Assembly: GCA_038087875.1 (NCBI GenBank)
Contig: CM075991.1
Coordinates: forward strand, 10,294,001 to 10,358,000
Length of the DNA: 64,000 nucleotides
Reading direction: 5' to 3'
Source: Malacoraja senta
Taxonomy: Eukaryota
Shown: positions 1-64,000 of the stretch, in pieces
Layout: the number at the start of each line of letters is the position of its first letter
Position numbering within the stretch: position 1 is the stretch's first letter
The notes under the pieces: generated by a model
The model's database searches: none
What the model was told of the DNA's origin: nothing
Seen by the model: only the letters and a program-made list of their open reading frames with translations
Position numbers and translations under genes: made by a program

Positions 1-2561
1 CACACACTGTAGACAATGCAAATGACTCTACAATGCAGGACTAATTTCTTCGTAGCAGCTGCAGATTAAAAAAAATACTTCTGGAACCCAAAATGGCTAG
101 TTCTGCATCTTATCTTCAAAGCCCAGCGCTTATTAGCAGTGTGTCAGGTCAGAACTATTGAAATTTCCAATGGTTCAATATATTTCTCTCAGTAAACGCT
201 TTCTGCAAACGTGTGACTATCATCGTTCCGTGCAGACCCATTTCTAGAATGATCTCGTTTAAGCAAAGATCAAACAAATTCTATATGGAATAATTACAGC
301 CCAAAAAACAAGTGCTTGAACTTGGCCAATGCAAGAGGGTGGCAAAACTGGACAGAATTTATTCAGCTGAAGAGAGACGATCTAACATACTGTTGCAAGA
401 CGCCATTTCAGGACAGCGAAACAATGACCTACCCCCTCCACCGTCAACTCTTCTTTCCACTTGACAAGATAATTTTACTGCGCGTTGACCATCTGTGCTT
501 CTGCTAAGAGTCAACATTCTGTGCCAGCCTGATCAGCCTGTTGGTACTTGACAAAAATCACTAACTCCCTGGGCTTATTTCTGCACGAGACTGTTATTCG
601 CTTTCCTCTTCTCCGTTCTGCCATCACTAGATACCATAGGTGGTGCTTGCTGCCCAGGAATAAGCTAAGAGTCAATACTCTGAGGAATAAATGAGGGGAT
701 TAAATCGAGAAGAAAATCGTCCCACATTAAAGAGTATTGGTCCAAGTGCGAATTTTTATTTTCACAAAACAAATTGGTTCAATTTAATTAACTACACTAA
801 CTGATGATACATTAAAGCAATGATATCAAGGACAGCAGACAGCGCTTGCTTTGACGATATCAACTGAGAGAATGGCCATTTTTGCATGTTAAAGGCATGA
901 TTTGCAGTAATACGGCTGGGAGCTGCAATTCATTAGTTACACCACTATCCACTAATGGGCACAATCAGTGCAGCAGCATACTTCGATATTGAAAAAGGAG
1001 ATCTCAACCTAATTTAACCACTCGGTTGTGTCTCTTTGATTTAATGGGCTCTATACCTTATTCCAACATAAAATGCATTGGAGCTTTGATGATGAGCCTC
1101 ATTAAAGCGCATCGCAATGGACAAACAGAAAATGTGCGACAAGGGATTGGAGTATAATGAGGTAAATGTTCAGTGTTCAGGGTAATGAAAACCATCAGTA
1201 TTGTATGTTTAAGTGGTAAGATCATGAATTCCTGAGAGTGGGATTTAATTTGAAGTGCTGAAATCCAACATTGAGTAAGTGGCGAGTGGCTTTATCACAG
1301 CACGGCACAAGTGACAGCGAAAGGATTTGGGCCATTGTGCACACCCAGAAGCTGCAGCAGTTTGAACGGTTAAAGCTGAATGAAGAAAACAGCAGCAAAC
1401 ACTGGTAAACAACCTGCTCTTTGCCCAATGGGGGAGAGCTTGTAAGATTACTTGGGAGCTGAACAATAAAAGAATCCCAGCCCTCAGCAAGGCTTCCTTA
1501 CTGAAAACAAGAATACACTGGCTTGGAAATCACAAAGGGGGTTGATTTGGTCCCTGCACGGCAACAGTCCTGCGTATCTTATTACATCTGACTGCAAAAA
1601 GATCGCTACCTTCCCCAACCCTTCCCTCTCCCCCTCGACAAACGAGCCGCCTCTGACATGGTGGATATTGACCAACATCTTAATGCAGCTAGTTTAACCC
1701 AAGTGGAACAGAATAATCGAATGCCCTGAGGGATGAATCAATCACTCCTCTACGTAACCAGAGTGTTTTCAATCTGCTGATTTTAAACAGCCTGCAATAA
1801 CCAAGCACCTGGTAACAAAAAGAAACAGCAAGGTATACATTTTAGAGGAATCAAAATGATTTAATGGAGGTGATTAACAGCGGCTTTCTTCTGAGCAATA
1901 CATTCAGTGCAGGAGACAGTATTTTCTGACGACAACCACTGTGAGATGCTGCATGATGTCATTCAGCTTTAATAACAAGGACAGTACAATCACCCTCTGG
2001 AGGTTTTTTACCCTGCGATGAAGCCGTAACAATGATCTTCCACATGAGGGATGCGATTAATAATCTTTAGTGTGTGAAGTAATTCTGATCAGTCCTATCA
2101 TTGACTATGACCACTTTAAAATAATTCTGGGGCACAGTACGTATTCCTATTTTTCAACACCCATTATTCAGTAGGTGATCACTGATGCAGAATATGAATC
2201 GCAGTCCAAATTAACTTTTCATTCTGCAATAAAACAGCCAAATAATTTCCTCTATTTCTCCTGCAAATTAGATAACTCGTTCTGCAAAGCTGGCATTTAA
2301 ATGAATAATGTGATTTTGATACTTGTTTTAACTCACATTCACATGACAGATAGTAACAGACTGCATGATCAGACGTTTCCTTTAGGTCTTTCCCTCTCCC
2401 TCTCCCCACCCCCACCCCTTCCCACCTTTAAAGAAAGATCATGAACTGAACACACAATAAATCAAAATAAAAGGTAGATGCTGAAAATCTAAAATTTAAA
2501 CAGAAAACATTGGAAACATCCAGCAAGGCAGGCGGCATCTGTGGGAAGAGAAACAGAGTTA

Positions 2562-2889
2562 TGGGCCTGTCCCACTTGGCGATTTTTAGGCAACTGCCGG
2601 CGACTGTCACAGTCGTAGCAGGTCATCGAAAAACCTGCGACAACCTACGTCATCTTGGCGACAACATACGACAGCACCAACGTCAGGAGAAGTCAAGGTA
2701 CGCTCATTGGCGTCAAACCCACTGTCGCCGAAATTTTTTTCAACATGTTGAAAATTTAGCGGGGACCGGAAAGACGCTACGACTTTTTGCGCGACTGAGG
2801 AGACTACTCCCGGCGACCACCGGCAAACATGTGGCGACAAACTAGTCGCCTGTAGTTACCTAAAAAATCTCCTAAGTGGGACAGGCCCA
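2562..2889. mobile_element. PIF/Harbinger-like MITE
   Basis: TIRs TGGGCCTGTCCCACTT / AAGTGGGACAGGCCCA, TTA on both flanks, CpG-rich non-coding interior. Confidence 0.85.
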
Positions 2890-3003
2890 TTAAGGCTTTA
2901 GATCAACAAAGTGTCTTCAACCACATACATAAACTATTTTTTTGTCATAAATGTGGCCTGCCCTGCTGAATGGTTCTGGCATTGTCTGTTTTAAATACAT
3001 TAA

Positions 3004-3248
3004 AGGGCCTGCCCCACTTTCACGACAAATTATTGCATCCCGACCATTTATTTACTCGCGGACATTTTTTAACAGGCTGGAAAAACATCCCGACTTACCT
3101 GATGCCACGAGTACCCACGACTAGCATAACGAGCCGCTACGATATATCTATGAACTCCTACGGACTCGTTACGAACATTCTGCGAGTTTGAATCAGGGGA
3201 AAACTCGGGAAAATTCGTGAATTACCTCGTGAAAGTGGGACAGGCCCT
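3004..3248. mobile_element. PIF/Harbinger-like MITE
   Basis: Same TIR family; TAA/TTA flanks; interior shared, in opposite orientation, with 63792-63974. Confidence 0.85.
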
Positions 3249-3359
3249 TTACTCTTTTTCTCTCATCAAAGACCTGTCCTGCGTAAGCGACATTCTCATT
3301 TTTAAAAATTCATCAGGGGTTAACAGTGATTGAATGAAAGCACCCTGTTTTATTTTAGT

Positions 3360-3912
3360 CGAGTTGTTGAGTTTAGTTTATTGTCACCGAGGTATAGCAA
3401 AAAGTTTTTGTTGTGTGCTAACCAGTCTGCGGAGAGATAATACATGATTACAATCGAGCCAGTAGACAATAGGTGCAGGAGTAGGCCATTCGGCCCTTCG
3501 ATCCAGCACCGCCATTCAATGTGATCATGGCTGATCATCCCCAATCAGTACCCCGTTCCTGCCTTCTCCCCATATCCCCTGACTCCACTATTTTTAAGAG
3601 CCCTATCTAGCTCTCTCTTGAAAGCATCCAGAGAACCTGCCTCCACCGCCCTCTGAGCCATCTACAGTGTACAGATACATGATTAAGGAAAATAACGTGA
3701 AAAACTTTTAGTGCAAGGTAAAGTCTCATAACATTCGATCAAAGATAGTCTGAGGGTCTCCAATGAGGTAGATAATAGTTTAGGACTGCTCTCCAGTTGT
3801 GGTAGAATGGTTCAGTTGCCTGATAACCGGAAGAAACGGTCCCTGAACCTGGAGGTGTACGTTTTCACACTTCCATACGATTTTCCCGATGGGAGAGGGG
3901 AGAAGAGGGAGT
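3360..3912 (-). mobile_element. Rex1/Babar LINE 3' fragment with nested CR1 end
   Basis: LFSPLPSGKSYGSVKTYTSRFRDRFF..IRQLN, then GTGACAATAAA tail; CR1 insert flanked by GAGCCA repeats. Related 3' UTR at ~63635-64000. Confidence 0.75.
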
Positions 3913-4068
3913 TCAGTCCACCAACACGTTCATTGTAATAGCTCTGCGCATCAAATCAAGACCACTGATCACCTTCCCCGGACAACACATAACCACCAAT
4001 GCCTCTCCATTGCAGCAATTGCAGTGGTTAGTTAGTTTTAAAGATCTAAATTTGTTTTTAAAAGTCTA

Positions 4069-4242
<174 letters not shown>

Positions 4243-5047
4243 TTAAGTATTATAGTTCTTATACTTTTTTAAATCCCAGAGGCATGTTTTCATGATATAA
4301 CATTTTAGAAAGAATTTGAAAGAATATATAATTCTTCAGCTAAGTTCCAACTTGAACTCTTTGTTTATCTAATGTTAGGCACACAAGTGTTTTGCGTAGA
4401 AAAATGTCCTCATCACCGTGACTCATTCTGTAAATATACCAAGCCGCATTTTCACTCCAAATGCACTCACACGACTAAAAGGCATTAATGCCCGTTTGCT
4501 CCTTCTTGTTCTTAAATAAAGGCTTATAAATTAATTATCTCCAGTCGTGCAGTTAAAAATATCTTTACAGGATTCTCCAGTGTTGATTTGGCTCCACTAA
4601 CATGAGAAAGTCCAAGTGTTTTTGATGGCAAACATTTACATGTACAGAAAGCAATGTGAGCGACAATTGTTTTGCTGTTATTATTTTGCCGCTCCCAGCA
4701 GTTGGCTGTGCAATAACCTGCGATGGGGCTTCATTGCTTTAAGAAACACTCCCCGTTGTATTCTGGCAGCAAGAAGCAAGGAATATCAGTTGTCATGGAA
4801 GAGAAAAAGAATAAAAAGGGAGAACGTATCAAACATCACAGTCAGGGACATTTAAACCCTGGTGGAGGAGGTCAATACTGGAGGGATAGACAATAGACAA
4901 AAGGTGCAGGAGTTGGCCATTTGGCCCTTCAAGCCAGCGTCGCCATTCACTGTGATCGGGTCTGATCATCCACAATCAGTACCCAGTTACTGCCTGTTCC
5001 CCATATCCCTTGACTCCGCTATCTTACTTCACTGGTCACTGCCTGCC

Positions 5048-5431
5048 CTTCTCCGTGGATTGTCACCTTGTCGTGGTGGAGATGCTTTTGTGGTCCTGAG
5101 ATCCTGAGAGCGATGCCAACTATGCTCCTGGTAGGGTCGAGGGGGAGGTCTCTGACAAAGAGCAATCCAACCAAGACCTCAACTGTGGAACAGGCGGAGG
5201 ATGATGACTGACTTTAGTGGAGCGTCACAACGGCTGGGAAGGCGGATGAAGGCTGCAACAGAAAAGGGTCCCCAGTCGTCTTGGACTCCATGCCATTGGA
5301 TCCTGACCCAGATCTGTCAAGGACTGTGTAGTAGCTGACTGTGCAGAAGACTCCCCACGTTAAACAAAGTCACGCACAGGCGTCCTCCATGAGAGGACAG
5401 TCATACTGGTTTCGAGTGACCACTGATGATG
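5048..5431 (+). mobile_element. Non-autonomous RTE-derived (bipartite) retroelement
   Basis: Starts with RTE/Expander-like 5'UTR (GTCACCTTGTCGTGGTGGAG..CCTGGTAGGGTC..TGACAAAG), ends (TGA)3; 10-bp TSD ACTGCCTGCC (5038-5047, 5432-5441). Confidence 0.72.
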
Positions 5432-6009
5432 ACTGCCTGCCATTCTGAAGTATGCTTTGTGCCCTGTGGTTCAGAAGCCATTGAAGAACATAAGCTATTC
5501 CAGAACAGCCACATTTTTTTTTAAAGCACCGTCAGAATCCCAGCCAAATTTCCCAATAGTTTGGTGGAATGGAAAAATACACTTTGTTGCACTTCCCACT
5601 GATGCAGATAATGCCTGCTCAGTTAGCTTGTGTATGGAGATCAGATGAGGGCAGTTATGGACCTTGGTCACTATGTCTTCAACAACTGAACCATCAGCAG
5701 GCATAGCACACCTAGAGTTAGAGATCATCAGGATATATCAGTAGAATAGCAGAACCCATGCTTTTGAATCATGTTACCACTCAGAAAGGCTGAAAATTCA
5801 AAAGTACATTGACTGTTTGAGAGATTTTTTAAAATCATTTTGTGCATTTCCAAAGCAGCACGTGTCAATGGAAAAAGAATATATGGAACCATTGGAGATA
5901 TTAAGAGATTGATAATTGCTTTAAGCACACATTCATGCTCACAGGCACCATGCACACAGAAGAGAGACATTTTCAAGGAACTCATTGTGTGTACGCAGAG
6001 TAAAACAAA

Positions 6010-6242
6010 GTAAACATAGAAAATAGGTGCAGGAGTAGGCCATTCGGCCCTTCGAGCCTGCACTGCCATTCAATATGATCATGGCTGATCATCCAACTCA
6101 GTATCCCGTACCTGCCTTCTCTCCATACCCCCTGATCCCTTTAGCCACAAGGGCCACATCTAACTCCCTCTTAAATATAGCCAATGAACTGGCCTCAACT
6201 ACCTTCTGTGGCAGAGAATTCCAGAGATTCACCACTCTCTGT
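6010..6242 (-). mobile_element. CR1 LINE 3' end
   Basis: Near-identical reverse complement of 39610-39840. Related pieces at ~3463-3655, 8930-9293, 22805-23022, 28630-28898, 45550-45830, 49480-49900 and 55257-55610. Confidence 0.88.
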
Positions 6243-6288
6243 GCGTACAACAACACAAAGGTTTCCTGGGAGACTTGAGCATAAAGTT

Positions 6289-6393
6289 AAAAGGTAGACA
6301 AAAGTGCTGGAGAAACTCAGCGGGTGCGGCAGCATCTATGGAGCGAAGGAAATAGGCAACGTTTCGGGCCGAAACCCTTCTTCAGACTACTCC
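6289..6393 (-). mobile_element. Solo Penelope pLTR fragment with hammerhead core
   Basis: 16-bp TSD ACTTGAGCATAAAGTT (6273-6288, 6394-6409); core CTGAAGAAGGGTTTCGGCCCGAAACGTT on minus. Confidence 0.82.
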
Positions 6394-8120
6394 ACTTGAG
6401 CATAAAGTTCTTGCATAAAGTTATACAAACTTAAATTTATCAAAATCTATCAAAACTTAAGTTTGACTTTTCAGAATTACTTTGACTAAAACAAAAAATC
6501 ACAACTCTTTTGATGAAGAGAGATGTTGATGCTTTTAAATCTATACGTTGCTTCACTGAATCATGAACATATTTAACAAACTAGTAAAGCATGTATCTGC
6601 AAGTACATAACATTGAGGGTCTGTTCAGCTCTGAAGTTGTGACAATGACCAAGGTTCTTTATTGTCCATCCGGTGACTTGGGTAAACGAGCTGCGCATTT
6701 TCCACTGCCGAGAGCATTAATTTGCTCTTTTCGTTTTTTCGAGAAAATGCCATCTGTTAAGCATATTTTTGCAAAGGAGCAATTTAATCTGATTCAAATC
6801 CTTCGTATAGATTTAATCTGTCCTTCGTGCAACTTGTGGCCTATGCCACCTGCATTTAGATTTCATAAAATGCAATGCATCAAGCATAAGTTATTTCAGA
6901 AATTCCAATTGCATTATAAAACAAGGCTGTAAAACATGGAAATCCTCAAAAAACCCATTGAGTTATTTATAATACTGACACAATCAGATGCAACAAAACT
7001 TGTATTGACAGAACACTTTTAATATGGTAAAAAGTTCACGGTGCTATTTAGAGCCATCACAGAAGTTTGGAGCCCAAACCATAGAAGGAGAAATTAAAGC
7101 TTCTAACCCAAAGCTTGCTCAAATAATTTGATTTTAAGGAAACTTCTGAGAGATTTGGGGAGCTTTGGTAGTTTGGACTCCAGGCCGTTGATGGAATGAA
7201 AAATATCAGGGAGGAATTTTCATCACTTCACTGAAGTCATGTTCCTGATGGAAGATATCTGGATGTTGGCTAAGTGCAAAGTATTCATTTTAGTATTCCT
7301 GCTATTTTGCTATCAGCACCTGAGTTTCAGGTATCGACACCAAGTGCTGGCGTAGCTCAGCAGATCAGGCGGCATCTCTGGAGAACATGAATAGGTGATG
7401 TTTCAGATTGAGACCCATCTTCAGACTCATGTGCCTCTCTCATTTACCACATTCTCAGTTCATATTAATTATGTCAACAGAATGCTTTCTCTTTTTTTTA
7501 ATACATTATACATTAAGTTAGATTATTTTGGCTTTTTAAATTGTTCCTCATTTCCAAAACTTTAGTCACCCTTTTCTTTGCTAATTCACCAAGTCCACGC
7601 CAGGGTAGTTTTAATTGTGCTGTTATTTCTTTACTTTTTCACGGTATACATTTTATAGATTATTTAGCATTATTTTATAAAAGGACATGAATAATTATTT
7701 TACTCGCACGTTTTCTATTTCAGCGAATATTGCCAATTTTTACAACTTTTATCCTCACTTGAATAAAAATGGGAAGAAATGTTCATTCCAATTTATTACC
7801 TTGGCCTTCGACATACATAACTTCTTAATCTATCAATGTTCCCAGTTTATACACAAACTATCTCAGTCTTGATAGCCTGCCATTACTCATTCCCATTTTC
7901 CCTGACTAATCTTTCTTTCCAATCCATCAATTTGAGGTGACACCTCAAATCAATAAAAATGACTCACTTCCCATTACATATTTTCACCTTTTGATTTTTC
8001 TTTGTCTCTTTACTTAACCAGCTCAATCCCAATTCAGATACCTTCCTACTGTAGCAACATCTAGTTGCCTGATTTTCTTCCCCAGAACCAGATTCTGCAC
8101 TGTTGAAATGTGTGAACTTA

Positions 8121-8748
8121 AGGGCCTGTCCCACTTGAGCCGTCACTTCCGCGACAGGCCGGTAGTGACGGTCGCACGACGGTCCCACGAGAGTCGCGCG
8201 CGTCATCATGCGCCCGCACAGCCGTCTGGAGCGCGTGACGTCATTTGAAGATGGACACAAAATGCAGGGGTAACTCAGCGGGACCGGCAGCATCTCTCGA
8301 GAGAAGGAATGAATGATGTTTCGGGTCGAGTCTTCAGTCTGAAAGAAGGGTCTTGATCCGAAACGTCATCCATTCCTTCTCTCCAGAGATGCTGCCGGTC
8401 CCGCTGAGTTACTCCTGCATTTTGTGTCTATCTTCAATTTTCTTGGCCCTGCTCTGGGAGTAGGAGTGGGGGCGGATCCGGATCTGCAACGGCCGTGAGC
8501 CCCAGGCCGAGTTCGACGATCGTTTGCCTGCTTCTGCTGCTGTTGGAGGTGAGACGTCGCGTCGCGCCAGGGTCTTGGGCCTGTCCCACTTTGGCCGTCA
8601 GTTACGCGACAGGCCGGTGGCGTGCGAAGATTTCGTGCAGGATGAAGTCCACACTCCTCCACACCACTCCATGCGCCCATCCCCGCGCTACCCACACGCT
8701 AGCAGGCCGTGCAAATGGTGTGCGAAAGACAGCTGTGGGACAGGCCCT
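8121..8748. mobile_element. PIF/Harbinger-like MITE containing an inverted Penelope pLTR pair and an internal TIR copy
   Basis: AGGGCCTGTCCCACTT ... TGTGGGACAGGCCCT with TTA/TAA flanks; extra TIR at ~8576-8592; pLTR palindrome at ~8244-8437. Confidence 0.8.
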
Positions 8749-10689
8749 TAAGAATTGATTTTTAAAAATTGTTACACCACAGTTTATATCACAGAAGTAT
8801 TCAAAAATGTAAAAGATTAGGGTCGGGTAGGACAGAGAAATTTCTGACTAAGCAGCTACTAAAATTACAAGAGTCATCCAACAAGGAAGAAGCCGTTCAA
8901 CCCAACATGTCTATGCTATCCAAGGTATCCATCAAAGCCTGGATAGAGTGGATGTGGAGAAGATGTTTCCACTTGTGGGAGAGTCTAAGACCAGGAGCTA
9001 TAGCCTCAGAATTTAAAAAAAACATACCTTTAAAAAGATGAGGAAGAATTTCTTTAGTCAGAGGGTGGTGAACCTATGGAATTCATTGCCACAGACGGAT
9101 GTGGAGGCCAAGTCGATCTTTATTTTTAAGGCAGAGATTGACAGATTCTTGAGTAGTATAGGTGTCAGGGGTTAAGGGAAGAAGACAGGAGAATGGGGTT
9201 GAGAGGGAAAGATAGATCAACCATGAGTGAATGATAGAGTAGACTTGATGGGTCAAATGGCCTAATTCTGCTCCTCTAACTGTGAACTTATGAAAGCCAG
9301 TCCCATTTGCCCGCTTTTGACCCATATCTCTCGAAATCTTTTTTGTCCATGTATCGGTTCAAATATCTTTTCAATGTTGTTTTAAAATTTAAGTGATTTT
9401 GAATACAGCAAGAAACATCTTTCAGATGGCTGAGGGAACAGAGCTCACTTGTAGGTTTGGAAGAAAATGTGGAAAGCGTGTCAACAATCAAGATCAGATT
9501 AGATAAGCAAGGGATAGAAAAGTGGGTGATGGGAGATGGGAAAATGGTGGGTGATGCTACAATGATAAGATATGCAGAACTTCAATGTTAACACAGCATG
9601 ATTCGATCGAATAAACTGTTCAATTGCTTCTCTGTTTTACCACCAGATATCACCGGTTACTGTGCAAAATAGTCATTGAAGTAAAAGCAAAAAGAATTGT
9701 GTTTTCCAGTTTCAGTCAATAATTCAAGCATCAGAACAGCAACTAAAGTACAAAGTAAATTAAGATCTTAATCTGTACAAATAATAAAACACCGGGATTT
9801 AATAACAAAAGAATGCAAGATAGATCAAGTCAGGCCTGTATGAAGAAGTCAATGGGCAGTATATGTAAATCCTCTGAGATATAAAGCACTTTTCTCTACA
9901 TGGGCCCTCCTGATGCAGTTACTTCATTCTGAATCAGATGACAAGTAATTTAAGAAAAGGATATCTAACACTTACATCATTACCACATATGTCCACAGAA
10001 ACAAAGGAAAATGCTTCATCTCTGGGGAAAAGCAGATCGTGAATGCAGAGCAACACAGCTGAACTCCATAATCTAGCTACTTCACCTAAACTAACGTCGA
10101 TGGATAATTTAAAAGCATTGTTTCACCCTTTGTTAGCCCGAATCATTTATAAACCATAAGTTACTGTATATCATGTGTACAAGGCAATCTAAATCATAAC
10201 TGGTATAATCTTCTGGGAAAATTAGCTTCCTCACATAGACCATTAATAAGGCACATTTTTATTCTGAAGGTAGGTTTTTGATCCATTGTGTGGAAACAAC
10301 ATTAAGATTTCATGCCGATTGCATCACAGTAAGAAGATTTAATACATCAACTTATACACACTGACTTTGAGATTAATGTTTCCTGCATTTATAGCTTTCA
10401 ATGAGGCACAACTATTTCACAAAGGCCATGCATCCTTTGGCCTGCCTAGGTTCATTTCTATGCATCCTAGCTCCTGCTCATTAATAAATGAACATGGTTG
10501 AGTTTATTTTGGTAAACCCTATTTACATCTTGCATGGTTTTGTCTGATTATGACCCACACAAAAACATTAAGAAGAAAATTAATGTTTTCTTTGGGGGAT
10601 GAATTTCCTGACTTCAAGCAGTCTGGGAAAGTGTTTCATTCCTCAATAACATCTAAAATCAACGTTATCAAGTTCATTTCTAATACCAA

Positions 10690-11400
10690 CAAAGTTAGCC
10701 TTGCCCAATTCAGAATTGTAACTTGCCTTGTCTACATTCATAACTATTTTAAAGCTGATAGAACTGTCGTCATTGGTCCCAAAACCCTTTCCCACCGACA
10801 GTTCAGTCACTTGCCCTTCCAAATTTCCGAAGAGTACATCAAGCTTTGTCCTGCCCTTGTCGGGCCCTCAACATATTACCCAACATAGTCCCAACACATA
10901 TGACCATTTCCAACCCTTCTACGCCCTTGACCGTCCCAGTCTATATTGGGAAAGTTAAAATCCTCTACCATCACAACCTTATTAGTCCTGCAGCTGCCTG
11001 CAATCTCCTGACAGGTTTGTTCTTTTAATTTCCATTGACTATTTGGGAGCCTATAGCCCACTCCAACAACGTGATCATCCCTTTTATATTTTTCAGCTCC
11101 AATCTGCAGCACCTGTACCCTGGAACATAAAGATGCTTGGCCTGTCCCTCTGTTAGCCAGGTTTCCATTATGGCTACAACATCACAGTCACACGTACCTA
11201 TCCACCCGAGTGAATCCACCTTGCCCATCAAGTCTCTCCCATTAAAATAAATGCAATTCAATCCAACCATCCTTCCTCGCTTCATGCCATACTCCTGCCT
11301 ATTCTATCCACTGAACTTTCTTGCATCACCTTCCATACAGACTTTCAGCCTCTCACCTGCCTCAGTGCTACATTGGACCCGACCCCCCTGTCAATCATGT
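10690..11400 (-). mobile_element. Degenerate CR1 ORF2 5' part (AP endonuclease)
   Basis: GLNCIYFNGRDLMGKVDSL..DVVAIMETWL..VPGYRC and VVMVEDFNFPNIDW motifs in broken frames. Confidence 0.8.
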
Positions 11401-11879
11401 TTAGTCCTTGGCATAAATGGAGTAAGCCCGCCATCTCCACCTCAGTAGTCTCCATAAATAATGAATATCCAAGATAGATACAAGATACAAGATACATTTA
11501 TTTGTCACATGTACCAATTGGTACAGTGAAATGTGTGGTCGCCATACAGCCATACGAATAATAGAGCACAGAACACGATAGTCTTTAACACAGACATCCC
11601 CACACAGCTGGATCAAAGTTTCCCACCGTGAGGGAAGGCTCCAAAATTCACAAAATCCATAACACAAAGTAAGATTCCTCCTGACCAAGACTAAGCAATA
11701 GATACTAGATTTAGCAATACCTATAAAACACGGTCAAGAAAAAACGTGCGCTGATTTTCATCTGCCTCCCTCGGAGTTGATAAATTAGTGCTCCACATAT
11801 TCAACATAAATTGGAGAAACGCCAAGGGTGGTATCAGTGTTTGTTATCTCCATCCTTTGGTGTATCACTGCATCAAGTA

Positions 11880-12183
11880 TAGTGACACAGCGGTAGAGTT
11901 TCTGCCTCACAGTACCAGAGACCCGGGTTCGATCTTGGCTATGGCTGCTGTCTGTGTGGAGTTTGTACGTTCCCCCTGCGTGGGTTTTCTCTGGGTGCTC
12001 CGGTTTCCTCCCACATTCCATCGACGTGCAGGTTTGTAGGTTAACTGGCTGCTGCAAATTGCCCCCAGTGTGTGGGACTTGAACGTGAGATGACACGGAA
12101 CTAGTGTGCGCGTGACCAATGCTCGGTGTGGACTCGGTGGGCTGAAGGGCCTCTTTCCGTGCTGTATCTCTAAACTAAACTAA
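11880..12183 (+). mobile_element. HE1-like V-SINE
   Basis: tRNA-like head (GGTTCGATC), V domain GGGTGCTCCGGTTTCCTCCCACA, CR1-type tail and (TAAAC)n. Confidence 0.85.
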
Positions 12184-12500
12184 TGGGGCTGTCCCACTGT
12201 ACGAGCTAATTCAAGAGTTCTCCCGAGTTTCCCCCGATTCGAACTCGGAGAATTACGGTAATAGCCGCTCGTAGGTACTCGGGGCTCTCGTGGACATTTT
12301 TCAACATGTTGAAAAATCTTCACGAATCTTCCCAAGCTTACCGCAATTCCCGAGTACCTGCCGTTAGCCTTACGAGCCGCTAAGAGACATCCTGAGCTCC
12401 GACGTACCCGCTACGTTCATTTTACGTGCTTACCACGAGTTTTATTTTTTTTTAAACTCGGGAGAGCTCTTGAATTAGCTCGTACAGTGGGACAGGGCCA
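12184..12500. mobile_element. PIF/Harbinger-like MITE
   Basis: About 47-bp imperfect TIRs, TAA on both flanks; inserted at the (TAAAC)n tail of a V-SINE. Confidence 0.85.
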
Positions 12501-14630
12501 TAAGTACAAGCACCACAAATCTGAAATTGTGTTTCCCCTTCCAGAATCCGAATTATTTACATAAATGATAAAAATCACTTGTCTTGATTTGATTTGATTT
12601 GATTTGACTTTATTAATCCCCTTATTCAGGGGAAATTCAGATGTCCTTGCAGCACACTAATAAAAATACAACATAGCATTAAAGAAGTTTAACATTAAAA
12701 CATAAAAACATCCCCCTACATGGTTCCCACTGTGGGGGAAGGCACAAAGTCCAGTCCCCATCCCCATGTCCACCCATAGTCGGACCTATTGAGGCCTCCA
12801 CAGTCGCCGCTACGGAGGCTCGATGTTGCTGGCCGTTCTCGCCGGGTGATGGTACTCCTGCGTCGGGAGAACCCTCTCAGCGGCTTGGGGTGCCAGGAAC
12901 GGCCACCTTCTTACCGGAGACCGCGGCTTCCAAGCCAACAGGCCGCTCTGGACGGAGCTCCACATACTGGCGATCTCGGCGAGAGATCCCAGGCTCCGCG
13001 ATGTTAAAGTCAGCGCTGCCGCCCGCAGCTGGCCGCTCCACAGACCCGCGGCTCCGCGATGTTTTTATCGGCGGTCCCCGCAGCTGGCCGCTCCACAGAC
13101 CCGCATACCCTGTAGAATCTGCAGAATTGTTTCCCAAATTCCATCCGCTTGTGACGCCCTTACATAATTGTGATTAGGAATCCACATTGAGTGATGGCAA
13201 GCAACAGGTTAACAGGGAGAACGCTGCATCCTCTCAGAATTCAGCAAGTCATTGTGCAGCATGCTGAAGCAACGCCAACTAATATAAAACAACTTTCCAA
13301 CAAACGTGGGAAGTGAGTCGTGAAACTGAGCCACGGTGGTATCTAAAAAAGAGCAAGGCCCTGGGAATTTGGTCCAGTGCCTGTTTGCTCCTATTTCAAT
13401 TACTTCACAAAGAATAAACTGCAGACTGTTTAGGTCGTCAAGCACTGGTTAACAGATGACAGACTCCCATGAGCCAACAGCGCACTGCAAAAGTAAGGTC
13501 CTGTTCATCTGGGCTACCTTCTTAAAACAAAACTGCCTGTATGAACTTAAACATAAATCTGAGCACAAAAGTTTGAAATAAATTTCCCAGTCGTGCCATA
13601 AATCTTCAGCTTGTACCACCTTGTTTATATCATTGGGCCACCAATAACATTTTTCGCCTCAGCAGCAGTCCAAGGGTGTATAAGAATCATTAAAAAGGCC
13701 ATTTAACAAAACAAAATTAATGTGATTGAGTGAACATGTGCAAAGACAAATTATTTTGGGAGAACAATTTTAAAGGCAGGAAAAAAAAGAACTTCCAGAG
13801 GAACGCAACGGGTCAAGCAGCATCGATGGGGAGAGGGGAATTATCAATGTTTTGGGTTGTGACCCTGCATCAAGGCTGAGTGTGTAGAGGGAAGATAGTG
13901 CAAAGAGGTGAAAGGGAGGGGTAAAGAGGTGAAAGGGAGGGGCGAGGCAGGACTTGCTGGGAGATGGGTGGACTGAGTGAGATGGGGATGATGAGCAGAT
14001 GAAGGAGGGGGTGGGGAACTTCAGAATCAAGAGGTGGTAGATGAGAAGTGGAACCAAATCAGGAGTGGGATGATGGGCCGATGCCCAATATTCATCCCTT
14101 ATTCGGTTCCACTTATTACCTCCCAGCCTGCTCTCCCTTCTCCCCACTTCCCTGCCCAAGTGGCACCATCTGCCTTTGTTCCCCCTCTTCTTGTTTCAAC
14201 CTTCCACCCAGCAGCCTCTGCGTGTAAGCTCTCCACTTTCTCACCATCAACCTCACCTCACATGCTTGTACCTATCAGCCCCACCTCACATCTTTCTCCC
14301 AGCTATCTCCACCATATGCACTGCCGGTCCTCATGCAGGATCTCAACCTGAAACATCGACCATACCTAAAGGCTAAAGAATGGTCCCGACTCGAAATGTC
14401 TCTTATCCATGTCTTCAGAGATCCTGCCCAATCCACATTTGTGGTTTTTTTTTAACCATACATTTGCCTCCGCAGATGCTGCCTGACCCGTTGAGTTACT
14501 CCAACAATTTGTTTAATGTTCTAGATGACAGCAACTGAAGTCTCTTGTTCATCTGCAGTCTCATGCTATCTTCTTATTTTTCAAGATTATGTGATAACCA
14601 ACAGATACTTTAGGATGTTTGTATCTGTTA

Positions 14631-14803
14631 AGGGCCCGTCCCACTTGCGCGATGTCTCATGTCGCGGGGTGATGCCTGTATGGTCGTGAGTAGTCGCCCA
14701 AAGAGTCGTACCTTTTTCTGGTCGCCGCTGGATTTTCAACATGCTGCGACTATGTCGGGTGCCGGCAGTCGCCGAAAAAAATTGCGTGAGTGGGACCGGC
14801 CCA
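14631..14803. mobile_element. PIF/Harbinger-like MITE (short)
   Basis: AGGGCCCGTCCCACT / AGTGGGACCGGCCCA, TTA/TAA flanks. Confidence 0.8.
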
Positions 14804-15145
14804 TAAGTTACTGCAAACTAAAGTCGAACTGCAACAATCAGAGATTGTGCACTTTCCATTCCTTCTTTAAAACACCCTGAAGTTCTCAGGTAAAGTGCCG
14901 AGATGCAACCATTTCCAGGAATACATGACTAAACACACAAATGATTTCCATTACTTCATAAATAATGTCGTCATGTGCCCACCCTTCACAGAGTCATGAA
15001 TACTCAGATCACTCAAACGACCATCAATGCAGGGCTTATCGACACCAATTCAGAAACCCACAGGCTCACAGTATTCGGTGAACGACCAAGTGAGTAATGT
15101 ACAGTAACTCAGCGGGTCAGGCAGCATCTCTGGAGAAAAGGAATT

Positions 15146-15179
15146 GGTGACGTTTCGGGTCAAGACCCTTCTTCAGACC
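15146..15179 (-). ncRNA. Minimal hammerhead motif, sense to KAT6A pre-mRNA
   Basis: Minus strand reads GGT-CTGAAGA-AGGGTCTTGACCC-GAAACGTC-ACC, inside a pLTR piece at ~15104-15230. Confidence 0.62.
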
Positions 15180-18100
15180 GAGAGTCAGAGTCTTTGGTGT
15201 AAACCAGCGTCTGCAGTTGTTTCCTACACAAGTCTGTCATTTATCTTAGCAACTTTCAACTGCATGGATGGAACTTCAATTCGGCTAATTTATGATTGAC
15301 AGCAAATAAAAATCTTCTAATTGTTTCTTCCTACCCACAACTTCACACGGTAAAATCTGAAACAATGCACCGTTCAATAAACACCAATAATTGAAAGTAT
15401 GTGTCTACCTGAGTCAATGCATGGGTTATCAAACCATTTCCTATTCGCCTCCACCTCTCTTCCAGTTGAATTCCATGTGGGAATGTTGACATTTGGCTCC
15501 AATACAACTGCTTACACATGAATTTGTGAGCACAGCAGAAGAAAATAAATTTGAAAAATCTAATAGTTTCACTGCATTTTATCTTGAATTAAATAAATGC
15601 TTTTTACTTCGGCCATGTGCAGAGAGGAGAAAAGAAACAAAGACTTACGCCTCATCTATGTACAAATGAAACGTGATTTAACTCTCCAGCCACTGAAGTG
15701 TCGCAGCAGCTGTGGCACTTGCCACGTGATCGCTGTGCAGCATATGATTTCAAAGAAACAAACACACTAGGCACAGAGAACAATACTGGCAGTCTGCCTT
15801 AATCCTTTGAGGAGCCAAGGCATTTATTTATTCCAGTTTTCCACACAGCACACACTTGCCCACACTGAATGGCGGCAGGCAATGTATTGCACAACACACT
15901 GGGCAAAGGTATTTGCAAAGTGGGCACAAGCAAATGCAAAGTTGAGTTAAATTTCAACCTTCCTCCTCCCAGCCCTGGTGACCTTTTTCAAAATTGATGC
16001 TGCTGGCAGGCGACTGACTTTTGTGGAACAGGGCTACTCCCTGATCGATTCTGCCAAACAGCATGCTTAGTTAAGCTGCTCACTTGTACTCAAATGGATT
16101 CCCTCACCCAGACATCAGAGCTGTCTTGATCGTGTTGAGTGGCGGTGCTGACTCGAAGGGCTGAATGGCCTACTCCTGCACCTATATTTCTAAGTTTTGT
16201 TGCTTATATCCTTGTTTTAATCTTCAGTGATTTATGTGCAAAAAACTCCGGTGTATCAAATACTTGTCAATCTCTTGCAATATATTAAAGGAATCTGATT
16301 TTCCACTTTCTCTCACAGTGAAGACCTCCTTTTGCTCTGGTATTTTATTTAATGCACATGTTTAATCAACAATGTTTTATTGTTATTGTTTAATGTTTTA
16401 TGTATCATTCCTAACTGTCGCTGTATGTCATGTTGTCACTTGTGGGTGGAGCACCAAGGCAAATTCCTTGTATGTGAATACTTGGCCAATAAACTTATTC
16501 ATTCAAAAAAAAAACATCAGAGCTAAAACTGGCAAAATGTGGCTTGCTGAGGAAGCAATTTCAAAATATACTAGTTAATAAGCTTCATTTGGCAACACTC
16601 ATTTGTTTGTGGGTTTCTCTCACAGTCCAGAGACAAGCAGAACATTGAGGTTGATGCTACAGTGCGAGGTGCTGAGGAAGCTGTTGACTTTCAGTTGAGT
16701 GGTTGAAGCAATACTCTGGAACCACACGCTGGGGGAGGTAATGACTTGTGTGGCTGAATGTCAAATTTTGTTATATGATGTTTCTGCAATGCACCTTGGA
16801 CAATTAACCACAGTCAAGGTGATGTGTGGATTGTTGTTGAATGTATCGCAGCACAAAACCAAAGACAAATGCTCAACTTTTTGGCCAAGCAGGAAGGACT
16901 TACAACTTGCACACAAGCCAACTTTTGGTCTGGCTGCCGTGTTCCTATCATGGAGGTTAAACAATGAAATTAAAATCTCTGGTACATGATGCAATGTGTA
17001 ACAAAGCTGACGCTCCACTCAAATGTCTGTAGCAAAACAGCAAGTTAGCCACGAGGAATTATTTTGACAGCAAAGCCAAAACAGGATTGACTATGAAGTT
17101 CCTGCTTGCCTCCAGCTCTTGACATAGCAAAAATTAAATTGACATGTTAATTTAACCGCTCCAGTGCCACATCGAAGGCACACTGGACACATCTAAGTGA
17201 TTTACTGTGACCTCAGAAGAGAAGCTGTAGAAGCTATTGGGTATTTTCAGCTTCAAGGAAGAATTTCATTGTTCTGTAGTTGGTACATATGACAATTAAC
17301 CACTCTTGCCTCTTCTCTTCAGGCCAGCTACTTAGAACTGAAACGTTATTTTGTGGGCCTTTTTTTAACGCCTACAATTTTACGCTCAGTTAGTGAGCTT
17401 TGTTCAAGGCAATAACAATGGTGTTTGTAACAAAGAGGAAATTATAGAGGGGATCGGGCAAGAAAATGAATGAGGCAAAAGATCAGTCCAGATTTCACTG
17501 ATATCAAAGCAGGATGGAGGAGCCATACGATCTCCTTCCGCTCATATTCTTCATGCTCCTGGGTCTCAAAACTGGGAAGAATCATGCTCATATCAATTGA
17601 CCAGCGTCGGTGACCTAATCAGATGCGTATTCCTTTTCACCAACACTGCAGCAGCTATGTGGACACCGGCAAACAAAGTATTATCTTCATCAATATGGTC
17701 TCACTATGTGGATATGCAATTTTATCAATCTAAATTTCATATTTCTCAGTCTCCGCTGAAAAAGTTAATTTTCAACTACCAATAATTCTGTTGCCGAAAC
17801 TGGGCCAATTGCACTGTCAAACTCAAAATGTCCACTTGAAAACTCTTTGGGAGTGTTGTGGCTGCACAGACTGCACCCAAAATTCATCTATGGATATAAT
17901 TACCCATCTAACGGGATGGTTTTGAGTGCTACACACTTAACCATTCTGTTGTGGACAATATTCCTGACACATCAGCTGATAATTTCCACTTACAAAGGTA
18001 CTGTAGCATTTTACTTGCTCGTGTAATAACGTTTCTGTGTTTAAATTCATTCTAATCAGCAGAGCACATCGTCTTTTCCTGCAAGGCTTACCTTTTGTTT

Positions 18101-18397
18101 CCCGTAGGAGATAAAAAATAAATATCTGGTGCTGATGTCAATATCTGCAACATGAGTGGTTTGCTCGCAAGTATGCACCAGTAACGGCATGCAACGGATG
18201 TGCTGGCTCCTTCCCCCAGTGACTGTTCTCCCCACCCCCCTCCGAAAACTGCACTACTGCTACTGTATATACATATATATATTTACTGTTCCATTATTCT
18301 GTGTTCACACTTCTGGGTGAGATGCTAACCGCATTTTGTTGCCTATGTACTTGTACACTGCACAATGACAATCAAGTTTGAATCTGAATCTGAATCT

Positions 18398-18858
18398 CTG
18401 GAGAGGGTCCAGGGGAGGTTTGCAAGAATGGTTCCAGGAATGAGCGTTTGTCGGCACTGGGCCTGTCCTCGCTGGAGTTTAGAAGGATGAAGGGGAACCT
18501 CATTGAAACTTACCGAACAGTGAAAGGCTGGGATAGAGTGGATGTGGAGAGGATGCTTCCACTAGTGGGAGGGTCCAGGACGAGGTCATATTCTCAGAAT
18601 TAAAGGAAATGAGGAGGAATTCCTTTAGTCAAGAGGGTGGTGAATCTGTGGAATTATTTGCCTCAGAGGGCTGTGGAGGCCAAGTCCATAGATGTTTTTA
18701 AGGCAGAGTTAGACAGATTGTTGATTAGTATGGGTGTCAGGGGTTATGTGGAGAAGGCAAGAGAACGGGGTTAGGAAGGAGAGATAAATCAGCCATGTTT
18801 GAATGGCGGAGTAGACTCGGTGGGCCGAATGGCCTAATGCTGCCCCTATTACTTATGA
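18398..18858 (+). mobile_element. CR1 LINE 3' fragment ending ~13 bp from the exon 8 donor
   Basis: LERVQGRFARMVPGM..LGLSSLEFRRMKGNLIETY and CR1 3' UTR. Confidence 0.85.
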
Positions 18859-18872
18859 CCAATACATCTCAC

Positions 18873-18991
18873 CTCCAGTGCAACTTCCTGAACATGTTGA
18901 AATAAGTCCAAGTCTTTCTCTGTCACAATGTCTTTGCTCAGCGATTGGTCATCCTCATTTTCATGCTTGCAGCCCCACGGGCCCTGATTGT
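18873..18991 (-). CDS. KAT6A: KAT6A coding exon (exon 8 equivalent)
   Basis: tctgcag|ACAATCAG...CTGGAG|gtgaga; 119 nt, phase 1->0. DNQGPWGCKHENEDDQSLSKDIVTEKDLDLFQHVQEVALE aligns to recalled human [40 protein letters not shown]. Confidence 0.94.
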
Positions 18992-19433
18992 CTGCAGATT
19001 CCGAAACAAAAACATTTTATTAACGAAGGAACCTTCCTTCAATAAAACCCTCCTGCAATCAAGCATGCAGGTGCAGGCTGAATGAGGAACTGACAACATC
19101 AATGTATTGATGTAATTGCCAAAAATCAAGGGAATAATGTTATGGCACTTACTTCCACAAAACATTGCAACCAACTTATGGGATAAAATGGCAGGTAGTT
19201 TAATACTTTCCTGTTGTCCATTAGTTTGGTTTCTGATGTTCTGTAATGTTTGTTGGTGTGGCTGGAGATACACACATCCTTTCCCATTGAAACAGTATGC
19301 GTGTCAGCCACAGTTTGACAGTCGATAGTGACCCAGCGGAGGATGCACGGAATGCGGAACGTCATATTGCTGAGGGCTTCACTCTGAATTATAACCTTCA
19401 GAGTTCAAATGCTGAAGGTCCGGTGAAACTCAC

Positions 19434-19472
19434 CTGTCTCAGATGGCTCTGCACCATTTCCCAACCAACAGG
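19434..19472 (-). other. Candidate 39-nt symmetric phase-1 cassette exon of KAT6A
   Basis: gcttctcctcag|CCTGTTGG...GAGACAG|gtgagt; adds ACWLGNGAEPSET in frame with no stop. No homology evidence. Confidence 0.3.
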
Positions 19473-20893
19473 CTGAGGAGAAGCATTCTCAAGACTCTGC
19501 CACTGCTCTGCCGCTTGAACAGGCTTCCTGGAGGTTGACATCAGAACAAGGGTTGATGTGCCCTCCCATCCCCTTTCTCTCTCACTGGGGAAGCACCTCA
19601 ACTCTGTTTGAAGCATCCTCCGCAATGCATGAGATAAGTCCAGGAACTCATCACTGGCAGGGATGGCAAAGTTTATCAAGAAACTGAAATGATATAATAA
19701 GCCTATATAACCAGCTTAAAAACTGTTGAAGTGCCAAACAGAGTCAATATCAATTACAGTTTAGGAAATACCATGTGTACAAACAAATATAAAAGGCAAC
19801 ATGAGATGCAGCAGAATGCAATAGCGGCTGGAATCAAATAGATTTGGAAGCATATTTGTAGTACAAAAGTTAGAAAGAAGCTCAATTGACTCAATTCAGT
19901 GTTTTAACTTTGTGATATTACTCCAATTATTTCCACACCAAATTTCCTCTGAGCAAACTAGCCCTGCAGTGTGGTAGGTACACTAGTGAGATAGCACGCT
20001 CCACTGGAAAGCATCGAGGGCTCAATTGTCAAAATGGAGGTTCAGAGATGACCATTATTGTGCCCTGGGACTTACGTGCGATGTGAAAGGGAATTGGCGG
20101 GAGATCAATTATGTTTTCTTTTTAAACTTTTGATGAAAAGCTGCCATTTTCAACTTAAACAACAGCAGAGACGTGATCACAACCAACAGTTGTCTTTCTC
20201 ACAATATCCAGGCATCGGGGCGGTCCATTTCATCTTACTTCTACCGATCCTTATGTTAAAAGGCTTTGGATTAAAAGTAAAGGCTACCACATGCAATTTT
20301 CAACGGTAAAATAGATAATTGCTGATTATCTGTTCTTATCTTATCTGTTCTTATCAATCTACAAGGGATAAGAATACATCAGCCAACTCTACCGTGCGAA
20401 CGCTTTCCACTTTAAATGGGTGTTTTGCTAATGCCATGAAAGAGATGCTCAATGGGAGTAATGTTAGCACAGTGCCATTACATGCATTTTACATTGCTGC
20501 TTTTTTTGGAGGTAGATTCAAGAGATTAGGCATACACTGTTGCCCTTGTGTGTTGCGACTGCACCACCTCGCTCCATATTTTTCATGACCCAGCCAAATT
20601 CAAGTTAAAATGGTGGGAGACTGAAAGGTACACAGCAAGTCTGTCAGTATTTGACAAAGAGTTGTACTGACAGGTTGGACGGTCAATCTACCTTTTCTCT
20701 TCCCAATTTTGATGTAGCTTCTGTTTTTCCTTATTGTACAGAAACGATGTTGAGCAGAGCGACTTTCATGGCATAAGCCCACCCGCTTCCTCTTTCAAAA
20801 GGCAAATAGCGACTGAAGCACCCCAAAAACAGCGCAACATGAAGCCAGTTTCTAGTGCTAGCGAGGCGTGGCAGCATGGTGTTCGCTTCTTAC

Positions 20894-21433
20894 CCTTGTC
20901 CTCGGCACTCTTACTCCTTTCTAATTCCACGTTTCCCTTCCTGTGCCAAAGGAACTCCTTTCCGCGTCTCATTTTACACCGGCTGCCCCTTATTGCTTTC
21001 TCTCTCACAGAAGGCGGCCGCAAATAAGGAGAGCGCGGCTTAACCGCCATCTCTATTGAAGTGCTGAGTCGCTGGTGAGGTGAGGTTTGTAAAACGCAAC
21101 TGGTTTTCTTGCTACTGTCCACCCTGTGGCCTGGGAAGACTGTGTTATCAACAGATGGACATGGCTCACAAGGTATAAGGCGAGGAGGAGTTAACTCATA
21201 GTCTGCTTCACCAGTGATATTGGGAGTGCAAAATGAGGACGGAGAGTCAAGTGGTTGCCTTCTTAACGTGGGCATTGTGTGCACACTTAATCTGCCAGTG
21301 AATGTCAGCTCACTGTGACCAACAAGGCTAGAACAGGAAGATGGTTTGAAGCTACTTAAATGCCAGCTTGGTGCTGGTAAATAAATCTCAGGGGATATTG
21401 GGCATGCAGGGATTAATGAGTTCAGTGCAATAC
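20894..21433 (-). CDS. KAT6A: Candidate alternative in-frame 540-nt extension of KAT6A exon 7 to a distal donor
   Basis: The frame stays open past the proximal donor. AAG G|GTAAGA donor at 20893-20888 is in the same phase (1) as the proximal donor and upstream of the stop at 20766-20768. Confidence 0.62.
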
Positions 21434-21753
21434 CTGTGGGCCATGTGCCGTTGTCAGAAGTGCTTGATTTTCGTGGCCCCTTTTTCTTGAGCCTGTATTG
21501 CTCAGCTAAGTCCAGAAGTTCTCCCCGAGGCTTGCGGCCATCGGGGGAAGGGGTGAAGAATTTGCTAAGGCCGTCAATGAGCCCTTTGGTTTTCTTATTC
21601 ATTTTCAGGCGGGATGATTTGCTGATTCGTGAGTTCAAAGTACCCAGTCCATCCAAACGACCCGACTTAGAGGAAGTGAGTGACAGGATTTTGCGTTTGC
21701 GCCCTCGACCAGGACCTTGTCTCTCTTTGTCGAATGACTGAGAACCTTTTGAT
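21434..21753 (-). CDS. KAT6A: KAT6A coding exon (exon 7 equivalent), PHD-MYST linker; proximal donor form
   Basis: cttcttccacag|ATCAAAAG...CCCACAG|gtattg; 320 nt, phase 2->1. [23 protein letters not shown]...[65 protein letters not shown] and RKSSTSD..WPT are KAT6A-type rather than KAT6B-type. Confidence 0.93.
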
Positions 21754-24700
21754 CTGTGGAAGAAGAGAGAATCAGATGAAACAAGGGTTCAGTCACACTC
21801 CATTTACAGTTTGTACAGTGACAAAGCAAGAGAACCTACAAAACAAGTCACACAGCAGAGCGTTTGGACTTGCCATCGCCCGCCGGGGGCTCCAACAGCA
21901 AGACCCGAAGCAGGGCCTTACATTGGCCGGCACGGCCTTAACGACCGCGGGACTTGCCATCGCACGCTGGGGACTTCAACATTGGAAGAAGAATGGAAAA
22001 CAGGGGAGAGCCAATGACTTTGCCTTCCATCACAGTGAGGAGGAGATTCACTGTGATGGATGTTTGTGTAAATTGTGTTAATTGTGTGTCTTGGGTTGTT
22101 CTTTCTTGTTGTATGACTGCAGAAACCAAATTTTGTTTGAACTTCATTTGAGGTTCAAATGACAATAAACGGTATTGTATTGTATTGTATTGTAAGTCAT
22201 CATAGAGCGAGTCATACAGCATGGAAACAGATCCTTTGGCCCAACTTACCCACACCAACCAAGATGCCCGATCTACACTTGTCCCACCTGCCTGTGTTTC
22301 ACCCATTTCCTTCTAAACCTAAGATAGACACAAAATGCTTGAGTAACTCAGCGGGACAGGCAGCATCTCTGGATAGAAGGAATGGATGACGTTTTGGGCT
22401 GAGACCCTTCTTCTAAACCTATCCCATCCATGTATTGCCCAAATGTTTTTTTTTAATGCTGTGATAGTACCTGCTTTAACTACCCCCTCCGGTAGCTCGT
22501 TCCATATACCCAATAGTTTTTGCGTGAAAAAACATTCATGGATGTTTAAATAAAAATGATCGGCGCGGTTGACCAATTCCTGGATGCCAAGCATCGTTAT
22601 ATTTGGCAAAACTCTTGGCAGTCACCATCTTTATGTGGACACAAAGATGCATTGGAAAAACAAGCTCATACAGTAACCTTCCTGCGAGCATTTTCTCCCC
22701 ATTTTCAATGGGAAGGTTTGATCCAGCTCTACATAAAGAACAAATGAATATCTTTTTTCTGCAGGGTAAGTGTTAAGCTGGCATTGACGGCACACTCTGT
22801 TTTTAGAAACATAGAAAATAGGTGCAGGAGTAGGCCATTCGGCCCTTCGAGCCTGCACCGCCATTCGATATGATCATGGCTGATCATCCAACTCAGTATC
22901 CCATCCCTGCCTTCTCTCCATACCCCCTGATCCCTTTAGCCACAAGGGCCACATCTAACTCCCTCTTAAACATAGCCAATGAACTGGCCTCAACTACCTT
23001 CTGTGGCAGAGAATTCCACAGATATTGAAATGGTGAGACAAAGTTGGAGGATTGCTGGGGAATGGGGAATATTTCTTTTGGGCTTGGTTGGAAGACCTGA
23101 TCCCGAGGTTAGGGTTTTCACAAGAAAGGGAAAAAATATCTTTAAATATTTATTTTTTGTTTCGAGGGATGTTGGTGTTGGTAAGCAAGGGTGGTTACTA
23201 AATTATGGGAAGAATAGCCCAGTGTAATATCTATCTGTTGCACTAATTGTCGATAATTAATATTTTCCATGGGGATTACAGCATGCAACAATGCACTGCA
23301 TGGAAACACGTACTGCAAACTGATAATCTGGAGCAAATAAAAGGATGAATTATCTAATTTCATTGGGTTTTGAAGTAAATTACCTGAAGGGAAGAACAAT
23401 ACATCCTTCAACAAGCCGGAATACAAAGCAAATGAAGTTATTTTGAAGGGTACAGGAAGAATTATTTATGTGGATAGACACAAAAAGCTGGAGTAACTCA
23501 GCGGGACAGGCAGCTTCTCTGGAGAGAAGGAATGGGTGACGTTTTGGGTCGAGACCCTTCGTCAGACTGGTTAGGGATAAGGGAAATGAAAGATTGGGGG
23601 AAAAATAAAAAAAATACATTAAAACTAGTTTTCCCCACACTTAAGATTTAACTTATTAGAGTTTCCACATTGGTTTATGCCAAACCTTATAACCAGCGTG
23701 GTTTTGATTCCATAATATCAATGGGCACCTGGACAGGTAAAGGGGTAAAAAGGGTTTTGAGGGATATGGGCCACTAGTGAGCAAATGGGACTAGCTTATA
23801 TTGGGCATCTTGGTGTGCATGGACGAGTTGGGCTAAAGGCCCCGTGTCCATGCTATGATTGTGACTCAGATAGAATAGTGTTATCTCGTAAATCATGGTC
23901 AACCATAGCAAAATTACACTGCATGCATCTCTGTGTCTATACCTGACAAACACATGTACAATAATGATAGCTACTACAGTAACTACTCCAAAGTGTCCAA
24001 AAACAATGGTAAACCACTTTTTGTTGCCATATTAAGCGAACAAGTTTTGTTTTTTTAAGGCACAACATGAAGTACAAACAAATTCTAGCTCTAGCTCTAA
24101 CTTGCAAAAATTGTTGAAAAATTAAAACTAATACCTTTAGGTGTAATCATTTCATTTTTTATTTTAAAGTGATGGCTTAAAGCCATTTATACCAGTCTTT
24201 GCTAGTTGAGTTTGCTTTCCACTCTGGTTTCTTTGGCTGAAGTTCATGGCAAATTGAACAGGATGTGTGGGTTTATACAAAAACATAGTGCTATATAAAG
24301 TGTTGCTGTCTATTTATAACCAACAATTGAGCCTGAGCTACATGGACAGGCTCAGATTCTGTAAGTCCTATACATGTGCAGATCAATACTCAGGTGAAGA
24401 TTATCCACTTCATTCACAGGCAGCCTGTGAGGAACCAAATGCCCTTCAGGGATCTCCTCGCTGTCTCCCTTGTTATGGCCACACAAATACAAATTAAAGA
24501 GGTTTGCTGAATCTCCAAGACTTTTTTCTCAGGGCACATGCAAGAAACTATACTTATTTTGTACATGATGTAGTCGCATGGTTCCTGCCAATCCTACAGC
24601 ATACAATGCTCAGAAATGCTGCTCCATCTCATAATCAATCTGGAATCTGAACCAGGAGCACCTCCGTTTAATCACATAAGTTATAAGCTTGATGAGAAAT

Positions 24701-25221
24701 AATTTTATTTTGCACATCACTAGTCAGTTTATAAAATCTATGTCTGCTGCAGAAGTGACGTGTGATAGTTCTAATGGATTTAGATTTGAGTTTGGCCTCT
24801 CCACAAGATTGCAAGTCTGAAAGCAAAAACTCAGGCATTCAAACTGCATGGAAGGTACTAAAATGTTCAGGTCAATGATCTTTCATTGACATTTCTTAAA
24901 AGTCATCAATCTAAAACCTTAAGATTTTTATGCTCTCCAGAGATGCTGCCGACTTACTAAGTAATACAAGGCTTTTCTGCTTTATCCCAATAATAAGCCA
25001 TCAATAAATCCTGAAACTGTTCATAGCCCACATTCTGTCTTGCCTTCCAGCCAGTGTGTCTTAGTAGCAGATATGCTCTCCGTGTTATTATGCCTTGCAA
25101 ATCAATGCGGCATAGCAGTGATTAGAAAATGCAAAAGAAATGGAAAATTGAAGAAAAAAGACTAACGCTGGATGTACTCAGCAGATCAGGCAGTATCCAT
25201 GAAGAGATGCTGAAAGATTAA

Positions 25222-25453
25222 AGGGCCTGTCCCACTTGCCGATTTTTTTTGGAGACTGCCGGCATAATTGACTAACGTATCAGGTCACCGAAAAATTCAC
25301 GGCGTGATCCGGCGCGATGACGTATTGACGTGTTTTTTCAAGCGTCGCAACATTTTTTTGTCGCCGCTGGGTTTTGAAATGTTCAAAATCTTGTGGCGAC
25401 AGTGATATGGCGCCGGCAGTCGCCGAAAAAAATCGGCAAGTGGGACAGGGCCT
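25222..25453. mobile_element. PIF/Harbinger-like MITE
   Basis: AGGGCCTGTCCCACTTGCCGATTTTTTT / AAAAAAATCGGCAAGTGGGACAGGGCCT, TAA on both flanks. Confidence 0.85.
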
Positions 25454-25592
25454 TAACCCGGCTCCTCTTTTTAAATATGCTGCCTGATCTTCCGAGTATT
25501 TCCAAAATTCTTCATTTTTGTAGCACTACAAAAGGTCACGACTACAGAGATCCTCTGGCAAAAACATTACAAACATCGACTCAAATACTTAC

Positions 25593-25725
25593 ACTGTCGT
25601 TTTCTTTAATCTATTTTTCGAGTGCCCTATTGCAGTTGCATAGCGCCGTTTTATCTGTACCGCTTTCTTGTGTAACAGTTTTCTTCCCTTTTTCCGTGGC
25701 CGACATATCTGACACACCCACATAC
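25593..25725 (-). CDS. KAT6A: KAT6A coding exon (exon 6 equivalent), end of PHD2 and basic region
   Basis: ttcccag|GTATG...ACAGT|gtaagt; 133 nt, phase 1->2; [44 protein letters not shown]. Confidence 0.96.
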
Positions 25726-27596
25726 CTGGGAAGGAAATGCAAATGTCAGATTCACACCGTTCTCTTTTCCTGCACAAATTCTATTCACGGCAAAGTTTAA
25801 CAATCCATAGTATAAAACGTTTACACATGTTATCATCCACCAGAGAATAACACCAGGAAGATTTGTGCCGCGATTATACGTTGAAAGGAAACAAATATTT
25901 CTCTATCCATTCAATTTATTAATGTCAGAATTATTGCATTTATAAAAGGGATCCATAAACTGCATTTGTGGTTCCGTCCTATCCATAAACTAATTGTTTG
26001 GGAAATGTCAACGATTTGTCTCGAAAGTCATAGATCAGAGAAAAGTAGAGCACACGAAGAGGCTCTTGGTCCACACATTGTCCGTGTCAAACACAATGAC
26101 CTCCACTCCTGTCTATGATCCACATCTCTCCATTCCCTGCATGTCCACATGCCCGTCTAAAAGCCACAATCGCATCTGCATCTGGGATCTCACTCGTAGT
26201 TAAAGATAGAAAGATCTTTGTCAATCTCCTCTCCTACCTCTCCCAATAACATGGGATAACTCCCATGAAACCCTGGGAATTTATCCACCAACACTCCTCA
26301 AGAGCTTCAACACCATTTGCTTCTTGATCTCAAACTGCCCCAGGTTATTAATATTCCCCACATTACTATCACTAAACTCCATGTCCACATCCTAGGTGAA
26401 TACAGGTGCAAAGTGCTTGTTTACTACCTTGCCTGCATCCTCCGATTCAAAGCACAAATTCCCCCCTCTACCCTTGAGTGGTCCTACCTTCTCCCTTGTA
26501 ACCCTCTAGTTTTCAAAGAACGTGTGAAAGGCTTTGTGATTTTCTTGAATCTGACTCGCTACAGACATTTCATGGCCCTTTTAGCTGTAGCTAAAGTCAC
26601 TTTAGCTGCCGCTGGCAGAGGCAATATGACTTGAGAAAGTGTATGAAGGAATTGTGGATGCTGGTTTAAACAAAAGATAGACACAAGAAGCTGGAGTAAC
26701 TCAGCGGGACAGGCAGCATCTCTGGAAGGGTCTCGACCCGAAACTTCACCCATTCCTTCTATCCAGAGTACTGCCTGTCCCGCTGAGTTACTCCGGCTTT
26801 TTGAGTCTATCTTTGCTTTCAGATATCTGTTCCACAAATAGCTCTATTGTCAGAATTTGCACATCATTGATTGTGTCAAGTAGTCAAGTAGATTCAGCTT
26901 GGTGACAAAGTAGACTAGAATATACTCCTGTACACATAAATACTGTATTGGAGGATGCAGATCGTTCTTATACACTTTGACCAAGCATTTGACGGGGAAT
27001 TTCAAGAGACATTAGTCATTCATGGAAATGGATCTGAACATACAGGACATTACTATTAGAATTAGAATGTTATGCACAATTATTATTATCAACAAAGACA
27101 TGTTCTAATCCCAGAGGATTTATCGGAACAGATATTAAATAATAAGAGAACAGTGTTATTCACAGGAAGTCAGATTCTTTATGTTACTTTGTCAAAAAAG
27201 TGAATTTGACTAGTTTAATTTAAATTTAATAATTCAATAAAGTTTTATGAAATACCCACAAACAGAAATGTTATGCTTTAAGCCTTCTGCATTGTAACAC
27301 AGTTAGAGTTCCTAACAAGAAATGCTTCAGCCCACTGTATAATCCTGGGCCGTGTTTAATACCCCTAGATCTCGTTTGTTGCCAATCAACATTCATATAT
27401 GTTCTTTGAATCTAAGATGTATTTCATCGTCCATGCTGGGAATTTGTAACTTGTAATCCCATTAGTAAAAGAATATTGCTGCTGCATTTCCTATTCGCTT
27501 TTGCTGTTCTTCGTTTGTCTAAAAAAAGCCCTGTTCTGTTTAACTTTTCGATGCAGCTGAATAGCGAACTATATCATACTGATCCAAGGTGTTCTG

Positions 27597-27799
27597 TCTA
27601 AGAAAGAACTGCAGATGCTGGAAAAATCGAAGGTAGACTAAAATCTGGAGAAGCTCAGCGGGTGAGGCAGCATCTATGGAGCGAAGGAATAGGTGGCGTT
27701 TCGGGTCGAGACCCAAGGGTCTCGACCCGAAACGTCACCCTATTCCTTCGCTCCATAGATGCTGCCTCACCCGCTGAGTTTCTCCAGCATTTTTGTCCA
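27597..27799. mobile_element. Inverted Penelope pLTR pair
   Basis: About 80-bp inverted arms; 13-bp TSD CCAAGGTGTTCTG (27584-27596, 27800-27812). Confidence 0.85.
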
Positions 27800-29093
27800 C
27801 CAAGGTGTTCTGACACTCATTTTGAAACTGTGGAGTTCCTTGGTCATCAAGTTTCCATGTGGCTGGTATGTGATAGCTACTAATGCACCTCAATAGTGGA
27901 GAAGTAAAGAATTTTAGCTTAACCTGTGCTTTGGAAAATGAGCAAAATCAGTGCAATGCTGGTTTAGCGGGGCAGTTGATTTTATTATTCACTAGTTCCA
28001 CCCGTTCTCTTCATTTTTTGCTACTTAGGTAAAAAAATATCCCCATTATTGTCAGAATTAAAAAAACATAAATACGGGTACAAGAGTAAAAGGCCATGAT
28101 ATTAAATGATGGCAGCATGACATATTAAATCCGTAAGTTGTCCTTCAAGATGAAACCCTTTACTTTAATAACCAACTTTAAAAGCTGCACTGCTACTGTT
28201 TCTAATTATGCCAAATTTATTCCAAGAAACAGTTTTGATGATCTCAGTGCTGACTACAATTCCCGCACAAGATGTGGTTGACATCTCCCGTGACAAATAA
28301 AACACAGACTTTGTCAGCAAATAGTACTTCAATAGTTATGAACAATGAATCATTTATTTACATTAAACTATTTTATACAATATTGCTTTCTGTGGGAGAA
28401 GAGCTGTGGAAAATTGAAACCACCCTGAGAAGGAGGCTGCGAATTCACTGTAGTGACAGACTATTTAATGAACTGAATTTTATCAATGGGGAGTAATCAA
28501 TAAGTTATCGAGCATGTATTCAGAGGCAAGACTTTGAATTCTACTGAGGCAACCGGGGAATTAATCTAAAATAAGCTATTTATCAGTATTAAACTACCAA
28601 ACTTTAAGAATATTAACAAGAATAATATCTTTAAGAATAATGAGTAAACCATTTAGAACGGAGACGAGGAAACACTTTTTCTCACAGAGAGTGGTGAGTG
28701 TGGAATTCTCTGCCTCAGGTGGAGGCAGGTTCTCTGGATGCTTTCAAGAGAGAGCTAGATAGGGTTCTTAAAAATAGCTGAGTCAGGGGATATGGGAGAA
28801 GGCAGGAACGGGGTACTGATTGGGGATGATCAGCCATGATCACATTGAATGGAGGTGCTGGCTCGAAGGGCCGAATGGCCTGCTCCTGCACCTATTGTCA
28901 AACTTGTAATAAAATATTTGTCTCGCCAATGTTTAAACTTCAGATGTGCTATTCTTTCCCAGCCTGGCAATAGGTCAACTACATGGACAGCCATTACCAA
29001 TGTAGGTGACTCTTAAACCCCCTGTGAAGTGCACATCAAGTTATGTAGGGTTGGTTAACAAAGGTACACCTTGCCAGTGTTGTCCATATATCA

Positions 29094-29231
<138 letters not shown>

Positions 29232-29489
29232 TTATTCATCTTTACTGGAAAAAAACTAATCGCATCAGACTTTATTGATTGCCACGAAGACCCGAACACA
29301 CCACTGGGGATGAAATATACAAGTTTCATCTTCAGCATGCAGCCCATAAAAATGTGGACAGAGAATGTTAAATTGGAGACGGACCGGGGCAGCATTGGAA
29401 CAGAGCAGTCAAGAGATTACAGAGCATGGTTCAAAATTGTGGGTTGAAATTGAGTCGATTTTTCTAAACTTTCCTTTTCTGACCAGCAG

Positions 29490-29780
29490 AGTGGCGCAGC
29501 GGTAGAGTTGCTGCCTTACAGCACCAGAGGCCCGGGTTCGATCCTGACGACGGGTGCTGCCTGTACGGAGTTTGTACGTTCTCCCTGTGACCGCGTGGGT
29601 GTTCTCCGGGTGCTCCGGTTTCCGCCCACACTCCAAAGACGTGCAGATTCGTAAGTTAATTGGCTTTGTAAGATGTAAAAATGTCCCCAACGTGAAGGAT
29701 AGTGCTGGTGTACAGGGTGAACGCAGGTCAGCGCGAACTCGGTGGGCCGAAGGTTTCCGCACTGTCTCTATAACGTCTAA
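29490..29780 (+). mobile_element. HE1-like V-SINE
   Basis: GTGGCGCAGCGGTAGAG..GGTTCGATCC head, V domain, CR1-type tail. Confidence 0.85.
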
Positions 29781-29782
29781 AG

Positions 29783-30142
29783 GACGACAGATGGCGCAAT
29801 GGGCTAAGTGTTCGGCTGGCAACCGGAAGGTAGCCGGTTCGAATCCCGCTTGGAGTGCATACTGTCGTTGTGTCCTTGGGCAAGACACTTCACCCACCTT
29901 TGCCTGCGTGTGAATGTGTGTGAATGTGTGTGAATGTATGTGAGTGATTGGTGGTGGTCGGAGGGGCAGTAGGCGCAGATTAGCAGCCACGCTTCCGTCA
30001 GTCTGCCCCAGGGCAGCTGTGGCTACAGAAGTAGCTCACCACCACCGAGTGTGACTGAGGAGTGAATGAATAATGCGATGTAAAGCGCCTTGAGTATTAG
30101 AAAGGCGCTATATAAATCCCATCCATTATTATTATTATTATT
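29783..30142 (+). mobile_element. tRNA-derived CORE SINE with L2-type tail, AFC-like
   Basis: A box TGGCGCAATGG, B box GGTTCGAATCC, CORE GTGTCCTTGGGCAAGACACTT, (GTGTGAAT)-type repeats, CCCCAGGGCAGCTGTGGCTAC, TGTAAAGCGCCTTGAG..AAAGGCGCTATATAAAT, (ATT)n tail. Confidence 0.85.
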
Positions 30143-31269
30143 AAAGACCCATTGTAGGATGTTACCGAGGCCTCCAAACTTCAAACGATGAGTGAAAAGC
30201 ATTAAGACATTTTTCTTTAAAGGTTGCAGCTTAAGGAAAGAATTTCCACCATCGACTATGATTCTCAGAAATGTTGATCATGTTTCCCCATTCCCCAAAA
30301 CCAATGCATATTTCTGTTCAAAGCCATCATAAGCATCTCTGGAACCAAGGGTTATTTAGATGTTCAGATTTATTGAAGCTTCAGTAGGTGCAAAAGAGAA
30401 TTCAATGGAATTCAATTCACAGAACATTGCAACTTAATCATGCTGATAGCTTCTTTCACCACCCGAAACCCTGGCTGGTCCTCTTCTCTTACCTACCTAG
30501 CTTCCTACATCTAATGTTGCTGCCGGTGCAGTCCCCGGAGCAGCTAAACCTCTGCTCTCGAGACTAAGGATAATGAGAACCTGACTGAAAGCTCAAATCT
30601 CTGATGCTTTGTTTACTTAACCAGATATCAAGGCAAAATATTGACTTTTATTTATTTTTAATATTCGGTATCTTCAGGCAACTACCATTTCAATCCCTTA
30701 TTGATCGTTACTTTGAATCATTACCAATTCCCAAGGCTCAAAAACGTTTTTGAACAGCAGAAAGAGCAACTCTACAAAATGAAAAAAGTTCAGTTGGCTT
30801 ACACCTAAAGTCTTGAACCTGAACATCACAAAATAGGCTCGTTATCACTGAATAGATTATGCTTCAGCACTTTTTGACAAAGTAATCAATAATTCCAGTC
30901 AAAAATATGAAATACACTCAGCTTTTAGTACACCACATAAAGCTTAATAAACAGCTTAATGTATGGCAGTGCAAATTAGGATTGTTCAAGATGAAAAATA
31001 GACTGAGGAATATATCAAGGAAACTGAGTGGGTTGGGATAAGAAAACATCAGTAATTTGTGGGGGTTTAATGTTTTCTTCCTGTTCTAATGATAAAAATT
31101 AATCGTTCACAAACTACCATTGAGAAAAAAGCAAAAGAATGGACTGCTGCCAGACACGCGTGGAAGATCGTGTTTGAATGTGTGCAATCTGCTGCTTCTT
31201 TTAAAGTCCAAATTAAAATTACTCCCACAACAAGCAACACCACTCTTCAATGTCTCACCTTCATCTTAC

Positions 31270-31438
31270 AGGGCATGTCCCACTTGGGCGTCATTTGCGC
31301 GTCATGACGCGCATGTGATCGCGCACGGTGTGCATTACGTGTGCATGGCGCGTGTTGAGGCGTAGTGGCTTTCGTGAATTCCAAAATCGTGCGGCGCCGC
31401 GCGCGACCGCCAAATGATGCCCAAGTGGGACAGGCCCT
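31270..31438. mobile_element. PIF/Harbinger-like MITE (short)
   Basis: About 27-bp TIRs GGGCATGTCCCACTTGGGCGTCATTTG / CAAATGATGCCCAAGTGGGACAGGCCC. Confidence 0.82.
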
Positions 31439-32114
31439 TAAGAGTCAACTCACTCTGAGAACACAACAAAGCCTGAGGCCATGCAGACGGCTTCAATGAA
31501 CAATGTACATTACTTCACACTCGCCATTAGATATTCCACAATCCCAAAACAGTTTAGCGTTTCCTTTTGAAGTCCTGAGATAAATTTCACCGGTACAACC
31601 TGAACCAGGTGTGGACGAGTGGAATGTCTTACGGCAGCAGGGTGCTAACAAAGGATTTGGTCACATGTTGCGCTACCAGGTAGAAAGTAATGGGCAGATA
31701 TTGAAGGCTGTCACTTCACAATGGCAGTGAGGGAGAGTTTCATTTTGAGTGATATTGTCCATCATACAAATAGTAGTACATTTGTGAGTTCTCTATCCAA
31801 GTTGGCTGCAAAGGCTCAGTCACCGAATATATTCAAGGCAGAAGTTGATAGATTTTTTTTTACAGTAAGGGAATCAAGGGATAGAAGATTAGTGCAGGTA
31901 AGTGACACTTGATTGAAAAAAATCATGTTAGATGAGGATGTCACACCCTTCCCAAGGGTTCAGGTGGGCTTTAGAAATCATAAGGGAAAACAAACAGTTT
32001 GTGGTCTTCTGTCCAATAAACTTAAAAAGAACATAGTTCATTTTGTGACTACAGTATACTGTTGCCTTAAAGGAAAATGTGTTTGCCTACCATTGCCAAG
32101 TGTTTTAAGACATC

Positions 32115-32680
32115 CAGTAACATAGGCAAGCATACTCTTTGTTGACTTCTATGGATGCACTGTGGAAAGTATCATTCATGGTTGCATCAAGGCCTGGTAT
32201 GGCAATTCTAATGCGAAGGAACGCAAGATGCTGCACAGAATGGTGGACTCGGCCTAGTCCAACATTGCATAGCCATTCCCTCCATCATAAGCAGCCACAT
32301 GAACCACTGCCTCAAGAAGGCGGCATCTCTCATCAAGATTCATCACCATCTGGGCTATGCCCACTTCTCACTGTTACCACCAGGCAAGAGGTACAGAAGC
32401 CTGAAGTTCCATACCACCAGATTCTTTCCCACAAATATCATATTCTTAAACCTACATGTACAACCACAATCCAACTGTGGCAATGTAACGCTATAGCCCA
32501 CGTCTGTCATTATCACGGAATTCTAATTGTGTATGCACTCATGTTTGGTTTTGCAGTCTTTTTGTTTCCACGGTCTTGTATAATTTACATTTGTGTGTGT
32601 TATTTATGTCAGTGATGGCATTGCAAGCAACAATTTCATTGTAAATGTACCTCACCTACTTGTGCAAGTGACAGTAAGCT
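32115..32680 (+). mobile_element. Old Rex1/Babar LINE 3' fragment
   Basis: FYGCTVESIIHGCIKAWYGNSNAKERKMLHRMV..CLKKAASLIK..HFSLLPPGKRYRSLK. Confidence 0.78.
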
Positions 32681-32825
32681 CGAAGATAGACACAAAATGC
32701 TGGTGTAACTCAGGGGTGGTCAGGCAGCATCTCTGGAGAAAAGGAATGGGTGATGTTTCAAGTTAAGGCCCTTGTTCAGACAATACGCTCAACTTGATAT
32801 TATAAAACAGTAGTGACAGATTTTA

Positions 32826-33441
<616 letters not shown>

Positions 33442-35052
33442 CACAATTCATTCAGGGAAAGGATTTTCCCTTGTTTTGCTGCCTGGCATCAAACTGCCTT
33501 GAAATATCAATTCAAAAAAGGTTGATGCAGAATAGAAAGGAAGAAATCTTGAAGTGTTATACCCTGATGTTAAATTTTGCCCGTGTAATTACCCCTCAAT
33601 TTTGAAATGACAAATTCTTGTGAATGTAGGCACTATTATATTAACAAAAATCTCCTGGTGTAGCTCACATACAGACTGGGCTCTGCACCACAGCATTTGG
33701 TTGTTAAATTGGTTTGTCTCTTCAAGAGATTAGCACCCTAGCATTCAAGTGACCTAAAAATAAAATGGCAAGTAACAGTAACTGCTTATAAACCATTGCA
33801 AGGAGTGCAGTTGTACACACTGATAGGTTCCAGGTCAATGATTAGTCACCTTCTTCATTTTTTTAAGGCTGTTTACAACTGCAATCAAGTGTGACAAATG
33901 TGTGCTGGATACTTGCGATCTTCTGCGGTTTTACTCAGTGGGTTAGTGTACATGCTACAAGCAAACTAACACATTAGCTGGACAGCCTATGATTTATTGC
34001 AACTGAAATTAGGTTTCTATTGCCAAACAGAAAGAGAGATTTTTTACAACATTGTATTCTTTCATGAAATATGGATGTCACTGACATTTATTATCCATCC
34101 CAAATGGTGCATTTTCTGGTTCCTTTTTTATGATTTTGCCCACATTTTAACCTGAAGTCAGCAGTAGTTATTGTGCTTAATTATGAACCAAATTACACGC
34201 TTGCCTTTTCCGTGGGAAAGTTCCAAAAAAAGCCAATTGGAAGAGAGCTCTGGGTATTGTATAGGGTATAAGTTAAAGTACTAAAGAGCAATGGGTGTTT
34301 AAATGTTGTCTTGATGCTTTGGGGGTAAAGATCTAATGGCAAAGAGCTGATGAAATGTGGAGGCCCGGAAAAGAATCAGTGTTCTGGTGACTGAGATTTA
34401 GATGTCAAAATACTGGGCTGGGAGGGTGGGAATTACCTTTGGGAATAAACCCTGGGAGAGGACGATGGAGTGTCAAGGAAGATTGCAGGAATGTACTGCG
34501 GCTGAGATTTGGTTCCGCATGGATTTCTTTCAGTAAGACACAAAGGAATAGGCAGCACGTGGTTTTCCAGGAGAATGATACGAGCTAATGTGAGGCTTTA
34601 CCATCGATGAGAGATCGGCTGCCTGAATGACTAACCATGCCTCTCCCATTGAGAAGCAGAGAAAAATATCTCCATGTTATTTGTACAACTGTGACCAAAT
34701 ATTTAAAGGTTGCAATTACAGTCTAAATTAATTAATTTTGGAACACAAAGCTAAAACACAAAGTACTGCTCCATTAAATGAAACGTCCCAAAGCAGAAGT
34801 CTTTGATCATCAACAACAGAAGTGCAGGGCTTGATTTGGGTTCCTCTTGAGGAGGCAACATCTTAATCTGAATTAAAGATACACCAGTCGCCACGATTGA
34901 AGTTGAATATTATTTCATGAACAAAAAAAATATTTCTAGTTTAAAGAGATGATTGTTTGCAAAACAGAGCTATCTCAGGGCTGGACAGCTGAATCTCAAA
35001 AGCTGCAGATGCATGTCCAACAGTTGAAATGTGGTTCTCCGAATAGATTTGA

Positions 35053-35208
35053 AGCTACTCCATGCAAAGCATGCACTCAGGGAACTGCATTATGAGATGC
35101 AGGCAAAGCACACACTTAGCTACTCCATGCAAAGCATGCACTCAGGGAACTGCATTATGAGATGCAGGCAAAGCACACACTTAGCTACTCCATGCAAAGC
35201 ATGCACTC
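35053..35208. repeat. Tandem repeat, 65-bp unit, ~2.4 copies
   Basis: AGCTACTCCATGCAAAGCATGCACTCA recurs at 35053, 35118 and 35183. Confidence 0.92.
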
Positions 35209-37171
35209 AAAACAACAAGGGAACTGCATTATGCCGGCATTTTACATCTATCTACACTTCCTAGTTGGTAAATTGACTGCTTTTATTTAATGCCTGGTTA
35301 ATGCGACCATTCCGCTACCACACCTGGGTGTAACAGGCAAAACTGCTCATATATTGTATCTAAGGTTCAGGAGTTTGGAGGCGAGTTTGGTTGGGATTGT
35401 GATGTTGAAGGAGGATCTATAGTCTGACTGGAGAGCACCCAAAGAAAGTTTTTCACTGCATCTCAGAACATGCGACAAAAATAAATTAATACACATCGAG
35501 GCAATGTTATTGTCCGAGTTAAAGATTGCCCCTGTGTTCTAAACACTAGCACACTTAGTTACGATAACTATTTAAATTTTTAATCTCCTTTCATTCAATT
35601 CACTTGGTTTCCTTGAAGAGATGCCAGGTCTCAGGGTATTAGCCTGTCTTAGCTGATGTTACCCAAATTCATGCCAACCTTGCTGTTTTTGTGTCTGCCT
35701 TTGACATTCGGGATTCCTTACGCTACCTGTCCAAATGCCGTCCCACATTGGCATTCAATCACCTTGCGTCCATTATGAGTTTCCAGCCAACATCTCGAAG
35801 ATCTATTCAGGTCACCACTTATGCAGCAGCAACATAAACTGGACATTTTGATGCCCTTTCCAATTGTCATTCACAGCCTTTGGCCAGTTCAGCTCACTAA
35901 CTGAAAATTAGTGCTTTGAAAACCTTTATGTCATCTTAAAACTTGAAAACGATTCTATGAAATGGCAGAGAGACTGCTCTTGAGATAGGAAAGTAGAAGT
36001 AAGACATAAGTCGTGGAAGTTTCATTCTTTTTCAACCATCTCAATTGCTGGGTCATCATTTGAGGAGAAGAACAAGAAGAATAGTCTGAACTTCAGAGGG
36101 GAATAGTTGTCTGTGCCTTTTGGACTAAGTCGAAACACATTGGGAAACAGGACCTTCTCAGCTCGACTAAATGGTATGGAATGTATGCAGATCCCTAGTG
36201 ATTATTGCGTGGTTATTATTAGTTAGTTATTTAGTTAAATAAGATGTACAGTTGACTCGTCTGGACTCTGCATGGTTTTAAATGAGAAGTGGCGGTCTAC
36301 CTTGCTAAACAGGTCCATAATGGCGGTCTTAAGCAGCAGAAACCCGATAACATCATCATGACTAAAAACTAATATTTGAGTGACTGCTGATACTCATGCG
36401 GGACATGAAAACAGAGAAACAAATGGGAGATAGCTAAAGGAAAGCAGAACATACAATAAAACAAATTAAGTTGTTAAAGAGAGCAGGAAAGTCAGGGACA
36501 GTAAGAAATAGAATGGATGAAAGCAAGTGAGAAAAGAGATAAATACCAAGGGCGAATGAGGACAAATGAGAGAGAGGACACAGAATGAGAAAAGTGGATA
36601 TGTAAAGAATTGTGAGATCAGACCAAAAATATTGAAAGATCGGGTGCAAAGGAAAGAAATTGAAAGTGAAAATTGAGACAAACATAAGAACTTAAAGAAA
36701 AGTAGAAATGTTAGTTAAACTTTCGGCAACAAACAGCATACCAAATGCCACTTTAATGAGCAGGATTTTGAAGCATTTTGCATAATGTGCCTGTCATCTG
36801 GCATGAGTAAAAACAATAATTAAATTTGTAATTTCTTTCCCTGGCTCTTGAGGTTTGAAGTTAGCTGCCCTTTAGTGGAGGTCAGGCAATCAATCATTTA
36901 TTATAATGCCTATTCTGGACTCCAGGCACCAGCAGAACAGGAAGACGGAGAGTCAGAGTGCATTTGTTGCTCTTCACGTTCACTTTCACCCCAGAGCTAT
37001 GTGATGCAACACACTGGCTTCTCAGCATCATTAAAACAGAACCAGAGAAACCGCATGCAGAACCTTCAACCCCCAAAAGATCCCTTTGTCAAGAGCTTAA
37101 AACTTTCAAGACTCATTCAGTAGCATGGAGAAGATTGAAATATTGTCAACATTTTTGTAAAGAATACATAC

Positions 37172-37280
37172 CACTATTACCACAGTCTGCACAGGAAATG
37201 AGTTCCTCGCGCTTCTTCTCTCGATTCTGCTCTTTTGTTCCCAGACAAAATCCACAGATTGGAATTGGTTCTGCACGGGG
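37172..37280 (-). CDS. KAT6A: KAT6A coding exon (human exon 3 equivalent), PHD finger 1 N-half
   Basis: ccaatag|CCC...AGTG|gtatgt; 109 nt, phase 0->1. Translates [37 protein letters not shown], close to recalled human KAT6A ([37 protein letters not shown]) and the same exon length. Confidence 0.96.
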
Positions 37281-38749
37281 CTATTGGCGGAAGAAAACAG
37301 ATGTTTTACACTCAGGAGCCGCACGTCAACATTATCAGCACATTTACCGTTAGCGAGGATGGAGCACCATCCCAGGGTTTCAAGAAGAACTAAAACGTTG
37401 CCAGCTAACCCAACGACTCAACAAGAATCCACGTTGCATTTGCTTTGGGGGAAACCCCTACACTGTGTGACAGTTGGCTGGAGATCTGGATGGTCCGTCA
37501 AGTGAGACAATAAACTGTTCTTTAACATCAACGGCCCACCCCTGTCCCCCTCACTCCTCCCCCCATCGCAGAGTGTCAACTTTAGTTCTCAAAATGGGGA
37601 ATAAAACCAAAAAGCAGCATCCTCAAAGGTAACGTTTCAGTCCATTTTCAACAAACTATCTTGCTGTGTACTTAATTACGGAGGACTCTCCATTAAGATA
37701 AAATGTAATTCAAAGAACCATTTTATCTGTGCAAACCTTTAAAAAAAATAACGCCATGTTGACTTTATAAAAACATGAGATCCAACAGCATGAGAAGGGG
37801 GCATTGTGCCTTGTCAATGGCGGATGGCAGTTTATTTGATGGACATTGACAGTAAATTAGAAACCATTTTCACTGACATCTGACAGACAAGAAGTTGTAA
37901 AAAAAAAAAAATCTATTCCAGCCATCCTGCAGGCTTCAAACTCCAATGTTTGATTACAAATCCAGAAATCGAGCACTTCAGAGACAAATAATTCAGAGAA
38001 GCTTAGTCAACAGAGGACAGCTTTACCAGTGCACCCATCTGGCTTTTCAACCAATACGGACGAATATCAATACTCATCTACCTGCCTGCTCAATGATGAT
38101 AATCACCTATAAATTTGACAACATTTTGACACTGTACTTTTAACCTAACTAAACAAATCAAAGTGGAGCATAAAGAAAAAATATTGTGCTCTTGTCTGTG
38201 TATCTACAGGGACGGTTTAAGAATTTGCAATCTTAGAACATAAGACACTGAAGTGTGATGTTATTGTAATAAAGACCGAGAATGCTGAGAAGAAACAGCA
38301 GGTCAGGGGAGTGTAATACAGAGCTAATTGTCTCAAATCATCCATCTGATTTTCTGCACAATTTATTGCATCTGCAGTTTTATTTTTGCCTTTGGCATAA
38401 TAATATTGTTATTTGAAACAAAACACTTTGAGAAGATGTTAACACTGGTGGGAACAACTTGGAAGAGGTGCGAGGCATCACTCAGCAGACAACTTTGGCA
38501 CCTTTCGCATCCCGTTGTAAGAGAATTCATGTTTCATTCAGTCAGTAGAACAGCCCCACATGACAGCCATTTATTGCATTACTGCAAGTTAAAGAATCTT
38601 GTTTTACGCAGTGCAAACTCTTGTCTCGGGGTGATCCAAAGCTCCGTGCAGCCACTGAAGTACTTTTAAAGCACTGTTTAATGAAAGAAATGCAGCAGCA
38701 AATGTTCAAGACTACCAAACATTAGAAGCAGCTATGAACGAGCAAGCAG

Positions 38750-39175
38750 GTAGAAACAAAGAACTGCGGATGCTGGTTTTAACCAAAGATAGACACAAAA
38801 AGCTGGAGTAGCTCAGCGGGTCAGGTAACGTCTCTGGAGAAATGAATAAATGATGTTTCGGGTTGTGACCCTTCTGTAGACTGAAGAAGAGTCTCGACAC
38901 AAAGGGTCAACTATTCCTCTTCTCCAGAGATGGTGCCTGACCCGCTGAGTTACTCCAGATTTTTGTGTCTATAAGATTTACTCCAGATTTTTGTATCTCT
39001 AAGACACAAAGTGTTGGAGTGACTCAGCGGGGTCAGGTGGCATCTCTGGCAAAAAAGGATAGGTGACATTCGAGTCGAGGCCATTCTTCAGTCCCCAACC
39101 CAAAACATCACCTGTCCTTTTTCTCCAGAGATGCTGCTTGACCCGCTGACATACTCCAGCATTTTGTGCCTATCT
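38750..39175. mobile_element. Two adjacent inverted Penelope pLTR pairs
   Basis: Two GACACAAA..CTGGAGTAACTCAGCGGG-type / inverse palindromes with degenerate hammerhead cores. Confidence 0.75.
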
Positions 39176-39283
39176 GTGCAGGTATCAGTGTTAGTGAAGA
39201 GATAAAATCTGTGCAGGACAATGGCAGACTGCTCCATTGCATCAAAATAGTATCACGGAAAGATCTATCTGGAGTATCTACCT

Positions 39284-39845
39284 ACCTGGAGTATTGTGTA
39301 CAGTTTTGGTCTCCTAATCTGAGGAAAGACATTCTTGCCATAGCGGGAGTACAGAGAAGGTTCACCAGACTGTTTCCTGGGATGGCAGGACTTTCATCTG
39401 AAGAAAGACTGGATAGACTCGGCTTGTACTCGCTAGAATTTAGAAGATTGAGGGGGGATCTTATAGAAACTTACAAAGTTCTTAAAGGGTTGGACAGGCT
39501 AGATTCAGGAAGATTGTTCCCGATGTTGGGGAAGTCCAGAACAAGGGGTCACAGTTTAAGGATAAGGGGGAAGTCTTTAGGACCGAGGTGAGAAAAACAT
39601 TTTTTCACTCAGAGAGTGGTGAATCTCTGGAATTCTCTGCCACAGAAGGTAGTTAAGGCCAGTTCATTGGCTATATTTAAGAGATAGATGTGGCCCTTGT
39701 GGCTAAAGGGATCAGGGGGTATGGAGAGAAGGCAGGTACAGGATACTGAGGTGGATGATCAGCCATGATCATATTGAATGGCGGTGCAGGCTCGAAGGGC
39801 CGAATGGCCTACTCCTGCACCTATTTTCTATGTTTCTATGTTTCT
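39284..39845 (+). mobile_element. CR1 (HER1-like) LINE 3' fragment
   Basis: [43 protein letters not shown], conserved 3' UTR, (TTTCTATG)n tail. Confidence 0.92.
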
Positions 39846-40416
39846 ATCTGAGAGGACAAAAAGAGAATTTAAAGACTCATTTGCCAATGAATGAGTCATA
39901 TCTTATATTTCATTTTCTTTACAACATAGGTGACCTTCTGCCCCCCTTTGCTGGCCAAGAGCAATCCCCATTACCTATAATTCCTGGTGACTTATTCTCT
40001 TCTCCTATCAGTTAATTCAACCCCCAATTCTCTTGCTACCCACCTATGCTACGGCTAATTAAAAGTAGCAAAAAAGCAGCTTGAAACCTTCCAACCAGCA
40101 CATCAGTGGGATGTGGGAAGAAACCGGAGCACCCGGGGAAACCCGCATGGTCACGGGGAAAATAAGACTGGATTCCCCCGGACCAGCGCGGCAGCAGCAC
40201 TGCGGTGTTGCCAAAAATCTACATGAAAGGACAGAGGCCTCAGCTTAGTGCAGAGTTCCAGAAAGGTGGGATGTGACGTTCCCTCCATAATTACATTGCA
40301 ATAAGACATTTTTAAGTTGCACAGCACAGAAATAGGCCCTGCGGCCCGCCTATCCATTCTAACCTTTTTGACCATCTATACTAATGCCACCTGCCTGCAT
40401 TAGGAACATACTCTGC

Positions 40417-40629
40417 TTCAGACAGAAAATGCTGGAGAAACTCAGTGGGTGCAGCAGCATCTATGGAGCGAAGGAAATAGGCAACGTTTCGGGCCGAAAC
40501 CCTTCTTCAGACTGGAGGAAATAGGCAACGTTTCCTATTTCCTTCGTTCCATAGATGCTGCTGCACCCGCTGAGTTTCTCCAGCATTTTTGTCTACCTTC
40601 GATTTTCCAGCATCTGCAGTTCCTTCTTA
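40417..40629. mobile_element. Inverted Penelope pLTR pair
   Basis: 12-bp TSD AACATACTCTGC (40405-40416, 40630-40641); intact hammerhead core on minus at ~40483-40510. Confidence 0.83.
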
Positions 40630-41040
40630 AACATACTCTGCCTTGAGTGGATGTCTTTGATCTCTTTTTATAATTCTTTCCCACCTCCCCCAATTGTTGG
40701 TCTGCACACTAACTGCTATCCTTCCTCACTGAGTCCATCTGTTTCCGAATGCTGTCATTCATCCAAGATGGCCTCTCGTTATCTACCGGCCCATCCAGTT
40801 GCCCACCTGCCAGCTAGCCTTATCGTTCGTGCAATCTGCTTCACTGTCTACCTCATAGCTGTGGGAGCTTTGCTGATGTACACACTGACCCATGCACTAA
40901 AAGGACAGCAGATTTACAGCACAGACATGTAAAGCTGGTCGTGGCAGGAGGGAAATGCACTTAAATCAAAAAGGTTTTAAATCATTATGAAACTGCAAGA
41001 AAAGTGTGCGTACGTGGACACACACACAGACACACACAGA

Positions 41041-42322
41041 TAAAAAATCACATGCGGTTAAAGTGCACATTGTCAGATTTTAATAAAGGCCATTTTTATG
41101 CATTTTGCATCATAGAAATTACAGCTGTGTTTATACATAGTCCCCCCCATTTCAGGGCACCATAATGTTTGGGACACATGGCTTCGCAGGTGCTTGCAAT
41201 TGCTCAGGTGTGTTTAATTGCCTCCTTCATGCAGGTATAAGAGAGCTCTCAGCACCTAGTCTTTCCTCCAGTCTTTCCAGCACCTTTGGAAACATTTATT
41301 GCTGTTTATTAACATGAGGACCAAAGTTGTGTCAATGAAAGTCAAAGAAGCCATAATGAGACTGAGAAACAAGAATAAAACTGTTGGAGACATCAGCCAA
41401 ACCTTAGGCTTACCAAAATCAACTGGTTGGAGCATCATTAAGAAGAAAGAGATCACTGGTGAGCTTACTAATCGCAAAAGGACTGGCAGGCCAAGGAAGA
41501 CCTCCACAGCTGATAACAGAAGCATTCTCTCTATAATAAAGAAAGATCCCCAAACACCTGTCCGACAGATCAGAAACACTCTTCAGGAGTCAGGTGTGGA
41601 TTTTGTCAATGACCACTGTCCGTAGAAGACTTCATGAACAGAAATACAGAGGCTACACTGCAAGATGCAAACCACTGGTTAGCTGCAAAAATAGGTTGGT
41701 CAGGTTAGTTTGCCAAGAAGTACTTAAAAGAGCAACCACAGTTCTGGAAAAAGGTTTTGTGGGCAGATGAGACGAAGATTAACTTATATCAGAGTGATGG
41801 CAAGAACAAAGTATGGAGGAGAGAAGGAACTGCCCAAGATCCAAAGCATACCACTTGGGCATGCATGGCTGCTGAAGGTGCTGGCTCACTTATCTTCATT
41901 GATGATACAACTGCTGATGGTACTACCATAATGAATTCTGAAGTGTATAGACACATCCTATCTGCTCAAGTTCAAACAAATGCATCAAAACTCATTGGCC
42001 GGCGGTTCATTCTACAGCAAGACAATGATCCCAAACATACTGCTAAAGTAACAAAGGAGATTTTCAAAGCTAAAAAGTGGTCAATTCCTGAGTGGCCAAC
42101 TTACCCGATCTGAACCCAATTGAGCATGCCTTTTATATGTTGTAGAGAAAACTGAAGGGGACTATCCCACAAAACAAGCATAAGCTACAGATGGCTACAA
42201 TACATGCCTGGCAGAGCATCACCAGAGAAGACACCCAGCAACTGGTGATGTCCAGGAATCGCAGACTTCAAGCAGTCATTGCATGCAAAGGATATGCAAC
42301 AAAATACTAAACATGACTACTC
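41041..42322 (+). mobile_element. Tc1-family DNA transposon, defective transposase (~41314-42310), cut by the assembly gap
   Basis: MRTKVVSMKVKEAIMRL..GRPRKT (paired-like HTH), WADETKIN, QQDNDPKHT, PDLNPIE, ..GYATKY*; several frameshifts and a stop; partial left long TIR with CATAATGTTTGGGACA. Confidence 0.93.
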
Positions 42323-42522
42323 NNNNNNNNNNNNNNNNNNNNNNNNNNNNNNNNNNNNNNNNNNNNNNNNNNNNNNNNNNNNNNNNNNNNNNNNNNNNNN
42401 NNNNNNNNNNNNNNNNNNNNNNNNNNNNNNNNNNNNNNNNNNNNNNNNNNNNNNNNNNNNNNNNNNNNNNNNNNNNNNNNNNNNNNNNNNNNNNNNNNNN
42501 NNNNNNNNNNNNNNNNNNNNNN
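42323..42522. other. Assembly gap (200 N)
   Basis: Run of N between the Tc1 3' part and the Penelope fragment. Confidence 0.99.
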
Positions 42523-42905
42523 GGTCCGCATTAACCAACCTGATCTCCCGGTGGCTCAGCACTTCAACTCCCCCTCCCATTCCGAATCCGCCCTCTCTGT
42601 CCTGGGCCTCCTCCATTGCCAGAGTGAGCACCACCGGAAATAGGAGGAGCAGCACCTCATATTCCGCTTGGGCAGTCTGCACCCTAGCGGCATAAACATT
42701 GAATTCTCCAATTTCTGGTAGCCCTTGCTGTCTCCTCCCCTTCTCAGCTCTCCCTCAGCCCTCGGGCTCCTCCTCTTCCTTTTTCCTTTCTTCTCCCCAC
42801 TCTCCATCAGTCTGAAGAAGGGTTTCGGCCCGAAACGTTGCCTATTTCCTTCGCTCCATCGATGCTGCTGCACCCGCTGAGTTTCTCCAGCACTTTTGTC
42901 TACCT
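42523..42905 (+). mobile_element. Penelope-like retroelement 3' end: GIY-YIG endonuclease C-terminus plus pLTR with hammerhead core
   Basis: VRINQPDLPVAQHFNSPSHSESALSVLGLLHCQSEHHRK*EEQHLIFRLGSLHPSGINIEFSNF, then a pyrimidine tract and CTGAAGAAGGGTTTCGGCCCGAAACGTT. Confidence 0.88.
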
Positions 42906-42959
42906 CCCTTCCATTGATGTTCCAAGAAGGAACTGCAGAAGCTGGTTTATCCCAAAGAG

Positions 42960-43600
42960 AGGAGAATATTAGGAGGTTTCAATGGAAATGTGACAAGTTG
43001 AATGAATGGATAGAAATGTAGCAGATGGAACATAATACAGGAAAATGTGAGGTCAACTACTGTGATGCATATGACAGAAAAGCTGAGTATTTGTTAGATG
43101 ATGGTAAGAGATTGAGCATATAGGTGGGCTTGTGCAAAGTCACTGAAGGCAACATACAACCGCAGTAAGTGACAGGGAGGCCAATGGTATGTTAGCCTTG
43201 ACTGTGAGAGGATTTGAATACAGGAGAAAAGAAGTCTTGATGCAATTGCACAAGGCCTTGGTGAGACCACACCTTACATTATGTGTAGTTCTGTCCTTCT
43301 TACCTTCGGGAGTACATGACACAACGGAACTGCATTGATGAGTCATTAGATTGGTTCTGGGAATCAAGCAGACCGGAACTGTAATAGAGCTTGGACTTAC
43401 AAAACTAACTCTCACCAAAATTTTACAAAATGTTCAAATGGCTTGACAGGATAGACGCAGAGAAGACGCTTGCCTTGGCTCAGGAGCCAAAGATCAGAGG
43501 GCACAGTTTCACAATCATGAGTAGACTTTTCAAGAGTTGAGATAGGGAGAAATCTCTTTGCGTCTTTTAGAATTTTCAATGTCAAGAGGATTGAGGAAGT
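42960..43600 (+). mobile_element. Old CR1 ORF2 RT/C-terminal fragment
   Basis: EANGMLALTVRGFEYRRKEVLMQLHKALVRPHL..CV motif in degenerate frames. Confidence 0.7.
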
Positions 43601-43790
43601 TCAGTCAATATGTGGACAGTGTTGGAAGCTGACACAGAGATAGATCAGCCATTATCTTGATGTACGAACTACTCTTGCTCCTACTTTGAATGATGGAATC
43701 TTTTATTTGCATTTGCAAAAGTCAAAGCGTGGTGCAGAATGGAGCTGCAAAATCACCCTTTATCTGATGGTTCCAACACAAGAAGACAGG

Positions 43791-44038
43791 TAGACAAGAG
43801 TGCTGGAGAAACTCAGCGGGTGCAGCAGCATCTATGGAGCGAAGGAAATAGGCAACGTTTCGGGCCGAAACCCTTCTGGGTTTCGGCCCGAAACGTTGCC
43901 TATTTCCTTCAGTCTGAAGAAGGGTTTCGGCCCGAAACGTTGCCTATTTCCTTCGCTCCATAGATGCTGCTGCACCCGCTGAGTTTCTCCAGCACTTTTG
44001 TCTACCTTCGATTTTCCAGCATCTGCAGTTCCTCCTCA
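43791..44038. mobile_element. Inverted plus partial tandem Penelope pLTRs
   Basis: 16-bp TSD AACACAAGAAGACAGG (43775-43790, 44039-44054); three GGGTTTCGGCCCGAAACGTTG units. Confidence 0.85.
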
Positions 44039-46504
44039 AACACAAGAAGACAGGGACTTCAGCAGGTGCGTGGATGAAAGCTATCAACCAATTTATTCTG
44101 TTATATATGGCACACCCAAACTGTATATTCCTCCACATCAGACAAGTGTCGCTGCAGGTTTATTAAAAACGGCACAAGTTGTCTATGAAATTGCTTTCTT
44201 TATTGCAGAAAATAAAGACCAATCTTCTCTGCAGAAGCTGCATTTATGACAGTGCATTATGCAATTACCATGTGTAGTAGGCATTGTCATCTTCACCAGC
44301 AACAGGGCTCCCTCCAGCCTAGCTACAGGGCATATTACTAAAGCAGGCTGCAGTCAGATTACACTCTGTACTGAAGGCAGGGGCAGGATGGATCCACAGG
44401 AAGCTGACATCCTGACCTCTCTGGCTTAGGGATCAGAGCACTCTAACCCGTGGCAATAACAATCTACTTAAACTGTATGGTCTCGGAATCAGTAATCCCT
44501 GGATACATGGACTAGTTCTAGCGCTCAGAAAGAATCATCTCTCCAGGCCTTTTACCCAGTGGTGCGACTTGCGTTTGAAATCCAAATCAAATCAAGCGTT
44601 GACTGCTGACTGATGTCACTGAGAACCACTTCATGGAGCAAGTGCAGACCGTTAACAAATAGACCCGATTTCATAAGTTCATAAGTCACAGGAGCAGAAT
44701 TAGGCCATGCGGCCCTTCGAGATTTCAAAAATCAGAGTGGATTACTTCAGTGAATCATGGCAATGTGTGAGGCAGCAGATTTAGTGCAAAGTACAAAACA
44801 AACCAACAACATTCCTCCCTTAAAGGCACTCGCTCCCATTGCTCTTGCTTCTCTGCAGCTGTGTTGAAACACCTCACCGATTAGGCCTGATCTTGAATGG
44901 TGGACAGCAACATTGTGAAGCTCTTTTGAAGTGGAACATCGAAAGGTGCGAATAAAGTTCGCAAAGAAGCTTAGTTATTTGACATTCTTTTATAGACAAT
45001 AGACAATTGGTGCAGGAGTAGGCCATTCGGCCCTTCGAGCCAGCACAGCAATCAAAGTATGTCTTTTCAATCAAAGTATGTCCTAAAATGCTTTAAAAAG
45101 AGGCCTTCATTGAATGGAAGGTGCAGGCACTGTTGTAATGGAGGAAACAGCAGCTAACTTGCATACAGCAACCTCCCACACACAACACCGCGCTAATAAT
45201 CAGAAAATCTGAAATGAAAGGGGAATCATTTTTGATTATGACTCTTTGTGTTGTTATTTTAAATAGTTGCATGGGGATTTTCATGATAGGACTATCAGAG
45301 CCTGTACTTAACATACCATCCAAAAGACTCCACTTTTGGCACCTTCCTCACCGACAAATTAAAATGAAAACTTCAAACGCTGCAAATCTGAAATAAAGTT
45401 AGAGAATGTTGAAAATAGCATGTCAGATAGCATCTGGGTGTGGAATGAAACAAGAGTTAATGTCTCAGGGTTTCAGGTCAAAGACAAAGGGTTTTGACCT
45501 GCTGTGTGCTTCCAATATTTTCTGTTTTCACTACTGTACTGAAATACAAGTTCATAAGTCATACGAGCAGAATCAGGCCATTTGGCCCATCGAGTCTGCT
45601 CCATCATTCAATCGTGGCTGATCTATCTTTCCTTCTCAACACCAGTCTACTGCCTATTCCCTATAACCCTTGACACCCTTACTGATCAAGAATCTGTCAA
45701 TCTCCACCTTAAAAGTACCCAAAGACTTGGCCTCCACAGCCATCTGTGTCAATGAATCCCACAGATTCACCATTCTCTGGCTAAAGGAATTCCGCAACTC
45801 GTTTCTGAAGGCTTGTCCTTTATGGCCTAGAGGAGAAAATGCTATCCACTATGCCTCAGCTAATACTAAGAATTACACTGCTATAAGTAATAAATACAAA
45901 TCCAAAAATGGGGAATTAGACAGATCTCTGGGTTCCAACAGGTGACCAAAAAATAGATCGAAGGTGCAAATTGAGGAAGATCTAAAAAAAAAGGCACTTC
46001 AATCAGGTCTCTGTGAAAGAGAAACTAAGGAGAAAAGTGATTTTCCAAGGGAACACCAGAGGAAGGAACATACTCTCTCCAAAGATGCTGATACCAGTGT
46101 TGAAGTAAAGAGAGGTGAGCTACGAAAACCGTCAAACGCAGGCTAACAGAGAGAGGACCAAAGGGTTGACAGCTATAAAATCCAAATTGAATAAAAGAAT
46201 GAAATGGCATGGAAAGATAACTGATTTGTTTGATTGTTAACACCAGGATGGGAATGGGAGTAGATTGGACAGCAGGAAATAACTTTGATTAGCAAGGAAA
46301 GAGACAAACTTTAGACTGGACTTACTGCAAGGCTGGTTAATGGGAGACAGTACCAAATAGAAGTTTATGGAAGATTAAAACACAGAGAAGTGGTTGTACA
46401 ATTCACTTTTCAAATGGGACAAGGAGGTCATGGGGCACTATTGTAAACCAGTTATCTTTGAATTGGCGAGACATAGAATTGGAAGTTTGCGTCCGAAGCA
46501 CAGT

Positions 46505-46874
46505 GTGAAAGATACATCTTCTAGATGCGCTGGGACGCATCCTCAGTGATGTGACCTGGGATCATCAGGTGTTTCGGGTCTCACAACATCAGGCAACCTC
46601 ATCCAGGTGACCCAGCCGGGATTGATCAGGCCCCTACTTGCGTCCCAGCAGCAACCGCCCACGGATCAGCCCTCTTAATCCAAAGCCACCTAGTGGCTTT
46701 CTCTGTGGCTTCGCTTGCGGATTGAATGGCCCTCTTTTTTGCCAGCCCCGTAATGCCCAACTGGTTGAGGACTTTGCAGAGTGAGCGTCCTGCAAAGCCT
46801 CTACAGCCCACCTCTACGGGCTCATAGTATGTCTTCCAGCCGCTGTCCTGGCACATCTCCACCAGTTCCTGGTA
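46505..46874 (-). mobile_element. Hero-clade (R2 group, RLE endonuclease) non-LTR retrotransposon 3' fragment
   Basis: YQELVEMCQDSGWKTYYEPVEVGCRGFAGRSLCKVLNQLGITGLAKKRAIQSASEATEKATRWLWIKRADPW then a 3' UTR; PVEVGCRGF and RWLW recalled as Hero C-terminal motifs. Confidence 0.82.
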
Positions 46875-47230
46875 GAATGCAATTGAACAAGTTGCTGCAC
46901 TTCCCACAGATAGTGAACAGAGTGTGAATGGACCTGGTGATCAAGATACAAGAATGGTGATAACGGGTTAAAGGTTACATATTTAGTCTTCCCAGTATTA
47001 GTTTGAGGAGATAAGAACATTTTGAAAATAATTTTGAGTCCCTGCATGAAATTGTATAATCTGGTAGAATTCTCCCAACTAAAAAAAATGTTTTCAACCA
47101 TGAAAACGTTTTTTCTCTTGTTCAGAATCCTGTTACCAAGAATTTAAAGATGGCATAGAATAACTGACGGACCATGTCTGAGGATTCACAAATTTGAAAA
47201 AAACTGTTGGAAATGAAGCACGTTTAAGCT

Positions 47231-47410
47231 AGCGCCTGCATCTCCTGCGGTTGCAGGGGAAAGTACCTGGGGAGGGAGAAGTTTGGGTGGGAAGGGATGA
47301 GTTAACCAAGAAGTTGCGGAGGGAACAGAGGGTCTGAAGAAGGGTCTCGACCCGAAACGTCACCCATTCCTTCTCTCCAATTGAGTTACTCCAGCATTTT
47401 GCGTCACCAT
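47231..47410. mobile_element. Penelope-like insertion: inverted ORF fragment plus pLTR
   Basis: Minus-strand SLRNFLVNSSLPTQTSPSPGTFPCNRRRC (PLE RT-EN linker) joined to a plus-strand pLTR; 9-bp TSD GTTTAAGCT (47222-47230, 47411-47419). Confidence 0.82.
47330..47365 (+). ncRNA. Minimal type I hammerhead ribozyme motif (PLE-associated)
   Basis: GGGT-CTGAAGA-A-GGGT[CTCG]ACCC-GAAACGTC-ACCC: CUGANGA and GAAA cores, stem II, palindromic ACGU stem III, GUC site, 4-bp stem I. Confidence 0.7.
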
Positions 47411-47779
47411 GTTTAAGCTTCACTGAGCAGCAACAGTGCCAAAACAATGGAAAATTGCATGGCTGGTCACAACTAGATTCAACAACAAAAAATGAACGCA
47501 TTTCCGGATTATTTTGTTATCTTAAAGTATTTGTCAACTTAAAATTTTCATGCAACAGAATTCACCTTTGCCCCCCGAGGTGTGGTTGGAAATGCCGGCA
47601 CAAGAGACTGCAGATGCCGGAATCTGTAGCAAAAAAATAGGGAGAGCAGCTGGAGAGACTCAGCAGGTCAGGTCAGGAAATGGACAGTCAACGTTTCGGG
47701 TTGAGAGCCTTCCTCTTAACACCATCCAGATGAAAGGTCCTGAACAAAATCATCGACGATCCATTTCTTTCCATAGATA

Positions 47780-48066
47780 GTGGGTGGTGCAGTGGTAGCG
47801 TTGCTGTCACTCAGCACCAGAGACCCGAGTTCGATCCTGACCACGGCTGCTGCCTGTACCGAGTTTGTGCGTTCTCCCTGCGACCTCGTGGGTTTTCTCT
47901 GGGTGCTCCGGTTTCCTTCCACATCCCAAAGACATACAGGTTTGTAGGCTAATGGCCTTCTGTGAATTGTCCCTTGTGTGTAGAATAGTGCGGGTGTACG
48001 GGGATGGCAGGTCGACGCGGACTCGGTGGGCCGAAGTGTCAGTTTCCACGCTCTATCTCTAAACTA
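47780..48066 (+). mobile_element. HE1-like V-SINE
   Basis: Same architecture; inserted within an older pLTR remnant. Confidence 0.83.
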
Positions 48067-48239
48067 AAAAAAAACTCTGATCCTGACCCATTGAGTTCCT
48101 CCAGCTGCTCTTTTTTCCCTCTTGTGAAATGCCTCTGGGCATTATATTCTTCTGAAATCACAACAAGCTGTTATTGTTGTTGAATTCTCACTTTATATTG
48201 TCCCAAAGGGGAAGAAAATTACTATTTTTGAAGATATGT

Positions 48240-48670
48240 TTCCACTTTGGTTCTGTGGATTGGATTCTAAGGCAGGCTAAGAAACCTTTGTAGGATGCTT
48301 GGTCGCTGCCACTGGTGGTGGTGGCGCTTGATGGGGCCGGTAGGGTTGTCTGAGGTATTCGGCATTCCGTGCTCTGATTACGCTTGGTCTGCAAGTATTT
48401 CCACTGTTTAGACTCGAGGTGCTCAGTGGCTTTCTGGATGGCCTTTCTCAACAGACCACGGATTCCCACAGATCGTTAAAGATGTTGTATTTTCTCAAGG
48501 AGGATCCGAGAACAACCTTGAACGTTTTCTCTGACCTGGAAATTTCCTGCTGCAATCGAGCACGGAGAAAAAATATCTATTTTGCAAGTTCTGCATCAGA
48601 CATATGGGACAATAGGAGCTGGATGAATGAGATCAAAGCTTCGATGGTGGGGACATTGGCCTGGGAGGAA
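48240..48670 (-). mobile_element. Degenerate RTE-clade LINE 3' ORF fragment
   Basis: Frame-broken SQANVPTIEALI..QL, PGQRKR, RKAIQKATEHLES..QTTLPAPSSATT resembling the RTE C-terminus. Confidence 0.65.
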
Positions 48671-49929
48671 CAGGTTCACCTTTCCCGCCCCCTAACTTTA
48701 CTCTAGCAGGGAGTTTGTTGGAGATGATGTGTAGCAATAGACACTAGACAATAGGTGCAGGAGTAGACCATTCGGCCCTTCGATGTGATCATGGCTGATC
48801 ATCCCCAATCAGTACCCCGTTCCTGCCTTCTCCCCTGGCAGCTTGAGATTTGGTGCAACAACACCGACCCTTGGCTGCATTGGAATTCTGTCCATAGTGG
48901 ACCTGTTGATTGGGATAATGGCTTGATCGTTATCATGTATCCCGGCGGGGAACAGTATCAAATTCTTGAGGACAGCCAAGCTGAGTAGTTGTCTTCATGA
49001 TGCCTCTTGGTTGACGGTCAAAGCCTTCTATGAGGTTGAAAAGTACCGAGCGCAATAGTTGGTGTTGCCTCTTACTTTATTATTGGAATTGTGACATAGT
49101 GAGGATCGTGGTGCCCATGATTCTAAAGAATAGCGCCTGCCTTGCAACTTAGAGAGAGCCATACAGCATGGAAACAGGCCCAGTTTGAACATGCCAACCA
49201 AGATGCCCAATCAACACTAGTCCCACCTGCCTGCGTTTGGCCCATATCGCTCTAAACCTTTCCTATCCATGTACTTGTCCAAATGTCTTTAATGTTGATC
49301 TAATACCATCTCCGTCTCGCCTTCCCCACCATTTCATCCCTCTGTAGTTAAGTTGCAAGGCTAAGATCCAAAGGTCTCAAAGCTGAGTCACACCACCACA
49401 GTTGGAAATTTCAATGATTTGCATGTCAAGAAGAACAAAAAGGTGGGGAAAAAAACACACAAAGAGGGCGAAGACCAGTTAGAGTCATACAGCGCGGAAA
49501 CAGGCCCTTCAGCCCAACTTGTCTATGCCAACCAACATGCCCCATATTCACTCGTGCCACCTGCCTGCTATTGGCCCATATCCCTCTAAACTCACCCTTT
49601 CCGCGTACCTGTCCAAACATTGCAATAGTAGCTGCCTCAACAACCTCGCCAGCAGCTCGTTCTATATAGTTATCCTTCAGGTTCAATTAAATCTTTCCAC
49701 CCATCACCTTAAACCTATGACCTCTGGTTCTTGATTCCCCTACTCTGAGGCAAAAGACTGCGCATTTATCCAATCTATTCCTCTCATGATTTGTACACCT
49801 CTATAACATCACCCCTCATTCCTTCTTCGCTCCAAAGAATAAAGCCCTCATCTGCTCAAACTCTCCCAATAGCTCAGTCCCTCGAGACCTGGCAACATCC
49901 AGTTCTTTGAATAACGTTACAGCAAAAAA

Positions 49930-50067
49930 CGTATAAAAATTGCCTTTATTAAAATCTGACAATGTGCACTTTAACCACATGTGATTTTTTTTTTTCTATT
50001 ACAAATCTCAAATTGTGGAGTACAGAGGCAAATAATAAATGATGGGTCTTTGTTATGGAGGGTACTG
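49930..50067 (-). mobile_element. Terminal inverted repeat fragment of the same Tc1 family
   Basis: Contains the reverse complement of 41042-41099 and ends GGAGGGTACTG|TA. Confidence 0.8.
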
Positions 50068-51274
50068 TATAAGAAACACTGAAGGGTTCCAATCCGAAAC
50101 GTCACCCATCCTTTTTCTCCGGAGATGCAGCCTGACCCGCTGAGTTACTCCAGCACTTTGTGTCTATCTGCAAGAAACGTTACTTCATTCTAAACCACAT
50201 GAATTAGAAGCCGCCTGCGATTCTGTGCCTTTGATTTGGCGCTGGGGGCTGCATTGGGTAGCACCATCCATGCCAAATGTCCCAACAGTACAGGGAGCTC
50301 TCCCATACTGACAACACTAATCTGGTATCCTTTGCCTTCTCCCAACAGTAACGCAGCATATGAACATGTCCAGATGGCAGATGAGGCCAATGAGGTGGAG
50401 TGTGCGCAAAAGCAGCCTGAAGAATTGTTCCACCTCACAGCTGTCTGCACTTTAAAAAAGACAATCCATTTTAAAAATATAAGAAATAGGATTAGGAGTA
50501 GACAGTCAGCCCCTCGAGTAAATCAGTAATTTTATAACTGATCTAATCATAGCTTTGTAATAAAAATGAACTGCAGATACTGGTTTACACCAAAGATAGA
50601 CACAAAATGCTGGAGAAACTCAGGCAGCATCTCTGGAGAAAATGGATAGGTGATGTTTTTGGTCTGATGTTTCGGGTCGGGACCTTTCTTCACCCTCATT
50701 GTAGTGGGGAAGAAAGAGGAACTGGAAGCAAGAAAAGACCAGATCCCTCTCTACAATCAGTCTGAAGTAGGTTCCAGCCCATTTTCTCCAGAGCTGCTGC
50801 CTGACCTGCTGAGTTACTCCAGCATTTTGTGTCTCTCTCTGATCTTAGCTTTCCTGCTTCTCCCCATAACTTTCAATTCCTATATAGTCCAAAAATCTAT
50901 CTTATCGTAGAACATACTTAACAACTTAGAACACACAACTTTGCTGGGCAGAAAATTCCAAAGATTCACAATGCTCAGAAAAGAAATATGTCAGTCTTAA
51001 ATAAGAATCCTTTCTTCCTGAGACAAGTTCTAGATTCTCCCATGATGGGAAATAACCTTTCAGCATGTGCAGTCTTGCTACCTCAGAATCCTAAATTTTT
51101 CAGTAAGATCACTTTCATTCTTCCAACTTCTCGAGTATCTGCCCAATGTTTTCCTCAATAATGCAAAAATACGATTGAAAGAAGGCACCATGAAACCATC
51201 TCAAGCAATCATTAAAGATCTGCATAGGTGTACCAGTTTATAAAGTTTAGTTTTGGAATACAGCATGGAGTAGA

Positions 51275-51852
51275 GAGGTTCTTCTGCAGTTGTATAGGGC
51301 TCTGGTAAGACCACATCTGGAGTATTGTGTACAGTTTTGGTCTAATTTGAGGAAGGACATCCTTGTGATTGAGGCAGTGCAGCGTAGGTTCACGAGATTG
51401 ATCCCTGGGATGGCGGGACTGTCCAATCTGAGGAAAGATTGAAAAGACTAGGCTTGTATTCACTGGAGTTTAGAAGGATGAGGGGGATCTTAAAGAAACA
51501 TATAAAATTATAAAAGGACTGGACAAGCTAGATGCAGGAAAAATGTCCCCAATGTTGGGCGAGTCCAGAACCAGGGGCCAGTCCTAGAATAAAGGGGAGG
51601 CCATTTAAGACTGAGGTGAAAAAAAAACTTTTTCACCCAGAGTTGTGAATTTATGGAATTCCCTGCCACAGAGGGCAGTGGAGGCCAAATCACTGGATGG
51701 ATTTAAGAGAGAGTTAGATAGAGCTCTAGGGGCTAGTGGAATCAAGGGATATGAGGAGAAGGCAGGCACATGTTATTGATTGGAGACAATCAGCCATGAT
51801 CACAATGAATGGCGGTGCTGGCTCGAAGGGCCGAATGGCCTCCTCCTGCACC
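51275..51852 (+). mobile_element. CR1 LINE 3' fragment
   Basis: [18 protein letters not shown].. with frameshifts and the same 3' UTR. Confidence 0.88.
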
Positions 51853-51859
51853 AATGAAA

Positions 51860-52098
51860 CAAGCCCTTTGGCCCTCCCAGTCAGGGTCGACCAACAATCA
51901 CCCCGTACACTAGTTCAATCCTGCACTCTAAGGACAATTTACAAAAGCCAATTCACTGGCAAACCTGCAGGTCTTTGGAATGTGGGATGAAACCGGACAC
52001 ACAGGGAGAACGTGCAAACTCGGTACAGGAAGCACCTGCAGCCTGGATCGAACCTGGGTCTCTGGTGCTGTAAGGCAACAACTCTACCGCTGCGCCAC
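51860..52098 (-). mobile_element. HE1-like V-SINE
   Basis: Reverse complement of the same family. Confidence 0.78.
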
Positions 52099-53747
52099 AT
52101 TGCTCTTATATCTGTTGTGTGTATAATCATTCCAACCACAATGAGATGTAGTCCATACATTTTTAAACGGTCCAATTCTACCCTTCCTTTCTTAATTATT
52201 AACATATATTAGTGGTATTAAAAGATTATTAACATTTTGGCAAACTCATCTACCAAAATTTTTGGCCCAAGCTCATTTTCATCAGTTGAACGAATTAGGG
52301 ATTTTGTGATCGTGCACCGTCAGAAATGAAATTACTTCTGCTTTCTGTATTCGGCAGTAATACTTATATCAGATTTAGATCGTCACGTTAAAACATTAGA
52401 AATTAGAATTAAATATTACACCTTATTTTTTGAAAGAAAAAAAGAATAGTCATAGCAGTTATGAATGTATATCTTGGATCCCAATTAAAAACAAAGAAAT
52501 GAAAAATGGTCAAACATTAAAGGTATTCTCTAAATGCCCATGGCTTCTCAACAGAATTACTGAGCTAAAATACTCAGAAGACAATCTCAGTTTAAATATG
52601 CCTTTTGTAATTGCCTCATTAAAAAAAAAACAGCCAATACACTTGGGGCAGCCACTTAGACCAATAACATAAAAACTGAACTAAAATTCACTTGGAAGTG
52701 TTGAACGATGATGGACAGGGTATGAATGAACCCACACTCTGTCCAGCTCACCAATTCCTTCAAGAATTCTTCACTGGTTAATTTTCTGGAAGAATAAAAC
52801 CATGCCACTGATATATTGTCAATGGTTGTGTGTAAACACATTTATTTTTATTTTTATATAAACAGGTTTGAAAATTGTTTTACCATGGAATGAGGTTTCA
52901 TTGATAGGAATCTTTTTCCGCTGCAAATTTATTTTACATTTAGTATTTATTTTATTTTTTACTTTTTAAGCGTTTCCCATTGCAGCTCCTGTTTAATTTT
53001 CCTGTAGCATCCTGCACCAATTTGCCGGAGGGAGATTGCTCAGCCAAAGCTGCTCTGCACCAAACCCTTGGGAGATACACAGGTGCAGTCCAGGGTGACT
53101 CGCACTCCCGTTTTTAATTTCAAGGAGCAGATGCTCCAACTCACCAGCCTGCACAGACAAGATCAGAAAAGTACCGCATGACGAACTTGTGTGTGGAACA
53201 AAGGTTTCTGCTTTGGCACCTGAAGTTTAAAAATAACCTGACCGACAAAGCTGTTATTATCTGTAATGTTTGAAGGGCCTCTGTAGTTCTGTTAAATAAA
53301 GTGGCTTCCTCCTGAGACATTTACTACATCAATAAGTTTACGGTGCCAGAATATTTCCACGTGATAAGGACGACAACCATTTCAGGTCCTTGGGTCACCA
53401 CCAATCCCTTCCCCACTAATATTCCCTGCAACCTATTCTCCCACATTCCCTTCAACTCTGTCGCCCACTCCCCCAACATGTCCCGGGTTTCCACCATCCA
53501 TCTGGATGTGGAGGGTAATTTACAATGCTCCTATGTCTTTGTGATAAAACCAGAATACCCAGAGGAAACTCATACAGTCACAGGAAGAGCATGCAAACTT
53601 CACAAAGACAGCATTGGACATCAGGATAAAATCCAGGTCACTGGAGCTGTGATGTAGCAGCTCTACTATCTGCATCATAATGATGCCCCATTATTTTCAC
53701 TACCGATGCTAAAATAGCCACATGTACATACTGGTCATTTGATTTAC

Positions 53748-54040
53748 GGTGGCACAGTGGTAGAGCTGCTGCTTCACAGCACTAGAGACACGAGTTCAAT
53801 CCTGTCTATGGGTGCTGTCAGTGCAGAGTTTGTACGTTCCTCCGGTGACCGCATGGGTTTTCAGTGGATGCTCGGTTTCTTACCGAAGATGTGCGGGTTT
53901 GTAGGTTAATCGGCTTCCGTAAATTGCCTCTACAGTGTGGGATGCAAAAGTGGGATAACATAGAACTAGTGTATGGGTGATCAATGGCGGGCGTAGACTC
54001 GGTGGGCTGAAGGGCCTGTTTCCACACCGTATCTCTAAAA
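53748..54040 (+). mobile_element. HE1-like V-SINE
   Basis: Same architecture. Confidence 0.8.
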
Positions 54041-54829
54041 TTAAAAATCAATGACAATTTATGAAAGTGCAGGAGATAATTTTGAAATCGCAATTAAATT
54101 GTACATGATGTACTTCAAAATAAATTATAAACCAGTAAAAGTCCATCTGGAATACAACATGCACTGGTGAAACAGAGATCAAACAGAATCTTGATTTGAG
54201 TTAAAGCGAGGCCAAACATACCTTATTCGGGCTCTTATCTATTTGGTAAGAACTGCACTCAATGTGTGTCTCATTTTTACAAGCCAGGATATAAGGCAGC
54301 CAAAGTAATCTTCCCCCAGACTGTCATTTTTTACCAAGCTTGATAGCCACAAAAAAAAACTGTGCCAAAATGATCCATGGTGAATCTAGCTCCAATTTTC
54401 CACACTGATGAATGGATTTTTGGAGAGACAGTACGTTTGTCAGGCATGGCATCACATTGGAAAGTGTGACTGACTTTGTCGCTGATTGCATTGCATTGCA
54501 TGGGAATTGCAATTGTTGTTCAGTGTGGTGGCTGGGATCAGGATAATTGGTACTTAAGATAGGAACAATATATGAGCAATGGCCAATATCCAATGTGTTG
54601 ACTGGTGCAAGCTTCAGTGATTTCCAGCTTGTGCTTCAACAGCGATACCGAAGACACATTTATTGCAATGAAATAATGCTTACATCTGGAAATATTGGAT
54701 ATTTTAATAAATTCACAATAAGGATAAATACAAATAAAAACTGATAAAGGAGAAAAAAAGGAACAAAATTAAAATTTGCCTTAATTTGACAACCTCTACA
54801 GACACAGGATGACCCTACGTTCCTCACAG

Positions 54830-55116
54830 CTTAGTTTAGAGATACAGCGCTGAAACTTGCCCTTCGGCCCACCGTGTACGCGCTTGTCCACTATCCTACA
54901 CACTCCAAGGGACAATTTACAATTATACTAAACCAATTAAACTCCAAGCCGGTAGGTCTTTGGAGTGTGGGAGGACACCGGAGATCCCGGAGAAAACCAA
55001 CGCAGGTCACGGGGAGAACGTACAAACTGCGTACAGACAGCACCCGTAGTTAGGATCGAACCCGGGTCTCTGGTGCTGTAAGGCAGCAACTCTACCGCTG
55101 CGCCATCGTGCCGCCC
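54830..55116 (-). mobile_element. HE1-like V-SINE
   Basis: Reverse complement; forms an inverted pair with 53748-54040. Confidence 0.82.
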
Positions 55117-55649
55117 TTTGTTTATCTAGAGAACTTGTTAATAAATATATACGCCATACCCAATGTATTTAATGTATTTTTGATGTACACGTCCCCATTG
55201 TTGAAAAGACAAACGCGGTAACCAATTTGCCCAAAGCAAGGTCCCAAATGCTATAAGGTCATAAGTGATAGGAGCAGAATTAGGCCATTCAGCCCATCAA
55301 GTCTACTCCGCCATTCAATCATGACGGATCTATCTCTCCTTCCTAACCCCATTCTCCTGCCTTCTCCCTGTAACCGCTGACACCCGTACTAATCAAGAAT
55401 CTATCTATCTCCGCCATTTTAAAAATCCATTGACAGCCTCCACAGCCTTCTGTGGCAAAGAATTCTACAGATTCACCACCCTCTGACTAAAGAAATTCCT
55501 CCTCATCTCCTTCCTAAACAAAAGTCCTTTAATTCTGAGGCTATGACCTCTGGTTCTAGACTCTCCCACAAATGGAAACATCCTCTCCACGTCCACTTTA
55601 TCCCAGCCTTTTACAATTGCTGCTGTGTTGGCCAAGTCAATGGATAAGC

Positions 55650-55835
55650 AACAGAAATTTTGGAGGGAAGGAATGGGTGACATTTCGGGTCGAGACCCTT
55701 CTTCAGACTGAAGAAAGGTCTCGACCCGAATCGTCACCCATTCCTTCTGTCCAGAGATGCTGCCTCACCCGCAGAGTTTCTCCAGCATTCTGTGTCTACC
55801 TTCGATTTTAACCAGCACCTGCAGTTCTTTCTTAC
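55650..55835. mobile_element. Inverted Penelope pLTR pair
   Basis: TTTCGGGTCGAGACCCTTCTTCAGACTGAAGAAAGGTCTCGACCCGAA palindromic centre plus pLTR body. Further copies at ~7338, 22321, 23474, 26640, 32683, 50075, 50560 and 60484. Confidence 0.78.
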
Positions 55836-56973
55836 ACCGTACCATAAATTTTGTTATGTACTATTGGGAGAGTTCCACCATTATTCAAATAATGTCACGG
55901 GAATTTTTGCATTCCATTGAGCAGGCAGATGGGGCGTCAACTTAATGTCTCAGCCGCACGGCATAAAACAAGACATTCGACACTAATTTTGGGCATGACA
56001 AGCCAATTATTGTGTAAATGCTCTATAACATTTCAACGGCGTGATGTGGTGCTAATGCAAGATACTAACTGTTCACCTGATTCAAATTATGAGTGAGATT
56101 GTGGCAGAAGCAGAGATTGCTGTTCATTTAATTATCACTTCCACATAATATGTGAAAGGTGGATTAATTTTCTTTTGAGTTCAGGAATCAAGATTGCTTA
56201 CAGTCACAGGCCACCCTGTTAAATGTACTCAGTCTAACCGAGTGAGGAAACAGCATCTACCGTTCTCAGAGCACAGGTTAAATAGTACAACTCCCACCTC
56301 TGGTCAAACCTCACTCTAAAGGGGCAGGTCACAGAGTTTAAAGAGCTACTGCTGTGATCAGAGTTCAATGTTTCACAGTTCCTCTCCACTAAAGCAGTGA
56401 CAGGAAAATACTGCATGTAACTGTCTGTGGCTATCTGCACAGAAGAGAATGATTAACCCTGGTTTTGACCCATAGAACAAAAACACTAATGTGCCTTTGC
56501 CCGAGACACTACTTAAAGCTGATCTACAGTAATTCATACATGTAAAAGTGGAGGCTTTCCTCAAATTCAACGAAGCAAGCCACCACCCCACACGCATTTC
56601 CTATTACAGCTCATGCCGTGAGTGACAGTGGGAAAACATGCACTGGAACAAGCCCAAAATAATTATTTTGTTTGGTCACAAGATTACATTTGTTTTTCTC
56701 AAGTCCACATTGGCAGAATCACTCACATTAACCAGTCCTTGGCAGAGTCGAGCTTACTGTGCGCAACAAATATTCCAAGAGGAAAATATGTTACAAATTT
56801 AATGATGGGGGGGGGGGGGGGGTTAAACACTGAAGGGAACACCAGTGTGGAAAACTAAAAAAACAACAATATTCAGTGTGGGTACATCTGGGCAGATGTT
56901 GGAGAGAGAGATGGCAGAGGTTTCAATCTGTGGGTAGAGGATGTCAGAGCAAAATCAGAGGGATAAGTCATTA

Positions 56974-57163
56974 CAGCTGCTCCTCAACCTACGATGTGGT
57001 TACGTTTCGGTAAACCGAAAATATCGCAAGTCGAAAACGGATTTAATACATTGCGATCACAGAAGTGACGTGCAGCTCGCTGCCGCTGCCGTTGCCCAGC
57101 GTTTGCCGATCGTAAAGTCGAAATATCGCATGTCGAAGCATCGTAAATCGGGGAGCACCTCTG
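56974..57163. mobile_element. Tigger/pogo-like (Tc1-mariner superfamily) MITE
   Basis: TA|CAG...CTG|TA ends, imperfect TIRs, repeated CG(T/C)AAGTCGAA motifs typical of Tigger-derived MITEs. Confidence 0.75.
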
Positions 57164-58337
57164 TACAAGACTCAGAATCTGTGGGTAGGCGTTCCAAGTG
57201 TCACATGGAATGTGGATATCTTCATTGGGGAAACAAAGACTCTGAAGAAGTTTGAAGGAGGCTCCCTACCCAAAACATTACCAGTCCATTCCCTCCCGAG
57301 ATGCTTCCTGATTTGCCGAGTTCCTCCAGCACTTAGTGAATTTCCACATCATGGCGGACAGGGAGGGCGAGGAAGAATATAAACAACAGGATGAAGCAGG
57401 CAGTTTAGTTCCAGAGCGAATTTGCAGCCAGCACAATGGGCTGAATGAACTCTTCCTGTGGAATAAACTCCTCCTGCGACATAAATGTTCTAATTTTCTA
57501 TGATGCGTGTTAGCAGGATGATCTCCTTGGACAAGTCGGGTGCAAACAGGTTAAAAGGTCCAGGCAGGCCGAGTAACAAGGGACAGTGACAGTGGCTTGT
57601 GCATCTTAGTAATATTAATATCTGGAGATATGTCTGGAACTGGGGATAAACAGTCACTGGCTCTAGCAGTCTTAAAAAAGGGGGAATAAGAATATCAAAG
57701 GGGTTTTGGGAGTATTCTATTCCCCTGGATTTGTGAAAACACTAATATGTAACAGAGCCTTGGGCAGAGCAGAATATAAAGAATCATGTCTCAGTCTATG
57801 GTGCCCCTGGGAATTTGCAGAGCAAAACAAGCTTGTCTGGCGTCAGTCGGTCACACCCATGACCTCCACCTGAACTGGAAGAGCAGGAGGGCGTATCTAT
57901 TCATCTGGATTTATTTCCTGAAAGTTTTGCTCAGTCGATTAAACAACACACAAGAGCAGCGATCCGTGTATGGTAGCTGCTCGATGGCCCACTCAGGAGT
58001 CTAAACAGCGTGTGCCTTTCTTGAAACCCTTTTGAATGGAGCAATTAAACATGGAGCCACCAACCCGGCCATGTCTGAGGCTTGAGATCGTCAACTGCAA
58101 TTTGAATACAAGTGTGAAGTGCAAGTTACTATTATAAAACATAACCACAATTTAAAATGGCATCCATCACATGTCAAAAGGGACCACCACCCTCTGCTTT
58201 AATCTAGCTTGGTGCTTGATACAAGCTTTTCTAAATCTAGGATACTCTCAATCATGTGGATAGTCTCAGGGTAACTATCTGAATGGTCTTCAACCACTAA
58301 CGGATCAGGAATCTTGAGCTGGTATCTTAATGTAACA

Positions 58338-58745
58338 GTGCGGCACAGTGACGTAGTGGTAGAGTTGCTGCCTTACAGCGCAAGAGACCTGGGTTCGATA
58401 CTGACTACGGGTGCTGTCTGTTCGTTCTCCCGGTGACCGCACAGGTTTTCTCCAGGTACTCCAGTTTCCTCCCACATTCTAAACATGTACAGGTTTGTAA
58501 GTAAGTACATTTTATTTATATAGCACGTTTAAATCAACTCACGTTGAAACCAAAGTGCTTTACATAAAAGAAATAATAAAAAGAAATAATATTTTCATAC
58601 ATCCATAGAAAAATAAAAAATGTGTAAGTTAATTGACCTGTAAATTGTCCCTAGTGTGTAGGATAGTATTAGTGGACGGGGTGATCGCTGGTCGGCATGG
58701 ACTCGGTGGGCCAAAGAGTCTGTTTCTACGCTGTATTTCGAAAAT
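58338..58745 (+). mobile_element. HE1-like V-SINE interrupted by a minus-strand L2-type 3' end (~58502-58622)
   Basis: SINE resumes after TTTATTTATATAGCAC..CAAAGTGCTTTACA insert; TGTAAGT is repeated at the junctions. Confidence 0.75.
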
Positions 58746-59489
58746 CTAAATCCAAAGAAATCATCAGAATGAGGCGATTCCACGTGGCTGGGACAAACCA
58801 AAGCCTGGTTTGTCCCAGCCACATTTTTCCAACATAAACTGATTCTGGGAGCCTGGTTAGTGATTGGTTTCAGCCACTAGTTACACGAACAGCAGTGCAC
58901 GGTAACATATTATGTATTTGATGCACAACTTCCCCACGATAAACAACAGGCGTGAAACAAAATAAAAAAATGCTGGAAAAACTCGGCATGTCAGGCAGCA
59001 TCTGTGGAAAGACAAACAACATATCAATTGATTCCGATTTCTGTCTAGTTTATTTCATTTTCAGACAAGCATTACTCCAGTTTACATCCGTTTATATGAA
59101 GCTGTTAGATGCTTCAAACCAGGCAAAATGGTGCTTATGGCCTTTACCTGTCCTGCTTTCGCCTCTCGATGACTACTTATAATCACCCATTTTCCCGTTT
59201 TGTTTCTTTCTCACCGATATGCAGATGCTCCACAAACATTCATTTTGCTTTCCATGATTTTCCAGTTAAGCAAAGCGCTGGTATTCTTGGAACTGAGATA
59301 ATCATGATCTCATGGATGAGGCTGCCGCCAGGTGCATGAGTTGGTTGGTGAAACCAATCCCAGATGTTTCTCCAAGTTTCATGTTTTATGGACTGACATG
59401 CAACAGCTTCATCGGTTACTATCAAGCTAGAAGCTGGTGTTGCACACATTGTCACAGATAAATTCCACAACAACACCATCATCATCCTC

Positions 59490-60040
59490 CCTCAATGACA
59501 GGGATGCGATTTTTTCCAGTATCGTATCTCCGTCCCCACTGCGGCCTAACATCGCGGAGTGGCGCGGCCTTCCCTGGAGACCGACCCGGCACTCCAAGCT
59601 GCAATAGTCTGCGGGACTTTAACATCGCGGAGCTTGTGATCCCTTTGCCGGGGATTGAAGCTCCAACCGCGGGGCCCGTGGACGTTAACATCGTGAAGTC
59701 TGCGGCCTCTGGTAAGAAGAGGCCGACTCGGGAACTCCATATTTCCACCACCCTGACGCGGGAGTTCCGATCACCCCGACGGGGCTTCGATCGTTGGTTG
59801 CGGGGGCTTTGATGGCCCCGACTGCGGATGGCTTGACTGCCCCGACCACTGGAGAGCAAAGAGGAAGAAGATTGAACTTTATTGCCTTCCATCACAGCGA
59901 GGAATGTGGAATCCACTGTGATGGATGTTTATGTTAACTTTTGTGTGATTGTGCGTTGTTGCTTTTCACTTAGTTTAGCAACTCAAATTTCACTGTACCT
60001 TAATTGGTACATGTGACAATAAACTGACCTTGAAACCTTG
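59490..60040 (+). repeat. CpG-rich retro-repeat with Rex1-type tail and internal TAACATCG(C/T)G subrepeats
   Basis: Related copies at 12590-13105 (-), 21860-22190 (+), 11470-11645 (-) and possibly 62100-62560 (-); GCCTTCC..CACAG(T/C)G motif and TGACAATAAA-type tail. Confidence 0.65.
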
Positions 60041-60779
60041 TAACCTGGATCATACAGGCCATGCTGCTGATTTAGTTCATAGCCCTCCTGCTGCTGAATC
60101 ACAAACCTTTGGCTTAAACCTACAACCAGGATTTAAAGAGCTAGTGCAGCCTTGCATAACCTCAGTCTATTTTAAACTGACAGGACAAGCACATTCCAGG
60201 GTACATAATGCATTTTAAAATTCTTTCAGAAACAACTTTGTAGATTAATTGGCTTCAGTAAATTGTCCCTAGTGTGCAGGATAGAACTAGTGAATGGGTG
60301 GCTGCCGCTCAATGCAGTCAGTGGGACAAAGGGCATGTTTCCACGCTGTAAAAATCAACTCTCACTATTCTAAGCTATTCCAGAAAGGGAAAGTTATTAT
60401 TTATTCATGGCACCATCCTCTCATCCCCAAAATTAATCTGGTAAAACCACAAATCCTTCCTCAAATAAGGAAAACCAAACCTTATCTGAAGAAGGGTCTC
60501 GACCCAAAAGGTCAACTATTCCTTTTCTCCAGAGACTCTGTCTGACCCACTGAGTTACTGCAGCGTTTTGTGTCTATCTTCAAACCAAACCATGTCAAAT
60601 GGTTGCAACAAAGCTCTATCACCATGGCAAGAATTCCACACTCTCGCACCCCGTCCCTCTTTACAATAATGGGATGGTAATGTTTCCACATGCAGTGACA
60701 GGTTAAGAGTTTTCCCCAACAAGCATACATGGCACCATCCTCAGCCATTTTACAAGGTATCAGATTAAACAATATTGAG

Positions 60780-61179
60780 CAAAGATCCTATAGCACGCAA
60801 GATAGATGACTCGACGAAAAAGACGTAGTACGGTCATGGGCAGATTTATGGGTAATTTTCGGCCCCATTTCCGTAACCGGCTTCCGTCTCCGCACCAAAG
60901 ATCCCATAGCGGAGCAAAGATACGAGTGCGGAGACGGAAGCCGGTTACGGAAACATCCTCGTAAAAATAAGTCATTTGGGAAAAATCTTCTCCTCATTTT
61001 CAGAATTATAATTTATTAACACAAACTGTTCCCCCGCAACGTTGATTACACTGCGAGTCGGGTCGGGTCGGGTCACTGAAATGGTGCAAAAAAGGCCCAC
61101 GTTCTGCTCCGTTGCGTACTACACGTCAGCCCATTACATTTAGAAGGAGTGGTCTATCTTGCTTGCTATAGGATCTTTG
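60780..61179. mobile_element. hAT-like MITE, 400 bp
   Basis: TIRs CAAAGATCCTATAGC..GCAAGATAGA / TCTATCTTGC..GCTATAGGATCTTTG; perfect 8-bp TSD ATATTGAG (60772-60779, 61180-61187). Confidence 0.88.
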
Positions 61180-63791
61180 ATATTGAGATGGCTCTTTGCA
61201 AACCCGCTTGTTTTCCAGTTGGGTACGAAATAGAATCGGCAGAAGCCTGGGAGCATGCTGTCTGCCTCTTCTCACGGCTGATAAATGGGAGGCCTAAAAG
61301 CAAGGAAAAACACACTTGAAAAATGTGAGTGTAGAAATTCAAATTACCTTGGGCCTCAAGAATTTGTCAAATTGGAAAACCCAGCAGTTAGTAATAAAAT
61401 CAGTTGGAACTGCAGATGGATGTTGTACATAACCTATGCCGCACAGCTAAATATCCCAACAGCTATGATTATTTAATCTATTTTTTCTTTGTTCAGTGAA
61501 GTAGGAACGAAGCTGTTCAACACAGTGCAGATGCTAACGTATCAAGTCGACTTGGACTTCAAACATCTTCCCCTGTTGAATGAGTACCACATTAGCAATA
61601 TACAAAATTATCATGGTAATTAGTCTTACGTAATGGATAAAACTGCCTGGTTTTCTATCAACATATTCTACCTATTCTGACACCCAAACTACAAAACAAA
61701 TTATGTTGATCACATCTGAAATAGATGATGTAGGAACTTTTACAGACCAGAATGACTCAAGGCATTTGGTGGGAGGGAAAATGTCCAAAGGCACACAATA
61801 AGATTAAAATCTGAAGTGAATGGAGCTTAAACTGTTTATGAAAAGTGATTGTTGATGTGTCAAAGGCATGGATGAAAATTTCAAGAGAGGTAGAGAAATA
61901 TGGTTAGGTGACATTAAAAAAGGAAAACCATTTTAGTAATAGGTTGGACATTTGGACAGGTACTTGGATCTGAAAGGTTTAGTGGGATACAGGCCAAACG
62001 CAGGCTGGTAGGACGAGTGTAGATGGGGCATCTTGGTCAGCCTGGGCAAGTTGAGGCGAAGGGCCTGTTTCCACATTGTATCACTCTATAATGGTGCAAT
62101 GGTTCTTTATTGTCACAGTGAAATTATTTTTGCATAGCGCACACATGCACAAGTCCACATATTTAGGTGCAATTTACAAAAAGTCCAAAGTCCGGTCTAC
62201 GTGCTTGATGTATGAGAGCGGTTCTCAATCCAGGTAAGTCCCGGCCCATTGCAGGTCCTGCTCCGCTCGGCCTGCGAATCGACGTCCCTCTCCTCGCCTG
62301 GCTGCTGTTGTGGGGGCACCTCCTGCAGCTGACCCTGAGGTCGCTGGCCCCTCTCCTACCGACCAACTCCTTTGGTCCGTCGTGCCAGCGTCTCTCTCCT
62401 CGACTCTCGGGGCTTCGAGGCTGAGCTCAGTGGCCTCCCAGCTTGCCCTCTTGCAGGTAGCTGCCCACCGGGTCAATCTTCCGCAGCAGCCCGCCGGATC
62501 CTTCTTCGCGACTCCTCACGGGAGCGTTCTACCACTGCGGAAGCGCGTCCTGGGAGCCTTCTCTAAGTGTTATGTGTAGAAAGAATTTCTTAAGAATGAC
62601 ATTGGGGAGCAGGGAAGGGGTGGGAGGACGGGGCCAAGAATAAAACCTTCAAAGATTCTGAGACACTCGGATCTGTGATCACTGGAGGGGCAGTGAGGGA
62701 GAGAGGCCAAAATCCTCACTGCCAGGGAGATTCACCAAAACAAAGTCAGTGCTAGGTCAGAGCACTGCAGGTTACAGCAAGACCATGGGTGGGATATGGA
62801 TAGAAGATTTTGAAGCCTCTGAGCAATTGAGGAAAGAAAATTAGGTTTGAGGAAAGAAAATAAGCAAGGAACAGTATGATACAACACCAAATACAGGATG
62901 CATTCAGTCCAGAGAATTATGCAAAAGTTAAAATCTGACGTGAATGGAGCTTAAAACTGCTTCTGAAAAACTGATTGACAAAGGCATAGGAGAGAGGGAG
63001 ATATGCAGTTGAGTGACACTGCAAAGTAAAAAGCATTTTTGATAATAGATTGGACGTAATATTGATCTGCAAGCTCAAGGTCAGGCAGGAAATTGAGTCT
63101 GTACATCTGAAAATAGGTAACATGAAGCTTTGGTTCAGAAAAATCATTGCCACAACCTCAAAACAATGACAGCTGTAGTGCTATTAAATTGATAGACCTG
63201 ATCATACTGGCTGCAACCAACAAAAATCAGATTTTTTAAATCTTGATTTTTTTTTTGAACTCAACTTAAATCTGCTGCAGCATCAGATTTAAATTGTCAA
63301 TCCCCATGTTTACCAATTTTCCTAATGTCATTTTATACAAAATCTAAAACCTCACAGTTCACCAAAGCGTCAGCTGCGCTTCATTAGCAGCACTGCTGCA
63401 GGTTTAAGACTGTGCATGATAAGTTTCTGATCTCAATCAGGTTGCCACATCAGTTTACAATAGATGACCACGTCATTCTCAATCTTTCCACTTCCGTACT
63501 CATTTCAGGACAACATACTCATCTTTCTGCTTTGTATTTTATCTAGTTTCTCATCTCTCAATTCTGTACACAACTACTTAATATGTCATCGAGCTCCGCG
63601 ATCTACCCGAGTGAACCAAAACAGCCCGATTCAAACTTTAGATTAGTTTTAGGTTATTGTCATATGTACGGAGGTACAGTGAGAAGCTTTTGCTGCGTGC
63701 GATCCAGTCAGCAGATAAAACAATACATGATTACAATCGAGCCATTTACAGTGTATGGATACATAAGGGAATTATGTTTAGTGCAAAGTAA

Positions 63792-63974
63792 AGGGCCCGT
63801 CCCACTTTCACGAGGTGATTCACGAATTCTCCCGAGTTTTCCCCTGATTCAAACTCGCAGAATGTTCGTAACGAGACCGTAGGAGTTCGTAGATATATCG
63901 TAGCGGCTTGTTATGCTAGCCGTAGGTACTCGTGGCATCGGGACGTTTTTTCCAGTGAAAGTGGGACAGGCCCT
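63792..63974. mobile_element. PIF/Harbinger-like MITE nested in a Rex1 3' fragment
   Basis: AGGGCCCGTCCCACTTTCAC / GTGAAAGTGGGACAGGCCCT, TAA/TTA flanks. Confidence 0.85.
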
Positions 63975-64000
63975 TTAAGCCAGCAAAGTCCAATCAAGGA

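What the first reader, a model, noticed from the sequence alone, without database searches (positions are those of the whole stretch)
20894..21753. KAT6A exon 7 has an in-phase distal donor adding 180 aa, mirroring KAT6B/MORF isoforms
Seen: the frame stays open for over 220 codons beyond the proximal donor (ACAG|gtattg, a modest site). A strong AAGG|GTAAGA donor sits exactly 540 nt downstream in the same phase 1, before the stop. The extension is Ser/Pro-rich then basic, with no recognisable TE. Recalled: human KAT6B uses alternative 5' sites in the homologous exon, and its long and intermediate isoforms differ by about 183 aa at the equivalent position, whereas canonical human KAT6A uses the 320-nt form. 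Inference: the long/short donor switch predates the KAT6A/KAT6B duplication and persists in this KAT6A.
Basis: partly seen in the sequence, partly recalled or inferred. Interest (0 to 1): 0.72.

Follow-up and report, generated by a model that had tools for sequence, protein, structure and literature searches.

The report
Shark KAT6A retains KAT6B-type long exon
This shark's gene for the chromatin enzyme KAT6A has a second in-frame splice site that would add 180 amino acids, a form already predicted in carpet-shark databases and likely inherited, together with the optional piece of its sister gene KAT6B, from before the two genes split.

Summary
Observation confirmed. The 320-nt exon (21753-21434, minus strand) has an in-frame AGG|GTAAGA donor 540 nt further on, inside a frame that stays open 222 codons past the first donor. 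The gene is shark KAT6A. RefSeq models of five carpet-shark species join the same distal site to the next exon. Their extension is 181 aa (59-61% identical to the window's) where complete; the zebra-shark model starts inside it. Two close relatives keep all 540 nt without stop or indel. The insert resembles the KAT6B long-isoform insert in start point, length (174-186 aa), an end motif and a degenerate internal motif. Global-alignment z is 4.3-5.1 for relatives but only 3.0 for this copy; BLASTP and HHalign are not significant. None of 107 non-shark KAT6A proteins carries a related insert. Use of the distal donor in this species is not shown; the one RNA-like run, from a relative, shows only the short junction. 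Best reading: an ancestral two-donor switch kept in both shark paralogues and lost from bony-vertebrate KAT6A. The scan reported this before in a bamboo shark (e1-8025094). The isoform is already in databases; my literature searches did not find the evolutionary link.

The parts
21434..21753 (-). KAT6A exon 7 core (320 nt; human exon numbering recalled), constitutive part between the double PHD finger and the MYST domain
   Evidence: 88-89% identical to carpet-shark KAT6A-like; spliced contig of a relative covers it
21546..21590 (-). Conserved motif [15 protein letters not shown] shared by KAT6A and KAT6B; first copy of a motif that KAT6B's long insert repeats
21428..21433 (-). Proximal donor GTATTG (phase 1, after W-P-T); relatives C and D read C instead of T at +4
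   Evidence: joint 18991 to 21434 in run X1; variant at 21430
20894..21433 (-). 540-nt alternative extension encoding 180 aa (Ser/Pro/Thr-rich, then basic), likely homologous to the KAT6B long-isoform insert
21219..21263 (-). Degenerate relic ([15 protein letters not shown]) at the offset where the KAT6B insert carries its second KGLFDGLSHIYT motif
   Evidence: best-scoring placement in 5 of 6 shark extensions, second best in this one; scores low (1.4-11.4 against 35-38 for the first copy)
20895..21005 (-). Basic last 37 codons of the extension; best-conserved part, aligns without gaps to the end of the KAT6B long exon
   Evidence: last 40 aa 82% identical to carpet sharks against 52-55% for the first 140; HHalign best segment 143-179 against 144-180
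20888..20893 (-). Distal donor GTAAGA (phase 1, after A-E-D-K)
   Evidence: no difference listed here in relatives A, C, D; same junction AEDK|DNQ in RefSeq models of five carpet sharks
20766..20893 (-). Intronic tail of the open frame (42 codons, then stop); not part of the spliced long form
   Evidence: the frame ends at the same place in P0001
18873..18991 (-). Next exon (119 nt), shared acceptor for both donors

Best explanation
Exon 7 of this shark KAT6A has two in-frame donors, and the distal one likely yields a long isoform whose extra 180 residues are likely the same ancestral segment that KAT6B splices in and out. Shown: both donors, the open frame, the same junction in carpet-shark RefSeq models, and long and short KAT6B models at the homologous site in chimaera and coelacanth. 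Inferred: the pre-duplication KAT6 gene had both donors; KAT6B kept the segment under strong constraint; shark KAT6A kept it as a faster-evolving, probably disordered linker with a conserved basic end; bony-vertebrate KAT6A lost the distal donor and frame. Predicted working: the weaker proximal and stronger distal sites compete for the spliceosome, both products escape nonsense-mediated decay because 540 nt keeps the frame, and the long form roughly doubles the linker between the histone-reading double PHD finger and the MYST catalytic domain, tuning their coupling or adding a basic chromatin contact. No new folded domain is predicted. The function is untested.
For: (1) RefSeq long forms with junction AEDK|DNQ: Hemiscyllium ocellatum X1/X2 (2041, 2036 aa; short X3 1860), Chiloscyllium punctatum X1 (2037; short X2/X3 1856, 1851), Rhincodon typus X1 (2032), C. 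plagiosum (1756), Stegostoma tigrinum X2 (1566). Passages of PMC5737279 say that NCBI's pipeline then required alternative variants to be supported by one long alignment or by RNA-seq of one sample. (2) The frame is kept at 59-61% amino-acid identity with only small in-frame gaps. (3) Relatives C and D: no indel and no stop in 540 nt; 39 distinct changes over three relatives, 16 synonymous and 23 not, omega about 0.52-0.59, p 0.025-0.059. (4) Same start point (W-P-T|G against chimaera KAT6B W-S-T|G), and length 180-181 against 174-186 aa. (5) Mean global score of the window and Hemiscyllium extensions against 8 KAT6B inserts exceeded 300 of 300 shuffles under three shuffling schemes, z 5.5-6.2. 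Against local shuffles z was 5.1, 5.0 and 4.3 for relatives and 3.0 for the window; 106 unrelated KAT6A windows gave mean -0.09, sd 1.11, maximum 3.0. (6) The exon-end 16-mer of carpet sharks scores 26.6 against KAT6B exon ends; 0 of 11,922 control 16-mers reach 26. (7) tblastn with chimaera and coelacanth KAT6B runs 35 and 61 residues past the proximal donor. (8) None of 107 non-shark KAT6A-type proteins carries a related insert, and 23 of 23 read-through ORFs of bony-vertebrate type stop 7-94 residues after the donor. (9) The double PHD finger speeds acetylation by the MYST domain at least 8-fold in MOZ (PMC3902925, passages).
Against: BLASTP of the extension against two teleost KAT6B inserts was not significant (E 0.14, 0.05). 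HHalign gave probability 0.2% and E 0.28 in local mode, and nothing in global mode. The window's own copy is borderline: 8 of 613 unrelated low-complexity windows score as high, and an unrelated repetitive Otolemur insert scores the same -3.5; 6 of 11,922 control 16-mers reach its end score. The end motif was picked by eye before it was tested. The one RNA-like run (relative A) shows the proximal joint, and one of its contigs reads unspliced through the distal donor (20821-21071); contigs cannot show absence. Most substitutions in the extension change the amino acid. The absence of stops in close relatives is expected by chance 22-30% of the time. No outgroup was tested, and nothing here tests function.
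Confidence: 0.72

Rival explanations
1. The segment is ancestral but in this lineage is an unused or merely tolerated relic: the distal donor is rarely chosen, the residues do nothing, and the frame survives through slow shark evolution or only to avoid producing a frameshifted transcript.
For: Only the proximal joint was seen in run X1. Omega is about 0.55 with marginal p. The internal KAT6B motif has degenerated. KAT6B inserts are 53-68% identical from chimaera to bony vertebrates, while the KAT6A extension is already at 59-61% between shark groups. Bony vertebrates appear to do without it.
Against: Between Hemiscyllium and Rhincodon the extension is 90.6% identical, the same as the constitutive post-MYST (90.0%) and acidic (90.5%) regions. 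Against the window's species it is 59-61%, near constitutive low-complexity stretches at 63-72%. The last 40 aa are 82% identical. The only models seen for Rhincodon and C. plagiosum are long.
Confidence: 0.14
2. The shark KAT6A extension is coding but arose on its own from intron sequence; its likeness to the KAT6B insert is chance plus shared Ser/Pro and basic composition.
For: Local searches are not significant. Identity is only 21-29%. An unrelated low-complexity insert reaches the window copy's raw score. The protein atlas gave no usable hit.
Against: Start point, length, gap-free end motif and internal motif offset all agree. The signal survives 10-residue local shuffles and real-sequence controls for the relatives.
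Confidence: 0.09
3. The distal donor mainly serves transcripts that start inside the extension and make an N-terminally truncated KAT6A (MYST domain onward, without winged-helix and PHD domains).
For: Stegostoma XP_048378701 (1566 aa) begins at a Met inside the extension and uses the distal junction, while its X1 is the short form. An in-frame Met before P-T/R-L-R is present in all 6 aligned extensions.
Against: Four other species have models that run from the exon core through the whole extension. The Met used in the Stegostoma model is Ile in the window. The Stegostoma model could reflect partial transcripts or a local break, which I could not inspect.
Confidence: 0.05

Closest known systems
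KAT6B (MORF/MYST4) splice variants MORF, MORF-alpha, MORF-beta
   Same: An optional in-frame insert at the same exon position between the double PHD finger and MYST; 174-186 aa against 180-181; same phase; related end motif. Long and short KAT6B models exist in chimaera, coelacanth and amniotes.
   Different: This is the KAT6A paralogue. The insert is only about 22-29% identical, evolves faster and has lost the second KGLFDGLSHIYT motif. PMC2190771 (passages) lists three variants and says that their function was uncharacterised; it gives 292 and 109 aa as the differences from the longest form, whereas the 183-aa long-minus-intermediate figure is recalled and was not checked on human KAT6B here. 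No equivalent of the third, shortest variant was looked for.
RefSeq predicted long KAT6A-like isoforms of carpet sharks (XP_060712673, XP_060712677, XP_072410284, XP_020386712, XP_043537474, XP_048378701)
   Same: Orthologous extension and identical junctions.
   Different: Automatic predictions with no description found in print. The window's species is more distant (59-61% identity in the extension), which widens the range beyond carpet sharks.
Bony-vertebrate KAT6A (MOZ)
   Same: Same 320-nt exon core, proximal donor position and next exon.
   Different: No related insert in 107 proteins, and the read-through frame closes within 7-94 residues.
Loss or retention of ancestral splice choices after gene duplication (PMC4494069, abstract)
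   Same: An ancient alternative-splicing event kept in both paralogues or resolved in one.
   Different: That study covers mutually exclusive homologous exons; this case is an alternative 5' splice site, lost from one paralogue in one lineage only.

Membership tests
KAT6A orthologue | Groups with KAT6A rather than KAT6B on the PHD and MYST domains | tested here: met
   Carpet-shark KAT6A-like sits in the A group at 100/100 (14 rows, no outgroup, the window's protein itself not a row). The window's exons match it at 79-100%. KAT6B exons map to other contigs.
KAT6B-type long/intermediate donor switch | Two in-frame donors, the first at the homologous position of the exon | tested here: met
   W-P-T|G/D in the window and carpet sharks; W-S-T|G/D in chimaera KAT6B.
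KAT6B-type long/intermediate donor switch | Insert of about 180 aa | tested here: met
   180-181 aa against 174-186 aa in 8 KAT6B inserts.
KAT6B-type long/intermediate donor switch | Insert sequence homologous to the KAT6B insert | tested here: inconclusive
   Global, position-anchored tests are positive for relatives (z 4.3-5.1) and borderline for the window (z 3.0); BLASTP and HHalign are not significant. Likely, but not shown by standard local searches.
KAT6B-type long/intermediate donor switch | Intact second K-G/A-L-F-D-G-L-S-H-I motif inside the insert | tested here: not met
   Present in 8 of 8 KAT6B inserts; only a low-scoring relic at the same offset in shark KAT6A.
KAT6B-type long/intermediate donor switch | Both junctions expressed in this species | tested here: inconclusive
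   No RNA holder was listed for this species. A relative shows the proximal joint only. The distal joint is supported indirectly by RefSeq models of other sharks.
KAT6B-type long/intermediate donor switch | Present in the pre-duplication ancestor (outgroup has the segment) | not tested
Exonised transposable element | Multiple genomic copies or a transposon protein domain | tested here: not met
   One match in the genome, itself (with its caveat on common words); no Pfam family.

The most novel reading that the evidence does not exclude
The ancestral vertebrate KAT6 exon carried two copies of an unrecognised binding motif (KGL-I/F-DGL-S/T-x-F/I-F/Y-T), the second switched on by the distal donor. 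The splice choice is then a valency switch for a partner of the PHD-MYST linker. KAT6B kept it, shark KAT6A shows the intermediate stage (frame and basic end kept, second motif eroded), and bony-vertebrate KAT6A lost it. This would give the first sequence-level handle on what the human KAT6B long isoform does.
Probability: 0.3. Interest if true: 0.62.

Novelty: new member of a known kind. Interest (0 to 1): 0.4.

Why it matters
KAT6A and KAT6B are disease genes whose most visible structural difference in the N-terminal half is KAT6B's optional insert; a 2007 paper called the variants' function uncharacterised. If the reading holds, the insert is not a KAT6B invention but an ancestral feature that bony-vertebrate KAT6A lost. 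The residues shared across both paralogues (the basic end motif, the repeated internal motif) are then the ones to mutate first. The result is evolutionary context for a known gene pair rather than a new mechanism, and the isoform already sits in automatic annotations.

Tried and rejected
Homologue search with the extension alone among 502-2000 aa proteins: none of 285 candidates scored. This was a length-cap artefact, since the cluster representative is 2036 aa. RNA: no RNA holder listed for this species. Run X1 of a relative, labelled 'RNA? (probably DNA)' but carrying a spliced CT..AC joint, gave no distal joint; its extension contigs have depth 3.9 and 4.6 against 125 for the spliced contig and 2.2 for a deep-intron contig. 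Contig depths cannot rank parts of a gene and lack of cover proves nothing. Own-genome KAT6B exon for a DNA-level comparison: not found with three queries or in 17 fetched stretches near the KAT6B pieces; assembly gaps lie beside both pieces. Protein atlas: no usable hit. Pfam: none. Indel test: 11 listed deletion rows for relative D in the remaining 1902 nt of intron against 0 in 540 nt gives P 0.04-0.06; merging adjacent rows to about 8 events gives about 0.10 (hand arithmetic), and 19 rows were hidden, so the test is only suggestive. Identity figures for residues 1701-2036 were dropped because the own genome's last exon shifts frame after a poly-Q run. The Otolemur 178-aa insert was rejected as unrelated (repetitive, z 1.9). 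The Colius and sturgeon mid-length linkers were judged by eye to be an intron read-through and an extra piece after the next exon. Literature: searches found no paper on a long KAT6A isoform or on the motif. Passages of PMC12678635, PMC9454415, PMC10297931, PMC8580094 and PMC11861323 gave nothing on these isoforms. Supplements were not read, and subscription papers are not in the library. No structure prediction was run.

Full report
Observation. On the minus strand an exon starts at 21753 after CCACAG. A first donor (ACAG|GTATTG) closes it at 21434, 320 nt. A second donor (AAGG|GTAAGA) closes it at 20894, 860 nt, exactly 540 nt later. Either form joins exon 18991-18873 in frame without a stop. 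The frame runs 222 residues past the first donor. It is the longest of 157 stop-free stretches of at least 60 codons on this strand of the window, and 180 open codons arose in 1 and 5 of 20,000 simulations. With a recalled donor matrix the distal site is the best in-frame GT of the interval. The extension found only itself in the genome and no Pfam family.

Gene identity. The exon core is 88-89% identical to KAT6A-like proteins of Chiloscyllium and Stegostoma and about 55-64% to tetrapod KAT6A, so the source is a shark. On a 14-row PHD plus MYST tree these shark proteins group with bony-vertebrate KAT6A at 100/100. The window holds six further matching exons. KAT6B lies on two other contigs; its homologous exon was not found, and assembly gaps lie beside both pieces.

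Is the long form real? A search centred on this exon among 1020-3248 aa proteins (best 120 of 512 listed) returned a 2036-aa Hemiscyllium isoform, 180 residues longer than the Chiloscyllium short form used as query. Its cluster holds long models of H. ocellatum, C. punctatum, C. plagiosum and Rhincodon typus, and a Stegostoma model that starts inside the extension; all end the exon at AEDK and continue DNQ. H. ocellatum, C. punctatum and Stegostoma also have short models. Passages of PMC5737279 describe NCBI's pipeline as then requiring transcript support for alternative variants. I could not see the evidence behind these particular models. The window's extension is 59-61% identical to them, 82% over the last 40 residues. 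Two unnamed relatives at 3-5% DNA divergence cover the whole 540 nt with no indel, no stop and no listed change at the distal donor. Over three relatives 16 of 39 distinct changes are synonymous, omega about 0.55, p 0.025-0.059. This is weak purifying selection. The rate matches other low-complexity parts of KAT6A: 90.6% against 90.0% and 90.5% between Hemiscyllium and Rhincodon, and 59-61% against 63-72% from the window's species. So the segment is not clearly decaying. Against expression: no RNA run was listed for this species, and the one spliced run of a relative shows the proximal joint plus low-depth contigs over the extension, one of which reads through the distal donor. Contigs cannot show absence or level, so use of the distal donor in this species is inferred.

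Is it the KAT6B insert? Chimaera and coelacanth KAT6B have both long and short models at the same point (SMWST|G or |D). Eight KAT6B inserts are 174-186 aa against 180-181 here. Local methods fail: BLASTP E 0.05-0.14 and HHalign E 0.28, although HHalign's best segment is the gap-free diagonal at the two exon ends. Position-aware tests succeed. The mean global score beat 300 of 300 shuffles in three schemes. Against 10-residue local shuffles z is 4.3-5.1 for three relatives and 3.0 for the window, while 106 control windows reach at most 3.0. On raw score 0 of 613 real low-complexity windows reach the carpet-shark copies, but 8 of 613 reach the window's copy. The end 16-mer (GKGNVELGRNKSAEDK against GKGSLAHGRIKRDQDD) scores above all 11,922 control 16-mers for carpet sharks, and 6 controls reach the window's version; this motif was noticed by eye first. 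The KAT6B insert repeats the exon's own KGLIDGL..FFT motif, and the best match to that second copy in 5 of 6 shark extensions falls at the same offset, though with low scores. These sequences are related, so they are not independent tests. Homology is likely, with the window's copy the most diverged.

Distribution. Of the other 107, one has a long linker (Otolemur, repetitive and unrelated) and two have mid-length ones that I judged unrelated by eye. All 23 exon read-through ORFs of amniote or teleost type that I scored stop 7-94 residues after the donor. They are 18 plus 5 of the 16 cluster members added, unnamed and typed by resemblance, and one looks chimeric. Caveats: one search was capped at 2000 aa, only 120 hits were listed per search, and no ray, chimaera or gar KAT6A and no cyclostome KAT6 was seen.

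Mechanism. Shown: two in-frame donors, conservation among sharks, annotated junctions in other species. Inferred: donor competition gives two stable mRNAs; the long one roughly doubles a linker that is probably disordered (from composition) between the double PHD finger and MYST, and adds a basic patch. Since the PHD pair speeds MYST acetylation at least 8-fold in MOZ (PMC3902925, passages), tuning of this coupling or of chromatin contact is my best guess; it is untested. The simplest history is two donors in the ancestral KAT6, retention in KAT6B and in shark KAT6A, and loss in bony-vertebrate KAT6A.

Known and new. KAT6B's splice variants are published (PMC2190771, passages). Ancient splice choices kept or resolved after duplication are a known pattern (PMC4494069, abstract). 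The shark isoform is in RefSeq. Seven searches found no paper on a long KAT6A isoform or its link to KAT6B; supplements and subscription papers were not seen. An earlier agent of this scan reached a similar reading in a bamboo shark, which I saw only after my own tests; a search by sequence found nothing. I agree with it on homology but find little support for its word 'decaying'. Verdict: real, first reading supported, new member of a known kind, interest 0.4.

Noticed in passing
KAT6B proteins P0102, P0181, P0108, P0109, P0129, P0028, P0029, P0030; window 21546-21590 and 21219-21263: The KAT6B long insert holds a second, highly conserved copy of the exon's KGL(I/F)DGL(S/T) motif. No listed paper contained either peptide string.
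   Followed up: partly
P0245 (Stegostoma XP_048378701): A RefSeq model that starts at a Met inside the extension and uses the distal junction, giving a protein without winged-helix and PHD domains.
   Followed up: partly
G000:C3823:121937-165687 and G000:C14:17875231-17908994: The genome's KAT6B is split over two contigs; its middle exons were not found, and 200-N gaps lie beside both pieces.
   Followed up: partly
L021:5854-8556 (G000:C15, last KAT6A exon): The frame shifts just after a long poly-Q run, probably an assembly error in a CAG repeat; the poly-Q tract itself is long.
   Followed up: no
window 19428-19433 (minus strand): The strongest donor-like site of the intron (CAG|GTGAGT). One upstream frame is open for about 95 codons, but no acceptor or transcript evidence was established.
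   Followed up: partly
window 18700-18860: A very high-copy repeat (SINE-like by recall) begins just after the 119-nt exon; it drew most of the contigs laid.
   Followed up: no
window 29412-30035 (minus strand): A 208-codon stop-free stretch in an intron upstream of the short PHD exon; not examined, possibly repeat-derived.
   Followed up: no
P0203 (Otolemur UniRef100_H0WI07): A 178-aa repetitive insert at the same junction in a primate KAT6A model, similar in length but unrelated in sequence; probably an annotation artefact.
   Followed up: yes
P0007: An unnamed ORF with a KAT6B-like first half and a KAT6A-like second half of this exon, possibly an assembly chimera.
   Followed up: no
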